The notes below the pieces were generated by a model that ran no database searches, was not told the DNA's origin, and saw nothing but the letters and a program-made list of their open reading frames with translations. A DNA stretch of 64,000 nt, taken from assembly GCF_003334815.1 (NCBI RefSeq), contig NZ_QOWO01000012.1, one strand, 5' to 3'. Below, piece after piece: positions 1 to 64,000 of this stretch. How positions within the stretch are numbered: position 1 is the stretch's first letter; each line of letters opens with the position of its first letter. Both the position numbers and the translations under genes were made by a program. The stretch comes from Escherichia coli (GTDB lineage Bacteria > Pseudomonadota > Gammaproteobacteria > Enterobacterales > Enterobacteriaceae).

Positions 1-14117: not shown

Positions 14118-15044
14118 ATGACTGAACAACAAATTAGCCGAACTCAGGCGTGGCTGGAAAGTTTACGACCTAAAACCCTCCCCCTCGCCTTTGCTGCAAT
14201 TATCGTCGGGACAGCGCTGGCATGGTGGCAAGGTCACTTCGATCCGCTGGTCGCCCTGCTGGCACTAATTACCGCCGGGCTATTACAGATCCTTTCTAAC
14301 CTCGCCAATGATTACGGCGATGCGGTAAAAGGCAGCGATAAACCTGACCGCATTGGGCCGCTACGCGGCATGCAAAAAGGGGTCATTACCCAGCAAGAGA
14401 TGAAACGGGCGCTCATTATTACCGTCGTGCTCATCTGTCTCTCCGGGCTGGCATTGGTTGCAGTGGCATGCCATACGCTGGCCGATTTTGTCGGTTTCCT
14501 GATTCTTGGCGGGTTGTCGATCATTGCCGCTATCACCTACACCGTGGGCAATCGTCCTTATGGTTATATCGGTCTGGGTGATATTTCCGTACTGGTTTTC
14601 TTTGGCTGGTTGAGTGTCATGGGGAGCTGGTATTTACAGGCTCATACATTGATTCCGGCACTGATCCTTCCGGCGACCGCATGCGGCCTGCTGGCAACGG
14701 CAGTACTGAATATTAATAACCTGCGTGATATCAATAGCGACCGCGAAAATGGCAAAAACACGCTGGTGGTGCGCTTAGGTGAAGTGAACGCGCGTCGTTA
14801 TCATGCCTGCCTGCTGATGGGCTCGCTGGTGTGTCTGGCGCTGTTTAATCTCTTTTCGCTGCATAGCCTGTGGGGCTGGCTGTTCCTGCTGGCGGCACCA
14901 TTACTGGTGAAGCAAGCCCGTTATGTGATGCGGGAAATGGACCCGGTGGCGATGCGACCAATGCTGGAACGTACTGTCAAGGGAGCGTTACTGACTAACC
15001 TGCTGTTTGTTTTAGGGATATTCCTAAGCCAGTGGGCAGCATAA
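14118..15044 (+). CDS. menA: 1,4-dihydroxy-2-naphthoate octaprenyltransferase
   Basis: 308 aa from MTEQQISRTQAWLESLRPKTLPLAF; polytopic membrane UbiA-family protein; ORF track uses an upstream TTG. Confidence 0.93.
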   Translation: MTEQQISRTQAWLESLRPKTLPLAFAAIIVGTALAWWQGHFDPLVALLALITAGLLQILSNLANDYGDAVKGSDKPDRIGPLRGMQKGVITQQEMKRALIITVVLICLSGLALVAVACHTLADFVGFLILGGLSIIAAITYTVGNRPYGYIGLGDISVLVFFGWLSVMGSWYLQAHTLIPALILPATACGLLATAVLNINNLRDINSDRENGKNTLVVRLGEVNARRYHACLLMGSLVCLALFNLFSLHSLWGWLFLLAAPLLVKQARYVMREMDPVAMRPMLERTVKGALLTNLLFVLGIFLSQWAA

Positions 15045-15136
15045 CTGACAAATATCAATTAACAATTGATGATTTTGCCAACAGCCCACATAGCGCGATA
15101 TACTGAAAATTCTCGCAGCAACTGAATGTTAAGCCT

Positions 15137-15622
15137 ATGAAATACGATACTTCCGAGCTTTGTGACATCTATCAAGAAGATGTTAACGTCGTGGAACCGC
15201 TGTTCTCCAACTTTGGCGGACGGGCGTCGTTTGGCGGACAAATAATCACGGTAAAATGTTTCGAGGACAACGGGTTGCTGTACGATCTGCTCGAACAGAA
15301 TGGCCGTGGTCGTGTTCTTGTCGTCGATGGCGGTGGTTCTGTTCGTCGCGCACTGGTCGATGCTGAACTGGCGCGTCTGGCAGTACAAAATGAATGGGAA
15401 GGTCTGGTCATTTACGGCGCGGTGCGTCAGGTAGATGACCTGGAAGAGTTGGATATCGGCATCCAGGCGATGGCGGCAATTCCGGTTGGTGCCGCTGGCG
15501 AAGGCATTGGCGAAAGCGATGTCCGCGTCAATTTTGGCGGTGTCACCTTCTTCTCCGGCGACCATCTTTATGCCGACAATACCGGGATTATTCTTTCAGA
15601 AGATCCGCTGGATATTGAATGA
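15137..15622 (+). CDS. rraA: Regulator of RNase E activity A
   Basis: 161 aa [35 protein letters not shown]. Confidence 0.95.
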
Positions 15623-15627
15623 TAAGA

Positions 15628-15653
15628 AAGGCACCGCAAGGTGCCTTTTTTCT
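15628..15653 (+). terminator. Rho-independent terminator after rraA
   Basis: aaaGGCACCGCAAGGTGCCttttttct. Confidence 0.85.
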
Positions 15654-15706
15654 GCGTTACCTGTTGGCCTACACAGTAAAGAAATTACGCGGAAGATGAA
15701 GCGTAA

Positions 15707-18753
<3,047 letters not shown>

Positions 18754-18887
18754 TGTAAATGCCGAATGAAGCGTTTATGCCGCATCCGGTAGTCCCGAAA
18801 CGTGCGGGGGCAACCCCGCACACATCAATAATCCCTCCCTTCCCCTGTGCTACACTTCGCGCCATTCCTTACTGCTTAGAGTTTGCT

Positions 18888-19898
18888 ATGAGACGAGAAC
18901 TTGCCATCGAATTTTCCCGCGTCACCGAATCAGCGGCGCTGGCTGGCTACAAATGGTTAGGACGCGGCGATAAAAACACCGCGGACGGCGCGGCGGTAAA
19001 CGCCATGCGTATTATGCTCAACCAGGTCAACATTGACGGCACCATCGTCATTGGTGAAGGTGAAATCGACGAAGCACCGATGCTCTACATTGGTGAAAAA
19101 GTCGGTACTGGTCGCGGCGACGCGGTAGATATTGCTGTTGATCCGATTGAAGGCACGCGCATGACGGCGATGGGCCAGGCTAACGCGCTGGCGGTGCTGG
19201 CAGTAGGCGATAAAGGCTGCTTCCTCAATGCGCCGGATATGTATATGGAGAAGCTGATTGTCGGGCCGGGAGCCAAAGGCACCATTGATCTGAACCTGCC
19301 GCTGGCGGATAACCTGCGCAATGTAGCGGCGGCGCTCGGCAAACCGTTGAGCGAACTGACGGTAACGATTCTGGCTAAACCACGCCACGATGCCGTTATC
19401 GCTGAAATGCAGCAACTCGGCGTACGCGTATTTGCTATTCCGGACGGCGACGTTGCGGCCTCAATTCTCACCTGTATGCCAGACAGCGAAGTTGACGTGC
19501 TGTACGGTATTGGTGGCGCGCCGGAAGGCGTAGTTTCTGCGGCGGTGATCCGCGCATTAGATGGCGACATGAACGGTCGTCTGCTGGCGCGTCATGACGT
19601 CAAAGGCGACAACGAAGAGAATCGTCGCATTGGCGAGCAGGAGCTGGCACGCTGCAAAGCGATGGGCATCGAAGCCGGTAAAGTATTGCGCCTGGGCGAT
19701 ATGGCGCGCAGCGATAACGTCATCTTCTCTGCCACCGGTATTACCAAAGGCGATCTGCTGGAAGGCATTAGCCGCAAAGGCAATATCGCGACTACCGAAA
19801 CGCTGCTGATCCGCGGCAAGTCACGCACCATTCGCCGCATTCAGTCCATCCACTATCTGGATCGCAAAGACCCGGAAATGCAGGTGCACATCCTCTGA
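18888..19898 (+). CDS. glpX: Fructose-1,6-bisphosphatase class II
   Basis: 336 aa from MRRELAIEFSRVTESAALAGYKWLGRGDKNTADG. Confidence 0.95.
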   Translation: MRRELAIEFSRVTESAALAGYKWLGRGDKNTADGAAVNAMRIMLNQVNIDGTIVIGEGEIDEAPMLYIGEKVGTGRGDAVDIAVDPIEGTRMTAMGQANALAVLAVGDKGCFLNAPDMYMEKLIVGPGAKGTIDLNLPLADNLRNVAAALGKPLSELTVTILAKPRHDAVIAEMQQLGVRVFAIPDGDVAASILTCMPDSEVDVLYGIGGAPEGVVSAAVIRALDGDMNGRLLARHDVKGDNEENRRIGEQELARCKAMGIEAGKVLRLGDMARSDNVIFSATGITKGDLLEGISRKGNIATTETLLIRGKSRTIRRIQSIHYLDRKDPEMQVHIL

Positions 19899-19920
19899 TT
19901 GATTTGATCGATTGAGCCTT

Positions 19921-19948
19921 CCAGTCCTTCGGGACTGGAATTTTTTTG
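19921..19948 (+). terminator. Rho-independent terminator after glpX
   Basis: CCAGTCCttcGGGACTGGaattttttt. Confidence 0.85.
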
Positions 19949-19994
19949 TTCGGAGAACGAAGATAAGGCAAGTCAATCAAAACAGGAGAAAAAC

Positions 19995-20741
19995 ATGGCT
20001 GATTGGGTAACAGGCAAAGTCACTAAAGTGCAGAACTGGACCGACGCCCTGTTTAGTCTCACCGTTCACGCCCCCGTGCTTCCGTTTACCGCCGGGCAAT
20101 TTACCAAGCTTGGCCTTGAAATCGACGGCGAACGCGTCCAGCGCGCCTACTCCTATGTAAACTCGCCCGATAATCCCGATCTGGAGTTTTACCTGGTCAC
20201 CGTCCCCGATGGCAAATTAAGCCCACGACTGGCGGCACTGAAACCAGGCGATGAAGTGCAGGTGGTTAGCGAAGCGGCAGGATTCTTTGTGCTCGATGAA
20301 GTGCCGCACTGCGAAACGCTATGGATGCTGGCAACCGGTACAGCGATTGGCCCTTATTTATCGATTCTGCAACTAGGTAAAGATTTAGATCGCTTCAAAA
20401 ATCTGGTCCTGGTGCACGCCGCACGTTATGCCGCCGACTTAAGCTATTTGCCACTGATGCAGGAACTGGAAAAACGCTACGAAGGAAAACTGCGCATTCA
20501 GACGGTGGTCAGTCGGGAAACGGCAGCGGGGTCGCTCACCGGACGGATACCGGCATTAATTGAAAGTGGGGAACTGGAAAGCACGATTGGCCTGCCGATG
20601 AATAAAGAAACCAGCCATGTGATGCTGTGCGGCAATCCACAGATGGTGCGCGATACACAACAGTTGCTGAAAGAGACCCGGCAGATGACGAAACATTTAC
20701 GTCGCCGACCGGGCCATATGACAGCGGAGCATTACTGGTAA
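19995..20741 (+). CDS. fpr: Ferredoxin/flavodoxin-NADP+ reductase
   Basis: 248 aa MADWVTGKVTKVQNWTDALFSLTVHAPVLPFTAGQFTKLG. Confidence 0.95.
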   Translation: MADWVTGKVTKVQNWTDALFSLTVHAPVLPFTAGQFTKLGLEIDGERVQRAYSYVNSPDNPDLEFYLVTVPDGKLSPRLAALKPGDEVQVVSEAAGFFVLDEVPHCETLWMLATGTAIGPYLSILQLGKDLDRFKNLVLVHAARYAADLSYLPLMQELEKRYEGKLRIQTVVSRETAAGSLTGRIPALIESGELESTIGLPMNKETSHVMLCGNPQMVRDTQQLLKETRQMTKHLRRRPGHMTAEHYW

Positions 20742-20745
20742 GCGG

Positions 20746-21174
20746 TTACTTATCGATAAACGGCACGATGAGCAAATCCGCACTCATCTTATTGATCATC
20801 CCGCGATATGCCGGCATCAAACGGTTGATAAATGAGTGATGATGACCACAGACAAGGAGGTCGCACTGCTCTTTTTGCATAATTTCCAGCAGTGTTTCCG
20901 GCATTTCTCCGCGTTCAATACGCAGTTTTGTCTTCGGCCATTGAATATTTTTCGTCAGTTTATACAGCTTGTTATCCGACTTATTCTTCAACAATTGAAG
21001 AATATCTTCTGTTGCAGGGAAGTAGATACCCGGATACAACTCGCTTAAGCCATCATCAATATGAATTAACGTCAGGTGAGCGTCATTATGTCTGGCGAGC
21101 TCCAGGGCTTTATTCACCAGTAAGGCATCTTCTTCATTCCCGGAAATTGCCACGCCAATGTGTTTATAAGCCAT
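20746..21174 (-). CDS. uspD: Universal stress protein D
   Basis: 142 aa [42 protein letters not shown]; Usp fold. Confidence 0.92.
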
Positions 21175-21200
21175 GTTTAACTCCTTCTAAAGCAACTCCA

Positions 21201-21500
21201 TCAAGCTAACGAACGCAGTGATAACTCAAAAATAATCATCTCGGCCTGGCATGAGAAAGTGAAGGCCGCATCAAGCTCAACTTGCCCCTCCAGATCCTTA
21301 ATCTTATAGGCCACGCTGGCCCCTTCATCTGCAGAGGATGTAGCGGCGGCAAGCTCTTTCAGTTTGGTCATAAAAGACTCTGCTTCTTCGCGGGTGGCAA
21401 AAAAGCGCGAAAACTTACTGGTACAGTTGTCGTTATCAATCACCGTACCGATATCAATCGCACATCCTTTAGTACTGCATTTATCTACGACATCTTTCAT
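21201..21500 (-). CDS. yiiS: Uncharacterized protein YiiS (UPF0381/DUF406)
   Basis: 99 aa ORF; position next to uspD. Confidence 0.85.
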
Positions 21501-21711
21501 AGGGCACCTCTGTATATTCGCCTCTCTGTCGATTACGACTTAAGAATAATGCGCCGTTAAGGGAAGAACAAACAAGTAATGATCTTATGGATTACCATTT
21601 TTTTTGATATTGCTTAAGGTGAAGAGTTCAGAAGGATTTTCCGGGTATTGTCATTTGCATCGTGGAAATAACAATCCCGGAAAAAAATAGCAGTAAGAGA
21701 TATATTAAAGG

Positions 21712-22152
21712 TTAATTACTTGATTTATTGTCGGCTTTATACTTCACATCCTGAGTATCTTTACCATATTTATTTTCGCCTTGTGTGCCAACAAACGCAC
21801 CAAGATCGATAAGCATCATCACCAGAATCAACGTCGGGACAAAACGCCCCACCGCCCATTGCCAGACACCCGGTAAAATCGCCCAGTTACCCGCCAGCAG
21901 CATCCACGCCACAATCATCAGAAATGCCCATGCGCCGGAACGCCCGCGATCATGCAAGCGCTTAACAGTTACTGCCGCTGTTGGCCAGAGCAAGCACACA
22001 AGGCAAAACGCCGCGGTCTGAATATCGAGTAGATTCTTACCCGCCAGTGAGAAAAGCACCAGCATGCCTGCGAACCACAGGCCTATCCAAATCCAGAAAT
22101 CACGGCGTCCAATACGCCCTTTAAATGAGAATAACCATTGCTGTATGGTCAT
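21712..22152 (-). CDS. yiiR: Uncharacterized inner-membrane protein YiiR (DUF805)
   Basis: 146 aa, hydrophobic, MTIQQWLFSFKGRIGRRDFWIWIGLWFAGMLVLF. Confidence 0.85.
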   Translation of the reverse strand: MTIQQWLFSFKGRIGRRDFWIWIGLWFAGMLVLFSLAGKNLLDIQTAAFCLVCLLWPTAAVTVKRLHDRGRSGAWAFLMIVAWMLLAGNWAILPGVWQWAVGRFVPTLILVMMLIDLGAFVGTQGENKYGKDTQDVKYKADNKSSN

Positions 22153-22252
22153 GTAAGTTCCTTGATGGTTGTCTTTTCCAGGATTCTACCCTTTTGACAA
22201 GGGCGACAGATATCGTTTTAATCGGAGCCAGTCATAACAAAAGGTACTGTCA

Positions 22253-22852
22253 ATGAAGCCAGGGTGTACGCTGTTTTTTCTCTTATGTTCTGCATTAACC
22301 GTTACAACAGCGGCGCATGCACAAACACCAGATACGGCAACGACCGCGCCTTATCTGCTGGCTGGAGCCCCTACTTTCGATCTCTCCATCAGCCAGTTTC
22401 GAGAAGACTTTAACAGCCAGAATCCCAGCCTGCCACTGAACGAATTTCGTGCCATCGACAGCAGTCCCGACAAAGCCAATCTCACTCGTGCTGCAAGTAA
22501 AATTAATGAGAACTTGTATGCTTCTACAGCGCTGGAGCGCGGTACCTTAAAAATCAAAAGCATTCAAATGACCTGGCTACCCATCCAGGGGCCAGAGCAA
22601 AAAGCCGCGAAAGCGAAAGCTCAGGAATACATGGCAGCGGTGATCCGCACACTCACCCCATTAATGACCAAAACACAAAGCCAGAAAAAACTGCAGTCGC
22701 TACTAACGGCGGGGAAAAACAAACGTTATTACACCGAGACAGAAGGTGCACTGCGTTATGTTGTCGCGGACAACGGCGAAAAGGGGCTGACCTTCGCTGT
22801 TGAACCGATTAAGCTGGCGCTATCTGAATCGCTTGAAGGTTTGAATAAATGA
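22253..22852 (+). CDS. yiiQ: Uncharacterized secreted protein YiiQ (DUF1454)
   Basis: 199 aa with signal peptide MKPGCTLFFLLCSALTVTTAAHA. Confidence 0.85.
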   Translation: MKPGCTLFFLLCSALTVTTAAHAQTPDTATTAPYLLAGAPTFDLSISQFREDFNSQNPSLPLNEFRAIDSSPDKANLTRAASKINENLYASTALERGTLKIKSIQMTWLPIQGPEQKAAKAKAQEYMAAVIRTLTPLMTKTQSQKKLQSLLTAGKNKRYYTETEGALRYVVADNGEKGLTFAVEPIKLALSESLEGLNK

Positions 22853-22959
22853 CAAAAAGCAAAGCCTTTGTGCCGATGAATCTCTATACTGTTTCACAGA
22901 CCTGCTGCCCTGCGGGGCGGCCATCTTCCTTTATTCGCTTATAAGCGTGGAGAATTAAA

Positions 22960-23727
22960 ATGCGACATCCTTTAGTGATGGGTAACTGGAAACTGAACGG
23001 CAGCCGCCACATGGTTCACGAGCTGGTTTCTAACCTGCGTAAAGAGCTGGCAGGTGTTGCTGGCTGTGCGGTTGCAATCGCACCACCGGAAATGTATATC
23101 GATATGGCGAAGCGCGAAGCTGAAGGCAGCCACATCATGCTGGGTGCGCAAAACGTGGACCTGAACCTGTCCGGCGCATTCACCGGTGAAACCTCTGCTG
23201 CTATGCTGAAAGACATCGGCGCACAGTACATCATCATCGGTCACTCTGAACGTCGTACTTACCACAAAGAATCTGACGAACTGATCGCGAAAAAATTCGC
23301 GGTGCTGAAAGAGCAGGGCCTGACTCCGGTTCTGTGCATCGGTGAAACCGAAGCTGAAAATGAAGCGGGCAAAACTGAAGAAGTTTGCGCACGTCAGATC
23401 GACGCGGTACTGAAAACTCAGGGTGCTGCGGCATTCGAAGGTGCGGTTATCGCTTACGAACCTGTATGGGCAATCGGTACTGGCAAATCTGCAACTCCGG
23501 CTCAGGCACAGGCTGTTCACAAATTCATCCGTGACCACATCGCTAAAGTTGACGCTAACATCGCTGAACAAGTGATCATTCAGTACGGCGGCTCTGTAAA
23601 CGCGTCTAACGCTGCAGAACTGTTTGCTCAGCCGGATATCGACGGCGCGCTGGTTGGTGGTGCTTCTCTGAAAGCTGACGCCTTCGCAGTAATCGTTAAA
23701 GCTGCAGAAGCGGCTAAACAGGCTTAA
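22960..23727 (+). CDS. tpiA: Triosephosphate isomerase
   Basis: 255 aa [32 protein letters not shown]; active-site IIGHSERR. Confidence 0.97.
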
Positions 23728-23738
23728 GTCTGACAGGT

Positions 23739-23770
23739 GCCGGATTTCATATCCGGCACTTACTTTCCTT
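23739..23770 (+). terminator. Hairpin terminator after tpiA
   Basis: GTGCCGGATttcatATCCGGCACttactttcc. Confidence 0.65.
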
Positions 23771-23781
23771 AACTCTTCGCC

Positions 23782-24537
23782 TTAACGCAAAATCTCACAC
23801 TGATGATCCTGAATTTCCTCGGCTGAAGCACGGTTAAGCGTCAGTAGATTTCGTTGTGTCGCCAGCAATACAAATGAGTTATCACTCTGCCGTACCATCG
23901 CCAGCCCGTAGCGTCCCATATGTTCCCGCGCCTCAGGTACTTCTTCTGCCAGCATCATAAATGGGCTGCGTTGTACCAGTTCGCTTTCCGTTACCCGACG
24001 CGCCAGGTATTCATGCCCGCGCAAACCACCTGGCAGTGGCAACCAGCGGCTGCTGATGTTCGCCAGATTGTTATCCAGCTGTTTGCGCACATCAGGACGA
24101 ATACAAGAGATATGAATATGAAAATGGTTTTGCGTACGCCCGGTGCGGGAGTTGATCGCCAAAGAAACCGCGCGATCGGGAACCGGCTGGCCGTATTTTT
24201 TGCTCATAAAATCACGCGCCTGCCAAGCCAACCAAAAGAAGTTCGGCGTTGAAGGATCGGTCAACAAAGGACTTTCAGTACCGTTAATACGATACGTTGG
24301 CATCAACAGATATTGCAGTGGGCCATTAAGATCTTTTAAAACCACGTATCCGGCATTGGGTTTGACTTCCGCACATGGCGAAGGATTTTGATTTTGCTGC
24401 TGATTGGGCAAACATTCCTCAAGGACAATCTTACGTAATGTATCCGACTCTTCACCGGTTAATTTCCAGTAACCAATACCGGCAGCCACAACGGCGATAA
24501 CTATCATCACCAAAAAAAGAAGACCCGCTTTTTTCAT
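23782..24537 (-). CDS. cdh: CDP-diacylglycerol pyrophosphatase
   Basis: 251 aa from [26 protein letters not shown]; ORF track extends 64 codons upstream. Confidence 0.9.
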
Positions 24538-24592
24538 CTTTTTTTCCCTGTACCTCAAAGAGATGCAAGGGTAACGCAAAATCGTGACAAAT

Positions 24593-24632
24593 AAAAAACC
24601 CGGTCGCGAGAAACCACCGGGTTTGATAATTA
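24593..24632 (-). terminator. Rho-independent terminator after sbp (minus strand)
   Basis: minus strand reads ACCCGGTGGTTTCTCGCGACCGGGTTTTTTATTT. Confidence 0.7.
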
Positions 24633-24643
24633 TCCTGGGGAAA

Positions 24644-25633
24644 TCAGCGTTTGCTGATCTGATCGAACGTACCGCCGTTAGCAAAATGCTCTTTTTGCGC
24701 TTTCGTCCAGCCGCCGAACTCTTCATCAATGGTGAATAACTTCAGCTTTGGAAACGCATTTTCGTACTTTTTCGCCACCTCAGCGTCGCGCGGACGGTAG
24801 TAGTTTTTCGCGGCAATTTCCTGACCTTCTGGCGAGTAGAGATATTTCAGGTAGGCTTCCGCCACCTCTTTAGTACCTTTTTTCTCGACCACTTTATCGA
24901 CCACCGACACGGTTGGCTCTGCGAGGATAGACTCACTCGGCGTGACGATTTCGAATTTATCTTTCCCCAGTTCATTCGCTGCCAGCAGAGCTTCGTTTTC
25001 CCAGGCAATCAGTACATCGCCAATTCCGCGCTCGACAAAAGTGTTAGTGGAGCCACGCGCGCCAGAATCCAGAACTTCGACGTTTTTATACAGTGCCCGA
25101 ACAAAATCCTGTGCTTTTGCCTGATCGTTGTTGTTGTGATGCAGCGCGTAGCCCCAGGCTGCCAGGTAGTTCCAGCGCGCGCCACCAGAGCTTTTCGGAT
25201 TAGGCGTGATCACCGAAACACCCGGTTTAATCAGATCGTTCCAGTCATGGATCTGCTTCGGATTTCCCTTACGTACCAGGAAAACAATGGTGGAAGTGTA
25301 CGGTGCGGAGTTATCCGGCAGACGTTTGATCCACTCTTTATCAATCCGCCCGCGTTCCGCAATTGCGTCCACGTCATAGGCCAGAGCCAGCGTGACAACA
25401 TCAGCTTCAATACCGTTGATTACCGACGTCGCTTGTTTACCTGAGCCACCGTGTGACTGACGAATCACCACGTTATCACCAGTTTGCTGTTTCCAGTGGG
25501 CGCTGAATGCCTTGTTGTACTGTTCGTACAATTCGCGCGTTGGATCATATGAAACGTTAAGAAGCTGAATATCCTTTGCCATAACGCTGGTTGCCGCCAG
25601 CAAAAATGTTAACCCTACGCCCCACTTGTTCAT
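24644..25633 (-). CDS. sbp: Periplasmic sulfate-binding protein
   Basis: 329 aa with signal peptide [19 protein letters not shown]. Confidence 0.95.
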
Positions 25634-25779
25634 CGCCCGACTCTCTTATGTTGTGTTGTGATGAGCAAAGCGTGCCAGAAGGTTAACCAAACATTAAAGA
25701 ATAAAAAAAGATTGGCTATAACTTGCGGGTATATGTTGAGGGATTAAAAAGGCGGAAGAAATCCGCCTCATATTGCTGA

Positions 25780-25895
25780 CAAAGTGCGCTTTGTCCATGC
25801 CGGATGCGGCGCGAACGCCTTATCCGGCCTACAAAAGTTTGCAAATTCAATAAATTGCAGAATTCATGTAGGCCTGATAAGCGAAGCGCATCAGG
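25780..25895. repeat. REP/BIME element(s)
   Basis: tgccggatgcggcgcgaacgccttatccggcctac ... gtaggcctgataagcgaagcgcatcaggca. Confidence 0.85.
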
Positions 25896-25952
25896 CATTT
25901 TTGCTTCTGTCATCGGTTTCAGGGTAAAGGAATCTGCCTTTTTCCGAAATCA

Positions 25953-26915
25953 TTAATACAGTTTTTTCGCGCAGTCCAGCCAGTCACCTTTGAACGGACG
26001 CTTCATGTTTTCGATAGCGTCGATGATGTCGTGGTGAACCAGCTGTTCGTTCTGGATACCTACACAACGACCGCCGTAACCTGCCAGCAGCAGATCGATA
26101 GCGTAAGCGCCCATACGGGAAGCCAGAATACGGTCGTAAGGCACCGGAGAACCACCGCGCTGGATGTGGCCCAGCACAGTTGCGCGGGTTTCACGACCGG
26201 TTTCTTTCTCGATGAAATGCGCCAGTTCGTCAACATCACACATATGTTCGGTAATCGCCACGATCGCGTGTTTTTTACCTTTCGCGATACCCGCTTTGAT
26301 TTCGTTTACCAGGTCTTCACGGCTGAATTCAACTTCCGGAACCACAACGAATTCACAGCCACCGGCAATGGCCGCAGCCAACGTCAGATCTCCACAATAA
26401 CGGCCCATCACTTCCACCACGGAAATACGCTGGTGAGAAGAAGAGGTGTCACGCAGACGGTCGATCGCTTCTACAACGGTGCTCAGCGCAGTGAAGAAAC
26501 CGATAGTGTAGTCAGTGCCTTTGATGTCGTTGTCGATAGTGCCCGGCAGACCGATGCACGGGAAGCCCATTTCGGTCAGACGCATTGCACCCATGTAGGA
26601 ACCGTCACCGCCGATAACCACCAGCGCGTCGATACCACGTTTTTTCAGGTTTTCGATAGCCACGGCGCGGATGTTCTCGTCGCGGAATTCCGGGAAACGC
26701 GCAGAACCGAGGAACGTACCGCCACGGTTGATCATGTCAGACACGCTGTAACGGTCTAGCTGTACCATACGGTCTTCATACAGACCCAGATAGCCGTCAT
26801 AAATACCCATTACTTCCAGACCTTCTGTCAGCGCAGAACGAACAACCCCGCGAATTGCGGCGTTCATGCCTGGCGCATCACCGCCGCTTGTCAACACACC
26901 GATTTTCTTAATCAT
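25953..26915 (-). CDS. pfkA: 6-phosphofructokinase I
   Basis: 320 aa from [32 protein letters not shown]; GGDGS motif; ORF track extended 32 codons. Confidence 0.96.
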
Positions 26916-27095
26916 GACTACCTCTGAACTTTGGAATGCAAAATGAAATCTGTTGCCGGAAGTCTTCTTGCACATCGAAGTGATCCAACGAATGTGCAAA
27001 TAGTATAACAATCACTTCCTGCTGAATTGATTCAGGTCAGGCCAAATGGCGGTATTTTATACACAAAATGCGGGTCTGGCTCTCTTTTATACTGA

Positions 27096-27998
27096 TTATG
27101 AAAGCATAGACCGTTTACCCTCCCTGGGTACGACGGAACAGGGGTCCTGATGGATAATTACATCCGATCCCGGAAAACGCCGTAAAATAGCCTGCTCTAC
27201 CTGATCCGCCACCATATGTGCCTGAACCAAAGGCAGAGAGTCTTCCATTTCCAAATGAATCTGAATAAAGCGGGTCGGCCCTGACTGCCGCGTGCGAAGA
27301 TCGTGAGCGCCGCTAACACCCGGCCAGGAAGTCACGATATCAATAATTTCTTGCCGTTCCTCATCAGGCAATGCGCGATCCAGTAATGACTGTACCGCCT
27401 CATATCCCATGCGTAACGCGCTATATAAAATATAGATGCCGATTCCCAATGCAAACAGAGCATCGGCGCGATGCCAGCCGTACCAGGACAACCCCAGCGC
27501 CAGCAGAATTGCGCCGTTCATCATAACATCAGACTGGTAATGTAGCATATCAGCCCGCACCGCCTGGCTTTGCGTCCGCCGCACCACCCAACGCTGAAAC
27601 GAGACAAGGATAATCGTACAAATTAGCGCCACAATTGTCACGATAACCCCGACGCCTGGATCTGTCATCGGTGTTGGAGATATCAGATGTTGAATACCCG
27701 TCAAAAACAGGAATAGTGCCGAACCGGAGATAAACATACTTTGCGCCAGCGCCGCGAGGGACTCAGCTTTACCGTGACCAAACGAGTGATTATCGTCGGC
27801 AGGTTGCAGGGAATATCGCACCACCAATAAATTCGTCAACGACGCGCCGATATCCACCAGCGAATCCACCAGCGCGGCGAGAATACTCACCGACCCGGTA
27901 TACCACCATGCAAAAATTTTAATCAGCAATAGCAGCGAAGCCATCGCCGTCGCAGCAATCGCCGCCCGACTGACCAGCCGTCCATAAGATTGATTCAT
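27096..27998 (-). CDS. fieF: Cation-diffusion-facilitator Fe/Zn efflux pump FieF (YiiP)
   Basis: 300 aa from [49 protein letters not shown]. Confidence 0.95.
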
Positions 27999-28146
27999 AA
28001 ATACTCCCGCTATCAACTGACGCTAGTATAACGGAAGCAAATCATCTGCAATGCATTAAGCAGCAGGCAAATTGAGGATAAAAAAAACCCCCACAGCATG
28101 TGGGGGAAGACAGGGATGGTGTCTATGGCAAGGAAAACAGGGTTTA

Positions 28147-28647
28147 CTACTGGGAACGTGAGTTGCTACTACTCAATAGCTTCAACGATGAACTTTTTTG
28201 CCATTGCGTCACGTCACGCAACTGCTCCATTCGTTGTTGATGTTTCTCGTTTAAAACCGCTTGCTGCTCCGGCGTTAACAGGCGATACATTTGGTTGCGG
28301 ACTTTTGCCATCTCAACCTGACGAGCAATTTGCTCATTCGCCATTTTTTCTGCCTGTGCGCGCACAGCGTTTTCATCAAAATTTTCTGCGGTGACAAGGC
28401 GATGCATTGTCTCCAGTTCGCTAACATTAACAGGAGGCTGTTCGTGCCGGGCCTGTTGCATAAGATCTCGCATCTGCTGACGCTGATGTTCGGTTAAACT
28501 TATGCCGTCGAACATATGGCTCTGCGTACTGCGCTGCGTAAGTTCTTCACCCGGATGCCAGTTATCGCCTGAACCGACTTCAGCAGCGTGGCTTAATGAA
28601 CTGACTGCCAGCGTTGAGGCCATGACGGCAGCGGTAACTATGCGCAT
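28147..28647 (-). CDS. cpxP: Periplasmic Cpx pathway inhibitor/adaptor CpxP
   Basis: 166 aa from [21 protein letters not shown]; [15 protein letters not shown] repeat motif. Confidence 0.95.
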
Positions 28648-28726
28648 CATTTGCTCCCAAAATCTTTCTGTCGCGATTCAACGATAGAGAGTTTACGATT
28701 CAGGCTGCAAACATGCGTCAGGGGGT

Positions 28727-28741
28727 GTAAAACAACGTAAA
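28727..28741. promoter_or_regulatory. CpxR~P recognition site GTAAA-N5-GTAAA in the cpxP/cpxRA divergent promoter
   Basis: GTAAAacaacGTAAA seen directly; consensus is established knowledge. Confidence 0.8.
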
Positions 28742-28796
28742 GTCATGGATTAGCGACGTCTGATGACGTAATTTCTGCCTCGGAGGTATTTAAACA

Positions 28797-29495
28797 ATGA
28801 ATAAAATCCTGTTAGTTGATGATGACCGAGAGCTGACTTCCCTATTAAAGGAGCTGCTCGAGATGGAAGGCTTCAACGTGATTGTTGCCCACGATGGGGA
28901 ACAGGCGCTTGATCTTCTGGACGACAGCATTGATTTACTTTTGCTTGACGTAATGATGCCGAAGAAAAATGGTATCGACACATTAAAAGCACTTCGCCAG
29001 ACACACCAGACGCCTGTCATTATGTTGACGGCGCGCGGCAGTGAACTTGATCGCGTTCTCGGCCTTGAGCTGGGCGCAGATGACTATCTCCCGAAACCGT
29101 TTAATGATCGTGAGCTGGTGGCACGTATTCGCGCGATCCTGCGCCGTTCGCACTGGAGCGAGCAACAGCAAAACAACGACAACGGTTCACCGACACTGGA
29201 AGTTGATGCCTTAGTGCTGAATCCAGGCCGTCAGGAAGCCAGCTTCGACGGGCAAACGCTGGAGTTAACCGGTACTGAGTTTACCCTGCTCTATTTGCTG
29301 GCACAGCATCTGGGTCAGGTGGTTTCCCGTGAACATTTAAGCCAGGAAGTGTTGGGCAAACGCCTGACGCCTTTCGACCGCGCTATTGATATGCACATTT
29401 CCAACCTGCGTCGTAAACTGCCGGATCGTAAAGATGGTCACCCGTGGTTTAAAACCTTGCGTGGTCGCGGCTATCTGATGGTTTCTGCTTCATGA
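28797..29495 (+). CDS. cpxR: OmpR-family response regulator CpxR
   Basis: 232 aa MNKILLVDDDRELTSLLKELLEMEGFNV. Confidence 0.97.
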   Translation: MNKILLVDDDRELTSLLKELLEMEGFNVIVAHDGEQALDLLDDSIDLLLLDVMMPKKNGIDTLKALRQTHQTPVIMLTARGSELDRVLGLELGADDYLPKPFNDRELVARIRAILRRSHWSEQQQNNDNGSPTLEVDALVLNPGRQEASFDGQTLELTGTEFTLLYLLAQHLGQVVSREHLSQEVLGKRLTPFDRAIDMHISNLRRKLPDRKDGHPWFKTLRGRGYLMVSAS

Positions 29496-30865
29496 TAGGC
29501 AGCTTAACCGCGCGCATCTTCGCCATCTTCTGGCTGACGCTGGCGCTGGTGTTGATGTTGGTTTTGATGTTACCCAAGCTCGATTCACGCCAGATGACCG
29601 AGCTTCTGGATAGCGAACAGCGTCAGGGGCTGATGATTGAGCAGCATGTCGAAGCGGAGCTGGCGAACGATCCGCCCAACGATTTAATGTGGTGGCGGCG
29701 TCTGTTCCGGGCGATTGATAAGTGGGCACCGCCAGGACAGCGTTTGTTATTGGTGACCACCGAAGGCCGCGTGATCGGCGCTGAACGCAGCGAAATGCAG
29801 ATCATTCGTAACTTTATTGGTCAGGCCGATAACGCCGATCATCCGCAGAAGAAAAAGTATGGCCGCGTGGAACTGGTCGGTCCGTTCTCCGTGCGTGATG
29901 GCGAAGATAATTACCAACTTTATCTGATTCGTCCGGCCAGCAGTTCTCAATCCGATTTCATTAACTTACTGTTTGACCGCCCGCTATTACTGCTGATTGT
30001 CACCATGTTGGTCAGTACGCCGCTGCTGTTGTGGTTGGCCTGGAGTCTGGCAAAACCGGCGCGTAAGCTGAAAAACGCTGCCGATGAAGTTGCCCAGGGA
30101 AACTTACGCCAGCACCCGGAACTGGAAGCGGGGCCACAGGAATTCCTTGCCGCAGGTGCCAGTTTTAACCAGATGGTCACCGCGCTGGAGCGCATGATGA
30201 CCTCTCAGCAGCGTCTGCTTTCTGATATCTCTCACGAGCTGCGCACCCCGCTGACGCGTCTGCAACTGGGTACGGCGTTACTGCGCCGTCGTAGCGGTGA
30301 AAGCAAGGAACTGGAGCGTATTGAAACCGAAGCGCAACGTCTGGACAGCATGATCAACGATCTGTTGGTGATGTCACGTAATCAGCAAAAAAACGCGCTG
30401 GTTAGCGAAACCATCAAAGCCAACCAGTTGTGGAGTGAAGTGCTGGATAACGCGGCGTTCGAAGCCGAGCAAATGGGCAAGTCGTTGACAGTTAACTTCC
30501 CGCCTGGGCCGTGGCCGCTGTACGGCAATCCGAACGCCCTGGAAAGTGCGCTGGAAAACATTGTTCGTAATGCTCTGCGTTATTCCCATACGAAGATTGA
30601 AGTGGGCTTTGCGGTAGATAAAGACGGTATCACCATTACGGTGGACGACGATGGTCCTGGCGTTAGCCCGGAAGATCGCGAACAGATTTTCCGTCCGTTC
30701 TATCGTACCGATGAAGCACGCGATCGTGAATCTGGCGGTACAGGTTTGGGGCTGGCGATTGTTGAAACCGCCATTCAGCAGCATCGTGGCTGGGTGAAGG
30801 CAGAAGACAGCCCGCTGGGCGGTTTACGGCTGGTGATTTGGTTGCCGCTGTATAAGCGGAGTTAA
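29492..30865 (+). CDS. cpxA: Envelope-stress sensor histidine kinase CpxA
   Basis: 457 aa; H-box SHELRTPLT; start overlaps cpxR stop (ATGA). Confidence 0.97.
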   Translation: MIGSLTARIFAIFWLTLALVLMLVLMLPKLDSRQMTELLDSEQRQGLMIEQHVEAELANDPPNDLMWWRRLFRAIDKWAPPGQRLLLVTTEGRVIGAERSEMQIIRNFIGQADNADHPQKKKYGRVELVGPFSVRDGEDNYQLYLIRPASSSQSDFINLLFDRPLLLLIVTMLVSTPLLLWLAWSLAKPARKLKNAADEVAQGNLRQHPELEAGPQEFLAAGASFNQMVTALERMMTSQQRLLSDISHELRTPLTRLQLGTALLRRRSGESKELERIETEAQRLDSMINDLLVMSRNQQKNALVSETIKANQLWSEVLDNAAFEAEQMGKSLTVNFPPGPWPLYGNPNALESALENIVRNALRYSHTKIEVGFAVDKDGITITVDDDGPGVSPEDREQIFRPFYRTDEARDRESGGTGLGLAIVETAIQQHRGWVKAEDSPLGGLRLVIWLPLYKRS

Positions 30866-30867
30866 AC

Positions 30868-30965
30868 TTCGCATTTGCAGGCAGGATAAGGCGTTTACGC
30901 CGCATCCGGCATTTGAGCAGGATGCCTGATGCGACGCTGATAGCGTCTTATCAGGCCTACACTCC
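30868..30965. repeat. REP/BIME element(s)
   Basis: ggcaggataaggcgtttacgccgcatccggca ... gcctgatgcgacgctgatagcgtcttatcaggcctac. Confidence 0.85.
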
Positions 30966-30970
30966 GGGGG

Positions 30971-31645
30971 TTATTTTCCCCACAACCGGCGGGAAAAATC
31001 TTCGATCTTGCCGCTCAGTCGGCGCTTTTGCATCGTCCGCGTCCAGCTTTTCGATAACCCGGCAGCGGAGAGTAAACGGTGATATTGATCGTCATCAAAC
31101 GGCATATGCCATGCGATGGCGGCAGCCTCCTGCACGGTCACATCGCTGACACGGGAAACCAACTCCAGCGGCGCGTCCGCAGACACTTTCCCTGGCGCTA
31201 TCACGCTATACAACCACCCCACCTTACCTGTGTTTTGCATCAACTGCGCTATATCGCTGATATCAAAATGGTAATTGAGTTTATAGCAAGGCGAGCGCGG
31301 CTGGCTGACCTGAATTAATGCCTCTCCCCAGCGGAAAATATCGCCCATATAAACATTACTTTCCGTCAGGCCGTCGGTTGAGAGGTTTTCACCAAACGCA
31401 GGCGCAACAAACAACTCCGCCTGTTCCGGAAATTCCCGCGCCCAGTAGAGATAATGCTCACGAGGATAATGACACAGCGCTCTGTCTGGCCCGCCGTGAA
31501 CCTTTTTCTCCGCCTGCTCGTCACCTTCCAGCCCCAGCTCCGTCAGCATCAACTCACCATCAACCTGGATTTTAGCAATTGCGCTGGGTTTGCCTTCGGG
31601 ATAAGCCTGAATCTTGCCTGTGTATACATCAACCGGATATCGCAT
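30971..31645 (-). CDS. yiiM: MOSC-domain protein YiiM (6-N-hydroxylaminopurine resistance)
   Basis: ORF track 234 aa; recalled length about 224 aa suggests start at MRYPVDVYTGKIQ; start uncertain. Confidence 0.85.
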   Translation of the reverse strand: MRYPVDVYTGKIQAYPEGKPSAIAKIQVDGELMLTELGLEGDEQAEKKVHGGPDRALCHYPREHYLYWAREFPEQAELFVAPAFGENLSTDGLTESNVYMGDIFRWGEALIQVSQPRSPCYKLNYHFDISDIAQLMQNTGKVGWLYSVIAPGKVSADAPLELVSRVSDVTVQEAAAIAWHMPFDDDQYHRLLSAAGLSKSWTRTMQKRRLSGKIEDFSRRLWGK

Positions 31646-31793
31646 CTGTTCCCTCTCCACGAGAAATTTCCCCATTAGACCATATTTATTTTATGTCAGG
31701 CGTGCTGTTTTCGCGGTAAGTATCCAGGCAGGAACTCAATAGCAAACCGGACGAACGTTAGTTCATCCGGCTGTGGGGATTAAGGAAGCAGGT

Positions 31794-32777
31794 TTATTTC
31801 ACCGTACCTAAAATTTCGATTTTCGCTGCTCTGGCTTTGACTTTACGTGACCAGATAGAGGTAAGAATTGGCACCAGAATCGAAGTCACAATGACCGCCG
31901 TCGCTACCAGCGAAGTTGCTGCCGGAGCCATCGGTTTAAACGCAGGCACCATTTCTGCAATCAGCACAGGTGTCGCTACCGCGGCCCCTGCGGAACTGGA
32001 AGCGGCAATTCCGGCAGTGCCATCGCCACCGCCAATCAATTTATCGGCGATAATCAACGGAATACCGGTCACGATAATTACTGCCACACCCAACAGGATC
32101 CCCAGCAAACCAGTCTGGGCAATCACAGTCAAATCAATGGTATTGCCCAGCGCGAAGGCAAAGAATGGAATCAGCGTTTGCACCGCTTTGCTGAAAAATT
32201 CTCGCAATTCAGGGTCAAGGTTCCCCAGGGCAAAGCCCACCAGGAACGGTAATACTGCGCCGACGAAAACATGCGGTTCAAACGAGGCAATCCCGGCAGT
32301 GCCCAGAATAATCATCGTCATGAGCGGCCCGGACTCCAACGACATCAACACAAATGCCCCAGCTTCTTCTTTTGTGCCGTACTGCTGCATGATGGAAGCG
32401 TAAAGTCCGCCATTGGTCATATCCATCGCCGCCACCAGCGCCAGCGTTGAAAGTCCGGCAAAGAATCCAACTTCAACACCATGTTCCGGAATAATACGCG
32501 AGGCAATTGCCGCAACCACCCACGCGACGGCAATTTTAGTTACCACCAGCGTACCGGATTTACGCAGTACCGTTCCCGTCGCGCTTAATTTTATTGACGC
32601 CCCCATGCAAAAAAACCACACCGCCAGAATGGGCACCGTACCGGTAATCATCCCGTTGGTGAATGATCCAAAATATTTCCCCGCCCCCGGCGAGAAGGTG
32701 TGGCACAGTGCGCCAAGGAATAGCGGGACGAGCATCATCCCCCCCGGGATTTTCTCAATCGAGCGTTTTATCTGCAT
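31794..32777 (-). CDS. kdgT: 2-keto-3-deoxygluconate permease
   Basis: 327 aa from [28 protein letters not shown]; polytopic membrane protein. Confidence 0.93.
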
Positions 32778-33036
32778 TTCCATCACCTGTCGGCATATTT
32801 TTAAGGGCTGATGCGTAATTCCTCAATGGAGCATCAGTGTTGATGGAAACGAAGATAGACATTCATTTAATCAATAAAAGTGATCAAAACCACACCAATT
32901 GAAACGCTGTTTTATTTTTATCGGATCATTGTTTTTATTTTGAAATTGATCACAAAAAAACCACCGCCGTTGGCGATGGTTCATTTTTTAAGCTGATATG
33001 CGGCCTATACGCCTCATTGCAGCAGGCGGCAAATGA

Positions 33037-33657
33037 TTATTTTTTCGCCGCAAAACGTGCCGCTGCTTCGTCCCAGTTCACCACGTTCCAGAACTCTTTA
33101 ATGTAGTCCGGACGGCGGTTCTGGAATTTCAGGTAGTAAGCATGTTCCCACACATCCAGGCCCATAATCGGGAAGCCGGAAGCGCCAGAAATAGCTTCAC
33201 CCATCAGCGGAGAATCCTGGTTAGCAGTAGAAACCACCGCCAGTTTATCGCCTTTCAGCACCAGCCATGCCCAGCCGGAACCAAAGCGGGAAGCTGCCGC
33301 TTTTTCAAATTCTGCTTTGAAGTTATCAACGGAGCCGAAGTCACGTTCGATAGCCGCTTTCAGGTCACCCTGCAGGGTGGTGCCTTTTTTCAGACCTTTC
33401 CAGAACAGGCTGTGGTTAGCGTGACCGCCAGCGTTGTTGCGCAGTACGGTTTTCTTGTCTGCTGGCAGCTGGTCCAGTTTGGTGATCAGCTCTTCAACCG
33501 GCAGGTTGGCAAATTCTGGCAGGCTTTCCAGCGCCGCGTTGGCGTTGTTTACGTAGGTCTGATGGTGTTTGGTGTGGTGGATTTCCATGGTCTGCTTATC
33601 GAAGTGCGGTTCCAGGGCATCGTAAGCATACGGCAGGGATGGCAGGGTATAGCTCAT
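33037..33657 (-). CDS. sodA: Manganese superoxide dismutase
   Basis: 206 aa from [40 protein letters not shown]. Confidence 0.97.
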
Positions 33658-33728
33658 ATTCATCTCCAGTATTGTCGGGCGGCCGATTGTTAATGCCGCG
33701 TAAGCAGTTGGTTCATTATAGTTAATTA

Positions 33729-33750
33729 AATGATATTGAAAATGATTATC
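33729..33750 (-). promoter_or_regulatory. Fur box in sodA promoter
   Basis: minus strand reads GATAATCATTTTCAATATCATT, close to the Fur consensus. Confidence 0.7.
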
Positions 33751-33941
33751 AATGCCGTACTTTTCGTAAGGGTATGGTTTTGCAGGAAAATGCCCGAGAT
33801 GTGAAGCAAATCACCCACTTAATGCCGTGATTGCCAGTAAATCGACAACGGCGGCAACAGGCGAAAGGTTAATCGACAGCACGATTTTTACACTCATCTC
33901 GTCGGAGATGTGACGCGACGAAAAATGATGAGGATAAGAAG

Positions 33942-34976
33942 ATGAGTAACGCGATTACGATGGGGATATTTTGGCATTTGATCGGCGCGGCCAGTGCAGC
34001 CTGTTTTTACGCTCCGTTCAAAAAAGTAAAAAAATGGTCATGGGAAACCATGTGGTCAGTCGGTGGGATTGTTTCGTGGATTATTCTGCCGTGGGCCATC
34101 AGCGCCCTGTTACTACCGAATTTCTGGGCGTATTACAGCTCGTTTAGTCTCTCTACGCTACTGCCTGTTTTTCTGTTCGGCGCTATGTGGGGGATCGGTA
34201 ATATCAACTACGGCCTGACCATGCGTTATCTCGGCATGTCGATGGGAATTGGCATCGCCATTGGCATTACGTTGATTGTCGGTACGCTGATGACGCCAAT
34301 TATCAACGGCAATTTCGATGTGTTGATTAGCACCGAAGGCGGACGCATGACGTTGCTCGGCGTTCTGGTGGCGCTGATTGGCGTAGGGATTGTAACTCGC
34401 GCCGGGCAGTTGAAAGAGCGCAAGATGGGCATTAAAGCCGAAGAGTTCAATCTGAAAAAAGGGCTGGTGCTGGCGGTGATGTGCGGCATTTTCTCTGCCG
34501 GGATGTCCTTTGCGATGAACGCCGCAAAACCGATGCATGAAGCCGCTGCCGCACTTGGCGTCGATCCACTGTATGTCGCTCTGCCAAGCTATGTTGTCAT
34601 CATGGGCGGCGGCGCGATCATTAACCTCGGTTTCTGTTTTATTCGTCTGGCAAAAGTGAAGGATTTGTCGCTAAAAGCCGACTTCTCGCTGGCAAAATCG
34701 CTGATCATTCACAATGTGTTACTCTCGACACTGGGCGGGTTGATGTGGTATCTGCAATTCTTTTTCTATGCCTGGGGCCACGCCCGCATTCCGGCGCAGT
34801 ATGACTACATCAGTTGGATGCTGCATATGAGTTTCTATGTATTGTGCGGCGGTATCGTCGGGCTGGTGCTGAAAGAGTGGAACAATGCAGGACGCCGTCC
34901 GGTAACGGTGTTGAGCCTCGGTTGTGTGGTGATTATTGTCGCCGCTAACATCGTCGGCATCGGCATGGCGAATTAA
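33942..34976 (+). CDS. rhaT: L-rhamnose/H+ symporter
   Basis: 344 aa [29 protein letters not shown]. Confidence 0.96.
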
Positions 34977-35821
34977 TCTTTCTGCGAATTGAGATGACGC
35001 CACTGGCTGGGCGTCATCCCGGTTTCCCGGGTAAACACCACCGAAAAATAGTTACTATCTTCAAAGCCACATTCGGTCGAAATATCACTGATTAACAGGC
35101 GGCTATGCTGGAGAAGATATTGCGCATGACACACTCTGACCTGTCGCAGATATTGATTGATGGTCATTCCAGTCTGCTGGCGAAATTGCTGACGCAAAAC
35201 GCGCTCACTGCACGATGCCTCATCACAAAATTTATCCAGCGCAAAGGGACTTTTCAGGCTAGCCGCCAGCCGGGTAATCAGCTTATCCAGCAACGTTTCG
35301 CTGGATGTTGGCGGCAACGAATCACTGGTGTAACGATGGCGATTCAGCAACATCACCAACTGCCCGAACAGCAACTCAGCCATTTCGTTAGCAAACGGCA
35401 CATGCTGACTACTTTCATGCTCAAGCTGACCGATAACCTGCCGCGCCTGCGCCATCCCCATGCTACCTAAGCGCCAGTGTGGTTGCCCTGCGCTGGCGTT
35501 AAATCCCGGAATCGCCCCCTGCCAGTCAAGATTCAGCTTCAGACGCTCCGGGCAATAAATAATATTCTGCAAAACCAGATCGTTAACGGAAGCGTAGGAG
35601 TGTTTATCGTCAGCATGAATGTAAAAGAGATCGCCACGGGTAATGCGATAAGGGCGATCGTTGAGTACATGCAGGCCATTACCGCGCCAGACAATCACCA
35701 GCTCACAAAAATCATGTGTATGTTCAGCAAAGACATCTTGCGGATAACGGTCAGCCACAGCGACTGCCTGCTGGTCGCTGGCAAAAAAATCATCTTTGAG
35801 AAGTTTTAACTGATGCGCCAC
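34973..35821 (-). CDS. rhaR: AraC-family activator RhaR
   Basis: Chosen start gives 282 aa beginning (V)[17 protein letters not shown]; the longer ORF-track reading frame (340 aa) would overlap rhaS; start assignment is from recalled annotation. Confidence 0.85.
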
Positions 35822-35894
35822 CGTGGCTACCTCGGCCAGAGAACGAAGTTGATTATTCGCAATATGGCGTACAAATACGTTGAGAAGATTCGCG

Positions 35895-36731
35895 TTATTG
35901 CAGAAAGCCATCCCGTCCCTGGCGAATATCACGCGGTGACCAGTTAAACTCTCGGCGAAAAAGCGTCGAAAAGTGGTTACTGTCGCTGAATCCACAGCGA
36001 TAGTCGATGTCAGTAACGCTGGCCTCGCTGTGGCGTAGCAGATGTCGGGCTTTCATCAGTCGCAGGCGGTTCAGGTATCGCTGAGGCGTCAGTCCCGTTT
36101 GCTGCTTAAGCTGCCGATGTAGCGTACGCAGTGAAAGAGAAAATTGATCCGCCACGGCATCCCAATTCACCTCATCGGCAAAATGGTCCTCCAGCCAGGC
36201 CAGAAGCAAGTTGAGACGTGATGCGCTGTTTTCCAGGTTCTCCTGCAAACTGCTTTTACGCAGCAAGAGCAGTAATTGCATAAACAAGATCTCGCGACTG
36301 GCGGTCGAGGGTAAATCATTTTCCCCTTCCTGCTGTTCCATCTGTGCAACCAGCTGTCGCACCTGCTGCAATACGCTGTGGTTAACGCGCCAGTGAGACG
36401 GATACTGCCCATCCAGCTCTTGTGGCAGCAACTGATTCAGCCCGGCGAGAAACTGAAATCGATCCGGCGAGCGATACAGCACATTGGTCAGACACAGATT
36501 ATCGGTATGTTCATACAGATGCCGATCATGATCGCGTACGAAACAGACCGTGCCACCGGTGATGGTATAGGGCTGCCCATTAAACACATGAATACCCGTG
36601 CCATGTTCGACAATCACAATTTCATGAAAATCATGATGATGTTCAGGAAAATCCGCCTGCGGGAGCCGGGGTTCTATCGCCACGGACGCGTTACCAGACG
36701 GAAAAAAATCCACACTATGTAATACGGTCAT
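35895..36731 (-). CDS. rhaS: AraC-family activator RhaS
   Basis: 278 aa [46 protein letters not shown]. Confidence 0.96.
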
Positions 36732-39744
<3,013 letters not shown>

Positions 39745-39748
39745 ACAC

Positions 39749-39990
39749 TGCCGGATGCGGCGCGAGCGCCTTATCCGGCCTACGGGTCGGCAACAGTTGT
39801 AGGCCTGATAAGACGCGACAGCGTCGCATCAGGCATTGATTGCCGGATGCGGCACAAGTGCCTTATCCGGCCTACAGGTCGGCAATAGTTGTAGGCCTGA
39901 TAAGACGCGACAGCGTCGCATCAGGCATTGATTGCCGGATGCGGCGCGAGCGCCTTATCCGGCCTACGGGTCGTGCATCCGACAACACCG
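39749..39990. repeat. BIME: tandem 92-bp units each carrying an inverted REP pair (2 full units plus a partial third)
   Basis: ccggatgcggcgcgagcgccttatccggcctacgggtcggcaacagttgtaggcctgataagacgcgacagcgtcgcatcaggcattgattg repeated from 39751 and from 39843. Confidence 0.9.
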
Positions 39991-40010
39991 AATTTACAGG
40001 AACACAGAAC

Positions 40011-40835
40011 ATGCAAAACATTACTCAGTCCTGGTTTGTCCAGGGAATGATCAAAGCCACCACCGACGCCTGGCTGAAAGGCTGGGATGAGCGCAACGGC
40101 GGCAACCTGACGCTACGCCTGGATGACGCCGATATCGCACCATATCACGACAATTTCCACCAACAACCGCGCTATATCCCGCTCAGCCAGCCCATGCCTT
40201 TACTGGCAAATACACCGTTTATTGTCACCGGCTCGGGCAAATTCTTCCGTAACGTCCAGCTTGATCCTGCGGCTAACTTAGGCATCGTAAAAGTCGACAG
40301 CGACGGCGCGGGCTACCACATTCTTTGGGGGTTAACCAACGAAGCCGTCCCCACTTCCGAACTTCCGGCTCACTTCCTTTCCCACTGCGAGCGCATTAAA
40401 GCCACCAACGGCAAAGATCGGGTGATCATGCACTGCCACGCCACCAACCTGATCGCCCTCACCTATGTACTTGAAAACGACACCGCGGTCTTCACTCGCC
40501 AACTGTGGGAAGGCAGCACCGAGTGTCTGGTGGTATTCCCGGATGGCGTTGGCATTTTGCCGTGGATGGTGCCCGGCACGGACGAAATCGGCCAGGCGAC
40601 CGCACAAGAGATGCAAAAACATTCGCTGGTGTTGTGGCCCTTCCACGGCGTCTTCGGCAGCGGACCGACGCTGGATGAAACCTTCGGTTTAATCGACACC
40701 GCAGAAAAATCAGCACAAGTATTAGTGAAGGTTTATTCGATGGGCGGCATGAAACAGACCATCAGCCGTGAAGAGTTGATAGCGCTCGGCAAGCGTTTCG
40801 GCGTTACGCCACTCGCCAGTGCGCTGGCGCTGTAA
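40011..40835 (+). CDS. rhaD: Rhamnulose-1-phosphate aldolase
   Basis: 274 aa from [37 protein letters not shown]; ORF track extends upstream through the REP cluster. Confidence 0.96.
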
Positions 40836-40844
40836 GGAGCAAAC

Positions 40845-41159
40845 ATGATCCGCAAAGCCTTTGTCATGCAGGTAAACCCCGACGCCCACGAAGAGTATCA
40901 GCGTCGGCATAATCCCATCTGGCCAGAACTGGAAGCAGTGCTGAAATCTCACGGTGCGCATAACTACGCCATCTATCTCGACAAAGCGCGTAATCTGCTG
41001 TTTGCCATGGTAGAGATTGAATCTGAAGAACGCTGGAATGCGGTTGCCAGCACTGATGTTTGCCAACGTTGGTGGAAATATATGACCGATGTTATGCCCG
41101 CTAACCCGGATAACAGCCCGGTGAGTAGCGAGCTGCAAGAAGTGTTTTACCTGCCGTAA
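40845..41159 (+). CDS. rhaM: L-rhamnose mutarotase
   Basis: 104 aa [46 protein letters not shown]. Confidence 0.95.
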
Positions 41160-41459
41160 TTGCCCAATGTGCCAGAGATGCCTCCGGCACAATATTTTAA
41201 ATTTCGATTTGAAAAATTAAACATATTACATCTCCCGGTAAGTTATATTTCCCTGATACATTGTGAGTAAATCACAAAAATAATGAATAACCCATTAATG
41301 ATTCATGTGGTTTATTTAAATAACCATTATGTGCATTACTCCGCAAATCTGACCTTTCACTCTGTCTCAAATTGTCATTGTTTACCGACATATCGCCTCT
41401 CATCACTTAATCGCTCCACCATTACAATTGATTAAAATATATTTTATGGAGTCCGATTA

Positions 41460-41906
41460 ATGGCAGCTCTTACTGCAAGCTGTATTGACCTGAATATTCA
41501 GGGCAATGGCGCTTATTCCGTTCTGAAGCAGTTGGCGACAATAGCGTTACAAAACGGTTTTATCACCGACTCACACCAGTTCCTGCAAACCCTGCTGCTG
41601 CGCGAAAAAATGCACTCTACTGGATTTGGTTCCGGTGTCGCCGTGCCGCACGGTAAAAGCGCCTGCGTTAAACAACCGTTCGTATTATTCGCCCGCAAAG
41701 CGCAGGCTATTGACTGGAAAGCCAGCGATGGCGAAGACGTCAATTGCTGGATCTGCCTCGGCGTGCCGCAAAGCGGCGAAGAGGATCAGGTCAAAATCAT
41801 CGGCACACTGTGTCGCAAAATTATTCACAAGGAATTTATTCATCAACTGCAACAGGGCGATACCGACCAGGTGCTTGCCTTGTTAAATCAAACCCTCAGC
41901 TCATAA
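41460..41906 (+). CDS. frvA: Fructose-like PTS enzyme IIA component
   Basis: 148 aa; PTS EIIA(Fru/Mtl-type) signature GSGVAVPHGK. Confidence 0.9.
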   Translation: MAALTASCIDLNIQGNGAYSVLKQLATIALQNGFITDSHQFLQTLLLREKMHSTGFGSGVAVPHGKSACVKQPFVLFARKAQAIDWKASDGEDVNCWICLGVPQSGEEDQVKIIGTLCRKIIHKEFIHQLQQGDTDQVLALLNQTLSS

Positions 41907-41916
41907 GGAAGTGGCG

Positions 41917-43368
41917 ATGGAGTCATCCTTACGTATTGTCGCGATCACCAACTGCCCCGCCGGGATCGCTCACACCTACATGGTGGCGGAAGCCCTGGAA
42001 CAGAAAGCCCGTTCTCTCGGTCATACCATAAAAGTGGAAACTCAAGGGTCCAGTGGCGTTGAAAACCGCTTATCCAGCGAAGAGATTGCCGCTGCCGATT
42101 ACGTCATTCTCGCTACCGGGCGTGGCCTGAGCGGTGATGATCGCGCGCGGTTTGCCGGGAAGAAAGTTTATGAGATTGCCATCTCCCAGGCGTTGAAAAA
42201 TATCGACCAGATTTTCAGCGAATTACCGACAAACTCGCAGCTTTTTGCCGCAGATAGCGGCGTGAAGCTTGGCAAACAGGAAGTGCAAAGCGGTAGCGTG
42301 ATGAGCCACCTGATGGCGGGCGTCTCTGCGGCGCTGCCGTTTGTCATCGGCGGTGGTATCCTGGTGGCGCTTGCCAACATGCTGGTGCAGTTCGGTTTGC
42401 CGTATACCGATATGTCGAAAGGCGCGCCGTCGTTTACCTGGGTAGTTGAATCCATCGGTTACCTTGGCTTCACCTTTATGATCCCCATCATGGGCGCTTA
42501 TATTGCCTCGTCGATTGCCGATAAACCGGCTTTCGCTCCGGCGTTTCTGGTTTGCTATCTGGCGAACGACAAAGCGCTGCTCGGCACCCAGTCGGGTGCG
42601 GGATTCCTCGGCGCGGTGGTGCTGGGGCTGGCGATTGGCTATTTCGTCTTCTGGTTCCGCAAAGTGCGCCTTGGCAAAGCATTACAACCGCTGCTCGGTT
42701 CAATGCTGATCCCGTTCGTTACTCTGCTGGTTTTCGGCGTGCTCACTTACTACGTTATCGGGCCGGTGATGTCCGACCTCATGGGCGGGCTGCTCCACTT
42801 CCTGAATACCATTCCTCCATCAATGAAGTTTGCGGCAGCGTTTCTGGTCGGTGCGATGCTGGCGTTCGATATGGGCGGCCCCATCAATAAAACCGCCTGG
42901 TTCTTCTGCTTCTCACTGCTGGAAAAACACATTTATGACTGGTACGCCATCGTCGGCGTTGTCGCGCTGATGCCGCCCGTCGCGGCGGGTCTTGCGACGT
43001 TCATTGCGCCCAAACTGTTTACCCGACAGGAAAAAGAGGCTGCCAGTAGTGCCATTGTGGTCGGTGCCACAGTCGCAACCGAACCGGCTATTCCTTACGC
43101 TCTGGCAGCTCCGTTGCCGATGATTACCGCCAATACGCTGGCGGGCGGCATTACCGGCGTGCTGGTGATCGCTTTCGGAATCAAACGTCTGGCACCTGGT
43201 TTGGGTATCTTTGACCCGCTGATCGGCCTGATGTCGCCGGTGGGTTCGTTTTATCTGGTGCTGGCGATTGGCCTCGCGCTGAACATTTCATTCATTATCG
43301 TCCTGAAAGGATTGTGGTTACGCCGCAAAGCGAAAGCCGCGCAACAGGAGCTTGTCCATGAACATTGA
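41917..43368 (+). CDS. frvB: Fructose-like PTS enzyme IIBC component
   Basis: 483 aa from MESSLRIVAITNCPAGIAHTYMVAEALEQ (EIIB Cys motif), then polytopic EIIC. Confidence 0.9.
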   Translation: MESSLRIVAITNCPAGIAHTYMVAEALEQKARSLGHTIKVETQGSSGVENRLSSEEIAAADYVILATGRGLSGDDRARFAGKKVYEIAISQALKNIDQIFSELPTNSQLFAADSGVKLGKQEVQSGSVMSHLMAGVSAALPFVIGGGILVALANMLVQFGLPYTDMSKGAPSFTWVVESIGYLGFTFMIPIMGAYIASSIADKPAFAPAFLVCYLANDKALLGTQSGAGFLGAVVLGLAIGYFVFWFRKVRLGKALQPLLGSMLIPFVTLLVFGVLTYYVIGPVMSDLMGGLLHFLNTIPPSMKFAAAFLVGAMLAFDMGGPINKTAWFFCFSLLEKHIYDWYAIVGVVALMPPVAAGLATFIAPKLFTRQEKEAASSAIVVGATVATEPAIPYALAAPLPMITANTLAGGITGVLVIAFGIKRLAPGLGIFDPLIGLMSPVGSFYLVLAIGLALNISFIIVLKGLWLRRKAKAAQQELVHEH

Positions 43369-44428
43369 GTTACTGCAACAGTTGTGCGAAGCCAGCGCCG
43401 TCAGCGGCGATGAACAGGAAGTTCGCGACATTCTGATAAACACGCTGGAACCTTGCGTGAATGAAATCACCTTCGATGGTCTGGGCAGCTTTGTTGCCCG
43501 TAAGGGGAATAAAGGTCCAAAAGTTGCCGTTGTCGGACATATGGATGAAGTCGGCTTTATGGTCACCCACATCGACGAGAGCGGTTTTCTGCGTTTTACC
43601 ACCATTGGCGGCTGGTGGAATCAGTCGATGCTCAACCACCGGGTAACCATACGCACACACAAGGGAGTGAAAATCCCTGGTGTGATTGGTTCCGTCGCGC
43701 CTCATGCGTTAACGGAAAAGCAAAAGCAACAACCGCTGTCATTTGATGAGATGTTCATTGATATTGGCGCGAACAGTCGCGAAGAGGTGGAAAAGCGCGG
43801 CGTGGAAATTGGTAATTTTATTAGCCCGGAAGCCAATTTTGCCTGCTGGGGCGAAGATAAAGTGGTCGGCAAGGCGTTGGATAACCACATCGGCTGCGCA
43901 ATGATGGCTGAACTATTGCAGACGGTGAATAATCCCGAAATTACGCTGTATGGCGTTGGCAGTGTGGAAGAAGAAGTTGGGCTACGCGGGGCGCAAACCT
44001 CGGCGGAACACATTAAACCGGACGTCGTGATCGTGTTGGATACCGCCGTAGCGGGCGATGTTCCGGGCATTGATAACATTAAATACCCGCTGAAACTGGG
44101 CCAGGGGCCGGGGCTGATGCTGTTTGACAAGCGCTACTTCCCCAACCAGAAACTGGTAGCAGCGTTAAAAAGCTGTGCCGCACATAACGATTTACCGCTG
44201 CAATTTTCCACCATGAAAACCGGTGCGACGGATGGCGGGCGCTACAACGTGATGGGCGGCGGGCGTCCGGTTGTCGCGCTGTGTCTGCCAACTCGTTATC
44301 TGCACGCCAACAGCGGTATGATTTCAAAAGCCGATTACGAAGCTCTGCTCACGCTGATACGGGGTTTTCTGACGACCTTAACTGCGGAGAAAGTCAACGC
44401 GTTTAGCCAGTTCCGTCAGGTGGATTAA
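43358..44428 (+). CDS. frvX: M42-family aminopeptidase/endoglucanase-like protein FrvX
   Basis: 356 aa from MNIELLQQLCEASAVSGDEQEVRDIL. Confidence 0.9.
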   Translation: MNIELLQQLCEASAVSGDEQEVRDILINTLEPCVNEITFDGLGSFVARKGNKGPKVAVVGHMDEVGFMVTHIDESGFLRFTTIGGWWNQSMLNHRVTIRTHKGVKIPGVIGSVAPHALTEKQKQQPLSFDEMFIDIGANSREEVEKRGVEIGNFISPEANFACWGEDKVVGKALDNHIGCAMMAELLQTVNNPEITLYGVGSVEEEVGLRGAQTSAEHIKPDVVIVLDTAVAGDVPGIDNIKYPLKLGQGPGLMLFDKRYFPNQKLVAALKSCAAHNDLPLQFSTMKTGATDGGRYNVMGGGRPVVALCLPTRYLHANSGMISKADYEALLTLIRGFLTTLTAEKVNAFSQFRQVD

Positions 44429-46176
44429 TGCTAAACGAACGCCAGTTAAAGATTGTCGATCTGCTGGAGCAACAGCCGCGCACGCCTGGCGAGCTGGCGC
44501 AACAGACTGGCGTTTCAGGCAGGACCATCCTGCGTGATATTGACTATCTCAACTTCACCCTTAACGGCAAAGCCCGCATTTTCGCCAGTGGCAGTGCGGG
44601 CTATCAGCTGGAAATCTTCGAGCGCCGCAGCTTTTTTCAGTTGCTGCAAAAGCACGATAACGACGATCGGCTGCTGGCGCTGTTATTACTGAATACTTTC
44701 ACTCCCCGTGCGCAACTCGCCTCGGCGCTTAATTTGCCAGAAACGTGGGTAGCAGAGCGTCTGCCCCGGTTAAAACAGCGTTATGAACGCACTTGTTGCC
44801 TGGCCAGCCGCCCTGGTTTGGGCCATTTCATTGATGAGACAGAAGAGAAACGCGTTATCTTGCTGGCGAACTTGCTGCGCAAAGATCCGTTTTTAATTCC
44901 GCTGGCGGGCATAACACGAGACAACCTTCAGCATTTATCCACGGCCTGCGACAACCAACACCGCTGGCCGCTCATGCAGGGTGATTATCTCTCCAGCCTG
45001 ATTCTGGCGATTTACGCCCTGCGTAATCAACTGACCGATGAGTGGCCGCAATATCCCGGTGACGAGATAAAACAAATCGTTGAACATAGCGGTCTGTTTC
45101 TTGGTGATAACGCTGTAAGAACCCTGACGGGTTTGATAGAGAAACAGCATCAGCAAGCGCAGGTAATTTCAGCCGATAATGTGCAGGGGTTGCTGCAAAG
45201 GGTGCCGGGCATCGCGTCATTGAATATTATTGATGCGCAGCTGGTTGAGAATATTACCGGGCATTTATTACGTTGCCTTGCCGCACCAGTGTGGATTGCT
45301 GAGCACCGCCAGAGCAGCATGAATAACCTGAAAGCCGCCTGGCCTGCGGCCTTTGATATGAGTCTGCACTTTATTACGCTACTGCGTGAACAGCTCGATA
45401 TTCCCCTTTTCGACAGCGATCTGATCGGTTTGTATTTTGCCTGTGCGCTGGAGCGGCATCAAAACGAACGCCAGCCGATCATTTTGCTCTCGGACCAGAA
45501 CGCGATTGCCACTATTAATCAGCTCGCCATTGAGCGCGATGTTTTAAATTGTCGGGTAATTATTGCCCGTAGCTTAAGCGAACTTGTTGCCATTCGCGAA
45601 GAGATTGAGCCGTTATTGATCATTAACAACAGCCATTATTTACTGGATGACGCGGTAAATAATTACATCACCGTAAAAAATATCATTACGGCTGCCGGTA
45701 TCGAACAAATAAAACATTTTCTGGCGACGGCATTTATTCGCCAACAGCCGGAGCGTTTTTTCTCTGCCCCCGGAAGTTTTCATTATTCGAATGTACGCGG
45801 TGAAAGCTGGCAACATATTACCCGGCAAATTTGTGCGCAATTAGTCGCACAACACCATATTACCGCCGATGAAGCACAACGCATCATCGCCCGCGAAGGC
45901 GAAGGTGAAAACCTGATTGTTAATCGCCTCGCCATCCCACATTGCTGGAGCGAACAGGAGCGACGTTTTCGTGGATTTTTTATTACCCTCGCCCAACCAG
46001 TTGAGGTGAATAACGAAGTCATTAACCATGTCTTGATCGCCTGCGCCGCCGCCGATGCGCGTCATGAGCTAAAAATATTTAGCTATCTGGCAAGCATATT
46101 GTGTCAGCATCCGGCGGAGATTATTGCCGGGTTAACAGGATATGAGGCATTTATGGAGTTACTTCACAAGGGGTGA
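44428..46176 (+). CDS. frvR: Putative frv operon transcriptional regulator FrvR
   Basis: 582 aa MLNERQLKIVDLLEQQPRTPGELAQQTGVSGRTILRDIDYLN (N-terminal HTH). Confidence 0.9.
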   Translation: MLNERQLKIVDLLEQQPRTPGELAQQTGVSGRTILRDIDYLNFTLNGKARIFASGSAGYQLEIFERRSFFQLLQKHDNDDRLLALLLLNTFTPRAQLASALNLPETWVAERLPRLKQRYERTCCLASRPGLGHFIDETEEKRVILLANLLRKDPFLIPLAGITRDNLQHLSTACDNQHRWPLMQGDYLSSLILAIYALRNQLTDEWPQYPGDEIKQIVEHSGLFLGDNAVRTLTGLIEKQHQQAQVISADNVQGLLQRVPGIASLNIIDAQLVENITGHLLRCLAAPVWIAEHRQSSMNNLKAAWPAAFDMSLHFITLLREQLDIPLFDSDLIGLYFACALERHQNERQPIILLSDQNAIATINQLAIERDVLNCRVIIARSLSELVAIREEIEPLLIINNSHYLLDDAVNNYITVKNIITAAGIEQIKHFLATAFIRQQPERFFSAPGSFHYSNVRGESWQHITRQICAQLVAQHHITADEAQRIIAREGEGENLIVNRLAIPHCWSEQERRFRGFFITLAQPVEVNNEVINHVLIACAAADARHELKIFSYLASILCQHPAEIIAGLTGYEAFMELLHKG

Positions 46177-46180
46177 ACTG

Positions 46181-46206
46181 TGTCGGATGCGCCGCATCCG
46201 ACACTG
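46181..46206. terminator. Palindromic hairpin (REP-like) between convergent frvR and yiiG
   Basis: TGTGTCGGATGCGCCGCATCCGACACTG perfect dyad. Confidence 0.6.
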
Positions 46207-46225
46207 CATTTATCATCAAAAACGT

Positions 46226-47281
46226 TTAACGCAGGCTATTATAGTCATCAACCATTTCGTTGTACTCGCGTAATGCTCTCGGGAAAGAGTCTTCGACCAT
46301 CCAGCTTGAGTTTGCGTCCTGAAGTTGCTCTTTATCCCAGTCAGAGTACGGGACTTTATCTCTGATGCGGCGAACGTATTTTTTAGCCTCGAGTTGATAC
46401 TGGCCTGCCGAATTAATAAACGAGAAATTCATGCCGCCTTTATCCGCTTCTTTGGCCTGCGCCACTAGCGTTTCCAGTTCAGACACTTTCTTCATTGCCG
46501 CTTCTGCATCAAACTTATCTTGCGATATCAGGTTATTAATTTGTTTCGCTGAAATCATGACTGCCAGAGAGTAGTAGTGGAATGTTTTCCCTTCTCTTTC
46601 TTCAATATTTTTCAGTTCCGCAAGCTGACGCTTATCATTAATTTCCTGAATCGCCGCATGATAAGATTCGGCTACAGGTTCAAAGGCTTCCAGATTTTTT
46701 AAGAATGTCTGGTGCAGCGTTTTCCCTTTCGCAAACGCATCGTCTTTATAATTTTCCTGGGTGTAATATTTATCCATTTCGTTAATGGTATTACCCAACG
46801 CCACGGCAGCATCGATATAACTCACCGCCACGCCATCAATTGGTTGCAGCGCAGGCGTTAACGCCACAGCACTTTTTACGCCTTTTTCACACTCAGCGAG
46901 GTTGGATTCACTAATGCCGTAGATGCCATAAACAGTACGCTCTTCACCGGTAGGCCCCTGTTTAAAATCTTTCAGCCAGTCAGCATAACGCGCCAGACTG
47001 CGCTGTACCGGGATCTGTAACTTGTTGTAGCACTTGATATAGACATCCATTTTTTCGTCGAAAACCGCTTGTTCATCGACCACCGGTTGCGCAGGTGTTT
47101 CAGGTTTAGCTTCTGCTTTTGCAACGGGAGCTTCAGTAGGTTTCGCTTCAGGAGCTGGTGCGGCAGGTTGACTATTGGCAGGCGGGAGCGTTTCTGTTTC
47201 GGCTTTTTTATCATCACAACCCGTCAGACCGAGGGACATGATGGCGACTATAATAGCGGAAGATAATAAATTCCTTTTCAT
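46226..47281 (-). CDS. yiiG: Uncharacterized lipoprotein YiiG (DUF3829)
   Basis: 351 aa, lipobox LTGC in MKRNLLSSAIIVAIMSLGLTGCDDKK; Ala/Pro/Glu-rich linker. Confidence 0.85.
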   Translation of the reverse strand: MKRNLLSSAIIVAIMSLGLTGCDDKKAETETLPPANSQPAAPAPEAKPTEAPVAKAEAKPETPAQPVVDEQAVFDEKMDVYIKCYNKLQIPVQRSLARYADWLKDFKQGPTGEERTVYGIYGISESNLAECEKGVKSAVALTPALQPIDGVAVSYIDAAVALGNTINEMDKYYTQENYKDDAFAKGKTLHQTFLKNLEAFEPVAESYHAAIQEINDKRQLAELKNIEEREGKTFHYYSLAVMISAKQINNLISQDKFDAEAAMKKVSELETLVAQAKEADKGGMNFSFINSAGQYQLEAKKYVRRIRDKVPYSDWDKEQLQDANSSWMVEDSFPRALREYNEMVDDYNSLR

Positions 47282-47391
47282 TTAATTGCCTTATAAATAT
47301 ATAGATAAGAGAGTGAACATAATAAATGAAAAAAGAAAACGCCACTACACGCATTTTGTTTATAAATAAAATAATAAAATTCACGAAATGA

Positions 47392-47428
47392 ATAAGTCCT
47401 GCAATTTAATATATTTCGCAGGACTTAT
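47392..47428. terminator. Hairpin downstream of fdhD (minus strand)
   Basis: AAGTCCTGCaatttaatatatttcGCAGGACTTatttt. Confidence 0.55.
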
Positions 47429-47433
47429 TTTAA

Positions 47434-48267
47434 TTAATTGCTCAAACGCTGCGGATGGGTATAAACCGTTGCCCGACCCGGTTTACAAAAACCTACCAGT
47501 GTCAGATTACAGCGCTCAGCCACTTCTACAGCAAGCGTGGTCGCGGCAGACACCGCAAACAAAATCTCTACGCCGCACATCGCCGACTTTTGCACCATTT
47601 CATAACTGGCACGACTGGAAACCAGTACCGCACCTTGCTGCCAGCTTTCCCCTTCTTGTGACCGGCGGCCTAACAGTTTGTCCAGCGCCACATGGCGACC
47701 CACGTCTTCATGCCCGCCGACCAGTTCGCCAGATGGCAACATCCAGGCAGCGGCGTGAGTACAACCAGTCAGTTGCCCCACTGGCTGAAAATCGTTGAGA
47801 TGACGTAATGCATCATCCAGTTTGTTGAGATCAAACGTCTGGGTGAACGGTAGCGGCTGCACCGGTTTTCCGATGTCATTAAGTTGCTCCACGCCGCATA
47901 CGCCACAGCCCGTACGTCCCGCCAGCGCCCGGCGGCGCTCCTTCAACCCCATAAAGCGGCGGCTGGAAAGCTCAATTTGTACTTCAAGACCATTACAGGA
48001 AGGAACGACATCCATGCCGAAGATATCGCGCGGACTTTCGATAATCCCCTCGGAAAGCGAAAAACCGAGCGCAAAGTACTCAAGGTCTTTGGGCGACGCC
48101 ATCATCACCACATGCGAAATGCCGTTGTAGACCAGCGCAACGGGAACTTCTTCCGCGACCTCATCTAACCGTGGGTGTTGTAAATCATCACGCCGCCATA
48201 ACTCAATTTGATGAACACCTGTGATATTTGTCACATTTTCGATTTCTTTTCGCTGTGTTTTTTTCAC
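47434..48267 (-). CDS. fdhD: Formate dehydrogenase sulfurtransferase/accessory protein FdhD
   Basis: 277 aa [37 protein letters not shown]. Confidence 0.94.
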
Positions 48268-48460
48268 TTTCTCTTAACCAGATAAGAACACACACACCAA
48301 CATTATGGTATTCTGTTACAAACCCTTCCTGGATGGAGGGAAATTGAGCCAATTCTGGACCTTTGCGGCCCCTTCCGCAAAGAAAAATAACTCCCACTCC
48401 CTGCACACGCAGCAAGCGAATGTAAATGGGACGTGACAATGTCGAAACAAGGAGCAATCC

Positions 48461-51400
48461 ATGCAGGTCAGCAGAAGGCAGTTCTTTAAGATCTGCGCTG
48501 GCGGTATGGCAGGCACCACGGCAGCGGCACTGGGTTTTGCACCCAGCGTAGCACTCGCGGAAACCCGGCAGTATAAACTGCTGCGCACCCGCGAAACCCG
48601 TAATACCTGCACCTATTGTTCCGTAGGCTGTGGGCTGTTGATGTACAGCCTCGGTGACGGAGCAAAAAACGCCAAAGCATCTATCTTCCATATCGAAGGC
48701 GATCCGGATCACCCGGTCAACCGCGGTGCACTTTGTCCGAAAGGCGCTGGCCTGGTGGATTTCATCCACTCCGAAAGCCGTCTGAAGTTTCCGGAATACC
48801 GTGCGCCAGGTTCTGATAAATGGCAGCAAATCAGTTGGGAAGAGGCGTTTGATCGCATCGCCAAACTGATGAAAGAAGACCGCGATGCTAACTACATTGC
48901 GCAAAACGCCGAAGGCGTGACTGTTAACCGCTGGCTCTCCACCGGGATGCTGTGTGCTTCCGCGTCGAGTAACGAAACCGGCTATTTAACGCAAAAATTC
49001 TCCCGCGCGCTGGGTATGCTCGCGGTCGACAACCAGGCGCGTGTCTGACACGGACCAACGGTAGCAAGTCTTGCTCCAACATTTGGTCGCGGTGCGATGA
49101 CCAACCACTGGGTCGACATCAAGAACGCCAACCTCGTCGTGGTGATGGGCGGTAACGCCGCTGAAGCTCACCCGGTCGGGTTCCGCTGGGCGATGGAAGC
49201 CAAAATTCACAACGGCGCGAAGCTGATTGTGATCGATCCTCGCTTTACGCGTACGGCGGCGGTAGCTGACTACTATGCCCCTATTCGTTCCGGTACTGAC
49301 ATTGCTTTCCTGTCAGGCGTATTGCTGTACCTGCTGAACAATGAAAAATTCAACCGCGAATACACCGAAGCCTATACCAACGCCAGCCTGATCGTGCGTG
49401 AGGATTACGGCTTTGAAGATGGCCTGTTCACCGGCTACGACGCGGAAAAACGCAAGTACGATAAATCCTCCTGGACTTATGAACTGGACGAAAACGGCTT
49501 CGCCAAACGCGATACCACGCTGCAACATCCGCGCTGCGTGTGGAACTTGCTGAAACAGCACGTTTCCCGCTACACGCCAGATGTGGTTGAAAACATCTGT
49601 GGTACGCCAAAAGACGCGTTCCTGAAAGTCTGCGAATACATCGCAGAAACCAGTGCTCACGATAAAACTGCCTCGTTCCTGTATGCCCTCGGCTGGACGC
49701 AACACTCCGTTGGTGCGCAAAACATTCGTACGATGGCGATGATCCAGCTGCTGCTCGGCAATATGGGGATGGCAGGCGGCGGCGTTAACGCCCTGCGCGG
49801 TCACTCCAATATTCAGGGGCTGACGGACCTGGGGCTGCTGTCGCAGAGCCTGCCAGGTTACATGACGCTGCCAAGCGAGAAGCAGACCGATCTGCAAACC
49901 TACCTTACCGCCAACACGCCAAAACCGCTGCTGGAAGGCCAGGTAAACTACTGGGGCAACTACCCGAAATTCTTCGTCTCTATGATGAAGGCCTTCTTTG
50001 GTGATAAAGCGACGGCGGAAAATAGCTGGGGCTTTGACTGGTTGCCGAAGTGGGATAAAGGCTACGACGTCCTGCAATACTTCGAGATGATGAAAGAGGG
50101 CAAGGTCAATGGCTATATCTGCCAGGGCTTTAACCCTGTTGCCTCATTCCCGAACAAAAACAAAGTGATCGGTTGTCTGTCGAAACTGAAGTTCCTCGTC
50201 ACCATCGACCCACTGAACACTGAAACCTCTAACTTCTGGCAGAACCACGGTGAGCTGAACGAAGTTGACTCGTCGAAGATCCAGACCGAAGTGTTCCGTC
50301 TGCCATCGACCTGCTTCGCGGAAGAGAACGGTTCTATCGTTAACTCAGGTCGCTGGTTACAGTGGCACTGGAAAGGTGCGGACGCCCCGGGGATTGCGCT
50401 GACTGACGGCGAGATCCTCTCCGGTATCTTCCTGCGCTTGCGCAAGATGTATGCCGAACAGGGTGGCGCGAACCCGGACCAGGTGCTGAACATGACATGG
50501 AACTACGCCATTCCGCATGAGCCATCTTCAGAAGAAGTGGCGATGGAGAGCAACGGTAAGGCGCTGGCCGATATTACCGATCCGGCAACCGGTGCGGTTA
50601 TCGTCAAGAAAGGCCAACAACTTAGTTCGTTCGCCCAATTGCGCGATGACGGTACAACCTCCTGTGGCTGCTGGATTTTCGCCGGTAGCTGGACGCCGGA
50701 AGGCAACCAGATGGCACGCCGTGATAACGCCGATCCGTCTGGCCTCGGTAACACGCTGGGCTGGGCATGGGCATGGCCGCTTAACCGCCGCATTCTGTAT
50801 AACCGCGCCTCCGCAGATCCGCAGGGTAACCCGTGGGATCCGAAGCGTCAGTTGCTGAAATGGGACGGCACTAAGTGGACCGGCTGGGATATTCCGGACT
50901 ACAGCGCAGCGCCTCCGGGTAGCGGCGTCGGGCCGTTTATCATGCAGCAGGAAGGCATGGGGCGTCTGTTTGCCCTCGATAAGATGGCGGAAGGTCCGTT
51001 CCCGGAACACTACGAGCCGTTTGAAACGCCGCTGGGAACTAACCCGCTGCATCCAAACGTTATCTCGAACCCGGCTGCACGTATCTTTAAAGACGACGCC
51101 GAAGCATTGGGTAAAGCCGATAAGTTCCCGTATGTCGGAACCACCTATCGTCTGACCGAGCACTTCCACTACTGGACCAAACACGCGCTGTTGAACGCGA
51201 TTTTGCAGCCAGAGCAGTTTGTGGAAATCGGGGAGTCGCTGGCGAATAAACTTGGCATTGCCCAGGGCGATACCGTGAAAGTCTCCTCCAACCGTGGCTA
51301 TATCAAAGCCAAAGCGGTGGTGACCAAACGTATTCGCACGCTGAAAGCGAACGGCAAAGATATCGATACCATCGGTATTCCGATTCACTGGGGCTATGAA

Positions 51401-51511
51401 GGCGTAGCTAAAAAAGGCTTTATTGCCAATACTTTAACGCCATTCGTTGGTGATGCGAACACGCAGACGCCGGAGTTTAAGTCCTTCCTTGTGAATGTGG
51501 AAAAGGTGTAA
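48461..51511 (+). CDS. fdoG: Formate dehydrogenase-O catalytic subunit (selenocysteine-containing, Tat-exported); UGA at 49046..49048 read as Sec
   Basis: ORF track splits it into 48461..49048 and in-frame 49097..51511; Tat motif SRRQFFK; UGA falls in the expected active-site region; total 1016 codons. Confidence 0.93.
49049..49095 (+). other. Predicted bacterial SECIS hairpin directing Sec insertion at the fdoG UGA
   Basis: Position immediately 3' of the in-frame UGA; local dyad ggtagcaagtcttgctcc; structure not folded. Confidence 0.55.
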
Positions 51512-51523
51512 CGGAGACGACAT

Positions 51524-52426
51524 ATGGCTTATCAATCTCAAGATATCATTCGTCGTTCCGCGACTAACGGTCTGACCCCCGCGCCTCAGGCGCGGGACTT
51601 CCAGGAAGAAGTGGCGAAACTCATCGACGTTACCACCTGTATCGGCTGTAAAGCCTGTCAGGTGGCGTGTTCAGAGTGGAACGACATTCGCGATACCGTC
51701 GGCAATAACATTGGGGTGTACGACAACCCCAATGATTTAAGCGCCAAATCGTGGACGGTAATGCGCTTCTCGGAAGTGGAGCAGAACGACAAACTGGAAT
51801 GGCTGATCCGCAAAGACGGCTGTATGCACTGTTCCGATCCAGGCTGCCTGAAAGCGTGCCCGGCGGAAGGTGCAATTATTCAGTATGCCAACGGTATCGT
51901 CGACTTCCAGTCCGAGCAGTGCATTGGCTGCGGTTATTGCATTGCGGGCTGTCCGTTCGACATTCCGCGCCTCAACCCGGAAGACAACCGCGTCTACAAA
52001 TGTACGCTGTGCGTTGACCGCGTGGTGGTTGGGCAAGAACCAGCCTGCGTGAAGACCTGCCCAACGGGCGCGATTCACTTCGGTACGAAAGAGTCGATGA
52101 AAACGCTGGCGAGCGAGCGCGTTGCTGAGCTGAAAACCCGCGGTTACGACAATGCGGGTCTGTACGATCCGGCAGGCGTCGGTGGTACACACGTCATGTA
52201 CGTGCTGCACCATGCTGACAAGCCAAATCTGTATCATGGCTTGCCGGAGAACCCGGAAATCAGCGAAACCGTGAAATTCTGGAAAGGCATCTGGAAACCG
52301 CTCGCGGCTGTTGGCTTTGCGGCTACCTTTGCGGCCAGTATCTTCCACTACGTGGGTGTCGGTCCGAACCGTGCGGATGAGGAAGAGAATAATCTGCACG
52401 AAGAGAAAGACGAGGAGCGCAAATGA
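51524..52426 (+). CDS. fdoH: Formate dehydrogenase-O iron-sulfur subunit
   Basis: 300 aa; multiple ferredoxin-type CxxCxxCxxxCP clusters; C-terminal TM anchor. Confidence 0.95.
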
Positions 52427-53058
52427 AACGACGTGACACCATCGTGCGCTACACCGCGCCGGAACGTATCAACCACTGGATCACCGCCTTCTGCTTCATC
52501 CTGGCGGCGGTGAGCGGGCTGGGCTTTTTGTTCCCGTCCTTCAACTGGTTGATGCAAATCATGGGCACACCGCAGCTGGCGCGAATTCTGCACCCGTTTG
52601 TCGGCGTGGTTATGTTTGCCTCGTTCATCATCATGTTTTTCCGTTACTGGCATCACAACCTAATCAATCGGGATGATATCTTTTGGGCGAAGAATATTCG
52701 TAAGATCGTCGTCAACGAGGAAGTAGGTGACACCGGGCGTTATAACTTCGGTCAGAAATGCGTTTTCTGGGCGGCGATTATTTTCCTGGTTCTGCTGCTG
52801 GTGAGCGGCGTGATTATCTGGCGTCCTTATTTTGCGCCTGCTTTCTCAATCCCGGTGATCCGATTCGCGTTAATGCTGCATTCATTTGCCGCAGTGGCGT
52901 TAATTGTGGTTATCATGGTGCATATCTACGCCGCCCTTTGGGTGAAAGGCACGATTACCGCCATGGTGGAAGGATGGGTTACCAGCGCCTGGGCGAAGAA
53001 ACATCACCCGCGCTGGTACCGTGAGGTCCGCAAGACAACGGAAAAGAAAGCTGAATGA
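52423..53058 (+). CDS. fdoI: Formate dehydrogenase-O cytochrome b556 subunit
   Basis: 211 aa [38 protein letters not shown]. Confidence 0.95.
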
Positions 53059-53984
53059 GTATTCGCATAATCCCGCAAGATGAGCTGGGTTCAAGCGAGA
53101 AACGTACGGCGGATATGATTCCGCCGTTATTGTTCCCTCGGCTCAAGAATTTATACAACCGCCGCGCCGAGCGTCTGCGCGAGCTGGCAGAAAATAATCC
53201 TCTGGGTGATTACCTGCGCTTTGCTGCGCTTATCGCCCACGCCCAGGAAGTGGTGCTGTACGACCATCCGCTGGAGATGGATCTGACTGCGCGCATTAAA
53301 GAAGCCAGCGCACAAGGCAAGCCCCCGCTGGATATTCACGTTCTGCCGCGTGATAAGCACTGGCAAAAGCTGCTGATGGCGCTGATTGCTGAGCTGAAAC
53401 CTGAAATGAGCGGCCCGGCGCTGGCAGTGATTGAGAATCTGGAGAAGGCATCGACTCAGGAGCTGGAAGATATGGCCAGCGCGCTGTTTGCCTCTGATTT
53501 CTCGTCCGTCAGCAGCGATAAAGCGCCGTTTATCTGGGCTGCACTGTCGCTCTACTGGGCGCAGATGGCCAATCTGATCCCCGGCAAAGCCCGCGCTGAA
53601 TACGGCGAGCAACGTCAATATTGCCCGGTTTGTGGTTCTATGCCGGTGTCCAGCATGGTGCAAATTGGCACCACTCAGGGGCTACGTTACCTGCACTGCA
53701 ACCTGTGTGAAACTGAATGGCACGTAGTGCGCGTAAAATGCAGCAACTGCGAGCAGAGCGGCAAACTGCATTACTGGTCGCTGGATGACGAACAGGCCGC
53801 GATTAAAGCCGAAAGCTGCGATGACTGCGACACTTACCTGAAAATTCTCTATCAGGAAAAAGATCCAAAAATCGAAGCCGTAGCAGATGACCTCGCCTCT
53901 CTGGTACTGGACGCACGAATGGAGCAAGAAGGCTATGCCCGCAGTTCCATCAACCCGTTCCTGTTTCCGGGTGAAGGAGAGTAA
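53055..53984 (+). CDS. fdhE: Formate dehydrogenase maturation protein FdhE
   Basis: 309 aa [28 protein letters not shown]; CxxC pairs (rubredoxin-like). Confidence 0.95.
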
Positions 53985-54149
53985 TCTCTGACGTTTTCCG
54001 GGTGGCGCAGGTCGCCCGGATTACAGCTCATAGGGTGTGACGACACCATCTCTCGTATTCCGCGTTACCACCTCAAGCTATGCCGCCAGTGCCGGTTTGG
54101 CCTCAATTTACCCACCACCACATCAATAAGGTTATGGGCATGAGACTGA

Positions 54150-54292
54150 TGACAAGCGTAAGATTGCCTGATGCGCTGCGCTTATCAGGCCTACCAATAA
54201 ACTGCAATACATTGAATTTATACGACTTTGTAGGCCGGATAAGGCGTTCACGCCGCATCCGGCATGAACAACGCGCACGTTGTCAGCAATCT
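54150..54292. repeat. REP/BIME element(s)
   Basis: gcctgatgcgctgcgcttatcaggcctac ... gtaggccggataaggcgttcacgccgcatccggca. Confidence 0.85.
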
Positions 54293-54313
54293 GATTGACA
54301 TCATTTTTTCCCA

Positions 54314-54532
54314 TTACCATTCCTCGCGCAGCTTACGCTGATATTCGACACCATCTTCCTCACACCCTTGCCAGATGCCAGGAACACTGGTTCTTGCTGT
54401 TTGCGATTGATTTATCAGGTATTGATCTACCGCTTCCCTTAATAGGTCCGCACGAGGAAGATTACGCTGCACCTCGAGATCATCAAGTTGCTTAATCACC
54501 TCATTCGATAAATCGAGTAAAATTCTGCCCAT
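54314..54532 (-). CDS. yiiF: CopG/RHH-family small DNA-binding protein YiiF
   Basis: ORF track 80 aa; likely start [39 protein letters not shown] (72 aa); RHH-like pattern. Confidence 0.8.
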
Positions 54533-54773
54533 ATCTATACCTGCCAGAGAGTTCATAAATATCTCGCCAATATCATTTTTGAATCTATGGAGAGAAAAGT
54601 ACCCTTGCCGAATCTTTAAAGAAAGCTCATTTACGCATCATTTTTTATTTTTGCGAGGCGTTTTCCAGATATGATGTAACAGTTGCAGTTATTATAAGTT
54701 CAAGTAAAACAGCCTTGTATTAATACCAGAATAAGGGCATCTGTTTTTTATATTCAAGAATGAAAAATTTTTG

Positions 54774-54992
54774 TCATTCCTTATGCTCCTTACACTGATC
54801 ATCAACACCAACTACCTCCCCCTTTTGCCTGCCTCCCTTTGCTTTACGCACCGGGAATTGCTGACGTTCCAGATATTGCTCTACCGCTTCGCGTAAAATT
54901 GCAGATCGTGAAACCTTACGCCAGCCCCGAAGCTTGTTCAGCCGTTTAATTGCCTCTTCTGATAAATGAAGAAAAACCGTATTCATCGCCAT
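54774..54992 (-). CDS. yiiE: CopG/RHH-family small DNA-binding protein YiiE (paralog of YiiF)
   Basis: ORF track 81 aa; likely start MAMNTVFLHLSEEAIKRLNKLRGWRKVSRSAILREAVEQYL (72 aa); shares LREAV[DE]QYL with YiiF. Confidence 0.8.
   Translation of the reverse strand: MAMNTVFLHLSEEAIKRLNKLRGWRKVSRSAILREAVEQYLERQQFPVRKAKGGRQKGEVVGVDDQCKEHKE

Positions 54993-64000: not shown

Follow-up and report, generated by a model that had tools for sequence, protein, structure and literature searches.

Closely packed convergent genes of Escherichia coli have been described from several sides. Lillo and Krakauer (2007; PMC2174442) listed 58 convergent overlaps in E. coli, with 4 nt (CTAA, TTAA, CTAG or TTAG) as a preferred length, and pointed out that any rho-independent terminator of such a pair has to sit in the coding sequence of the partner. 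Rho-independent terminators were predicted for one or both genes in 21 of these 58 overlaps. At the level of transcripts, Conway et al. (2014; PMC4161252) reported complementary 3' ends for 276 of 370 convergent operons, with a mean overlap of 286 nt. Recently, the 'excludome' of strain MG1655 was compiled from 58 strand-specific RNA-seq samples (Sanmartin, Iturbe, Rodriguez-Beltran and Lasa, 2025, NAR; PMC12288877), a pair being called an excludon if its transcripts overlap in at least 50% of the 58 samples. Table 1 of that study contains 'rhaR-rhaT' and 'uspD-fpr' among 165 convergent excludons, and uspD/fpr is used there as an example of functionally related partners. Excludon pairs showed higher synteny than other pairs and TransTermHP predicted overlapping terminators in 146 of the 165 convergent excludons, while p19 dsRNA validation failed or was not feasible for the convergent ones (PMC12288877). 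Transcript ends were charted by Adams et al. (2021, eLife; PMC7815308), who determined 3' ends by Term-seq under three growth conditions and used DirectRNA-seq in the presence and absence of bicyclomycin to locate Rho termination regions, 51.5% of which were antisense to genes. Finally, overlapping bidirectional terminators (Ju et al., 2019, as presented in bioRxiv 10.1101/2022.10.23.513370) form a class in which one stem-loop in the spacer is shared by both genes and acts independently of Rho.

Here, the convergent pairs fpr/uspD and rhaT/rhaR were analyzed within a stretch of 64,000 nucleotides of E. coli DNA, referred to as the window. Gene names and limits were obtained by transferring the RefSeq annotation of MG1655 to the window and comparing it with ORF lists, which gave the order katG ... 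glpFKX, fpr, uspD, yiiS, yiiR ... sodA, rhaT, rhaR, rhaS, rhaBAD. Relative to MG1655, the first 39.9 kb of the window carry seven substitutions (14454, 22311, 32895, 34159, 36004, 37169 and 39327), and the window is 184 bp shorter at about 39946, in the REP-element array of the repeat-rich rhaA-rhaD spacer; past this point MG1655 annotation coordinates equal window coordinates + 184. Both junctions are left untouched by these differences. Many E. coli strains, K-12 MG1655 among them, share a 1.4-kb stretch around the fpr/uspD junction at 100% identity, and this stretch was present in all 5,426 complete E. coli genomes searched. Judged from its sequence, the window is an E. coli K-12-like chromosome, the source of which is close to MG1655 and is not MG1655 itself.

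The fpr coding region, which encodes a ferredoxin/flavodoxin-NADP+ reductase of 248 aa (19995..20741, + strand), ends in TACTGG TAA with the stop codon TAA at 20739..20741. On the - strand, uspD (universal stress protein D, 142 aa; 20746..21174), the second gene of the yiiS-uspD pair, ends in a stop codon at 20746..20748 that reads TTA on the + strand, and the two stops are separated by the 4-bp spacer GCGG (20742..20745). The 4-bp distance given by the sequence-only reading is right to the base according to the sequence, the ORFs and the RefSeq annotation. The same three sources bear out the stop codon overlap that it described at 34973..34976. There, rhaT (L-rhamnose/H+ symporter, 344 aa; 33942..34976, + strand, stop TAA at 34974..34976) and rhaR (AraC-family activator, 282 aa as annotated; 34973..35821, - strand, stop at 34973..34975) have TTAA in common, the canonical 4-nt convergent overlap, and two bases belong to both stop codons. 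Mis-annotation of the stops at the junctions was ruled out by the lengths of homologues. Fpr is exactly 248 aa long in most of the 120 best homologues listed, and the alignment spans the complete query (100%) for all of them but one, which reaches 92%. RhaT has 344 aa in most Enterobacterales, and RhaR has 282 aa in Salmonella, Klebsiella and Citrobacter. At the other end of rhaR, a mechanically called ORF reaches upstream to a GTG at 35995 (340 aa; extra part 35822..35995, - strand) and overlaps the 3' end of rhaS (35895..36731), while the annotated start gives 282 aa. Upstream of fpr, a canonical intrinsic terminator (19919..19950, Term-seq 3' end at 19945) separates glpX from fpr.

To place the published 3' ends on the window, the 61-nt strings of the Term-seq table were matched exactly. 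Base 51 of a string marks the 3' end, as was confirmed with the sgrS and glpX terminators of the same table, and subtracting a U00096.3 coordinate from 4134467 gives the position in the window. The class 'antisense uspD' was assigned to a 3' end at U00096.3 4113600 (- strand) that was found in all three conditions, with 50,101 reads in LB at OD 0.4 and 50,738 reads in LB at OD 2.0, and the class 'antisense fpr' to one at 4113796 (+ strand) that was found in LB at OD 2.0 only, with 1,132 reads (PMC7815308). On the window the first of these gives an fpr 3' UTR of 126 nt (20742..20867, + strand), of which 122 nt are antisense to the last ~40 codons of the uspD ORF, and the second gives a uspD 3' UTR of 75 nt (20671..20745, - strand), of which 71 nt are antisense to the last fpr codons. 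The fpr-strand end is abundant, its ~50,000 Term-seq reads in two conditions being comparable to those of the glpX terminator. The table labels both ends 'antisense' only, with the parent transcript not given. Because they lie on the right strands and just downstream of the stops, and a consensus scan between the stops and the mapped ends gave no promoter-like site, we infer that 20867 and 20671 are the ends of the fpr and yiiS-uspD mRNAs, which can overlap over 197 nt (20671..20867).

Rho termination regions were reported in the same study with peaks at U00096.3 4113576 (- strand, Rho score 3.65, p = 3e-18) and 4113800 (+ strand, Rho score 2.82, p = 1.2e-5) (PMC7815308). These correspond to window position 20891 on the fpr-sense (+) strand, inside uspD, and to 20667 on the uspD-sense (-) strand, inside fpr. 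The 3' ends of both strands thus fall within regions of bicyclomycin-sensitive, that is Rho-dependent, termination in the published data. The sequence-only reading had argued that transcripts must extend antisense into the opposing gene, and 3' ends located precisely at the stop codons would have contradicted it; for fpr/uspD the opposite was seen in the published Term-seq data, in which the ends lie 126 and 75 nt past the stops, inside the opposing ORFs.

It had also been stated that neither junction has room for a conventional terminator. For the 4-bp fpr/uspD spacer this is correct, but beyond the spacer it does not hold, as a stable hairpin lies in the fpr ORF at the uspD 3' end. This RNA hairpin was predicted by folding (20675..20715, - strand; -22 kcal/mol, z = -3.6), is encoded by the last ~25 codons of fpr, and is followed after 4 nt by the 3' end of uspD (tail UCUU|UCAG). 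It may represent a candidate weak intrinsic terminator or a block to exonuclease trimming. Salmonella, a Klebsiella-like genome and a further enterobacterial genome have retained the hairpin, with 92% of cells paired across 7 taxa. Covariation among the 7 taxa was not significant: the single compensatory change was equalled by 140 of 500 shuffles, and coding constraint is therefore enough to explain the hairpin. At the fpr 3' end (20867), the structure is weak (-7.4 kcal/mol, z = 0) and the end comes just before, not within or after, the CUCUUUUUG run. With a weak structure and an end ahead of CUCUUUUUG, this end does not resemble an intrinsic terminator.

Consensus scans of both junctions detected neither intrinsic terminators nor promoters, terminator-like hits and promoter hit counts being equal to shuffle expectation. 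A search against Rfam 15 identified no known structured RNA family, with no match at E <= 1 in 19800..21700 and only two far-sub-threshold matches in 33700..36000. The C/G ratio in 60-nt windows ranged from 1.45 to 1.8 downstream of fpr and from 1.0 to 1.8 downstream of uspD, and reached 2.1 past rhaT and 2.4 past rhaR; antisense strands of genes are C-rich in general. Stretches with C > G after all four stops are compatible with Rho loading, but not specific for it.

Past the rhaT stop, folding predicted a perfect 9-bp hairpin (GAUGACGCC/GGCGUCAUC; 34993..35018, + strand) that starts after 17 nt and lies in the last rhaR codons. Together with a small adjoining hairpin it reaches -22 kcal/mol (z = -2.9), and no U tract follows. 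From its position it might form the 3'-end structure of the rhaT mRNA. Salmonella and Citrobacter have identical stems, but Klebsiella and Serratia have not retained them. Rhamnose is required for expression of the rha genes. This accounts for the finding that the tables of Adams et al. (2021; PMC7815308), whose Term-seq media do not induce either gene, hold no entry for rhaT or rhaR. RNA evidence for an overlap of the rhaT and rhaR transcripts comes from a single source, the excludon catalogue entry. The junction itself was found in 5,412 of the 5,426 E. coli genomes. In Salmonella and Citrobacter rhaT and rhaR likewise have a spacing of -4 bp (TTAA and CTAA, respectively); in Klebsiella oxytoca they lie 5 bp apart (+5 bp), and in Serratia they abut at 0 bp. 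By this comparison of genomes, the rhaT/rhaR junction is old.

The 4-bp fpr/uspD junction is present in 5,426 of 5,426 E. coli genomes. E. albertii has it as well, with the spacer GCAG, and so does an Escherichia-like assembly that is more distant. Among the loci sampled, yiiS-uspD (21201..21500 and 20746..21174 in the window) occupies this position in Escherichia only. The pair is missing between fpr and yiiR in Salmonella, in a genome resembling Klebsiella michiganensis and in a further enterobacterial genome. There, yiiR (DUF805) is itself the convergent neighbor of fpr, at distances of 106, 0 and 0 bp, respectively; the two 0-bp junctions read TAA|TCA and TGA|TCA. The 106-bp spacer of Salmonella (L011 3248..3353) contains the REP-like palindrome GCCGGATTGCAGGTCGCGCCTTATCCGAC, which may separate fpr from yiiR there. 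In several genera fpr thus has no intergenic terminator of its own, whatever gene follows, and the same tight packing with uspD or with yiiR argues against a uspD-specific design.

As a contig scan with the single UspD protein gave only E. coli and E. albertii, the view across genera was obtained from homologue searches and exact-protein contig look-ups. Homologues of UspD in Salmonella (55-65% identity) proved to be paralogues in different surroundings, one of them IS-flanked and one at a contig end, and were left out of the junction comparison; assembly L007 (UspD 77% identical) was left out as well because of fragmented gene calls. In Salmonella, a DUF406-Usp pair with 55% identity (L009 1937..3401) is located between IS66 and IS1 genes. 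This location raises the possibility that the yiiS-uspD cassette is mobile, and from its distribution the cassette looks like a gain of the Escherichia lineage that may be mobile. fpr is induced by superoxide and uspD in stationary phase. It is conceivable, although we consider it quite improbable, that a possibly mobile yiiS-uspD cassette inserted exactly at the fpr stop in Escherichia and took the place of yiiR as the gene into which the fpr 3' UTR extends, and that the 197-nt overlap, retained since then in all E. coli, may serve as a genus-specific post-transcriptional link between fpr and uspD.

Taken together, the fpr/uspD ends are very probably produced by Rho-dependent termination within the partner gene followed by trimming, with the overlap as a tolerated by-product of compaction. 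Because the coding regions abut or share TTAA, the 3' tail of each mRNA is necessarily encoded inside the coding region of the partner. RNA polymerase would run on past the stop codon, where the ribosome leaves, and the untranslated, fairly C-rich RNA would become a substrate of Rho, which would terminate within one to two hundred nt. Subsequently, 3'-to-5' exonucleases would trim the RNA back to a stable end; on the uspD side trimming would presumably halt at the hairpin 20675..20715. The overlap would then be a by-product of genome compaction that is tolerated, and cross-regulation is possible but unproven. The Rho scores of 2.8 and 3.65 are moderate, which counts against this account, as does the lack of a convincing protective structure at the abundant fpr end. 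For the uspD end, a weak intrinsic terminator is an alternative reading in view of the hairpin and the UCUUUC tail. By analogy, the same account may extend to rhaT/rhaR when the genes are induced by rhamnose.

Other convergent pairs in the window point in the same direction. Rho regions inside the opposing gene were reported in both directions for rraA/zapB (15346 on the - strand, 15860 on the + strand) and cpxA/yiiM (30510 on the - strand, 31281 on the + strand), and from tpiA into cdh (23976 on the + strand) (Adams et al., 2021). The spacers of these three pairs are 54-105 bp, and with five Rho regions in opposing genes at such distances, tight spacing is not the cause of the overlap. Antisense 3' extension is a general rule that is not tied to near-zero spacing. 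The window contains approximately nine convergent pairs, of which two have a spacer of at most 4 bp and the others 49-329 bp. If about one tenth of convergent pairs are near-zero or overlapping, a rough estimate with an estimated denominator, two tight junctions in nine are unremarkable and within chance expectation.

Alternatively, the overlap could have been selected as a functional excludon, in which the partners repress each other because their transcription interferes or because RNase III cleaves the duplex. Such an arrangement would couple fpr, a member of the SoxS regulon, to uspD, and rhaT to rhaSR. The potential duplex of 197 nt and the conservation of both junctions across E. coli, and of rhaT/rhaR across Enterobacterales, are in line with it. 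On the other hand, rhaT and rhaSR are co-induced by rhamnose and not alternately expressed, fpr is packed equally tightly against uspD in Escherichia and against yiiR elsewhere, and the hairpin at the uspD end lacks significant covariation. The synteny of excludon pairs, which exceeds that of other pairs, also speaks for selection, but the p19 dsRNA validation failed for convergent excludons (PMC12288877), and an overlap in 75% of convergent operons (PMC4161252) requires no special selection. Moreover, two expressed genes whose ORFs abut qualify as an excludon almost by default, which makes the catalogue entry weak independent evidence. Pair-specific literature on mutual repression was not found for fpr/uspD or rhaT/rhaR. 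Selection for mutual repression is thus considered unlikely; the mutual interference that the sequence-only reading had named as a potential consequence stays only a possibility, and in this cautious form that reading had interpreted the junctions correctly.

The 3' ends could also be set without Rho. Intrinsic terminators embedded in the coding regions, namely the 20675..20715 hairpin followed by UCUUUC in the case of uspD and the hairpin at 34993..35018 in the case of rhaT, would agree with the uspD 3' end lying 4 nt past a hairpin of -22 kcal/mol, with the prediction of terminators in 21 of 58 convergent overlaps (PMC2174442) and with the overlapping terminators predicted by TransTermHP in 146 of 165 convergent excludons (PMC12288877). 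However, the U tracts are poor (UCUUUC for uspD, none past the rhaT hairpin), the consensus scan detected no terminator, the peak of a Rho region lies 4 nt away from the uspD end, the arms of the hairpins are under coding constraint from fpr and rhaR as well and covariation is not significant, and the fpr end is not covered by this explanation at all. As the general cause of these ends, embedded terminators are therefore a tentative and rather doubtful explanation, while at the uspD end a weak one may contribute. Collision of head-on RNA polymerases, in which trailing polymerases dislodge those that have met and the 3' ends are set by this instead of by Rho, is supported for convergent pairs of E. 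coli by a model and single-molecule evidence, with a nascent stem-loop positioning the collision (bioRxiv 10.1101/2022.10.23.513370); hairpins near the uspD end and downstream of rhaT would fit. But the fpr end has the same position and similar reads at OD 0.4 and OD 2.0 (50,101 versus 50,738), while the uspD end was detected at OD 2.0 only, which indicates that the fpr end is independent of opposing traffic. In addition, the ends are 197 nt apart with no single shared hairpin, and both regions are bicyclomycin-sensitive, whereas the collision class is defined as Rho-independent in that preprint. Collision as the determinant of these ends is accordingly regarded as highly improbable, and Rho-dependent termination with subsequent trimming is retained as the preferred explanation.

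The feature is real, ordinary and already known: published work covers the loci, the class of overlap, the terminator problem and the antisense 3' ends. It carries little weight as a discovery, as convergent operons of E. coli normally overlap. It does provide a clean worked example of where 3' ends are placed when a spacer is missing, namely 75-126 nt into the partner gene and within Rho-sensitive regions. Should cross-regulation be demonstrated, the two junctions would offer concrete and easily manipulated examples for the largely correlative excludon concept, and rhaT/rhaSR sits in a widely used expression system.

Compared with the described systems, both pairs are arranged tail to tail on opposite strands with transcript overlap in published RNA data, as convergent excludons of MG1655 are, and the same loci are listed by name in the catalogue (PMC12288877). 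The catalogue shows overlap only, while mutually exclusive expression is the defining outcome of the excludon concept. Within the classification of Lillo and Krakauer (PMC2174442), rhaT/rhaR belongs to the 4-nt convergent overlaps and shares TTAA, whereas fpr/uspD with its 4-bp spacer falls outside this class, in the near-zero tail of the spacer distribution. The fpr/uspD ends agree with Rho termination of antisense or 3'-extended RNA (Peters et al., 2012, as cited in PMC7815308), since bicyclomycin-sensitive regions lie in the opposing gene and read-through increases with bicyclomycin at 20891 (+ strand) and 20667 (- strand) in the published data. In contrast to spurious antisense RNA from an intragenic promoter, the RNA at fpr/uspD would be the 3' extension of a bona fide mRNA. 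With the overlapping bidirectional terminators of Ju et al. (2019), as described in the bioRxiv preprint, fpr/uspD has in common that convergent genes have overlapping 3' ends, but the fpr/uspD ends are 197 nt apart and both are bicyclomycin-sensitive, and at 4 bp and -4 bp neither junction has a spacer for a shared stem-loop. Elsewhere in the window, tpiA/cdh has a canonical intrinsic terminator (23714..23774) with a Term-seq 3' end at 23764 that is classed 'primary, antisense'. By the same description, it is the tpiA/cdh pair that looks like the bidirectional-terminator class, unlike fpr/uspD and rhaT/rhaR.

Follow-up and report, generated by a model that had tools for sequence, protein, structure and literature searches.

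The spacer between rhaA and rhaD in the 64-kb stretch of Escherichia coli DNA analyzed here (the window) almost certainly contains a BIME-2, namely an allele, here with five REPs, of the locus that is listed as REP299a-i in K-12. Tandem Repeats Finder reported an array at 39749..39973 with a period of 92, 2.4 copies, 93% matches, no indels, and a score of 415; it was the only tandem array of the window at a score of ≥60. Between unit 1 (39749-39840) and unit 2 (39841-39932), 5 of the 92 positions are different (39762, 39764, 39767, 39784, and 39794), and a partial third copy of 41 nt (39933-39973) is the same as unit 1. A sequence-only reading of this DNA had described a tandemly repeated REP pair consisting of 92-bp direct repeats followed by a partial third unit, and this description held: each 92-bp unit contains two inverted REPs, and the REPs alternate in orientation along the array. 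The phase given in that reading (39751/39843) was 2 nt off that of Tandem Repeats Finder, which is immaterial, and the difference it pointed out between the units (gcgcgagcg versus gcacaagtg) accounts for three of the five differing positions. The extent it gave, 39749-39990, was right at its start; the end was placed too far downstream, 17 nt past the repeat and into a degenerate REP remnant. The features of the locus are listed in Table 1.

Table 1. Features of the rhaBADM region and of the rhaA-rhaD spacer, in window coordinates
Feature	Position	Strand	Remarks
rhaB	37019-38488	+	Annotation of E. coli strain H2 (NZ_CP010163)
rhaA, L-rhamnose isomerase, upstream gene	38485..39744	+	NZ_CP010163 annotation, ORF list
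rhaA stop codon TAA	39742-39744	+	
rhaA-rhaD intercistronic spacer	39745..40010	+	266 nt
92-bp unit			Y REP + 15-nt linker + Z2 REP + 5-nt linker TTGAT
REP 1, type Y	39749..39783	-	GTAG head on minus strand; mRNA 3' end ...CCUAC; inner stem GCGC/GCGC
REP 2, type Z2	39799..39835	+	GTAG head on plus strand
REP 3, type Y	39841..39875	-	Inner stem GCAC/GUGC
REP 4, type Z2	39891..39927	+	Identical to REP 2
REP 5, type Y	39933..39967	-	Identical to REP 1
Natural IS621 target ATCAGGCCTAC, twice in array	39799-39809 and 39891-39901	-	Target string from Durrant 2024
Non-repeated spacer tail	39968..40010	+	43 nt
Degenerate REP remnant GCATCCGACAA	about 39975-39985		Based on inverted-repeat pairs in spacer tail
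rhaD Shine-Dalgarno AGGAA	39998-40002	+	
rhaD, rhamnulose-1-phosphate aldolase, downstream gene	40011..40835	+	NZ_CP010163 annotation
rhaM, after rhaD	40845-41159	+	NZ_CP010163 annotation

Over 901 nt, the array region matches E. coli strain H2 (NZ_CP010163) at 100% identity. Because the annotation of this genome transfers at 100% identity, the array could be placed in the rhaA-rhaD spacer, confirming the earlier assignment to a position inside the rhaBAD(M) operon. The array is wholly extragenic, with the rhaA stop codon on one side and the rhaD start codon on the other. Between the stop codon and the first REP there are four nucleotides (ACAC), and the ATG of rhaD is preceded by AGGAA 8 nt 5' of it. 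A long ORF at 39840-40835 (TTG start, 331 aa), which crosses the array in the rhaD frame, was rejected as a mechanical extension of rhaD, whose annotated ATG lies at 40011.

For the REP assignment, the spacer was matched against three published E. coli REP consensus sequences (strings printed in Durrant 2024). REPs are imperfect palindromes of ~30-40 nt that are preceded by GTAG and form a stem-loop with a conserved internal mismatch (AA/GC bulge), and a BIME is a mosaic of Y and Z2 elements in inverse orientation, in which the REP pair is tandemly reiterated (PMC8266576). All five palindromes fit the REP consensus, with 3-4 mismatches in 35 positions for the Y copies (3 for REP 1) and 1 mismatch in 37 for the Z2 copies (including REP 2); the mismatches of the Y copies all lie in the loop-proximal part. 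Consensus fit and alternation of the two types served as the identity tests, and the order found was Y(-) Z2(+) Y(-) Z2(+) Y(-). In 5/5 copies, GTAG (CTAC when read on the opposite strand) adjoins the palindrome directly. In the predicted Z2 hairpin, a 2x2 internal loop is flanked by 7+5 pairs; in the predicted Y hairpin, a 1x1 mismatch is flanked by 8+4 pairs. The BIME-2 label follows the nomenclature of Gilson (1991) and Bachellier (1994), in which the named linkers are reportedly S between heads and l or r between tails.

Thirteen copies of the REP head motif GTAGGCCKGATAAG were counted at five loci of the window versus 0.40 expected, and 0/100 shuffles reached 13. The REP family is thus real and abundant in the window. 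Across E. coli genomes, a query containing the array matched a median of 9 places per genome. The Tandem Repeats Finder score, the enrichment of the head motif, and the presence of the same sequence in a second, independent complete genome ruled out an origin of the array by chance or as an assembly artifact.

The array varies widely in length between strains. With 300 nt from each side of the spacer as the query, we screened 5,426 complete E. coli genomes and measured 59 rank-spread records, taking spacer length as the span minus 601 (the downstream flank began 1 nt inside rhaD). The sequence-only reading had expected the copy number to vary between strains, and the 59 sampled complete genomes indeed carry 1-9 REPs. 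A spacer of 450 nt with nine REPs was found in 12 genomes (near-variants: one of 448 and one of 460 nt), 358 nt with seven REPs in 2 genomes (one near-variant of 368 nt), 266 nt with five REPs in 8 (four of 276 nt), 174 nt with three REPs in 8 (two of 176 nt), and 82 nt with a single REP in 10 (one of 92 nt). In 9 genomes without near-variants, a 241-nt spacer contains one REP plus another element. Single-REP alleles thus make up ~19% and the 241-nt allele ~15% of the sampled genomes. The spacer measures 174 nt in BL21-type strains and 450 nt in K-12. Five lengths (450, 448, 358, 266, and 82 nt) occur among those 14 sampled genomes that match the window at 100% over the 600 nt of flanks. ST131 records have both 82 and 266 nt, although assembly collapse is possible in single cases.

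One example per length class was inspected at the sequence level, and the layout was stop-ACAC-[Y-15-Z2-5]n-Y-tail, with n = 0 to 4. The head-to-head linkers of 15 nt and the tail-to-tail linkers of 5 nt (TTGAT) were constant in length across all alleles inspected. Where an allele has 5, 7, or 9 REPs, the inner stem is GCGC/GCGC in the terminal Y copies and GCAC/GTGC in the internal ones, as would be expected if internal units were gained and lost by unequal recombination or slippage. Such changes in the number of internal 92-bp units would explain why the array always begins and ends with a Y REP and why the number of REPs is always odd (1, 3, 5, 7, or 9). The stop-ACAC-Y junction is the same in 11/11 E. 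coli alleles inspected, including the single-REP, BoxC, and IS621 alleles, and the last Y REP may be kept because unequal recombination cannot remove the final copy.

Two further kinds of allele differ from this series. In the 241-nt allele, the first Y REP is kept and the Z2-Y units are replaced by an inverted pair, CCCTC(G/T)CCC...GGGAGAGGG-TTA/CCG-GGGTGAGGG. These blocks match the BoxC / PIT / "TMECO" intrastrand-triplex repeats tabulated for K-12 (Holder et al. 2015). In NZ_AP021933, IS621 is inserted in a Z2 REP of the array exactly between GTAG and GCC, and the AG (=CT) core flanks it on either side.

At the RNA level, the spacer is strongly structured. The mRNA strand of 39736-40016 was predicted to fold with -141.9 kcal/mol versus -100.4 +/- 5.1 kcal/mol for dinucleotide shuffles (z = -8.1; 0/200 shuffles as good). 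In the predicted MFE structure, the last ~26 nt of the fold, including the rhaD ribosome-binding site, are unpaired. Single REP hairpins have about -21 kcal/mol (-21.3 for REP 1; -21.9 for REP 2, z = -5.7), and the alternative Y:Z2 pairing yields -47 to -55 kcal/mol: the doublet of the first Y and the first Z2 copy folds as one long hairpin with -55.0 kcal/mol (z = -8.0), and so does the doublet of the first Z2 and the second Y copy with -46.7 kcal/mol (z = -7.3).

We also looked for covariation in the Y stem using 14 distinct variants from 11 Escherichia alleles. Pairing was found in 96.4% of the cells versus ≤42% with slid partners. One pair shows a double change (G:C to A:U, gcgc/gcac), the one that distinguishes the inner stem of REP 3 from that of REP 1, and 87/500 shuffles do as well. 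Covariation was therefore discarded as proof of a selected RNA structure.

No sigma-70-like promoter was detected on either strand of 39300-40400, and no intrinsic terminator (hairpin plus U tract) was detected in this segment, where no T run follows any REP. An internal rhaD promoter and an intrinsic terminator after rhaA were accordingly rejected, and the array is probably transcribed within the operon message. Any termination at the array would have to be factor-dependent. As it contains 77 C and 81 G in its 266 nt, the spacer lacks a C-rich, G-poor composition and is thus not an obvious Rho loading site.

The explanation we consider best, and probable, is that of a BIME-2 with copy-number dynamics and an effect on the evenness of operon expression, the functional part being argued by analogy. 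A REP or REP doublet would have been seeded at the site, presumably by a REP-associated tyrosine transposase, and the 92-bp Z2+Y unit would then have gained and lost copies as internal units underwent unequal recombination or replication slippage. The RAYT (tnpA-REP) gene of K-12 is located far from the rha region. Co-transcribed in the rhaBADM mRNA, the array would fold into very stable hairpins that would probably block 3'-to-5' exonucleases, so that the rhaB-rhaA segment would outlive the rhaD-rhaM segment. In addition, transcription would probably be partially lost before rhaD with the assistance of Rho. Since the first hairpin stem begins 6 nt 3' of the rhaA stop codon, terminating ribosomes would perhaps be hindered as well, lowering the RhaA output. 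The net outcome would be uneven expression within the rhaBADM operon, which the length of the allele might modify. By the same analogy, the chances that the array has a measurable effect on rha expression are roughly even.

The analogy is drawn from other REP-containing operons. The sequence-only reading had offered stabilization of the upstream message or attenuation of rhaD as possibilities, and both are in agreement with what has been published on other REPs. REPs block 3' exonucleases there, and REP325 in yjdMN lowers the downstream gene ~8-10-fold, in a partly Rho-dependent manner, and stabilizes the upstream message (bioRxiv 10.64898/2026.03.23.713779). Genome-wide, the upstream/downstream expression ratio is raised in tandem gene pairs separated by REPs, with large scatter; REP effects are context-dependent, and mRNA half-lives are not uniformly changed (bioRxiv 10.64898/2026.03.23.713779). 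A full-text literature search on rhaA, rhaD, and REP returned nothing relevant. Alleles with a single REP, alleles with other palindromes, and an IS621 allele all occur naturally, so the locus needs no specific array length.

These same natural alleles would also suit a near-neutral selfish passenger, that is, a REP/REPIN cluster tolerated in the only sizeable noncoding gap of the operon, with a copy number that is mutational noise. We regard this account as somewhat unlikely, yet it is the main rival and a serious one. It would be in line with E. coli spacers of 82 to 460 nt, with a different repeat family in about one-seventh of the sampled genomes (the 241-nt allele), with the IS621 copy within the array of NZ_AP021933, and with the lack of significant covariation. 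An extreme case is Escherichia sp. MOD1-EC7003, in which 21 complete REPs plus a half Z2 were found in about 1 kb 5' of rhaD. The contig begins with the end of an IS3-family element, which abuts the Z2 loop and cuts the array off; the array thus comprises at least 22 REPs.

The comparison between species bears on the same question. In a cross-genus scan with a RhaD query and one genome per species, 80 loci were found, and the rhaA-rhaD spacer could be delimited in 76. In these 76 Enterobacteriaceae species, the spacer ranges from 24 to 466 nt, and a few spacers are essentially bare (24-47 nt). By motif class, 34 spacers have GTAG-type REPs, 23 have BoxC-like palindromes, 1 has both, 4 have other REP-like motifs, and 14 have neither. 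The GTAG-type REPs in the 34 spacers are species-specific in sequence and varied in orientation. Unrelated repeats, or almost nothing, thus occupy the position from species to species, as a passenger would predict. By the motif test, the spacer was repeat-positive in 58/76 species versus 53/75 for the 2.5-kb flank 3' of rhaD, a crude control because this flank is ~10-20 times longer than the spacer and spans several spacers. As the flank was nearly as often positive, such repeats seem to fill most available gaps of these genomes; no site-specific enrichment was demonstrated, and the comparison does not establish the rhaA-rhaD spacer as a hot spot under selection across genera, which the seemingly convergent occupation of one site had at first suggested. 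However, with a fold of -142 kcal/mol, 266 nt inserted midway in an mRNA are unlikely to leave both decay and read-through unaffected. In addition, the comparable REP325 has roughly 10-fold effects, and the genome-wide bias of REP-containing tandem gene pairs toward upstream expression also speaks against a mere passenger.

A chiefly translational action, argued by analogy, is rather unlikely as the whole explanation. Here, the first Y REP, 4-6 nt past the rhaA stop codon, would stall ribosomes and lead to mRNA cleavage, trans-translation, and less RhaA, and the extra units would be irrelevant. According to the account of Liang 2015 given in PMC12306157, REPs lying <16 nt away from a stop codon down-regulate translation of the upstream gene. 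The first REP of the array lies within 15 nt of the rhaA stop codon, so the documented effect, which the sequence-only reading did not include, is applicable in addition to message stabilization and attenuation. The invariance of the stop-ACAC-Y junction agrees with such a role but is equally expected from simple inheritance, and rhaA is absent from the RepRanger supplements. Moreover, the translational model is compatible with the explanation by uneven operon expression rather than exclusive of it.

A stronger version of the favored explanation makes array length a heritable, fast-mutating rheostat, in which each change by a 92-bp unit would shift the ratio of RhaD(M) to RhaB/A via attenuation and differential decay. 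Judged by analogy, this is improbable. If true, flux via rhamnulose-1-phosphate and lactaldehyde would be tuned without promoter or coding changes, and the unrelated palindromes in most Enterobacteriaceae spacers would represent convergent selection for a structured barrier.

We consider it quite doubtful that the array acts mainly at the DNA level, as a binding site for DNA gyrase, Pol I, or RAYT with an influence on local supercoiling or replication. BIME-2 elements are reportedly sites of high-affinity DNA gyrase binding and cleavage (attributed to Espeli and Boccard, 1997). REPs have been reported as binding sites for gyrase, Pol I, and IHF (PMC1525189), and K-12 REP299 is among eight REP regions with raised coverage in the exonuclease-protected "mobilome" under SDS and copper stress, a signal that its authors read as protein protection (bioRxiv 10.1101/2024.07.17.603846). 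However, the mobilome signal has several possible causes according to the same authors, and a DNA-level role is not exclusive of RNA-level effects.

Finally, the array matches the Rfam family RF02564 (naRNA4) on the minus strand at 39802-39872 and 39894-39964, with 76.6 and 77.0 bits versus a gathering score of 59.5. Because the family was built from REP325 units, it recognizes any Z2-Y doublet; a third match above the gathering score is located at 30880-30957 of the window. The RF02564 match confirms the doublet type and is no demonstration of an sRNA gene. That the locus produces naRNA4-like nucleoid-associated small RNAs acting with HU in chromosome organization is extremely unlikely and would over-read the match, given that the strand above threshold is antisense to the operon and has no promoter-like site, that the mRNA strand scores 56.5 and 53.2 bits, under the gathering score, and that the nucleoid role is contested, REP325/naRNA4 being without measurable nucleoid compaction or REP-REP contacts (bioRxiv 10.64898/2026.03.23.713779). 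At sites of this kind, an Rfam naRNA4 match is best taken as a sign of a "Z2-Y REP doublet" and not as evidence of an sRNA gene. Other Rfam matches in the region (Termite-flg, nhaA-II, and several miRNA families) have E-values of 0.8-10, far under the gathering scores, and were attributed to chance.

The literature already covers this type of element, its locus (REP299), and the general functional ideas. The question of BIME length versus polarity has been raised for REP325, at one locus only (bioRxiv 10.64898/2026.03.23.713779). The natural allelic series described here (1, 3, 5, 7, and 9 REPs with identical flanks, plus the BoxC and IS-disrupted alleles) suits a test of how BIME length relates to intra-operon polarity, and the rha operon offers an inducible, well-understood setting for it. 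The spacer differences between strains are also relevant for rhaBAD-derived parts and for comparisons of rha expression between BL21-type, K-12, and ST131 strains.

Among the known systems, the BIME-1 / RIP-type pairs of the window itself (6434-6495, 25819-25881, and 54181-54243) share with the rha array the REP superfamily and the GTAG heads. They differ in being single head-to-head pairs with a ~34-nt linker that are not tandemly reiterated, whereas the head-to-head linkers of the rha array have 15 nt. The Rfam family ES036/CssrF matches the BIME-1 linkers at 2/3 sites (6440-6481 and 25834-25875) and has no match in the rha array. The malE-malF REP reportedly protects the upstream message from 3' exonucleases and gives unequal operon expression (attributed to Newbury et al. 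1987, Cell 48:297). This element is likewise intercistronic and located in a sugar-utilization operon, but it consists of two REPs in another operon and has no reiterated Y/Z2 array.

The closest relative is REP299 of K-12 MG1655. The MG1655 RefSeq feature table has no repeat_region entry for the rhaA-rhaD spacer, so the name was taken from a study that lists the K-12 array by its EcoCyc name, REP299a-i, within the rhaBAD operon (bioRxiv 10.1101/2024.07.17.603846). There, REP299 is the only one of the eight raised-coverage REP regions that lies inside an operon, and it is predicted by RAREFAN to be a RAYT-associated REPIN (bioRxiv 10.1101/2024.07.17.603846). REP299 and the window array have in common the locus, the flanks, the first and last Y REPs, the unit (Y, 15 nt, Z2, TTGAT), and the 43-nt tail with the rhaD ribosome-binding site. 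The K-12 spacer has nine REPs in 450 nt and the window spacer five in 266 nt, without two internal 92-bp units, and one internal Y copy of K-12 carries an extra substitution (TTATCAGGCC). Because the MG1655 spacer has nine REPs in the same layout, the window array is a shorter allele of the catalogued element.

Of the comparable elements, the one studied best is REP325, the BIME-2 of yjdM-yjdN and the source of naRNA4. Like the rha array, it consists of alternating Y and Z2 REPs inside an operon, between co-directional genes, and the likeness extends to the rha Z2-Y doublets, which score 77 bits on the model built from REP325. It differs in locus and flanking genes and in its length of 12 units versus 5 in the rha array. 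REP325 is the one such array with direct evidence for a role as a partly Rho-dependent attenuator and upstream stabilizer.

IS621, an element of the IS110 family that uses a bridge-RNA recombinase, was found within the REP array between rhaA and rhaD in a single genome, that of E. coli WP2-W18-ESBL-08 (NZ_AP021933; positions 1946-3500 of the extracted locus L091). The insertion point lies exactly at GTAG|GCC of a Z2 REP, and the AG/CT core flanks both ends of the element. The natural IS621 target, ATCAGGCCTAC, is matched exactly in both Z2 REPs of the window's array, and the REP loci elsewhere in the window contain four additional exact copies. In the same strain, a carbohydrate porin gene was observed between rhaM and frvA (L091, 4690-6084); it is missing at that position in K-12 and in the strain from which the window derives.

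When 5,426 complete E. coli genomes were searched with the 600 nt flanking the spacer, 63 gave no match. Another 23 contained no single place with 80% query coverage; these carry a disruption or a very long insert, and the genome with IS621 is one of them.

A different change was detected in 9 of the 59 sampled genomes, which share a 241-nt spacer allele, exemplified by E. coli O157:H16 (NZ_CP062876; extracted locus L005, 401-641). Here the first Y REP alone is retained, and the rest consists of an inverted pair, type A and type B, of the BoxC, PIT or 'TMECO' intrastrand-triplex motifs tabulated by Holder et al. (2015). This allele also lacks 17 nt that normally belong to the spacer tail (TGCATCCGACAACACCG), so it represents a replacement rather than an insertion alone.

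We also compared the spacer across 76 species of Enterobacteriaceae, in which its length ranged from 24 to 466 nt. It is filled by species-specific REP pairs in Citrobacter, Salmonella arizonae and diarizonae, Kluyvera, Leclercia and Superficieibacter, the last with a 466-nt array, and by BoxC-like palindromes in Pseudocitrobacter, Enterobacter, Lelliottia and Kosakonia. Repeat occupancy was similar in the downstream-flank control, and thus no site-specific enrichment of repeats in the spacer was demonstrated among the 76 species.

The remaining REP loci of the window are listed below, together with ordinary Rfam matches that are useful for placing it; the SECIS_3 element presumably lies inside the formate dehydrogenase-O gene fdoG. 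Since two of the three linkers in head-to-head REP pairs match ES036 (CssrF) above the gathering score, our data suggest that what this family represents is not an independent sRNA gene but the linker found in BIME-1/RIP-type elements. In the tail-to-tail doublet, one REP head is degenerate (GCAGGCAGGATAAG).

Positions of sequence features in the window
Feature	Position	Strand	Remark
L31 ribosomal-protein leader	7461-7513		Rfam
ClpQY (hslVU) promoter element	12125-12182		Rfam
SECIS_3 element	49043-49101		Rfam, 84 bits
Single head-to-head REP pair	6434-6495		~34-nt linker
ES036 (CssrF) match in linker	6440-6481	minus	Rfam, above gathering score
Single head-to-head REP pair	25819-25881		~34-nt linker
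ES036 (CssrF) match in linker	25834-25875	plus	Rfam, above gathering score
Single head-to-head REP pair	54181-54243		~34-nt linker
Tail-to-tail REP doublet	30877-30960		naRNA4 (RF02564) match on plus strand, 78.6 bits
IS621 target in Z2 REP	39799-39809		exact
IS621 target in Z2 REP	39891-39901		exact

A very long array was detected upstream of rhaD in Escherichia sp. MOD1-EC7003 (NZ_PTRE01000091; extracted locus L011, 1-1078). It comprises 21 full REPs and half a Z2, corresponding to at least 10.5 units in ~1 kb, a size far beyond the 1-12 units given for REP loci of K-12. The first 60 nt of this contig match one end of an IS3-family element with 96.7% identity, and matches to this sequence occur in 2,066 of the 5,426 E. 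coli genomes. The IS end adjoins the loop of a Z2 REP, an insertion behavior of the kind reported for IS1397.

Follow-up and report, generated by a model that had tools for sequence, protein, structure and literature searches.

The transporters closest to that of the frv locus are FruA/FruB and MngA of E. coli (TC 4.A.2), which share with it the EIIA (Fru/Mtl/Ntr), EIIB (Fru) and EIIC (Fru) domains together with the active-site histidine and cysteine. Lactobacillus sakei LT-13 co-encodes a PTS, aminopeptidases, MalY and PRD regulators (PMC5845896), and this cluster, whose PTS is of the Lac type, contains the same triad as the frv operons of Gram-positive bacteria. A PTS permease is also encoded with a PatB/MalY-family PLP beta C-S lyase in E. 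coli malXY, as it is in Gram-positive frv. The TET aminopeptidases of P. horikoshii (TET1-3), YsdC of B. subtilis and YpdE of E. coli carry, like FrvX, every metal ligand and the catalytic Glu-Glu pair, and the M42 paralogues of E. coli are, as far as is known, all placed with PTS genes. The regulators with the domain order of FrvR (two N-terminal winged HTH domains, a helical PRD-like region and an EIIB-like domain) are the Gram-positive Mga/AtxA (PCVR) and MtlR/LicR/ManR proteins, and a C-terminal EIIA domain is present in FrvR as in MtlR and LicR.

For about three decades frvABXR has, to our knowledge, been an orphan within the PTS complement of E. coli K-12. The initial annotation had held that its physiological substrate is not established, and this agrees with the literature: full-text searches found no paper that assigns one, and a review of 2023 still gives frvA and frvB as putative and fructose-like.

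Gene content and packing of the frv locus

The frvABXR operon is already known and has long been annotated. In the window, that is, the whole 64-kb stretch of DNA that was analysed, frvA-frvB-frvX-frvR of E. coli K-12 occupies positions 41460-46176 on the plus strand, and the 5017-bp frv stretch is 100% identical to that of E. coli K-12 MG1655, where the genes are annotated as frvA, frvB, frvX and frvR. The four identities proposed initially (a Fru-type EIIA, an EIIBC, an M42 protein and a large HTH regulator) were borne out by the NCBIfam and Pfam scores. The first gene, frvA (41460..41906, plus strand), encodes a PTS EIIA of the Fru/Mtl/Ntr type of 148 aa with a phosphorylatable His64, and its product reached 290 bits against the equivalog model NF007389 (curated cut-off 151). 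It is followed on the same strand by frvB (41917..43368), whose product, a fructose-family PTS EIIBC of 483 aa counted from the ATG, has a phosphorylatable Cys13 and scored 1034 bits against NF008493 (cut-off 806); by frvX (43358..44428), encoding an M42 (TET-type) co-catalytic metallo-aminopeptidase of 356 aa from the ATG, with 841 bits against NF007367 (cut-off 569); and by frvR (44428..46176), encoding a 582-aa regulator with two winged HTH domains, a helical PRD-like region and EIIB-like and EIIA domains, with an equivalog score of 1050 bits (cut-off 426). The tight packing that had been read from overlapping or abutting start and stop codons was also found. A gap of 10 nt separates frvA from frvB, with the Shine-Dalgarno sequence AAGGAAG spanning the frvA stop codon, and the overlaps are 11 nt between frvB and frvX and 1 nt between frvX and frvR (TAATG), the same overlaps being kept by the frv genes of Klebsiella and Citrobacter. 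An in-frame GTG lies at 41911, ahead of the frvB ATG. The gap separating frvR from the convergent yiiG contains a hairpin with a perfect 11-bp stem, GTGTCGGATGCGCCGCATCCGACAC (46180..46204; MFE -22.7 kcal/mol for 46172-46215), which is probably a bidirectional terminator or a REP-like element and which the terminator scan missed because it has no T-run.

FrvA scored 147 bits against TIGR00848 (cut-off 103.5), its GVAVPHG sequence, of the G-x-A-x-P-H type, aligns with the active-site motif of the PtsN and IIA-Mtl structures, and His64 is invariant in all 71 sequences compared. FrvB lies above the cut-offs of both TIGR00829 (103 bits) and TIGR01427 (196 bits), and its NCPAGIAHTY motif aligns with solved Fru-type EIIB domains (5DLE, 2R48, 2KYR), Cys13 being invariant in 81 of 81 sequences. 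Its EIIC domain matches the fructose-specific subfamily, its dN/dS values are between 0.00 and 0.07, and it is 78% identical to the Listeria orthologue. These sequence comparisons strongly support that FrvA, through His64, and FrvB, through Cys13 and the EIIC channel, constitute a fructose-family Enzyme II, which is predicted to take the phosphoryl group from HPr and to phosphorylate its substrate during uptake.

The best solved relative of FrvX is B. subtilis YsdC (1VHE, E 6e-86), and its matches to solved TET structures, the dodecamers 1Y0R, 5DS0 and 9QR6 among them, extend from E 6e-86 to 2e-33. The His-Asp-Glu-Asp-His pattern of a two-metal site and the catalytic Glu are present, and H61, D175, E205, E206, D228 and H316, which by the conserved M42 motifs and the PhTET2 site are presumably the residues of the metal site, do not vary among the 35 sequences compared. 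By sequence, FrvX is thus strongly supported as a catalytically competent M42 aminopeptidase. It is about equally near to the stand-alone housekeeping YsdC and to PTS-linked M42 genes, and therefore its position in the operon could be unconnected to the transported compound.

FrvR shows Pfam matches to HTH_11 at residues 5-60 (E 8e-10) and to PTS_EIIA_2 at 455-560 (E 3e-13), and Pfam gave no match to a PRD. In an AlphaFold2 model of the protein (pLDDT 85), winged HTH domains with a fold resembling AcpB-N, MgaSpn and AtxA are located at residues 1-65 and 76-136, and the helical region at 139-343, where Pfam sees no PRD, superposes on the PRD region of AtxA and MgaSpn. The model also contains an alpha/beta EIIB-like domain at 349-440. 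Foldseek matched FrvR to MgaSpn (5WAY, 1e-10), AtxA (4R6I, 1e-9) and the Mga-like protein of E. faecalis (3SQN) over ~480-490 columns with E values from 1e-10 to 7e-9, and the C-terminus to PtsN (EIIA-Ntr), CmtB and IIA-Mtl. All 73 sequences compared, which come from three phyla, share H279, R282, R489, E490 and H505; H279 stands in an H-L-x-R sequence of the PRD-like region, and the RE...PH505 motif of the EIIA domain is kept in all 73. No conserved histidine was found among these 73 sequences in the first PRD-like module. The regulatory EIIB cysteine of the MtlR type is absent from FrvR, the first-strand position being Ser, Ala or Cys (LLSDQNAIAT), and C375 lacks conservation outside Enterobacterales. 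The description of FrvR as a 582-aa HTH regulator holds as to size and HTH domain and needs refining: the modelled structure strongly supports a member of the PTS-controlled Mga/AtxA/MtlR class of regulators, beyond a generic HTH protein.

The intergenic region between rhaM and frvA

The rhaM-frvA intergenic region (41160..41459, plus strand) is 300 bp long and has a GC content of 33.3%, compared with 51.9% over the whole window. Its size and AT-richness are as first described, but the term leader has to be given up, the spacer being a composite of a terminator, a filler of the K-12 type and a conserved promoter/operator region, and most of its 300 bp are probably not co-transcribed with frv. 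The hairpin TGTGCCAGAGATGCCTCCGGCACA, followed by the T-rich tail ATATTTTAAATTT (41168..41191, plus strand; MFE -13.3 kcal/mol), is the probable rhaM terminator, and the homology between E. coli of the K-12 type and porin-carrying E. coli stops just 5′ of it, at the rhaM stop codon (41160). The AT-rich filler comprises 167 bp (41161..41327) and was found in 2838 of 5426 E. coli genomes. It is replaced in the alternative haplotype by a 1.78-kb porin segment, with which, as represented by positions 9617-11394 of locus L003, it has no similarity. In about half of the E. coli genomes (~2559-2858) a gene for a RafY-type glycoporin (Pfam Porin_8/RafY, E 7.7e-154) stands in the place of the filler.

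The remainder of the spacer contains a series of elements whose distances to the frvA ATG are conserved. A CRP-like site, TGTGCATTACTCCGCA (41330..41345, plus strand; TGTG-N8-CGCA), is recognised from consensus and conservation: TGTG-N8-CACA occurs at the same spacing (-130 from the ATG) in eight of the nine related loci scanned, two of which (L003 and L009) have a degenerate half-site, and the right half, CACA in other genera, is the degenerate CGCA in K-12. A 20-bp inverted repeat, TTGTCATTGTTTACCGACAT (41372..41391, plus strand), is the candidate FrvR operator. It is present as a single copy in the 64-kb window and as a single copy per related locus, roughly at position -87 relative to the frvA ATG, and the motif also precedes frvA in Firmicutes and Coriobacteriia (Listeria, Lactobacillaceae, Enterococcus, Granulicatella, Stoquefichus and Olsenella). 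The motif gave 44 matches in 77 upstream windows versus 6 in 1.28 Mb elsewhere, an enrichment of ~350-fold. Its right half is degenerate in E. coli, and in K-12 each regulatory half-site, of the CRP-like site and of the inverted repeat, has one mismatch. A -10-like hexamer, TACAAT (41423..41428, plus strand), lacks a good -35 (TCATCA at 41400-41405), and across the 10 aligned upstream regions the -10 column always reads TA[ACG][AC]AT. A generic scan for promoters returned no complete sigma-70 match within the spacer, which is what an activator-dependent promoter predicts. The Shine-Dalgarno sequence GGAG (41448..41451, plus strand), 8 nt 5′ of the frvA ATG, is invariant in all aligned loci, and the CRP-like site, the inverted repeat and the -10 hexamer keep fixed distances to the ATG across 10 loci. 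According to the mechanism that we propose, FrvR would bind the inverted repeat TGTCA-N8-(T/C)GACA, centred ~53 bp 5′ of the predicted transcription start, and would activate the -35-less promoter, probably together with CRP. The activity of FrvR would be set by PTS-dependent phosphorylation, so that the operon would be induced only while its substrate is being transported.

Maintenance of the operon and its orthologues in other bacteria

As judged from its sequence, frvABXR is an intact and selectively maintained PTS operon. Inactivating substitutions, named at the outset as evidence that would speak against a functional operon, were looked for: no internal stops occur in the frv genes, the dN/dS values are 0.0-0.19 within E. 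coli and in comparisons with Citrobacter, Klebsiella and Enterobacter, and all catalytic and phospho-acceptor residues are invariant in every orthologue examined. Where the four genes are present, they are under purifying selection comparable to that on rhaD, rhaM and fdhD. These results are difficult to reconcile with the view that E. coli frv is an evolutionary remnant heading for loss, an incomplete and horizontally acquired pathway without a present role in K-12, which we regard as rather unlikely. Such a view would account for the absence of the operon from 1180 of 5426 complete E. coli genomes (22%), for the independent IS1-mediated deletions and for a clean deletion of the B2 type that removes frvABXR precisely and spares the porin and the frv promoter region. 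It would also fit the absence of the PatB lyase (see below) from all Enterobacterales loci, the porin-less haplotype to which K-12 belongs, the degeneration of both regulatory half-sites and the failure of the generic scan to find a strong promoter. Against it, the four-gene form without PatB is stable in >15 enterobacterial genera, so it is a working configuration and no recent accident.

Orthologues of FrvB with 58-78% identity are encoded in Listeria, Lactobacillaceae, Enterococcus, Granulicatella, Collinsella and Olsenella. The gene order outside Enterobacterales is frvA-frvB-(M42)-PatB C-S lyase-frvR-(PepT-like or PepV-like M20), in which PatB lies above the TIGR04350 cut-off and the peptidases are of three families (M42, PepT-like M20 and PepV-like M20). 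PatB (cluster c3) was present in 47 of the 80 scanned loci, these being loci of non-Enterobacterales. A further Firmicute locus encodes RpiR, an EIIABC of the Frv type (61% identical), an M42 peptidase (43% identical) and PatB. The conserved core of the frv operons includes no glycosidase, kinase or isomerase. No PatB gene is found between frvX and frvR in K-12 or in any of the Enterobacterales loci examined, and therefore the K-12 operon is to be seen as orthologous to a reduced version of the module of PTS, PatB and peptidase.

The best explanation of the whole, which we hold with evenly balanced confidence, is an intact, FrvR-controlled PTS operon for a glycosylated amino acid or a short glycosylated peptide, a substrate class inferred from PatB and the peptidases of the Gram-positive operons. 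The step from a PatB gene that is missing in E. coli to the substrate of frv is indirect and made from gene content, and MalY/PatB proteins are known as regulators and racemases as well as lyases, which also counts against this explanation. The substrate would be not plain fructose but a sugar bearing an amino acid or short peptide, for example a serine or cysteine with an O- or S-linked glycosyl group, or a small glycopeptide. FrvX would trim the amino-acid part after uptake and, in the Gram-positive operons, the PatB-family PLP beta-lyase would then cleave the remaining bond between sugar and amino acid. The Enterobacterales, K-12 included, have no lyase in the operon, and K-12 would hold part of the pathway only; absence of the lyase, absence of the RafY-type porin and the half-site mismatches may together explain why frv looks cryptic in K-12 in the laboratory.

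A rival reading is a redundant or back-up PTS for fructose, another simple ketohexose or a hexitol, with FrvX as a general cytoplasmic aminopeptidase that shares the transcript; the fructose-specific EIIC subfamily and the proximity of FrvX to housekeeping TET/YsdC-type peptidases are in its favour. FrvB reaches 271 bits with the FruA IIBC model, but its score with the model of the mannosylglycerate transporter MngA is 256 bits, both far below the cut-offs of those models, and it is equally distant from the two. An operon with a PfkA-like kinase and a class II ketose-bisphosphate aldolase adjoins frv in several genera; however, it has an Asc-type PTS of its own and occurs in only 10 of 40 Enterobacterales loci. 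The link of the PTS with peptidase and beta-lyase is kept over three phyla, and the replacement of the peptidase by members of non-orthologous families (M42, PepT-like M20, PepV-like M20) argues that a peptidase function is needed, which makes a back-up fructose PTS quite improbable. That frv is mainly a sensory or regulatory PTS, in which FrvAB phosphorylation controls FrvR and FrvR, in place of serving a catabolic route, runs other genes (for example the divergent porin or the Asc-type PTS/kinase/aldolase operon), would fit FrvR being the sole regulator of an 11-gene super-cluster in Klebsiella, Citrobacter, Buttiauxella and others, the single intergenic region common to its two divergent operons and the persistence of porin and frv promoter region in B2-type deletions, but it is equally hard to credit, given a candidate operator whose spacing to frvA is constant in all taxa, also where the divergent operon is missing, a FrvB with a full, very strongly conserved EIIC channel, and enzymes that are always co-encoded.

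Returning to the glycosylated amino acid or peptide, a bolder version of this proposal is that frv and its Gram-positive orthologues represent an undescribed route, in which PTS uptake and trimming are followed by release of the sugar phosphate by PLP beta-elimination and not by a glycosidase, under a new cross-phylum Mga/MtlR-like subfamily of regulators that reads TGTCA-N8-TGACA. We consider it possible, though doubtful; if true, it could also explain why the E. coli M42 paralogues and MalX/MalY sit with PTS genes. As annotation the frv locus is ordinary, and its substrate question is now more testable. If the comparative inference is true, the substrate can be sought among glycosylated amino acids or peptides and no longer among fructose-like sugars at large, and the better experimental hosts are Listeria sensu lato, Companilactobacillus and Enterococcus, where the operon is complete. 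The outcome is one concrete candidate operator and two histidines of FrvR (H279 and H505), which bear on how a PTS-regulated activator of Gram-positive style works in an enterobacterium, and it may also account for the repeated occurrence of PTS genes beside those of MalY/PatB lyases and M42/M20 peptidases.

Comparison with described systems

Unlike FruA and MngA, FrvB belongs to a tight orthologous group of its own, with 58-78% identity across phyla. As a point of difference from the TET aminopeptidases, frvX forms part of a PTS operon in which reading frames overlap, and M20 peptidases replace it in orthologous operons. The PTS is of the Glc family in malXY and of the Lac family in L. sakei LT-13, whereas that of frv is of the Fru family, and E. 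coli frv, in contrast to both, carries no lyase. Skin staphylococci and corynebacteria reportedly catabolise Cys-Gly-S-conjugates by means of a dipeptidase and a PatB C-S lyase. These systems share with Gram-positive frv a metallopeptidase and a PatB-type lyase and the order of trimming and then beta-elimination, an analogy of logic only, and they differ from it in that uptake is by a peptide transporter, with no PTS and no sugar; the Collinsella frv peptidase matches the Cys-Gly-3M3SH dipeptidase model weakly, well below the cut-off. Among the regulators, the cysteine-less EIIB-like domain of FrvR recalls Mga and AtxA, which also lack the cysteine, and differs from MtlR, while the identity of FrvR to structures of the Mga/AtxA class is ~13%. 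Only one conserved histidine (H279) is found in its PRD-like part. A palindromic operator just 5′ of a -35-less promoter is common to Frv, where it is a candidate, and to the PRD-regulator classes, and the FrvR family, unlike the Gram-positive PRD regulators, is also present in Gram-negative Enterobacterales.

Layout, intactness and loss of the operon

The four frv reading frames proposed in the initial annotation were recovered at exactly the same positions: frvA (PTS EIIA) at 41460-41906, frvB (EIIBC) at 41917-43368, with an in-frame GTG at 41911, frvX (M42 peptidase) at 43358-44428 and frvR (582-aa regulator) at 44428-46176. The gene identities also held: every product clears the curated cut-off of its NCBIfam equivalog by a wide margin, and the 5 kb show 100% identity to E. 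coli K-12 MG1655, whose annotation uses the same gene names. The tight packing of the genes was borne out in detail. A gap of 10 nt lies between frvA and frvB, and a Shine-Dalgarno sequence covers the stop codon there. The downstream junctions overlap, by 11 nt between frvB and frvX and by 1 nt (TAATG) between frvX and frvR, and Klebsiella and Citrobacter have retained these overlaps. The operon is preceded by rhaD and rhaM and followed by the convergent yiiG, then fdhD and fdoG. As annotation, the locus is ordinary: an already known orphan operon, correctly described.

Some features of the surroundings vary between strains or recall repeat elements. The convergent frvR and yiiG are 49 bp apart, and between them stands a perfect, GC-rich hairpin with an 11-bp stem (46180-46204; -22.7 kcal/mol over 46172-46215). 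It lacks T-runs on both strands and resembles a REP element. The rhaA-rhaD spacer (window ~39745-40010) measures ~450 bp in K-12 versus 82 bp in strain TW14425, and a spurious N-terminal extension of the rhaD reading frame looks like translated REP/BIME repeats. An extra fucO-like lactaldehyde reductase gene, absent from K-12, lies between rhaD and rhaM in both E. coli O111 FWSEC0005 (L005, 7856-9004) and Salmonella houtenae (L007, 168-1316), with its stop codon overlapping the rhaM start.

Inactivating substitutions, part of the scenario that the initial annotation had set against its own reading, were not encountered. Comparison with other E. coli alleles and with the Citrobacter, Klebsiella and Enterobacter orthologues gave dN/dS values of 0.00-0.19 for all four frv genes, the same range as for rhaD, rhaM, yiiG and fdhD, and revealed no internal stops in the frv genes. 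The most constrained of the four is FrvB, whose protein is 100% identical between K-12 and a strain differing at 1.2% of nucleotides and 92-94% identical to those of Citrobacter and Klebsiella. The catalytic residues are invariant among the orthologues collected: His64 of FrvA, in a GVAVPHG motif that falls on the active site when aligned to EIIA-Ntr/Mtl proteins of solved structure; Cys13 of FrvB, in an NCPAGIAHTY motif that aligns with solved Fru-type EIIB domains; and H61, D175, E205/E206, D228 and H316 of FrvX, which form the M42 two-metal site. Low dN/dS together with intact catalytic residues thus argues against inactivation and, judged by their sequences, the frv genes are functional and not decayed.

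The operon was found in 4246 of 5426 complete E. coli genomes. It is therefore dispensable in the species, and the losses are independent. One type consists of IS1-bounded deletions that also clip yiiG; several independent IS1 insertions directly after rhaM accompany the deletion of frvABXR and part of yiiG, as in E. coli TW14425 (L001, 6115-6812). The other is a clean frvA-to-frvR deletion that retains the upstream promoter region, seen in one urinary isolate. In E. coli MS10711 (L004, 11373-11822), frvABXR and the beginning of the yiiG region are cleanly deleted; the porin gene described below and the frv promoter/operator segment are retained, and the orphan promoter now faces the yiiG remnant. 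Several truncated FrvR clusters in the protein database (for example, a 448-aa form with 1875 members) were not counted as evidence of pseudogenisation, because the source labels them 'partial'.

The rhaM-frvA spacer and the candidate operator of FrvR

The 300 bp between rhaM and frvA (41160-41459; 33% GC versus a window mean of 52%) had been described as an AT-rich leader. This description has to be replaced, since the stretch is a composite of probable terminator, strain-specific filler and promoter region. Between K-12 and porin-carrying E. coli, homology stops at the rhaM stop codon and restarts at 41328. Between these points K-12 has 167 bp of AT-rich filler (41161-41327), and the other haplotype has 1.78 kb instead, including a gene transcribed away from frvA (9656-11050 in E. 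coli EC974, L003) that encodes a 464-aa glycoporin of the RafY type (Pfam Porin_8, E 7.7e-154). The two haplotypes are about evenly split, with the filler in 2838 genomes and the porin in about 2559-2858. Relatives of the porin with 67-80% identity occur near frv in Citrobacter, Kluyvera, Enterobacter and Trabulsiella. The first 30 bp past rhaM form a hairpin with a T-rich tail, which is likely the rhaM terminator.

From 41328 onwards, the spacer can be aligned to the sequences that precede frvA in eight other genera. Three elements, recognised by conservation, stand in this segment at fixed distances from the frvA ATG: a CRP-like TGTG-N8-CACA at -130 (41330-41345 in K-12, where the right half reads CGCA), the 20-bp inverted repeat TTGTCATTGTTTACCGACAT at about -87 (K-12 41372-41391, where a degenerate half-site reads CGACA for TGACA), and a -10-like TA[ACG][AC]AT at -37 (K-12 TACAAT, 41423-41428). 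The conserved segment has no credible -35 element, and a generic scan for sigma-70 promoters and terminators returned nothing in the spacer, so that the promoter model is based on conservation. The position of the -10 box implies that the transcribed leader is probably only ~25 nt long, and the promoter looks activator-dependent, in agreement with the negative sigma-70 scan. An Rfam scan of 40500-47500 at permissive thresholds gave two chance-level matches only, and the spacer contains neither a riboswitch nor a RAT-like element nor an sRNA.

A candidate for this activator is encoded in the operon itself. Pfam recognises in FrvR only an HTH_11 domain at the N-terminus and a PTS_EIIA_2 domain at the C-terminus. 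The AlphaFold2 model (pLDDT 85, from an alignment of 27 enterobacterial homologues) predicts two winged-helix domains, a helical region (139-343), an alpha/beta domain (349-440) and an EIIA domain. Foldseek related this model to MgaSpn (5WAY, 1e-10), AtxA (4R6I, 1e-9), the E. faecalis Mga-family protein 3SQN and AcpB, and its C-terminus to PtsN, CmtB and IIA-Mtl. A PDB sequence search with the FrvR profile gave marginal matches only (PtsN 0.011, AcpB 0.26), and the relation to Mga/AtxA is thus visible only at the level of fold. By its modelled structure, FrvR belongs to the class of regulators with PTS-regulation domains, well known in Gram-positive bacteria. Among the residues that are invariant in an alignment extending down to 21% identity, and likewise in 73 of 73 orthologues, are H279, which belongs to an H-L-x-R motif in helical module two, and R489-E490...P504-H505, a motif of the EIIA domain. 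H76, C339 and C375 are conserved within Enterobacterales only, and the MtlR-type EIIB cysteine is not conserved among the orthologues. By analogy with MtlR, LicR and AtxA, the conserved histidines of the PRD-like and EIIA modules point to control of FrvR by PTS phosphorylation. That frv is an intact PTS operon with a regulator of the Mga/MtlR class can be stated with high confidence.

A first protein search (135 matches) had seemed to confine FrvR to Enterobacteriaceae, which proved to be an artefact of the word-index search; by way of FrvB loci, full-length orthologues were found in Firmicutes and Coriobacteriia (NF007366, 270-390 bits). An inverted repeat TGTCA(C/T)-N6-9-(G)TGACA also lies upstream of frvA in Listeria, Lactobacillaceae, Granulicatella and Olsenella. 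The strict pattern has 44 matches in the 340-bp upstream windows of 77 loci, versus 6 in the other 1.28 Mb. Because the flanks of the repeat cannot be aligned between phyla, CRP is not shared between these phyla and FrvR is the sole regulator common to all these operons, FrvR is the natural candidate to bind the repeat, and we propose with moderate confidence that the repeat is its operator. Given a start ~7 nt past the -10 box, the repeat would be centred near -53, a position that would suit an activator in contact with RNA polymerase where a -35 element is lacking. The repeat occurs in two copies in Enterococcus (42 bp apart; L071, L073 and L074) and Stoquefichus (40 bp apart; L076), a spacing of about four helical turns, and in a single copy in all other taxa.

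Orthologous operons and the nature of the substrate

The value of the locus lies in the question of its substrate, some thirty years old, which the comparison of orthologues now makes accessible to concrete experiments. Within the full-text literature searched, the statement that the substrate is not established stood: the frv gene names, 'frv operon' and FrvX/M42, as well as the paralogous ypdE/sgcX/fry and PatB plus PTS, led to no functional study of frv. In a 2023 review of sugar transport in E. coli, frvA and frvB are still given as putative, 'fructose-like' genes, an M42 paper cites the 'Frv operon' only as a source of annotation, and a genomic survey places frvA and frvB among the accessory genes that separate ST131 lineages.

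Orthologous operons were sought with the best-conserved peptides of FrvB as queries against genomes representing each species once, which yielded 80 loci; their reading frames were called crudely and then clustered. FrvB loci were found in more than 15 enterobacterial genera, and in Listeria sensu lato (77-78% identical to K-12), Rahnella (73%), Lactobacillaceae (58-66%), the actinobacteria Collinsella and Olsenella (~60%), Enterococcus, Granulicatella, Periweissella and Stoquefichus. Between K-12 and Listeria goaensis, FrvA is 37%, FrvB 78%, FrvX 60% and FrvR 32% identical. With single letters for the frv genes, the order is A-B-X(M42)-R in Enterobacterales, A-B-X(M42)-PatB-R in seven of eight Listeria species, A-B-PatB-R in Lactobacillaceae, A-B-PatB-R-PepT-like in Enterococcus and Granulicatella, and (A)-B-PatB-R-(PepV-like) in Collinsella and Olsenella. 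NCBIfam assigned the 388-aa gene to the PatB-family C-S lyases, above the TIGR04350 cut-off, the 580-aa genes to full-length relatives of FrvR, and the extra genes to M20 peptidases, PepT-like and PepV/Sapep-like. In a library of 1.8 billion proteins, the closest non-enterobacterial relative of FrvX (44% identical) belongs to a Firmicute operon of RpiR, EIIABC, M42 and PatB, whose EIIBC part is 61% identical to FrvB.

Two loci deserve separate mention. In Superficieibacter sp. (L030), a PatB-family gene lies downstream of frvR on the opposite strand, followed by two more genes; no other Enterobacterales locus sampled has such a gene next to frv. A record labelled 'Chryseobacterium sp. 18061' (L032, CACSKA010000012.1) shows the enterobacterial gene order azlCD-frvABXR-fdhD-fdoG and an FrvB that shares 88% identity with that of E. 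coli; it is probably mislabelled or contaminated.

Two further neighbours were considered as parts of the system. In 10 of 40 Enterobacterales loci, the immediate neighbour of frvA is a divergent operon of seven genes; it is present, across several genera, in L006, L009, L011 and L012 (at ~1700-6570) and in L019, L028, L029, L036, L038 and L039. Its products are a PfkA-like kinase, the IIB, IIC and IIA components of an Asc-type (SgaT) PTS, a class II ketose-bisphosphate aldolase and, with no family match, small proteins of 89 aa and ~185 aa; in Salmonella houtenae (L007) it has decayed to fragments. Its presence in a quarter of these loci and in none of the Gram-positive ones led to its rejection as frv core, and it is treated as a neighbour or a possible co-regulated unit. 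The RafY-type porin, near frv in 12 of the 40 loci, is at most a possible outer-membrane channel of frv, as azlCD and a regulator intervene before frvA in several loci and the gene equally adjoins rhaM. The porin and the divergent operon never occur together in the 40 loci and, as both are missing from the Gram-positive loci, both are treated as accessory.

Sequence and structure prediction show that the Fru-family Enzyme II is complete, that the M42 aminopeptidase is competent and that the regulator is of the PTS type. Glycosidase, sugar kinase and isomerase are absent from the conserved core; it contains instead a PLP beta-lyase, joined in most lineages by a metallo-aminopeptidase from one of three unrelated families. 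The non-orthologous replacement of the peptidase speaks for a pathway that includes cleavage of a peptide bond, and the lyase argues that the remaining bond, to the beta-carbon of cysteine or serine, is broken by elimination. The simplest fit would be a sugar joined to an amino acid or a short peptide, the sugar being phosphorylated during uptake. This reading of the gene neighbourhoods, a glyco-amino acid or glycopeptide as substrate, is offered with modest confidence, and we would sooner expect it to fail than to hold. The Enterobacterales operon is a reduced form without the lyase, and it is a speculation that MalY or MetC replaces the missing enzyme in trans. E. coli has another PTS-lyase pair in malXY. 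A strain-specific cluster of Lactobacillus sakei resembles frv in combining a triad of PTS, aminopeptidases and MalY, left unexplained in that study, with PRD-type regulators, and differs from it in that its PTS belongs to another family (PMC5845896).

Follow-up and report, generated by a model that had tools for sequence, protein, structure and literature searches.

The question raised by this locus is whether the TGA at codon 196 of the formate dehydrogenase gene fdoG is a stop that breaks the gene in two, or a codon that is read as selenocysteine (Sec). The evidence set out below points almost certainly to the latter, a Sec recoding site at which the UGA would be decoded by way of a SECIS hairpin in the same mRNA. 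The window referred to in the text is the whole 64-kb stretch of Escherichia coli DNA that was analysed.

The fdoG reading frame and its operon

The features that define the reading frame are the following.

48461..49048, + strand: upstream ORF of 195 aa, from an ATG start to the TGA at 49046..49048
49097..51511, + strand: downstream ORF of 804 aa, in the same frame as the upstream ORF
48461..51511, + strand: fdoG, formate dehydrogenase O catalytic alpha subunit, 1016 codons with the assigned Sec at codon 196
49046..49048, + strand: in-frame UGA, assigned as selenocysteine codon 196, with C as the next base (UGAC)
48449..48454, + strand: Shine-Dalgarno sequence AAGGAG, 6 nt ahead of the fdoG ATG at 48461, as read from the sequence
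48470..48490, + strand: twin-arginine (Tat) motif S-R-R-Q-F-F-K, FdoG residues 4–10, from the translation

An earlier note on this DNA had proposed that the TGA splits fdoG, that the downstream ORF continues in the same frame, and that the joined length is 1016 codons. Coordinates and translation agree with all three statements, as 48461..51511 translates into 1017 codons with one internal stop at codon 196, corresponding to a product of 1016 residues, and the 1016 codons hold no further stops or frameshifts. Direct comparison with E. coli K-12 MG1655 b3894 gives 100% identity over all 3051 nt. The fdoG product scores 1574.6 bits against NCBIfam TIGR01553 (cut-off 814). The joined protein can be aligned with 1KQF, the FDH-N alpha structure, over residues 1–1015; Desulfovibrio chains labelled 'selenocysteine-containing' are matched as well. 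The UGA sits at the catalytic Sec/Cys position of this known selenoprotein family, where relatives carry TGA or TGY, and the paralogue fdnG has a TGA at the same codon (196). Across the species, fdoG is present in 5426/5426 complete E. coli genomes, and no record falls below 95% identity in the 80-nt SECIS region. The N-terminal S-R-R-Q-F-F-K is presumably a Tat export signal, an assumption taken from established knowledge of FdnG and FdoG. When the sequence ahead of the internal ATG at 49097 was read, no purine-rich motif like AAGGAG was found there.

The neighbouring genes are listed below.

47434..48267, − strand: fdhD, accessory sulfurtransferase, divergent from fdoG (TIGR00129, 340 bits; RefSeq annotation)
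51524..52426, + strand: fdoH, iron-sulfur beta subunit (TIGR01582, 478.7 bits; RefSeq annotation)
52423..53058, + strand: fdoI, cytochrome b556 gamma subunit (NF007924, 453 bits, cut-off 341)
53055..53984, + strand: fdhE, formate dehydrogenase accessory protein (NF002925, 604 bits)

The order fdhD / fdoG-fdoH-fdoI-fdhE matches that of K-12 b3891–b3895. The FDH-N gamma model gives fdoI 243.6 bits, which is under its cut-off of 339, and on these profile scores fdoI marks the operon as fdo and not fdn. Together with these operon partners, the nucleotide identity of the gene (100% to b3894 vs 74.6% to fdnG) identifies it as fdoG rather than fdnG.

The hairpin downstream of the UGA

The RNA features that follow the UGA are the following.

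49043..49101, + strand: Rfam SECIS_3 (RF01989) match, model positions 1–59 of 59
49049..49091, + strand: whole predicted SECIS hairpin, comprising a lower helix, an internal loop with bulges, and the apical stem-loop (MFE −12.7 kcal/mol, z = −2.11)
49060..49077, + strand: apical stem-loop GGUAGCAAGUCUUGCUCC, putative SelB-binding element, nt 15–32 counted from the U of the UGA

The SECIS_3 match is full-length and scores 84.3 bits (E 1.8e-19), above the gathering score of 63, whereas the same element reaches only 28.1 bits on SECIS_2 (RF01988; gathering score 70). The Rfam scan of the 64-kb window returned no second SECIS, the fdoG element standing alone. The dyad ggtagcaagtcttgctcc at 49060..49077 folds as ((.(((((...))))))), begins with G15 at 49060, 11 nt past the UGA and within the coding sequence, and carries a bulged U17 (49062) as well as G23 and U24 in the loop (49068–49069). 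An apical start at nt 15, a bulged U17, and loop G23/U24 as SelB contacts are features of E. coli SECIS elements (review, PMC8659212). The suggestion that the dyad 3′ of the UGA is a bacterial SECIS, to be checked by folding and by comparison with fdhF and fdnG, is upheld by the above-threshold match and the presence of U17, G23 and U24; the apical hairpin forms in the predicted fold, its spacing is the same as in fdhF, and the fdnG element is identical.

Folding energy alone is weak and non-distinctive evidence here. Against shuffled sequences, z is −2.06 for the 18-nt apical hairpin and −0.21 for the 55 nt of 49046..49100; the MFE can neither confirm nor refute a SECIS at this site, and for this reason the assignment was based on the covariance model and comparative data. 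In the lower helix the fit to the Rfam consensus register is imperfect: two of the consensus pairs are A-G and A-C in E. coli, and ViennaRNA favours a lower-helix register shifted by one base that leaves the apical element unaffected. Published studies of the minimal fdhF SECIS have shown that SelB binding does not require the lower helix.

For the comparison, at least 120 related loci from Proteobacteria, Acidobacteriota, Actinomycetota and others were collected by means of a back-translated protein motif in which third codon positions were left free. Since the pattern itself fixed U17 and the C that follows the UGA, the conservation of these two positions is uninformative. Among the matches listed, the codon-196 column is either TGA or TGY (Cys), with TGA in 104/124 matches drawn from a wide range of phyla, the E. 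coli K-12 reference loci among them. The apical pairs are kept at 97.9% in the FdnG/FdoG-like distinct Sec sequences (n = 60 among the matches listed) and at 100% in the FdhF-like ones (n = 10 among the matches listed), whereas only 39–56% of the pairs can form in the Cys-codon relatives (n = 20 among the matches listed). The Mann-Whitney p for Sec vs Cys apical pairing is 5e-16 among the matches listed, a value that overstates independence, as do the p-values in general, since the sequences are mutually related. In the same set of listed matches, G23U24 occurs in 59/60 and 10/10 distinct Sec sequences vs 4/20 Cys sequences, and the lower helix is 83% paired over 57 distinct Sec relatives. In the covariation analysis the apical helix is 97.7% paired among the Sec relatives listed, and compensatory double changes are seen in three of its seven pairs; the observed covariation score was reached by 0/500 shuffles, and slid-partner controls were 28–50% paired. 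The SECIS_3 gathering score was reached by four of five distant Sec loci and by none of nine Cys loci. Across these alignments the predicted hairpin goes with TGA and is absent where the codon is Cys. We regard such comparative evidence, namely the Rfam score, the covariation, and the difference between Sec and Cys relatives in hairpin-forming sequence, as decisive for the SECIS assignment.

A further line of evidence comes from the alignment of fdoG with its paralogue.

49043..49113, + strand: 71-nt block with zero synonymous change between fdoG and fdnG, from the pairwise alignment

The two genes are 74.6% identical in nucleotides and 76.8% in amino acids over the gene pair. The block, which is also identical to K-12 fdnG, is their longest identical run (the runner-up is 35 nt). 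It corresponds to 23 consecutive identical codons in a pair of genes in which 39.6% of same-residue codons differ, a pattern that would mark selection on the RNA sequence besides selection on the protein. Its 5′ end coincides with SECIS_3 model position 1, 3 nt ahead of the UGA, and its 3′ end overruns the Rfam model by about 12 nt (49101 vs 49113) and the hairpin end at 49091 by about 22 nt. A recent gene conversion between fdoG and fdnG could also give a 71-nt identity without RNA selection; the overrun past the 3′ end of the model agrees with such an event, as does the fact that identity holds even where positions covary in other lineages. Against it, the block begins exactly at model position 1, and the same 60-mer is common to fdnG- or fdoG-type genes of several Enterobacterales genera (Providencia, Photorhabdus, Yersinia, Citrobacter, Enterobacter, Klebsiella and Superficieibacter, and E. 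albertii). This 60-mer spans Enterobacterales families, and the freeze is therefore not a recent one-genome event. We consider recent conversion unlikely, and it touches this line of evidence only. The synonymous freeze, present in both paralogues and in several Enterobacterales families, could conceivably reflect a constraint beyond SelB binding to the hairpin, such as recurrent conversion or a second sequence-specific role of the RNA (a ribosome contact, or a titration of SelB like that of the selAB leader, for which a regulatory SelB-titration function has been described), a suggestion that we offer as speculative and quite improbable.

Decoding of the UGA and competing readings

In the recoding mechanism that we favour, a ribosome on fdoG mRNA would read the UGA of codon 196 as selenocysteine and not as a stop. 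The RNA of 49049..49091 would form the SECIS hairpin just downstream of the UGA, and the apical stem-loop at 49060..49077 would, from published knowledge, be bound by the C-terminal domain of SelB. SelB would carry GTP together with Sec-tRNA(Sec), which SelA and SelD produce on the selC tRNA. Held by the SECIS at a distance of 11 nt from the UGA, SelB would, as expected from published work, supply the A site with this tRNA in competition with release factor 2. Translation would then proceed to a 1016-residue catalytic subunit in which, again by what is published, selenium is incorporated and Sec196 ligates the molybdenum cofactor. That read-through of fdoG depends on SelB and selenium and places Sec in the product is something we accept from the published literature. 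The selAB genes are present in 5426/5426 complete E. coli genomes, a statement that holds for the species and not for this strain in particular; selA, selB, selC, selD and tRNA genes of any kind are absent from the 64-kb window. Nothing was found that contradicts the recoding explanation.

Three other readings of the TGA were weighed. A plain ORF scan does yield two ORFs, as would be expected if the TGA were a true nonsense mutation and fdoG a decaying pseudogene in this strain. Such a mutation is hard to reconcile with a sequence identical to the functional K-12 gene, with a region found at no less than 95% identity in all 5426 complete genomes, or with a TGA at the same codon in fdnG and in 104 of the 124 motif matches listed; nor do the 1016 codons, otherwise intact, show relaxed constraint in the 804 codons downstream, and RefSeq carries no pseudogene flag. 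The conservation data refute a pseudogene, which we hold to be exceedingly improbable. One could also suppose that the locus makes two polypeptides, a 195-aa N-terminal protein with the Tat signal and the Fe-S site, and an 804-aa protein that starts at ATG 49097. There is indeed an in-frame ATG 48 nt past the TGA, and both fragments occur as called proteins in public collections. This ATG, however, is without a Shine-Dalgarno sequence and encodes the Met of a conserved G-x-G-A-M-T-N motif; the peptide encoded by the 16 codons from TGA to ATG (HGPTVASLAPTFGRGA) is conserved in every relative, Cys relatives with an uninterrupted frame included, and the solved FDH-N alpha chain runs unbroken across the site. 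On account of the missing ribosome-binding site, the conserved linker codons and the unbroken alpha chain, a split gene is rejected and has next to no chance of being correct.

The remaining reading accepts read-through and removes SelB from most of it, in that a near-cognate tRNA (Trp or Cys) would decode a UGA in the weak UGA-C context while the hairpin just slows the ribosome. A C does follow the UGA, UGA-C is an unfavourable context for RF2 in E. coli, and the folding energy of the hairpin is unremarkable. The element nevertheless contains specific SelB determinants at the exact spacing, beyond a mere stable stem, and G23U24 is kept in 69/70 of the distinct Sec sequences listed, which a simple roadblock would not need. 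Moreover, relatives that use Cys encode TGY and lose the hairpin, and selAB is kept throughout E. coli. We reject read-through that is mainly independent of SelB on the strength of the SelB determinants, the G23U24 conservation and the TGY relatives without a hairpin, and consider it very improbable. Recoding of the UGA as Sec through the SECIS is the reading retained in what follows.

Annotation and comparison with known systems

It had also been claimed that automated callers would mis-annotate the gene as a pseudogene. This is correct insofar as plain ORF-based callers do break the gene, but RefSeq/PGAP gives one 3051-nt CDS without a pseudogene flag. In a public protein collection the exact 195-aa and 804-aa fragments are each called on at least 1000 contigs, and some fragment entries in public protein collections are wrongly named, so the practical annotation error is two genes and not a pseudogene. 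The main value of the analysis lies in annotation quality, as recognition of a UGA together with its SECIS averts such fragment calls; biologically it adds nothing new.

Among known systems, the FdnG/FdhF homologues that use Cys share the sequence C-H-G-P-[ST]-V...G-x-G-A-M-[ST]-N with fdoG, and on either side of the codon their gene length is that of fdoG; unlike fdoG, they have no SECIS. The SECIS of fdhF (FDH-H), the model SECIS established by experiment, resembles that of fdoG in its UGAC, in an apical start at nt 15, in the bulged U17 and the loop G23 and U24, all spaced from the UGA as in fdoG, and in the location of the hairpin in coding sequence. The two differ in their encoded peptide and in the lower helix. 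In fdhF the apical stem consists of 4+2 pairs around a loop of 4 nt (GGUC); for fdoG the prediction is 5+2 pairs and a loop of 3 nt (GUC), which makes its 3′ arm one base longer (register A vs B). The SECIS of fdnG (FDH-N, RF01989) is closer still, being identical over 71 nt from a point 3 nt ahead of the UGA, and the Sec codon is number 196 in both genes. The remainder of fdnG differs (74.6% nt identity), and the gene lies in its own operon, fdnGHI, adjoining yddG; fdn is induced by nitrate and anaerobiosis, and fdo is constitutive and aerobically expressed. With K-12 fdoG (b3894), its Sec196 and its SECIS there is no difference, this being the same gene with all 3051 nt and its neighbours alike. 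For E. coli FDH-O, both Sec196 and the SECIS are already known: they are textbook knowledge, modelled in Rfam and correctly annotated in RefSeq.

Reading frame and identity of fdoG

The mechanical ORF list represents fdoG by two entries:

48461..49048, + strand: ORF with ATG start, 195 aa, ending in TGA 49046..49048
49097..51511, + strand: ORF of 804 aa in the frame shared with 48461..49048

Translated as a single frame, 48461..51511 comprises 1017 codons, of which one, codon 196, is an internal stop, and the sequence round 49040..49100 reads cgt gtc TGA cac gga cca acg gta gca agt ctt gct cca aca ttt ggt cgc ggt gcg ATG. The coordinates and counts of the earlier note (TGA, both ORFs, common frame and the dyad ggtagcaagtcttgctcc at 49060..49077) all agree with the ORF list and the translation. 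A Shine-Dalgarno sequence, AAGGAG, lies upstream of the fdoG ATG at 48461, and inspection of the window sequence found none before the internal ATG at 49097. The translated N-terminus carries a twin-arginine motif, SRRQFFK. The joined protein scores 1574.6 bits against NCBIfam TIGR01553 (formate dehydrogenase alpha subunit, FdnG/FdoG type; cut-off 814) and, over residues 1 to 1015, can be matched without a break to the solved FDH-N alpha chain 1KQF. By profile matches, the three ORFs 3′ of fdoG encode the FDH beta subunit, the FdoI-specific cytochrome b556 subunit (453 bits with the FdoI-specific model NF007924; on this subunit the FDH-N gamma model does not reach its own cut-off) and FdhE, and the divergent upstream ORF encodes FdhD. 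The K-12 record has the same gene order (fdhE-fdoI-fdoH-fdoG / fdhD-yiiG-frvR), direct comparison with K-12 b3894 gives 100% identity over 3051/3051 nt, and the 3.4-kb fdoG region is found in 5426/5426 complete E. coli genomes.

RefSeq carries fdoG as one 3051-nt CDS with no pseudogene flag, so the expectation that automated callers would record a pseudogene is untrue of PGAP; the concern behind it stands, as the 195-aa and 804-aa fragments occur in exactly this form as called proteins, each on at least 1000 contigs. In the cluster of the N-terminal fragment (48461..49045; P0001), records from Cronobacter malonaticus and Hafnia alvei bear the name ‘sulfate ABC transporter substrate-binding protein’, apparently a misannotation propagated from the split gene. 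In all E. coli records listed, RefSeq/PGAP gives this gene (48461..51511; L001 3262..6312) the label ‘fdnG, formate dehydrogenase-N subunit alpha’. The gene shares its operon with fdoH, fdoI and fdhE, and its name in the curated K-12 record is fdoG; the label systematically misnames the FDH-O alpha subunit. The fdnGHI operon itself is carried by NZ_JBRAXZ010000002.1 of strain PEC011 (‘plasmid pPEC011-1’, 517 kb), beside its usual chromosomal neighbours yddG and an ompC-like pseudogene. ‘Plasmid’ places make up 7 of the 10,839 counted, and this record may represent either a piece of chromosome with the wrong label or a secondary replicon of very large size.

The SECIS element and other Rfam matches

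In a scan of all Rfam families, SECIS_3 (RF01989) matches full-length at 49043..49101 with 84.3 bits (gathering score 63, E 1.8e-19), the only SECIS match in the 64-kb window. Within it lies:

49060..49077, + strand: apical stem-loop, nt 15-32 from the UGA, fold ((.(((((...)))))))

U17 forms a bulge, and the loop contains G23 and U24. The folding energy of the 55-nt stretch 49046..49100 is unremarkable (z = -0.21); z is -2.11 for the exact 43-nt element and -2.06 for the 18-nt apical hairpin. Folding energy is a poor discriminator for this element. In its lower helix the E. coli element does not fully fit the Rfam consensus register, and the ViennaRNA register is one base off.

The Rfam scan also returned the following elements:

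30880..30957, + strand: naRNA4 (CssrE), REP-type extragenic palindrome
39802..39872, - strand: naRNA4 (CssrE), REP-type extragenic palindrome, in tandem with the next
39894..39964, - strand: naRNA4 (CssrE), REP-type extragenic palindrome, of the tandem pair near 39.8-40.0 kb
54233..54269, + strand: naRNA4 (CssrE), REP-type extragenic palindrome, partial, sub-threshold, directly 3′ of fdhE
6440..6481, - strand: ES036 (CssrF) sRNA
25834..25875, + strand: ES036 (CssrF) sRNA
54187..54229, - strand: ES036 (CssrF) sRNA, just below threshold
12125..12182, + strand: ClpQY (hslVU) heat-shock promoter element, above threshold
7461..7513, - strand: gammaproteobacterial L31 (rpmE) ribosomal-protein leader, above threshold

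The ClpQY and L31 elements fit the E. coli 88-89 min region. The RF02778 ‘FdoG-1 5′ UTR thermometer’ model matches 48254..48490 (+) at 36.4 bits, below its gathering score of 50 (E 2.7e-06); the match spans the region between fdhD and fdoG and runs into the beginning of fdoG.

Constraint on the RNA downstream of the UGA

fdoG and fdnG are 74.6% identical in nucleotides and 76.8% in amino acids, and 39.6% of their same-residue codons differ synonymously. Their longest identical run is 71 nt (49043..49113, 23 identical codons; next longest 35 nt), and its first base is exactly position 1 of the SECIS model. In Enterobacterales every synonymous site is frozen across the 71 nt in both paralogues and several families, whereas other lineages covary freely; this freeze may, at low probability, stem from gene conversion or from some further constraint.

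A 60-nt pattern, obtained by back-translating the protein motif [U/C]-H-G-P-x-V-x7-G-x-G-A-M-x-N, was searched against a single genome of each species. The pattern does not impose RNA pairing, because the third positions of codons, and two codons in full, are free; it does fix U17 and the C that follows the UGA, which makes both uninformative. The sample comprises at least 120 phylogenetically related loci from Proteobacteria, Acidobacteriota, Actinomycetota, Desulfobacterota and Clostridia. Among the matches listed are 90 distinct 60-mers, 70 with TGA and 20 with TGC/TGT, compared below.

Apical pairing potential and the GU at positions 23-24 among the matches listed
TGA, FdnG/FdoG-like (n=60): 97.9% of the seven apical pairs possible; G23U24 in 59/60
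TGA, FdhF-like (n=10): 100% of pairs, in the fdhF register; GU in 10/10
Cys-codon relatives (n=20): 39-56% of pairs; GU in 4/20

Among these matches, and ignoring kinship, Sec and Cys relatives differ in pairing fraction (Mann-Whitney p = 5e-16) and local folding energy (p = 2e-10). Matches at or above the SECIS_3 gathering score occur in Paracoccus, Geomesophilobacter, a Terriglobia MAG and an Actinomycetota MAG, and in 0/9 Cys-codon FdnG-like loci. At FdnG/FdoG-like Sec loci with stops bounding both sides the frame extends ~211 codons upstream and ~825 downstream of the TGA, and the Cys loci listed have lengths close to these.

Covariation was counted on 57 distinct, phylogenetically related Sec FdnG/FdoG-like sequences among the matches listed, in which the apical helix is 97.7% paired. 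Both sides change in three of the seven pairs (18-30 GC/AU/CG; 19-29 GC/UG; 21-27 AU/CG/GC, among the same matches); none of 500 shuffles reached the observed score, and sliding the 3′ partner by 1-3 columns lowers pairing to 28-50%. Some stem changes shift the encoded residues in a coordinated fashion (VASLA to VSSLG). Paralogue comparison, the Sec versus Cys contrast, covariation and the model matches are independent evidence of selection on the RNA.

L044, an FdnG-like locus with TGA in Candidatus Desulfovibrio gallistercoris (4122..4181, -), is followed by RNA lacking the SECIS_3 apical features (2/7 pairs, CU not GU at 23-24, no SECIS_3 match) and presumably uses a different SECIS type or architecture. 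L066, from an uncultured Enterobacterales MAG, has two Sec-type FdnG/FdoG-like sites (2250..2309 and 8164..8223, +) ~5.9 kb apart on one contig and strand, which suggests two formate dehydrogenase operons in tandem.

Most likely reading of UGA196 and known elements

The SECIS, together with SelB, would direct recoding of UGA196 as selenocysteine to yield full-length FdoG, and we regard this as almost certainly the mechanism. Its sequence-level steps are shown by the analysis; for the biochemical steps we draw on established knowledge, and SelB dependence and selenium incorporation for fdoG are taken from published characterisation of the gene. The window holds no sel genes or tRNAs, and selA-selB are present at ≥80% coverage in 5426/5426 complete E. 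coli genomes. The rival readings are a pseudogene, two separate genes and SelB-independent read-through. All three are contradicted, each by one or more of conservation, the uninterrupted Cys-codon homologues, the missing Shine-Dalgarno sequence and the specific SelB determinants.

The general mechanism of Sec recoding is summarised in PMC8124441 and PMC4513850. PMC8659212 places the upper stem-loop of the E. coli SECIS 11 nt from the UGA and describes U17, G23 and U24 as conserved bases that contact SelB; the window element has these same features. The dyad after the UGA, suggested in the earlier note to be a bacterial SECIS, is borne out by likeness to its K-12 counterparts as well as by its model score: the fdhF element has U17, G23 and U24 at matching positions, and the fdnG element is identical in sequence. 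The fdoG SECIS is already known, being that of K-12 fdoG itself, part of a curated Rfam family and treated properly by RefSeq.
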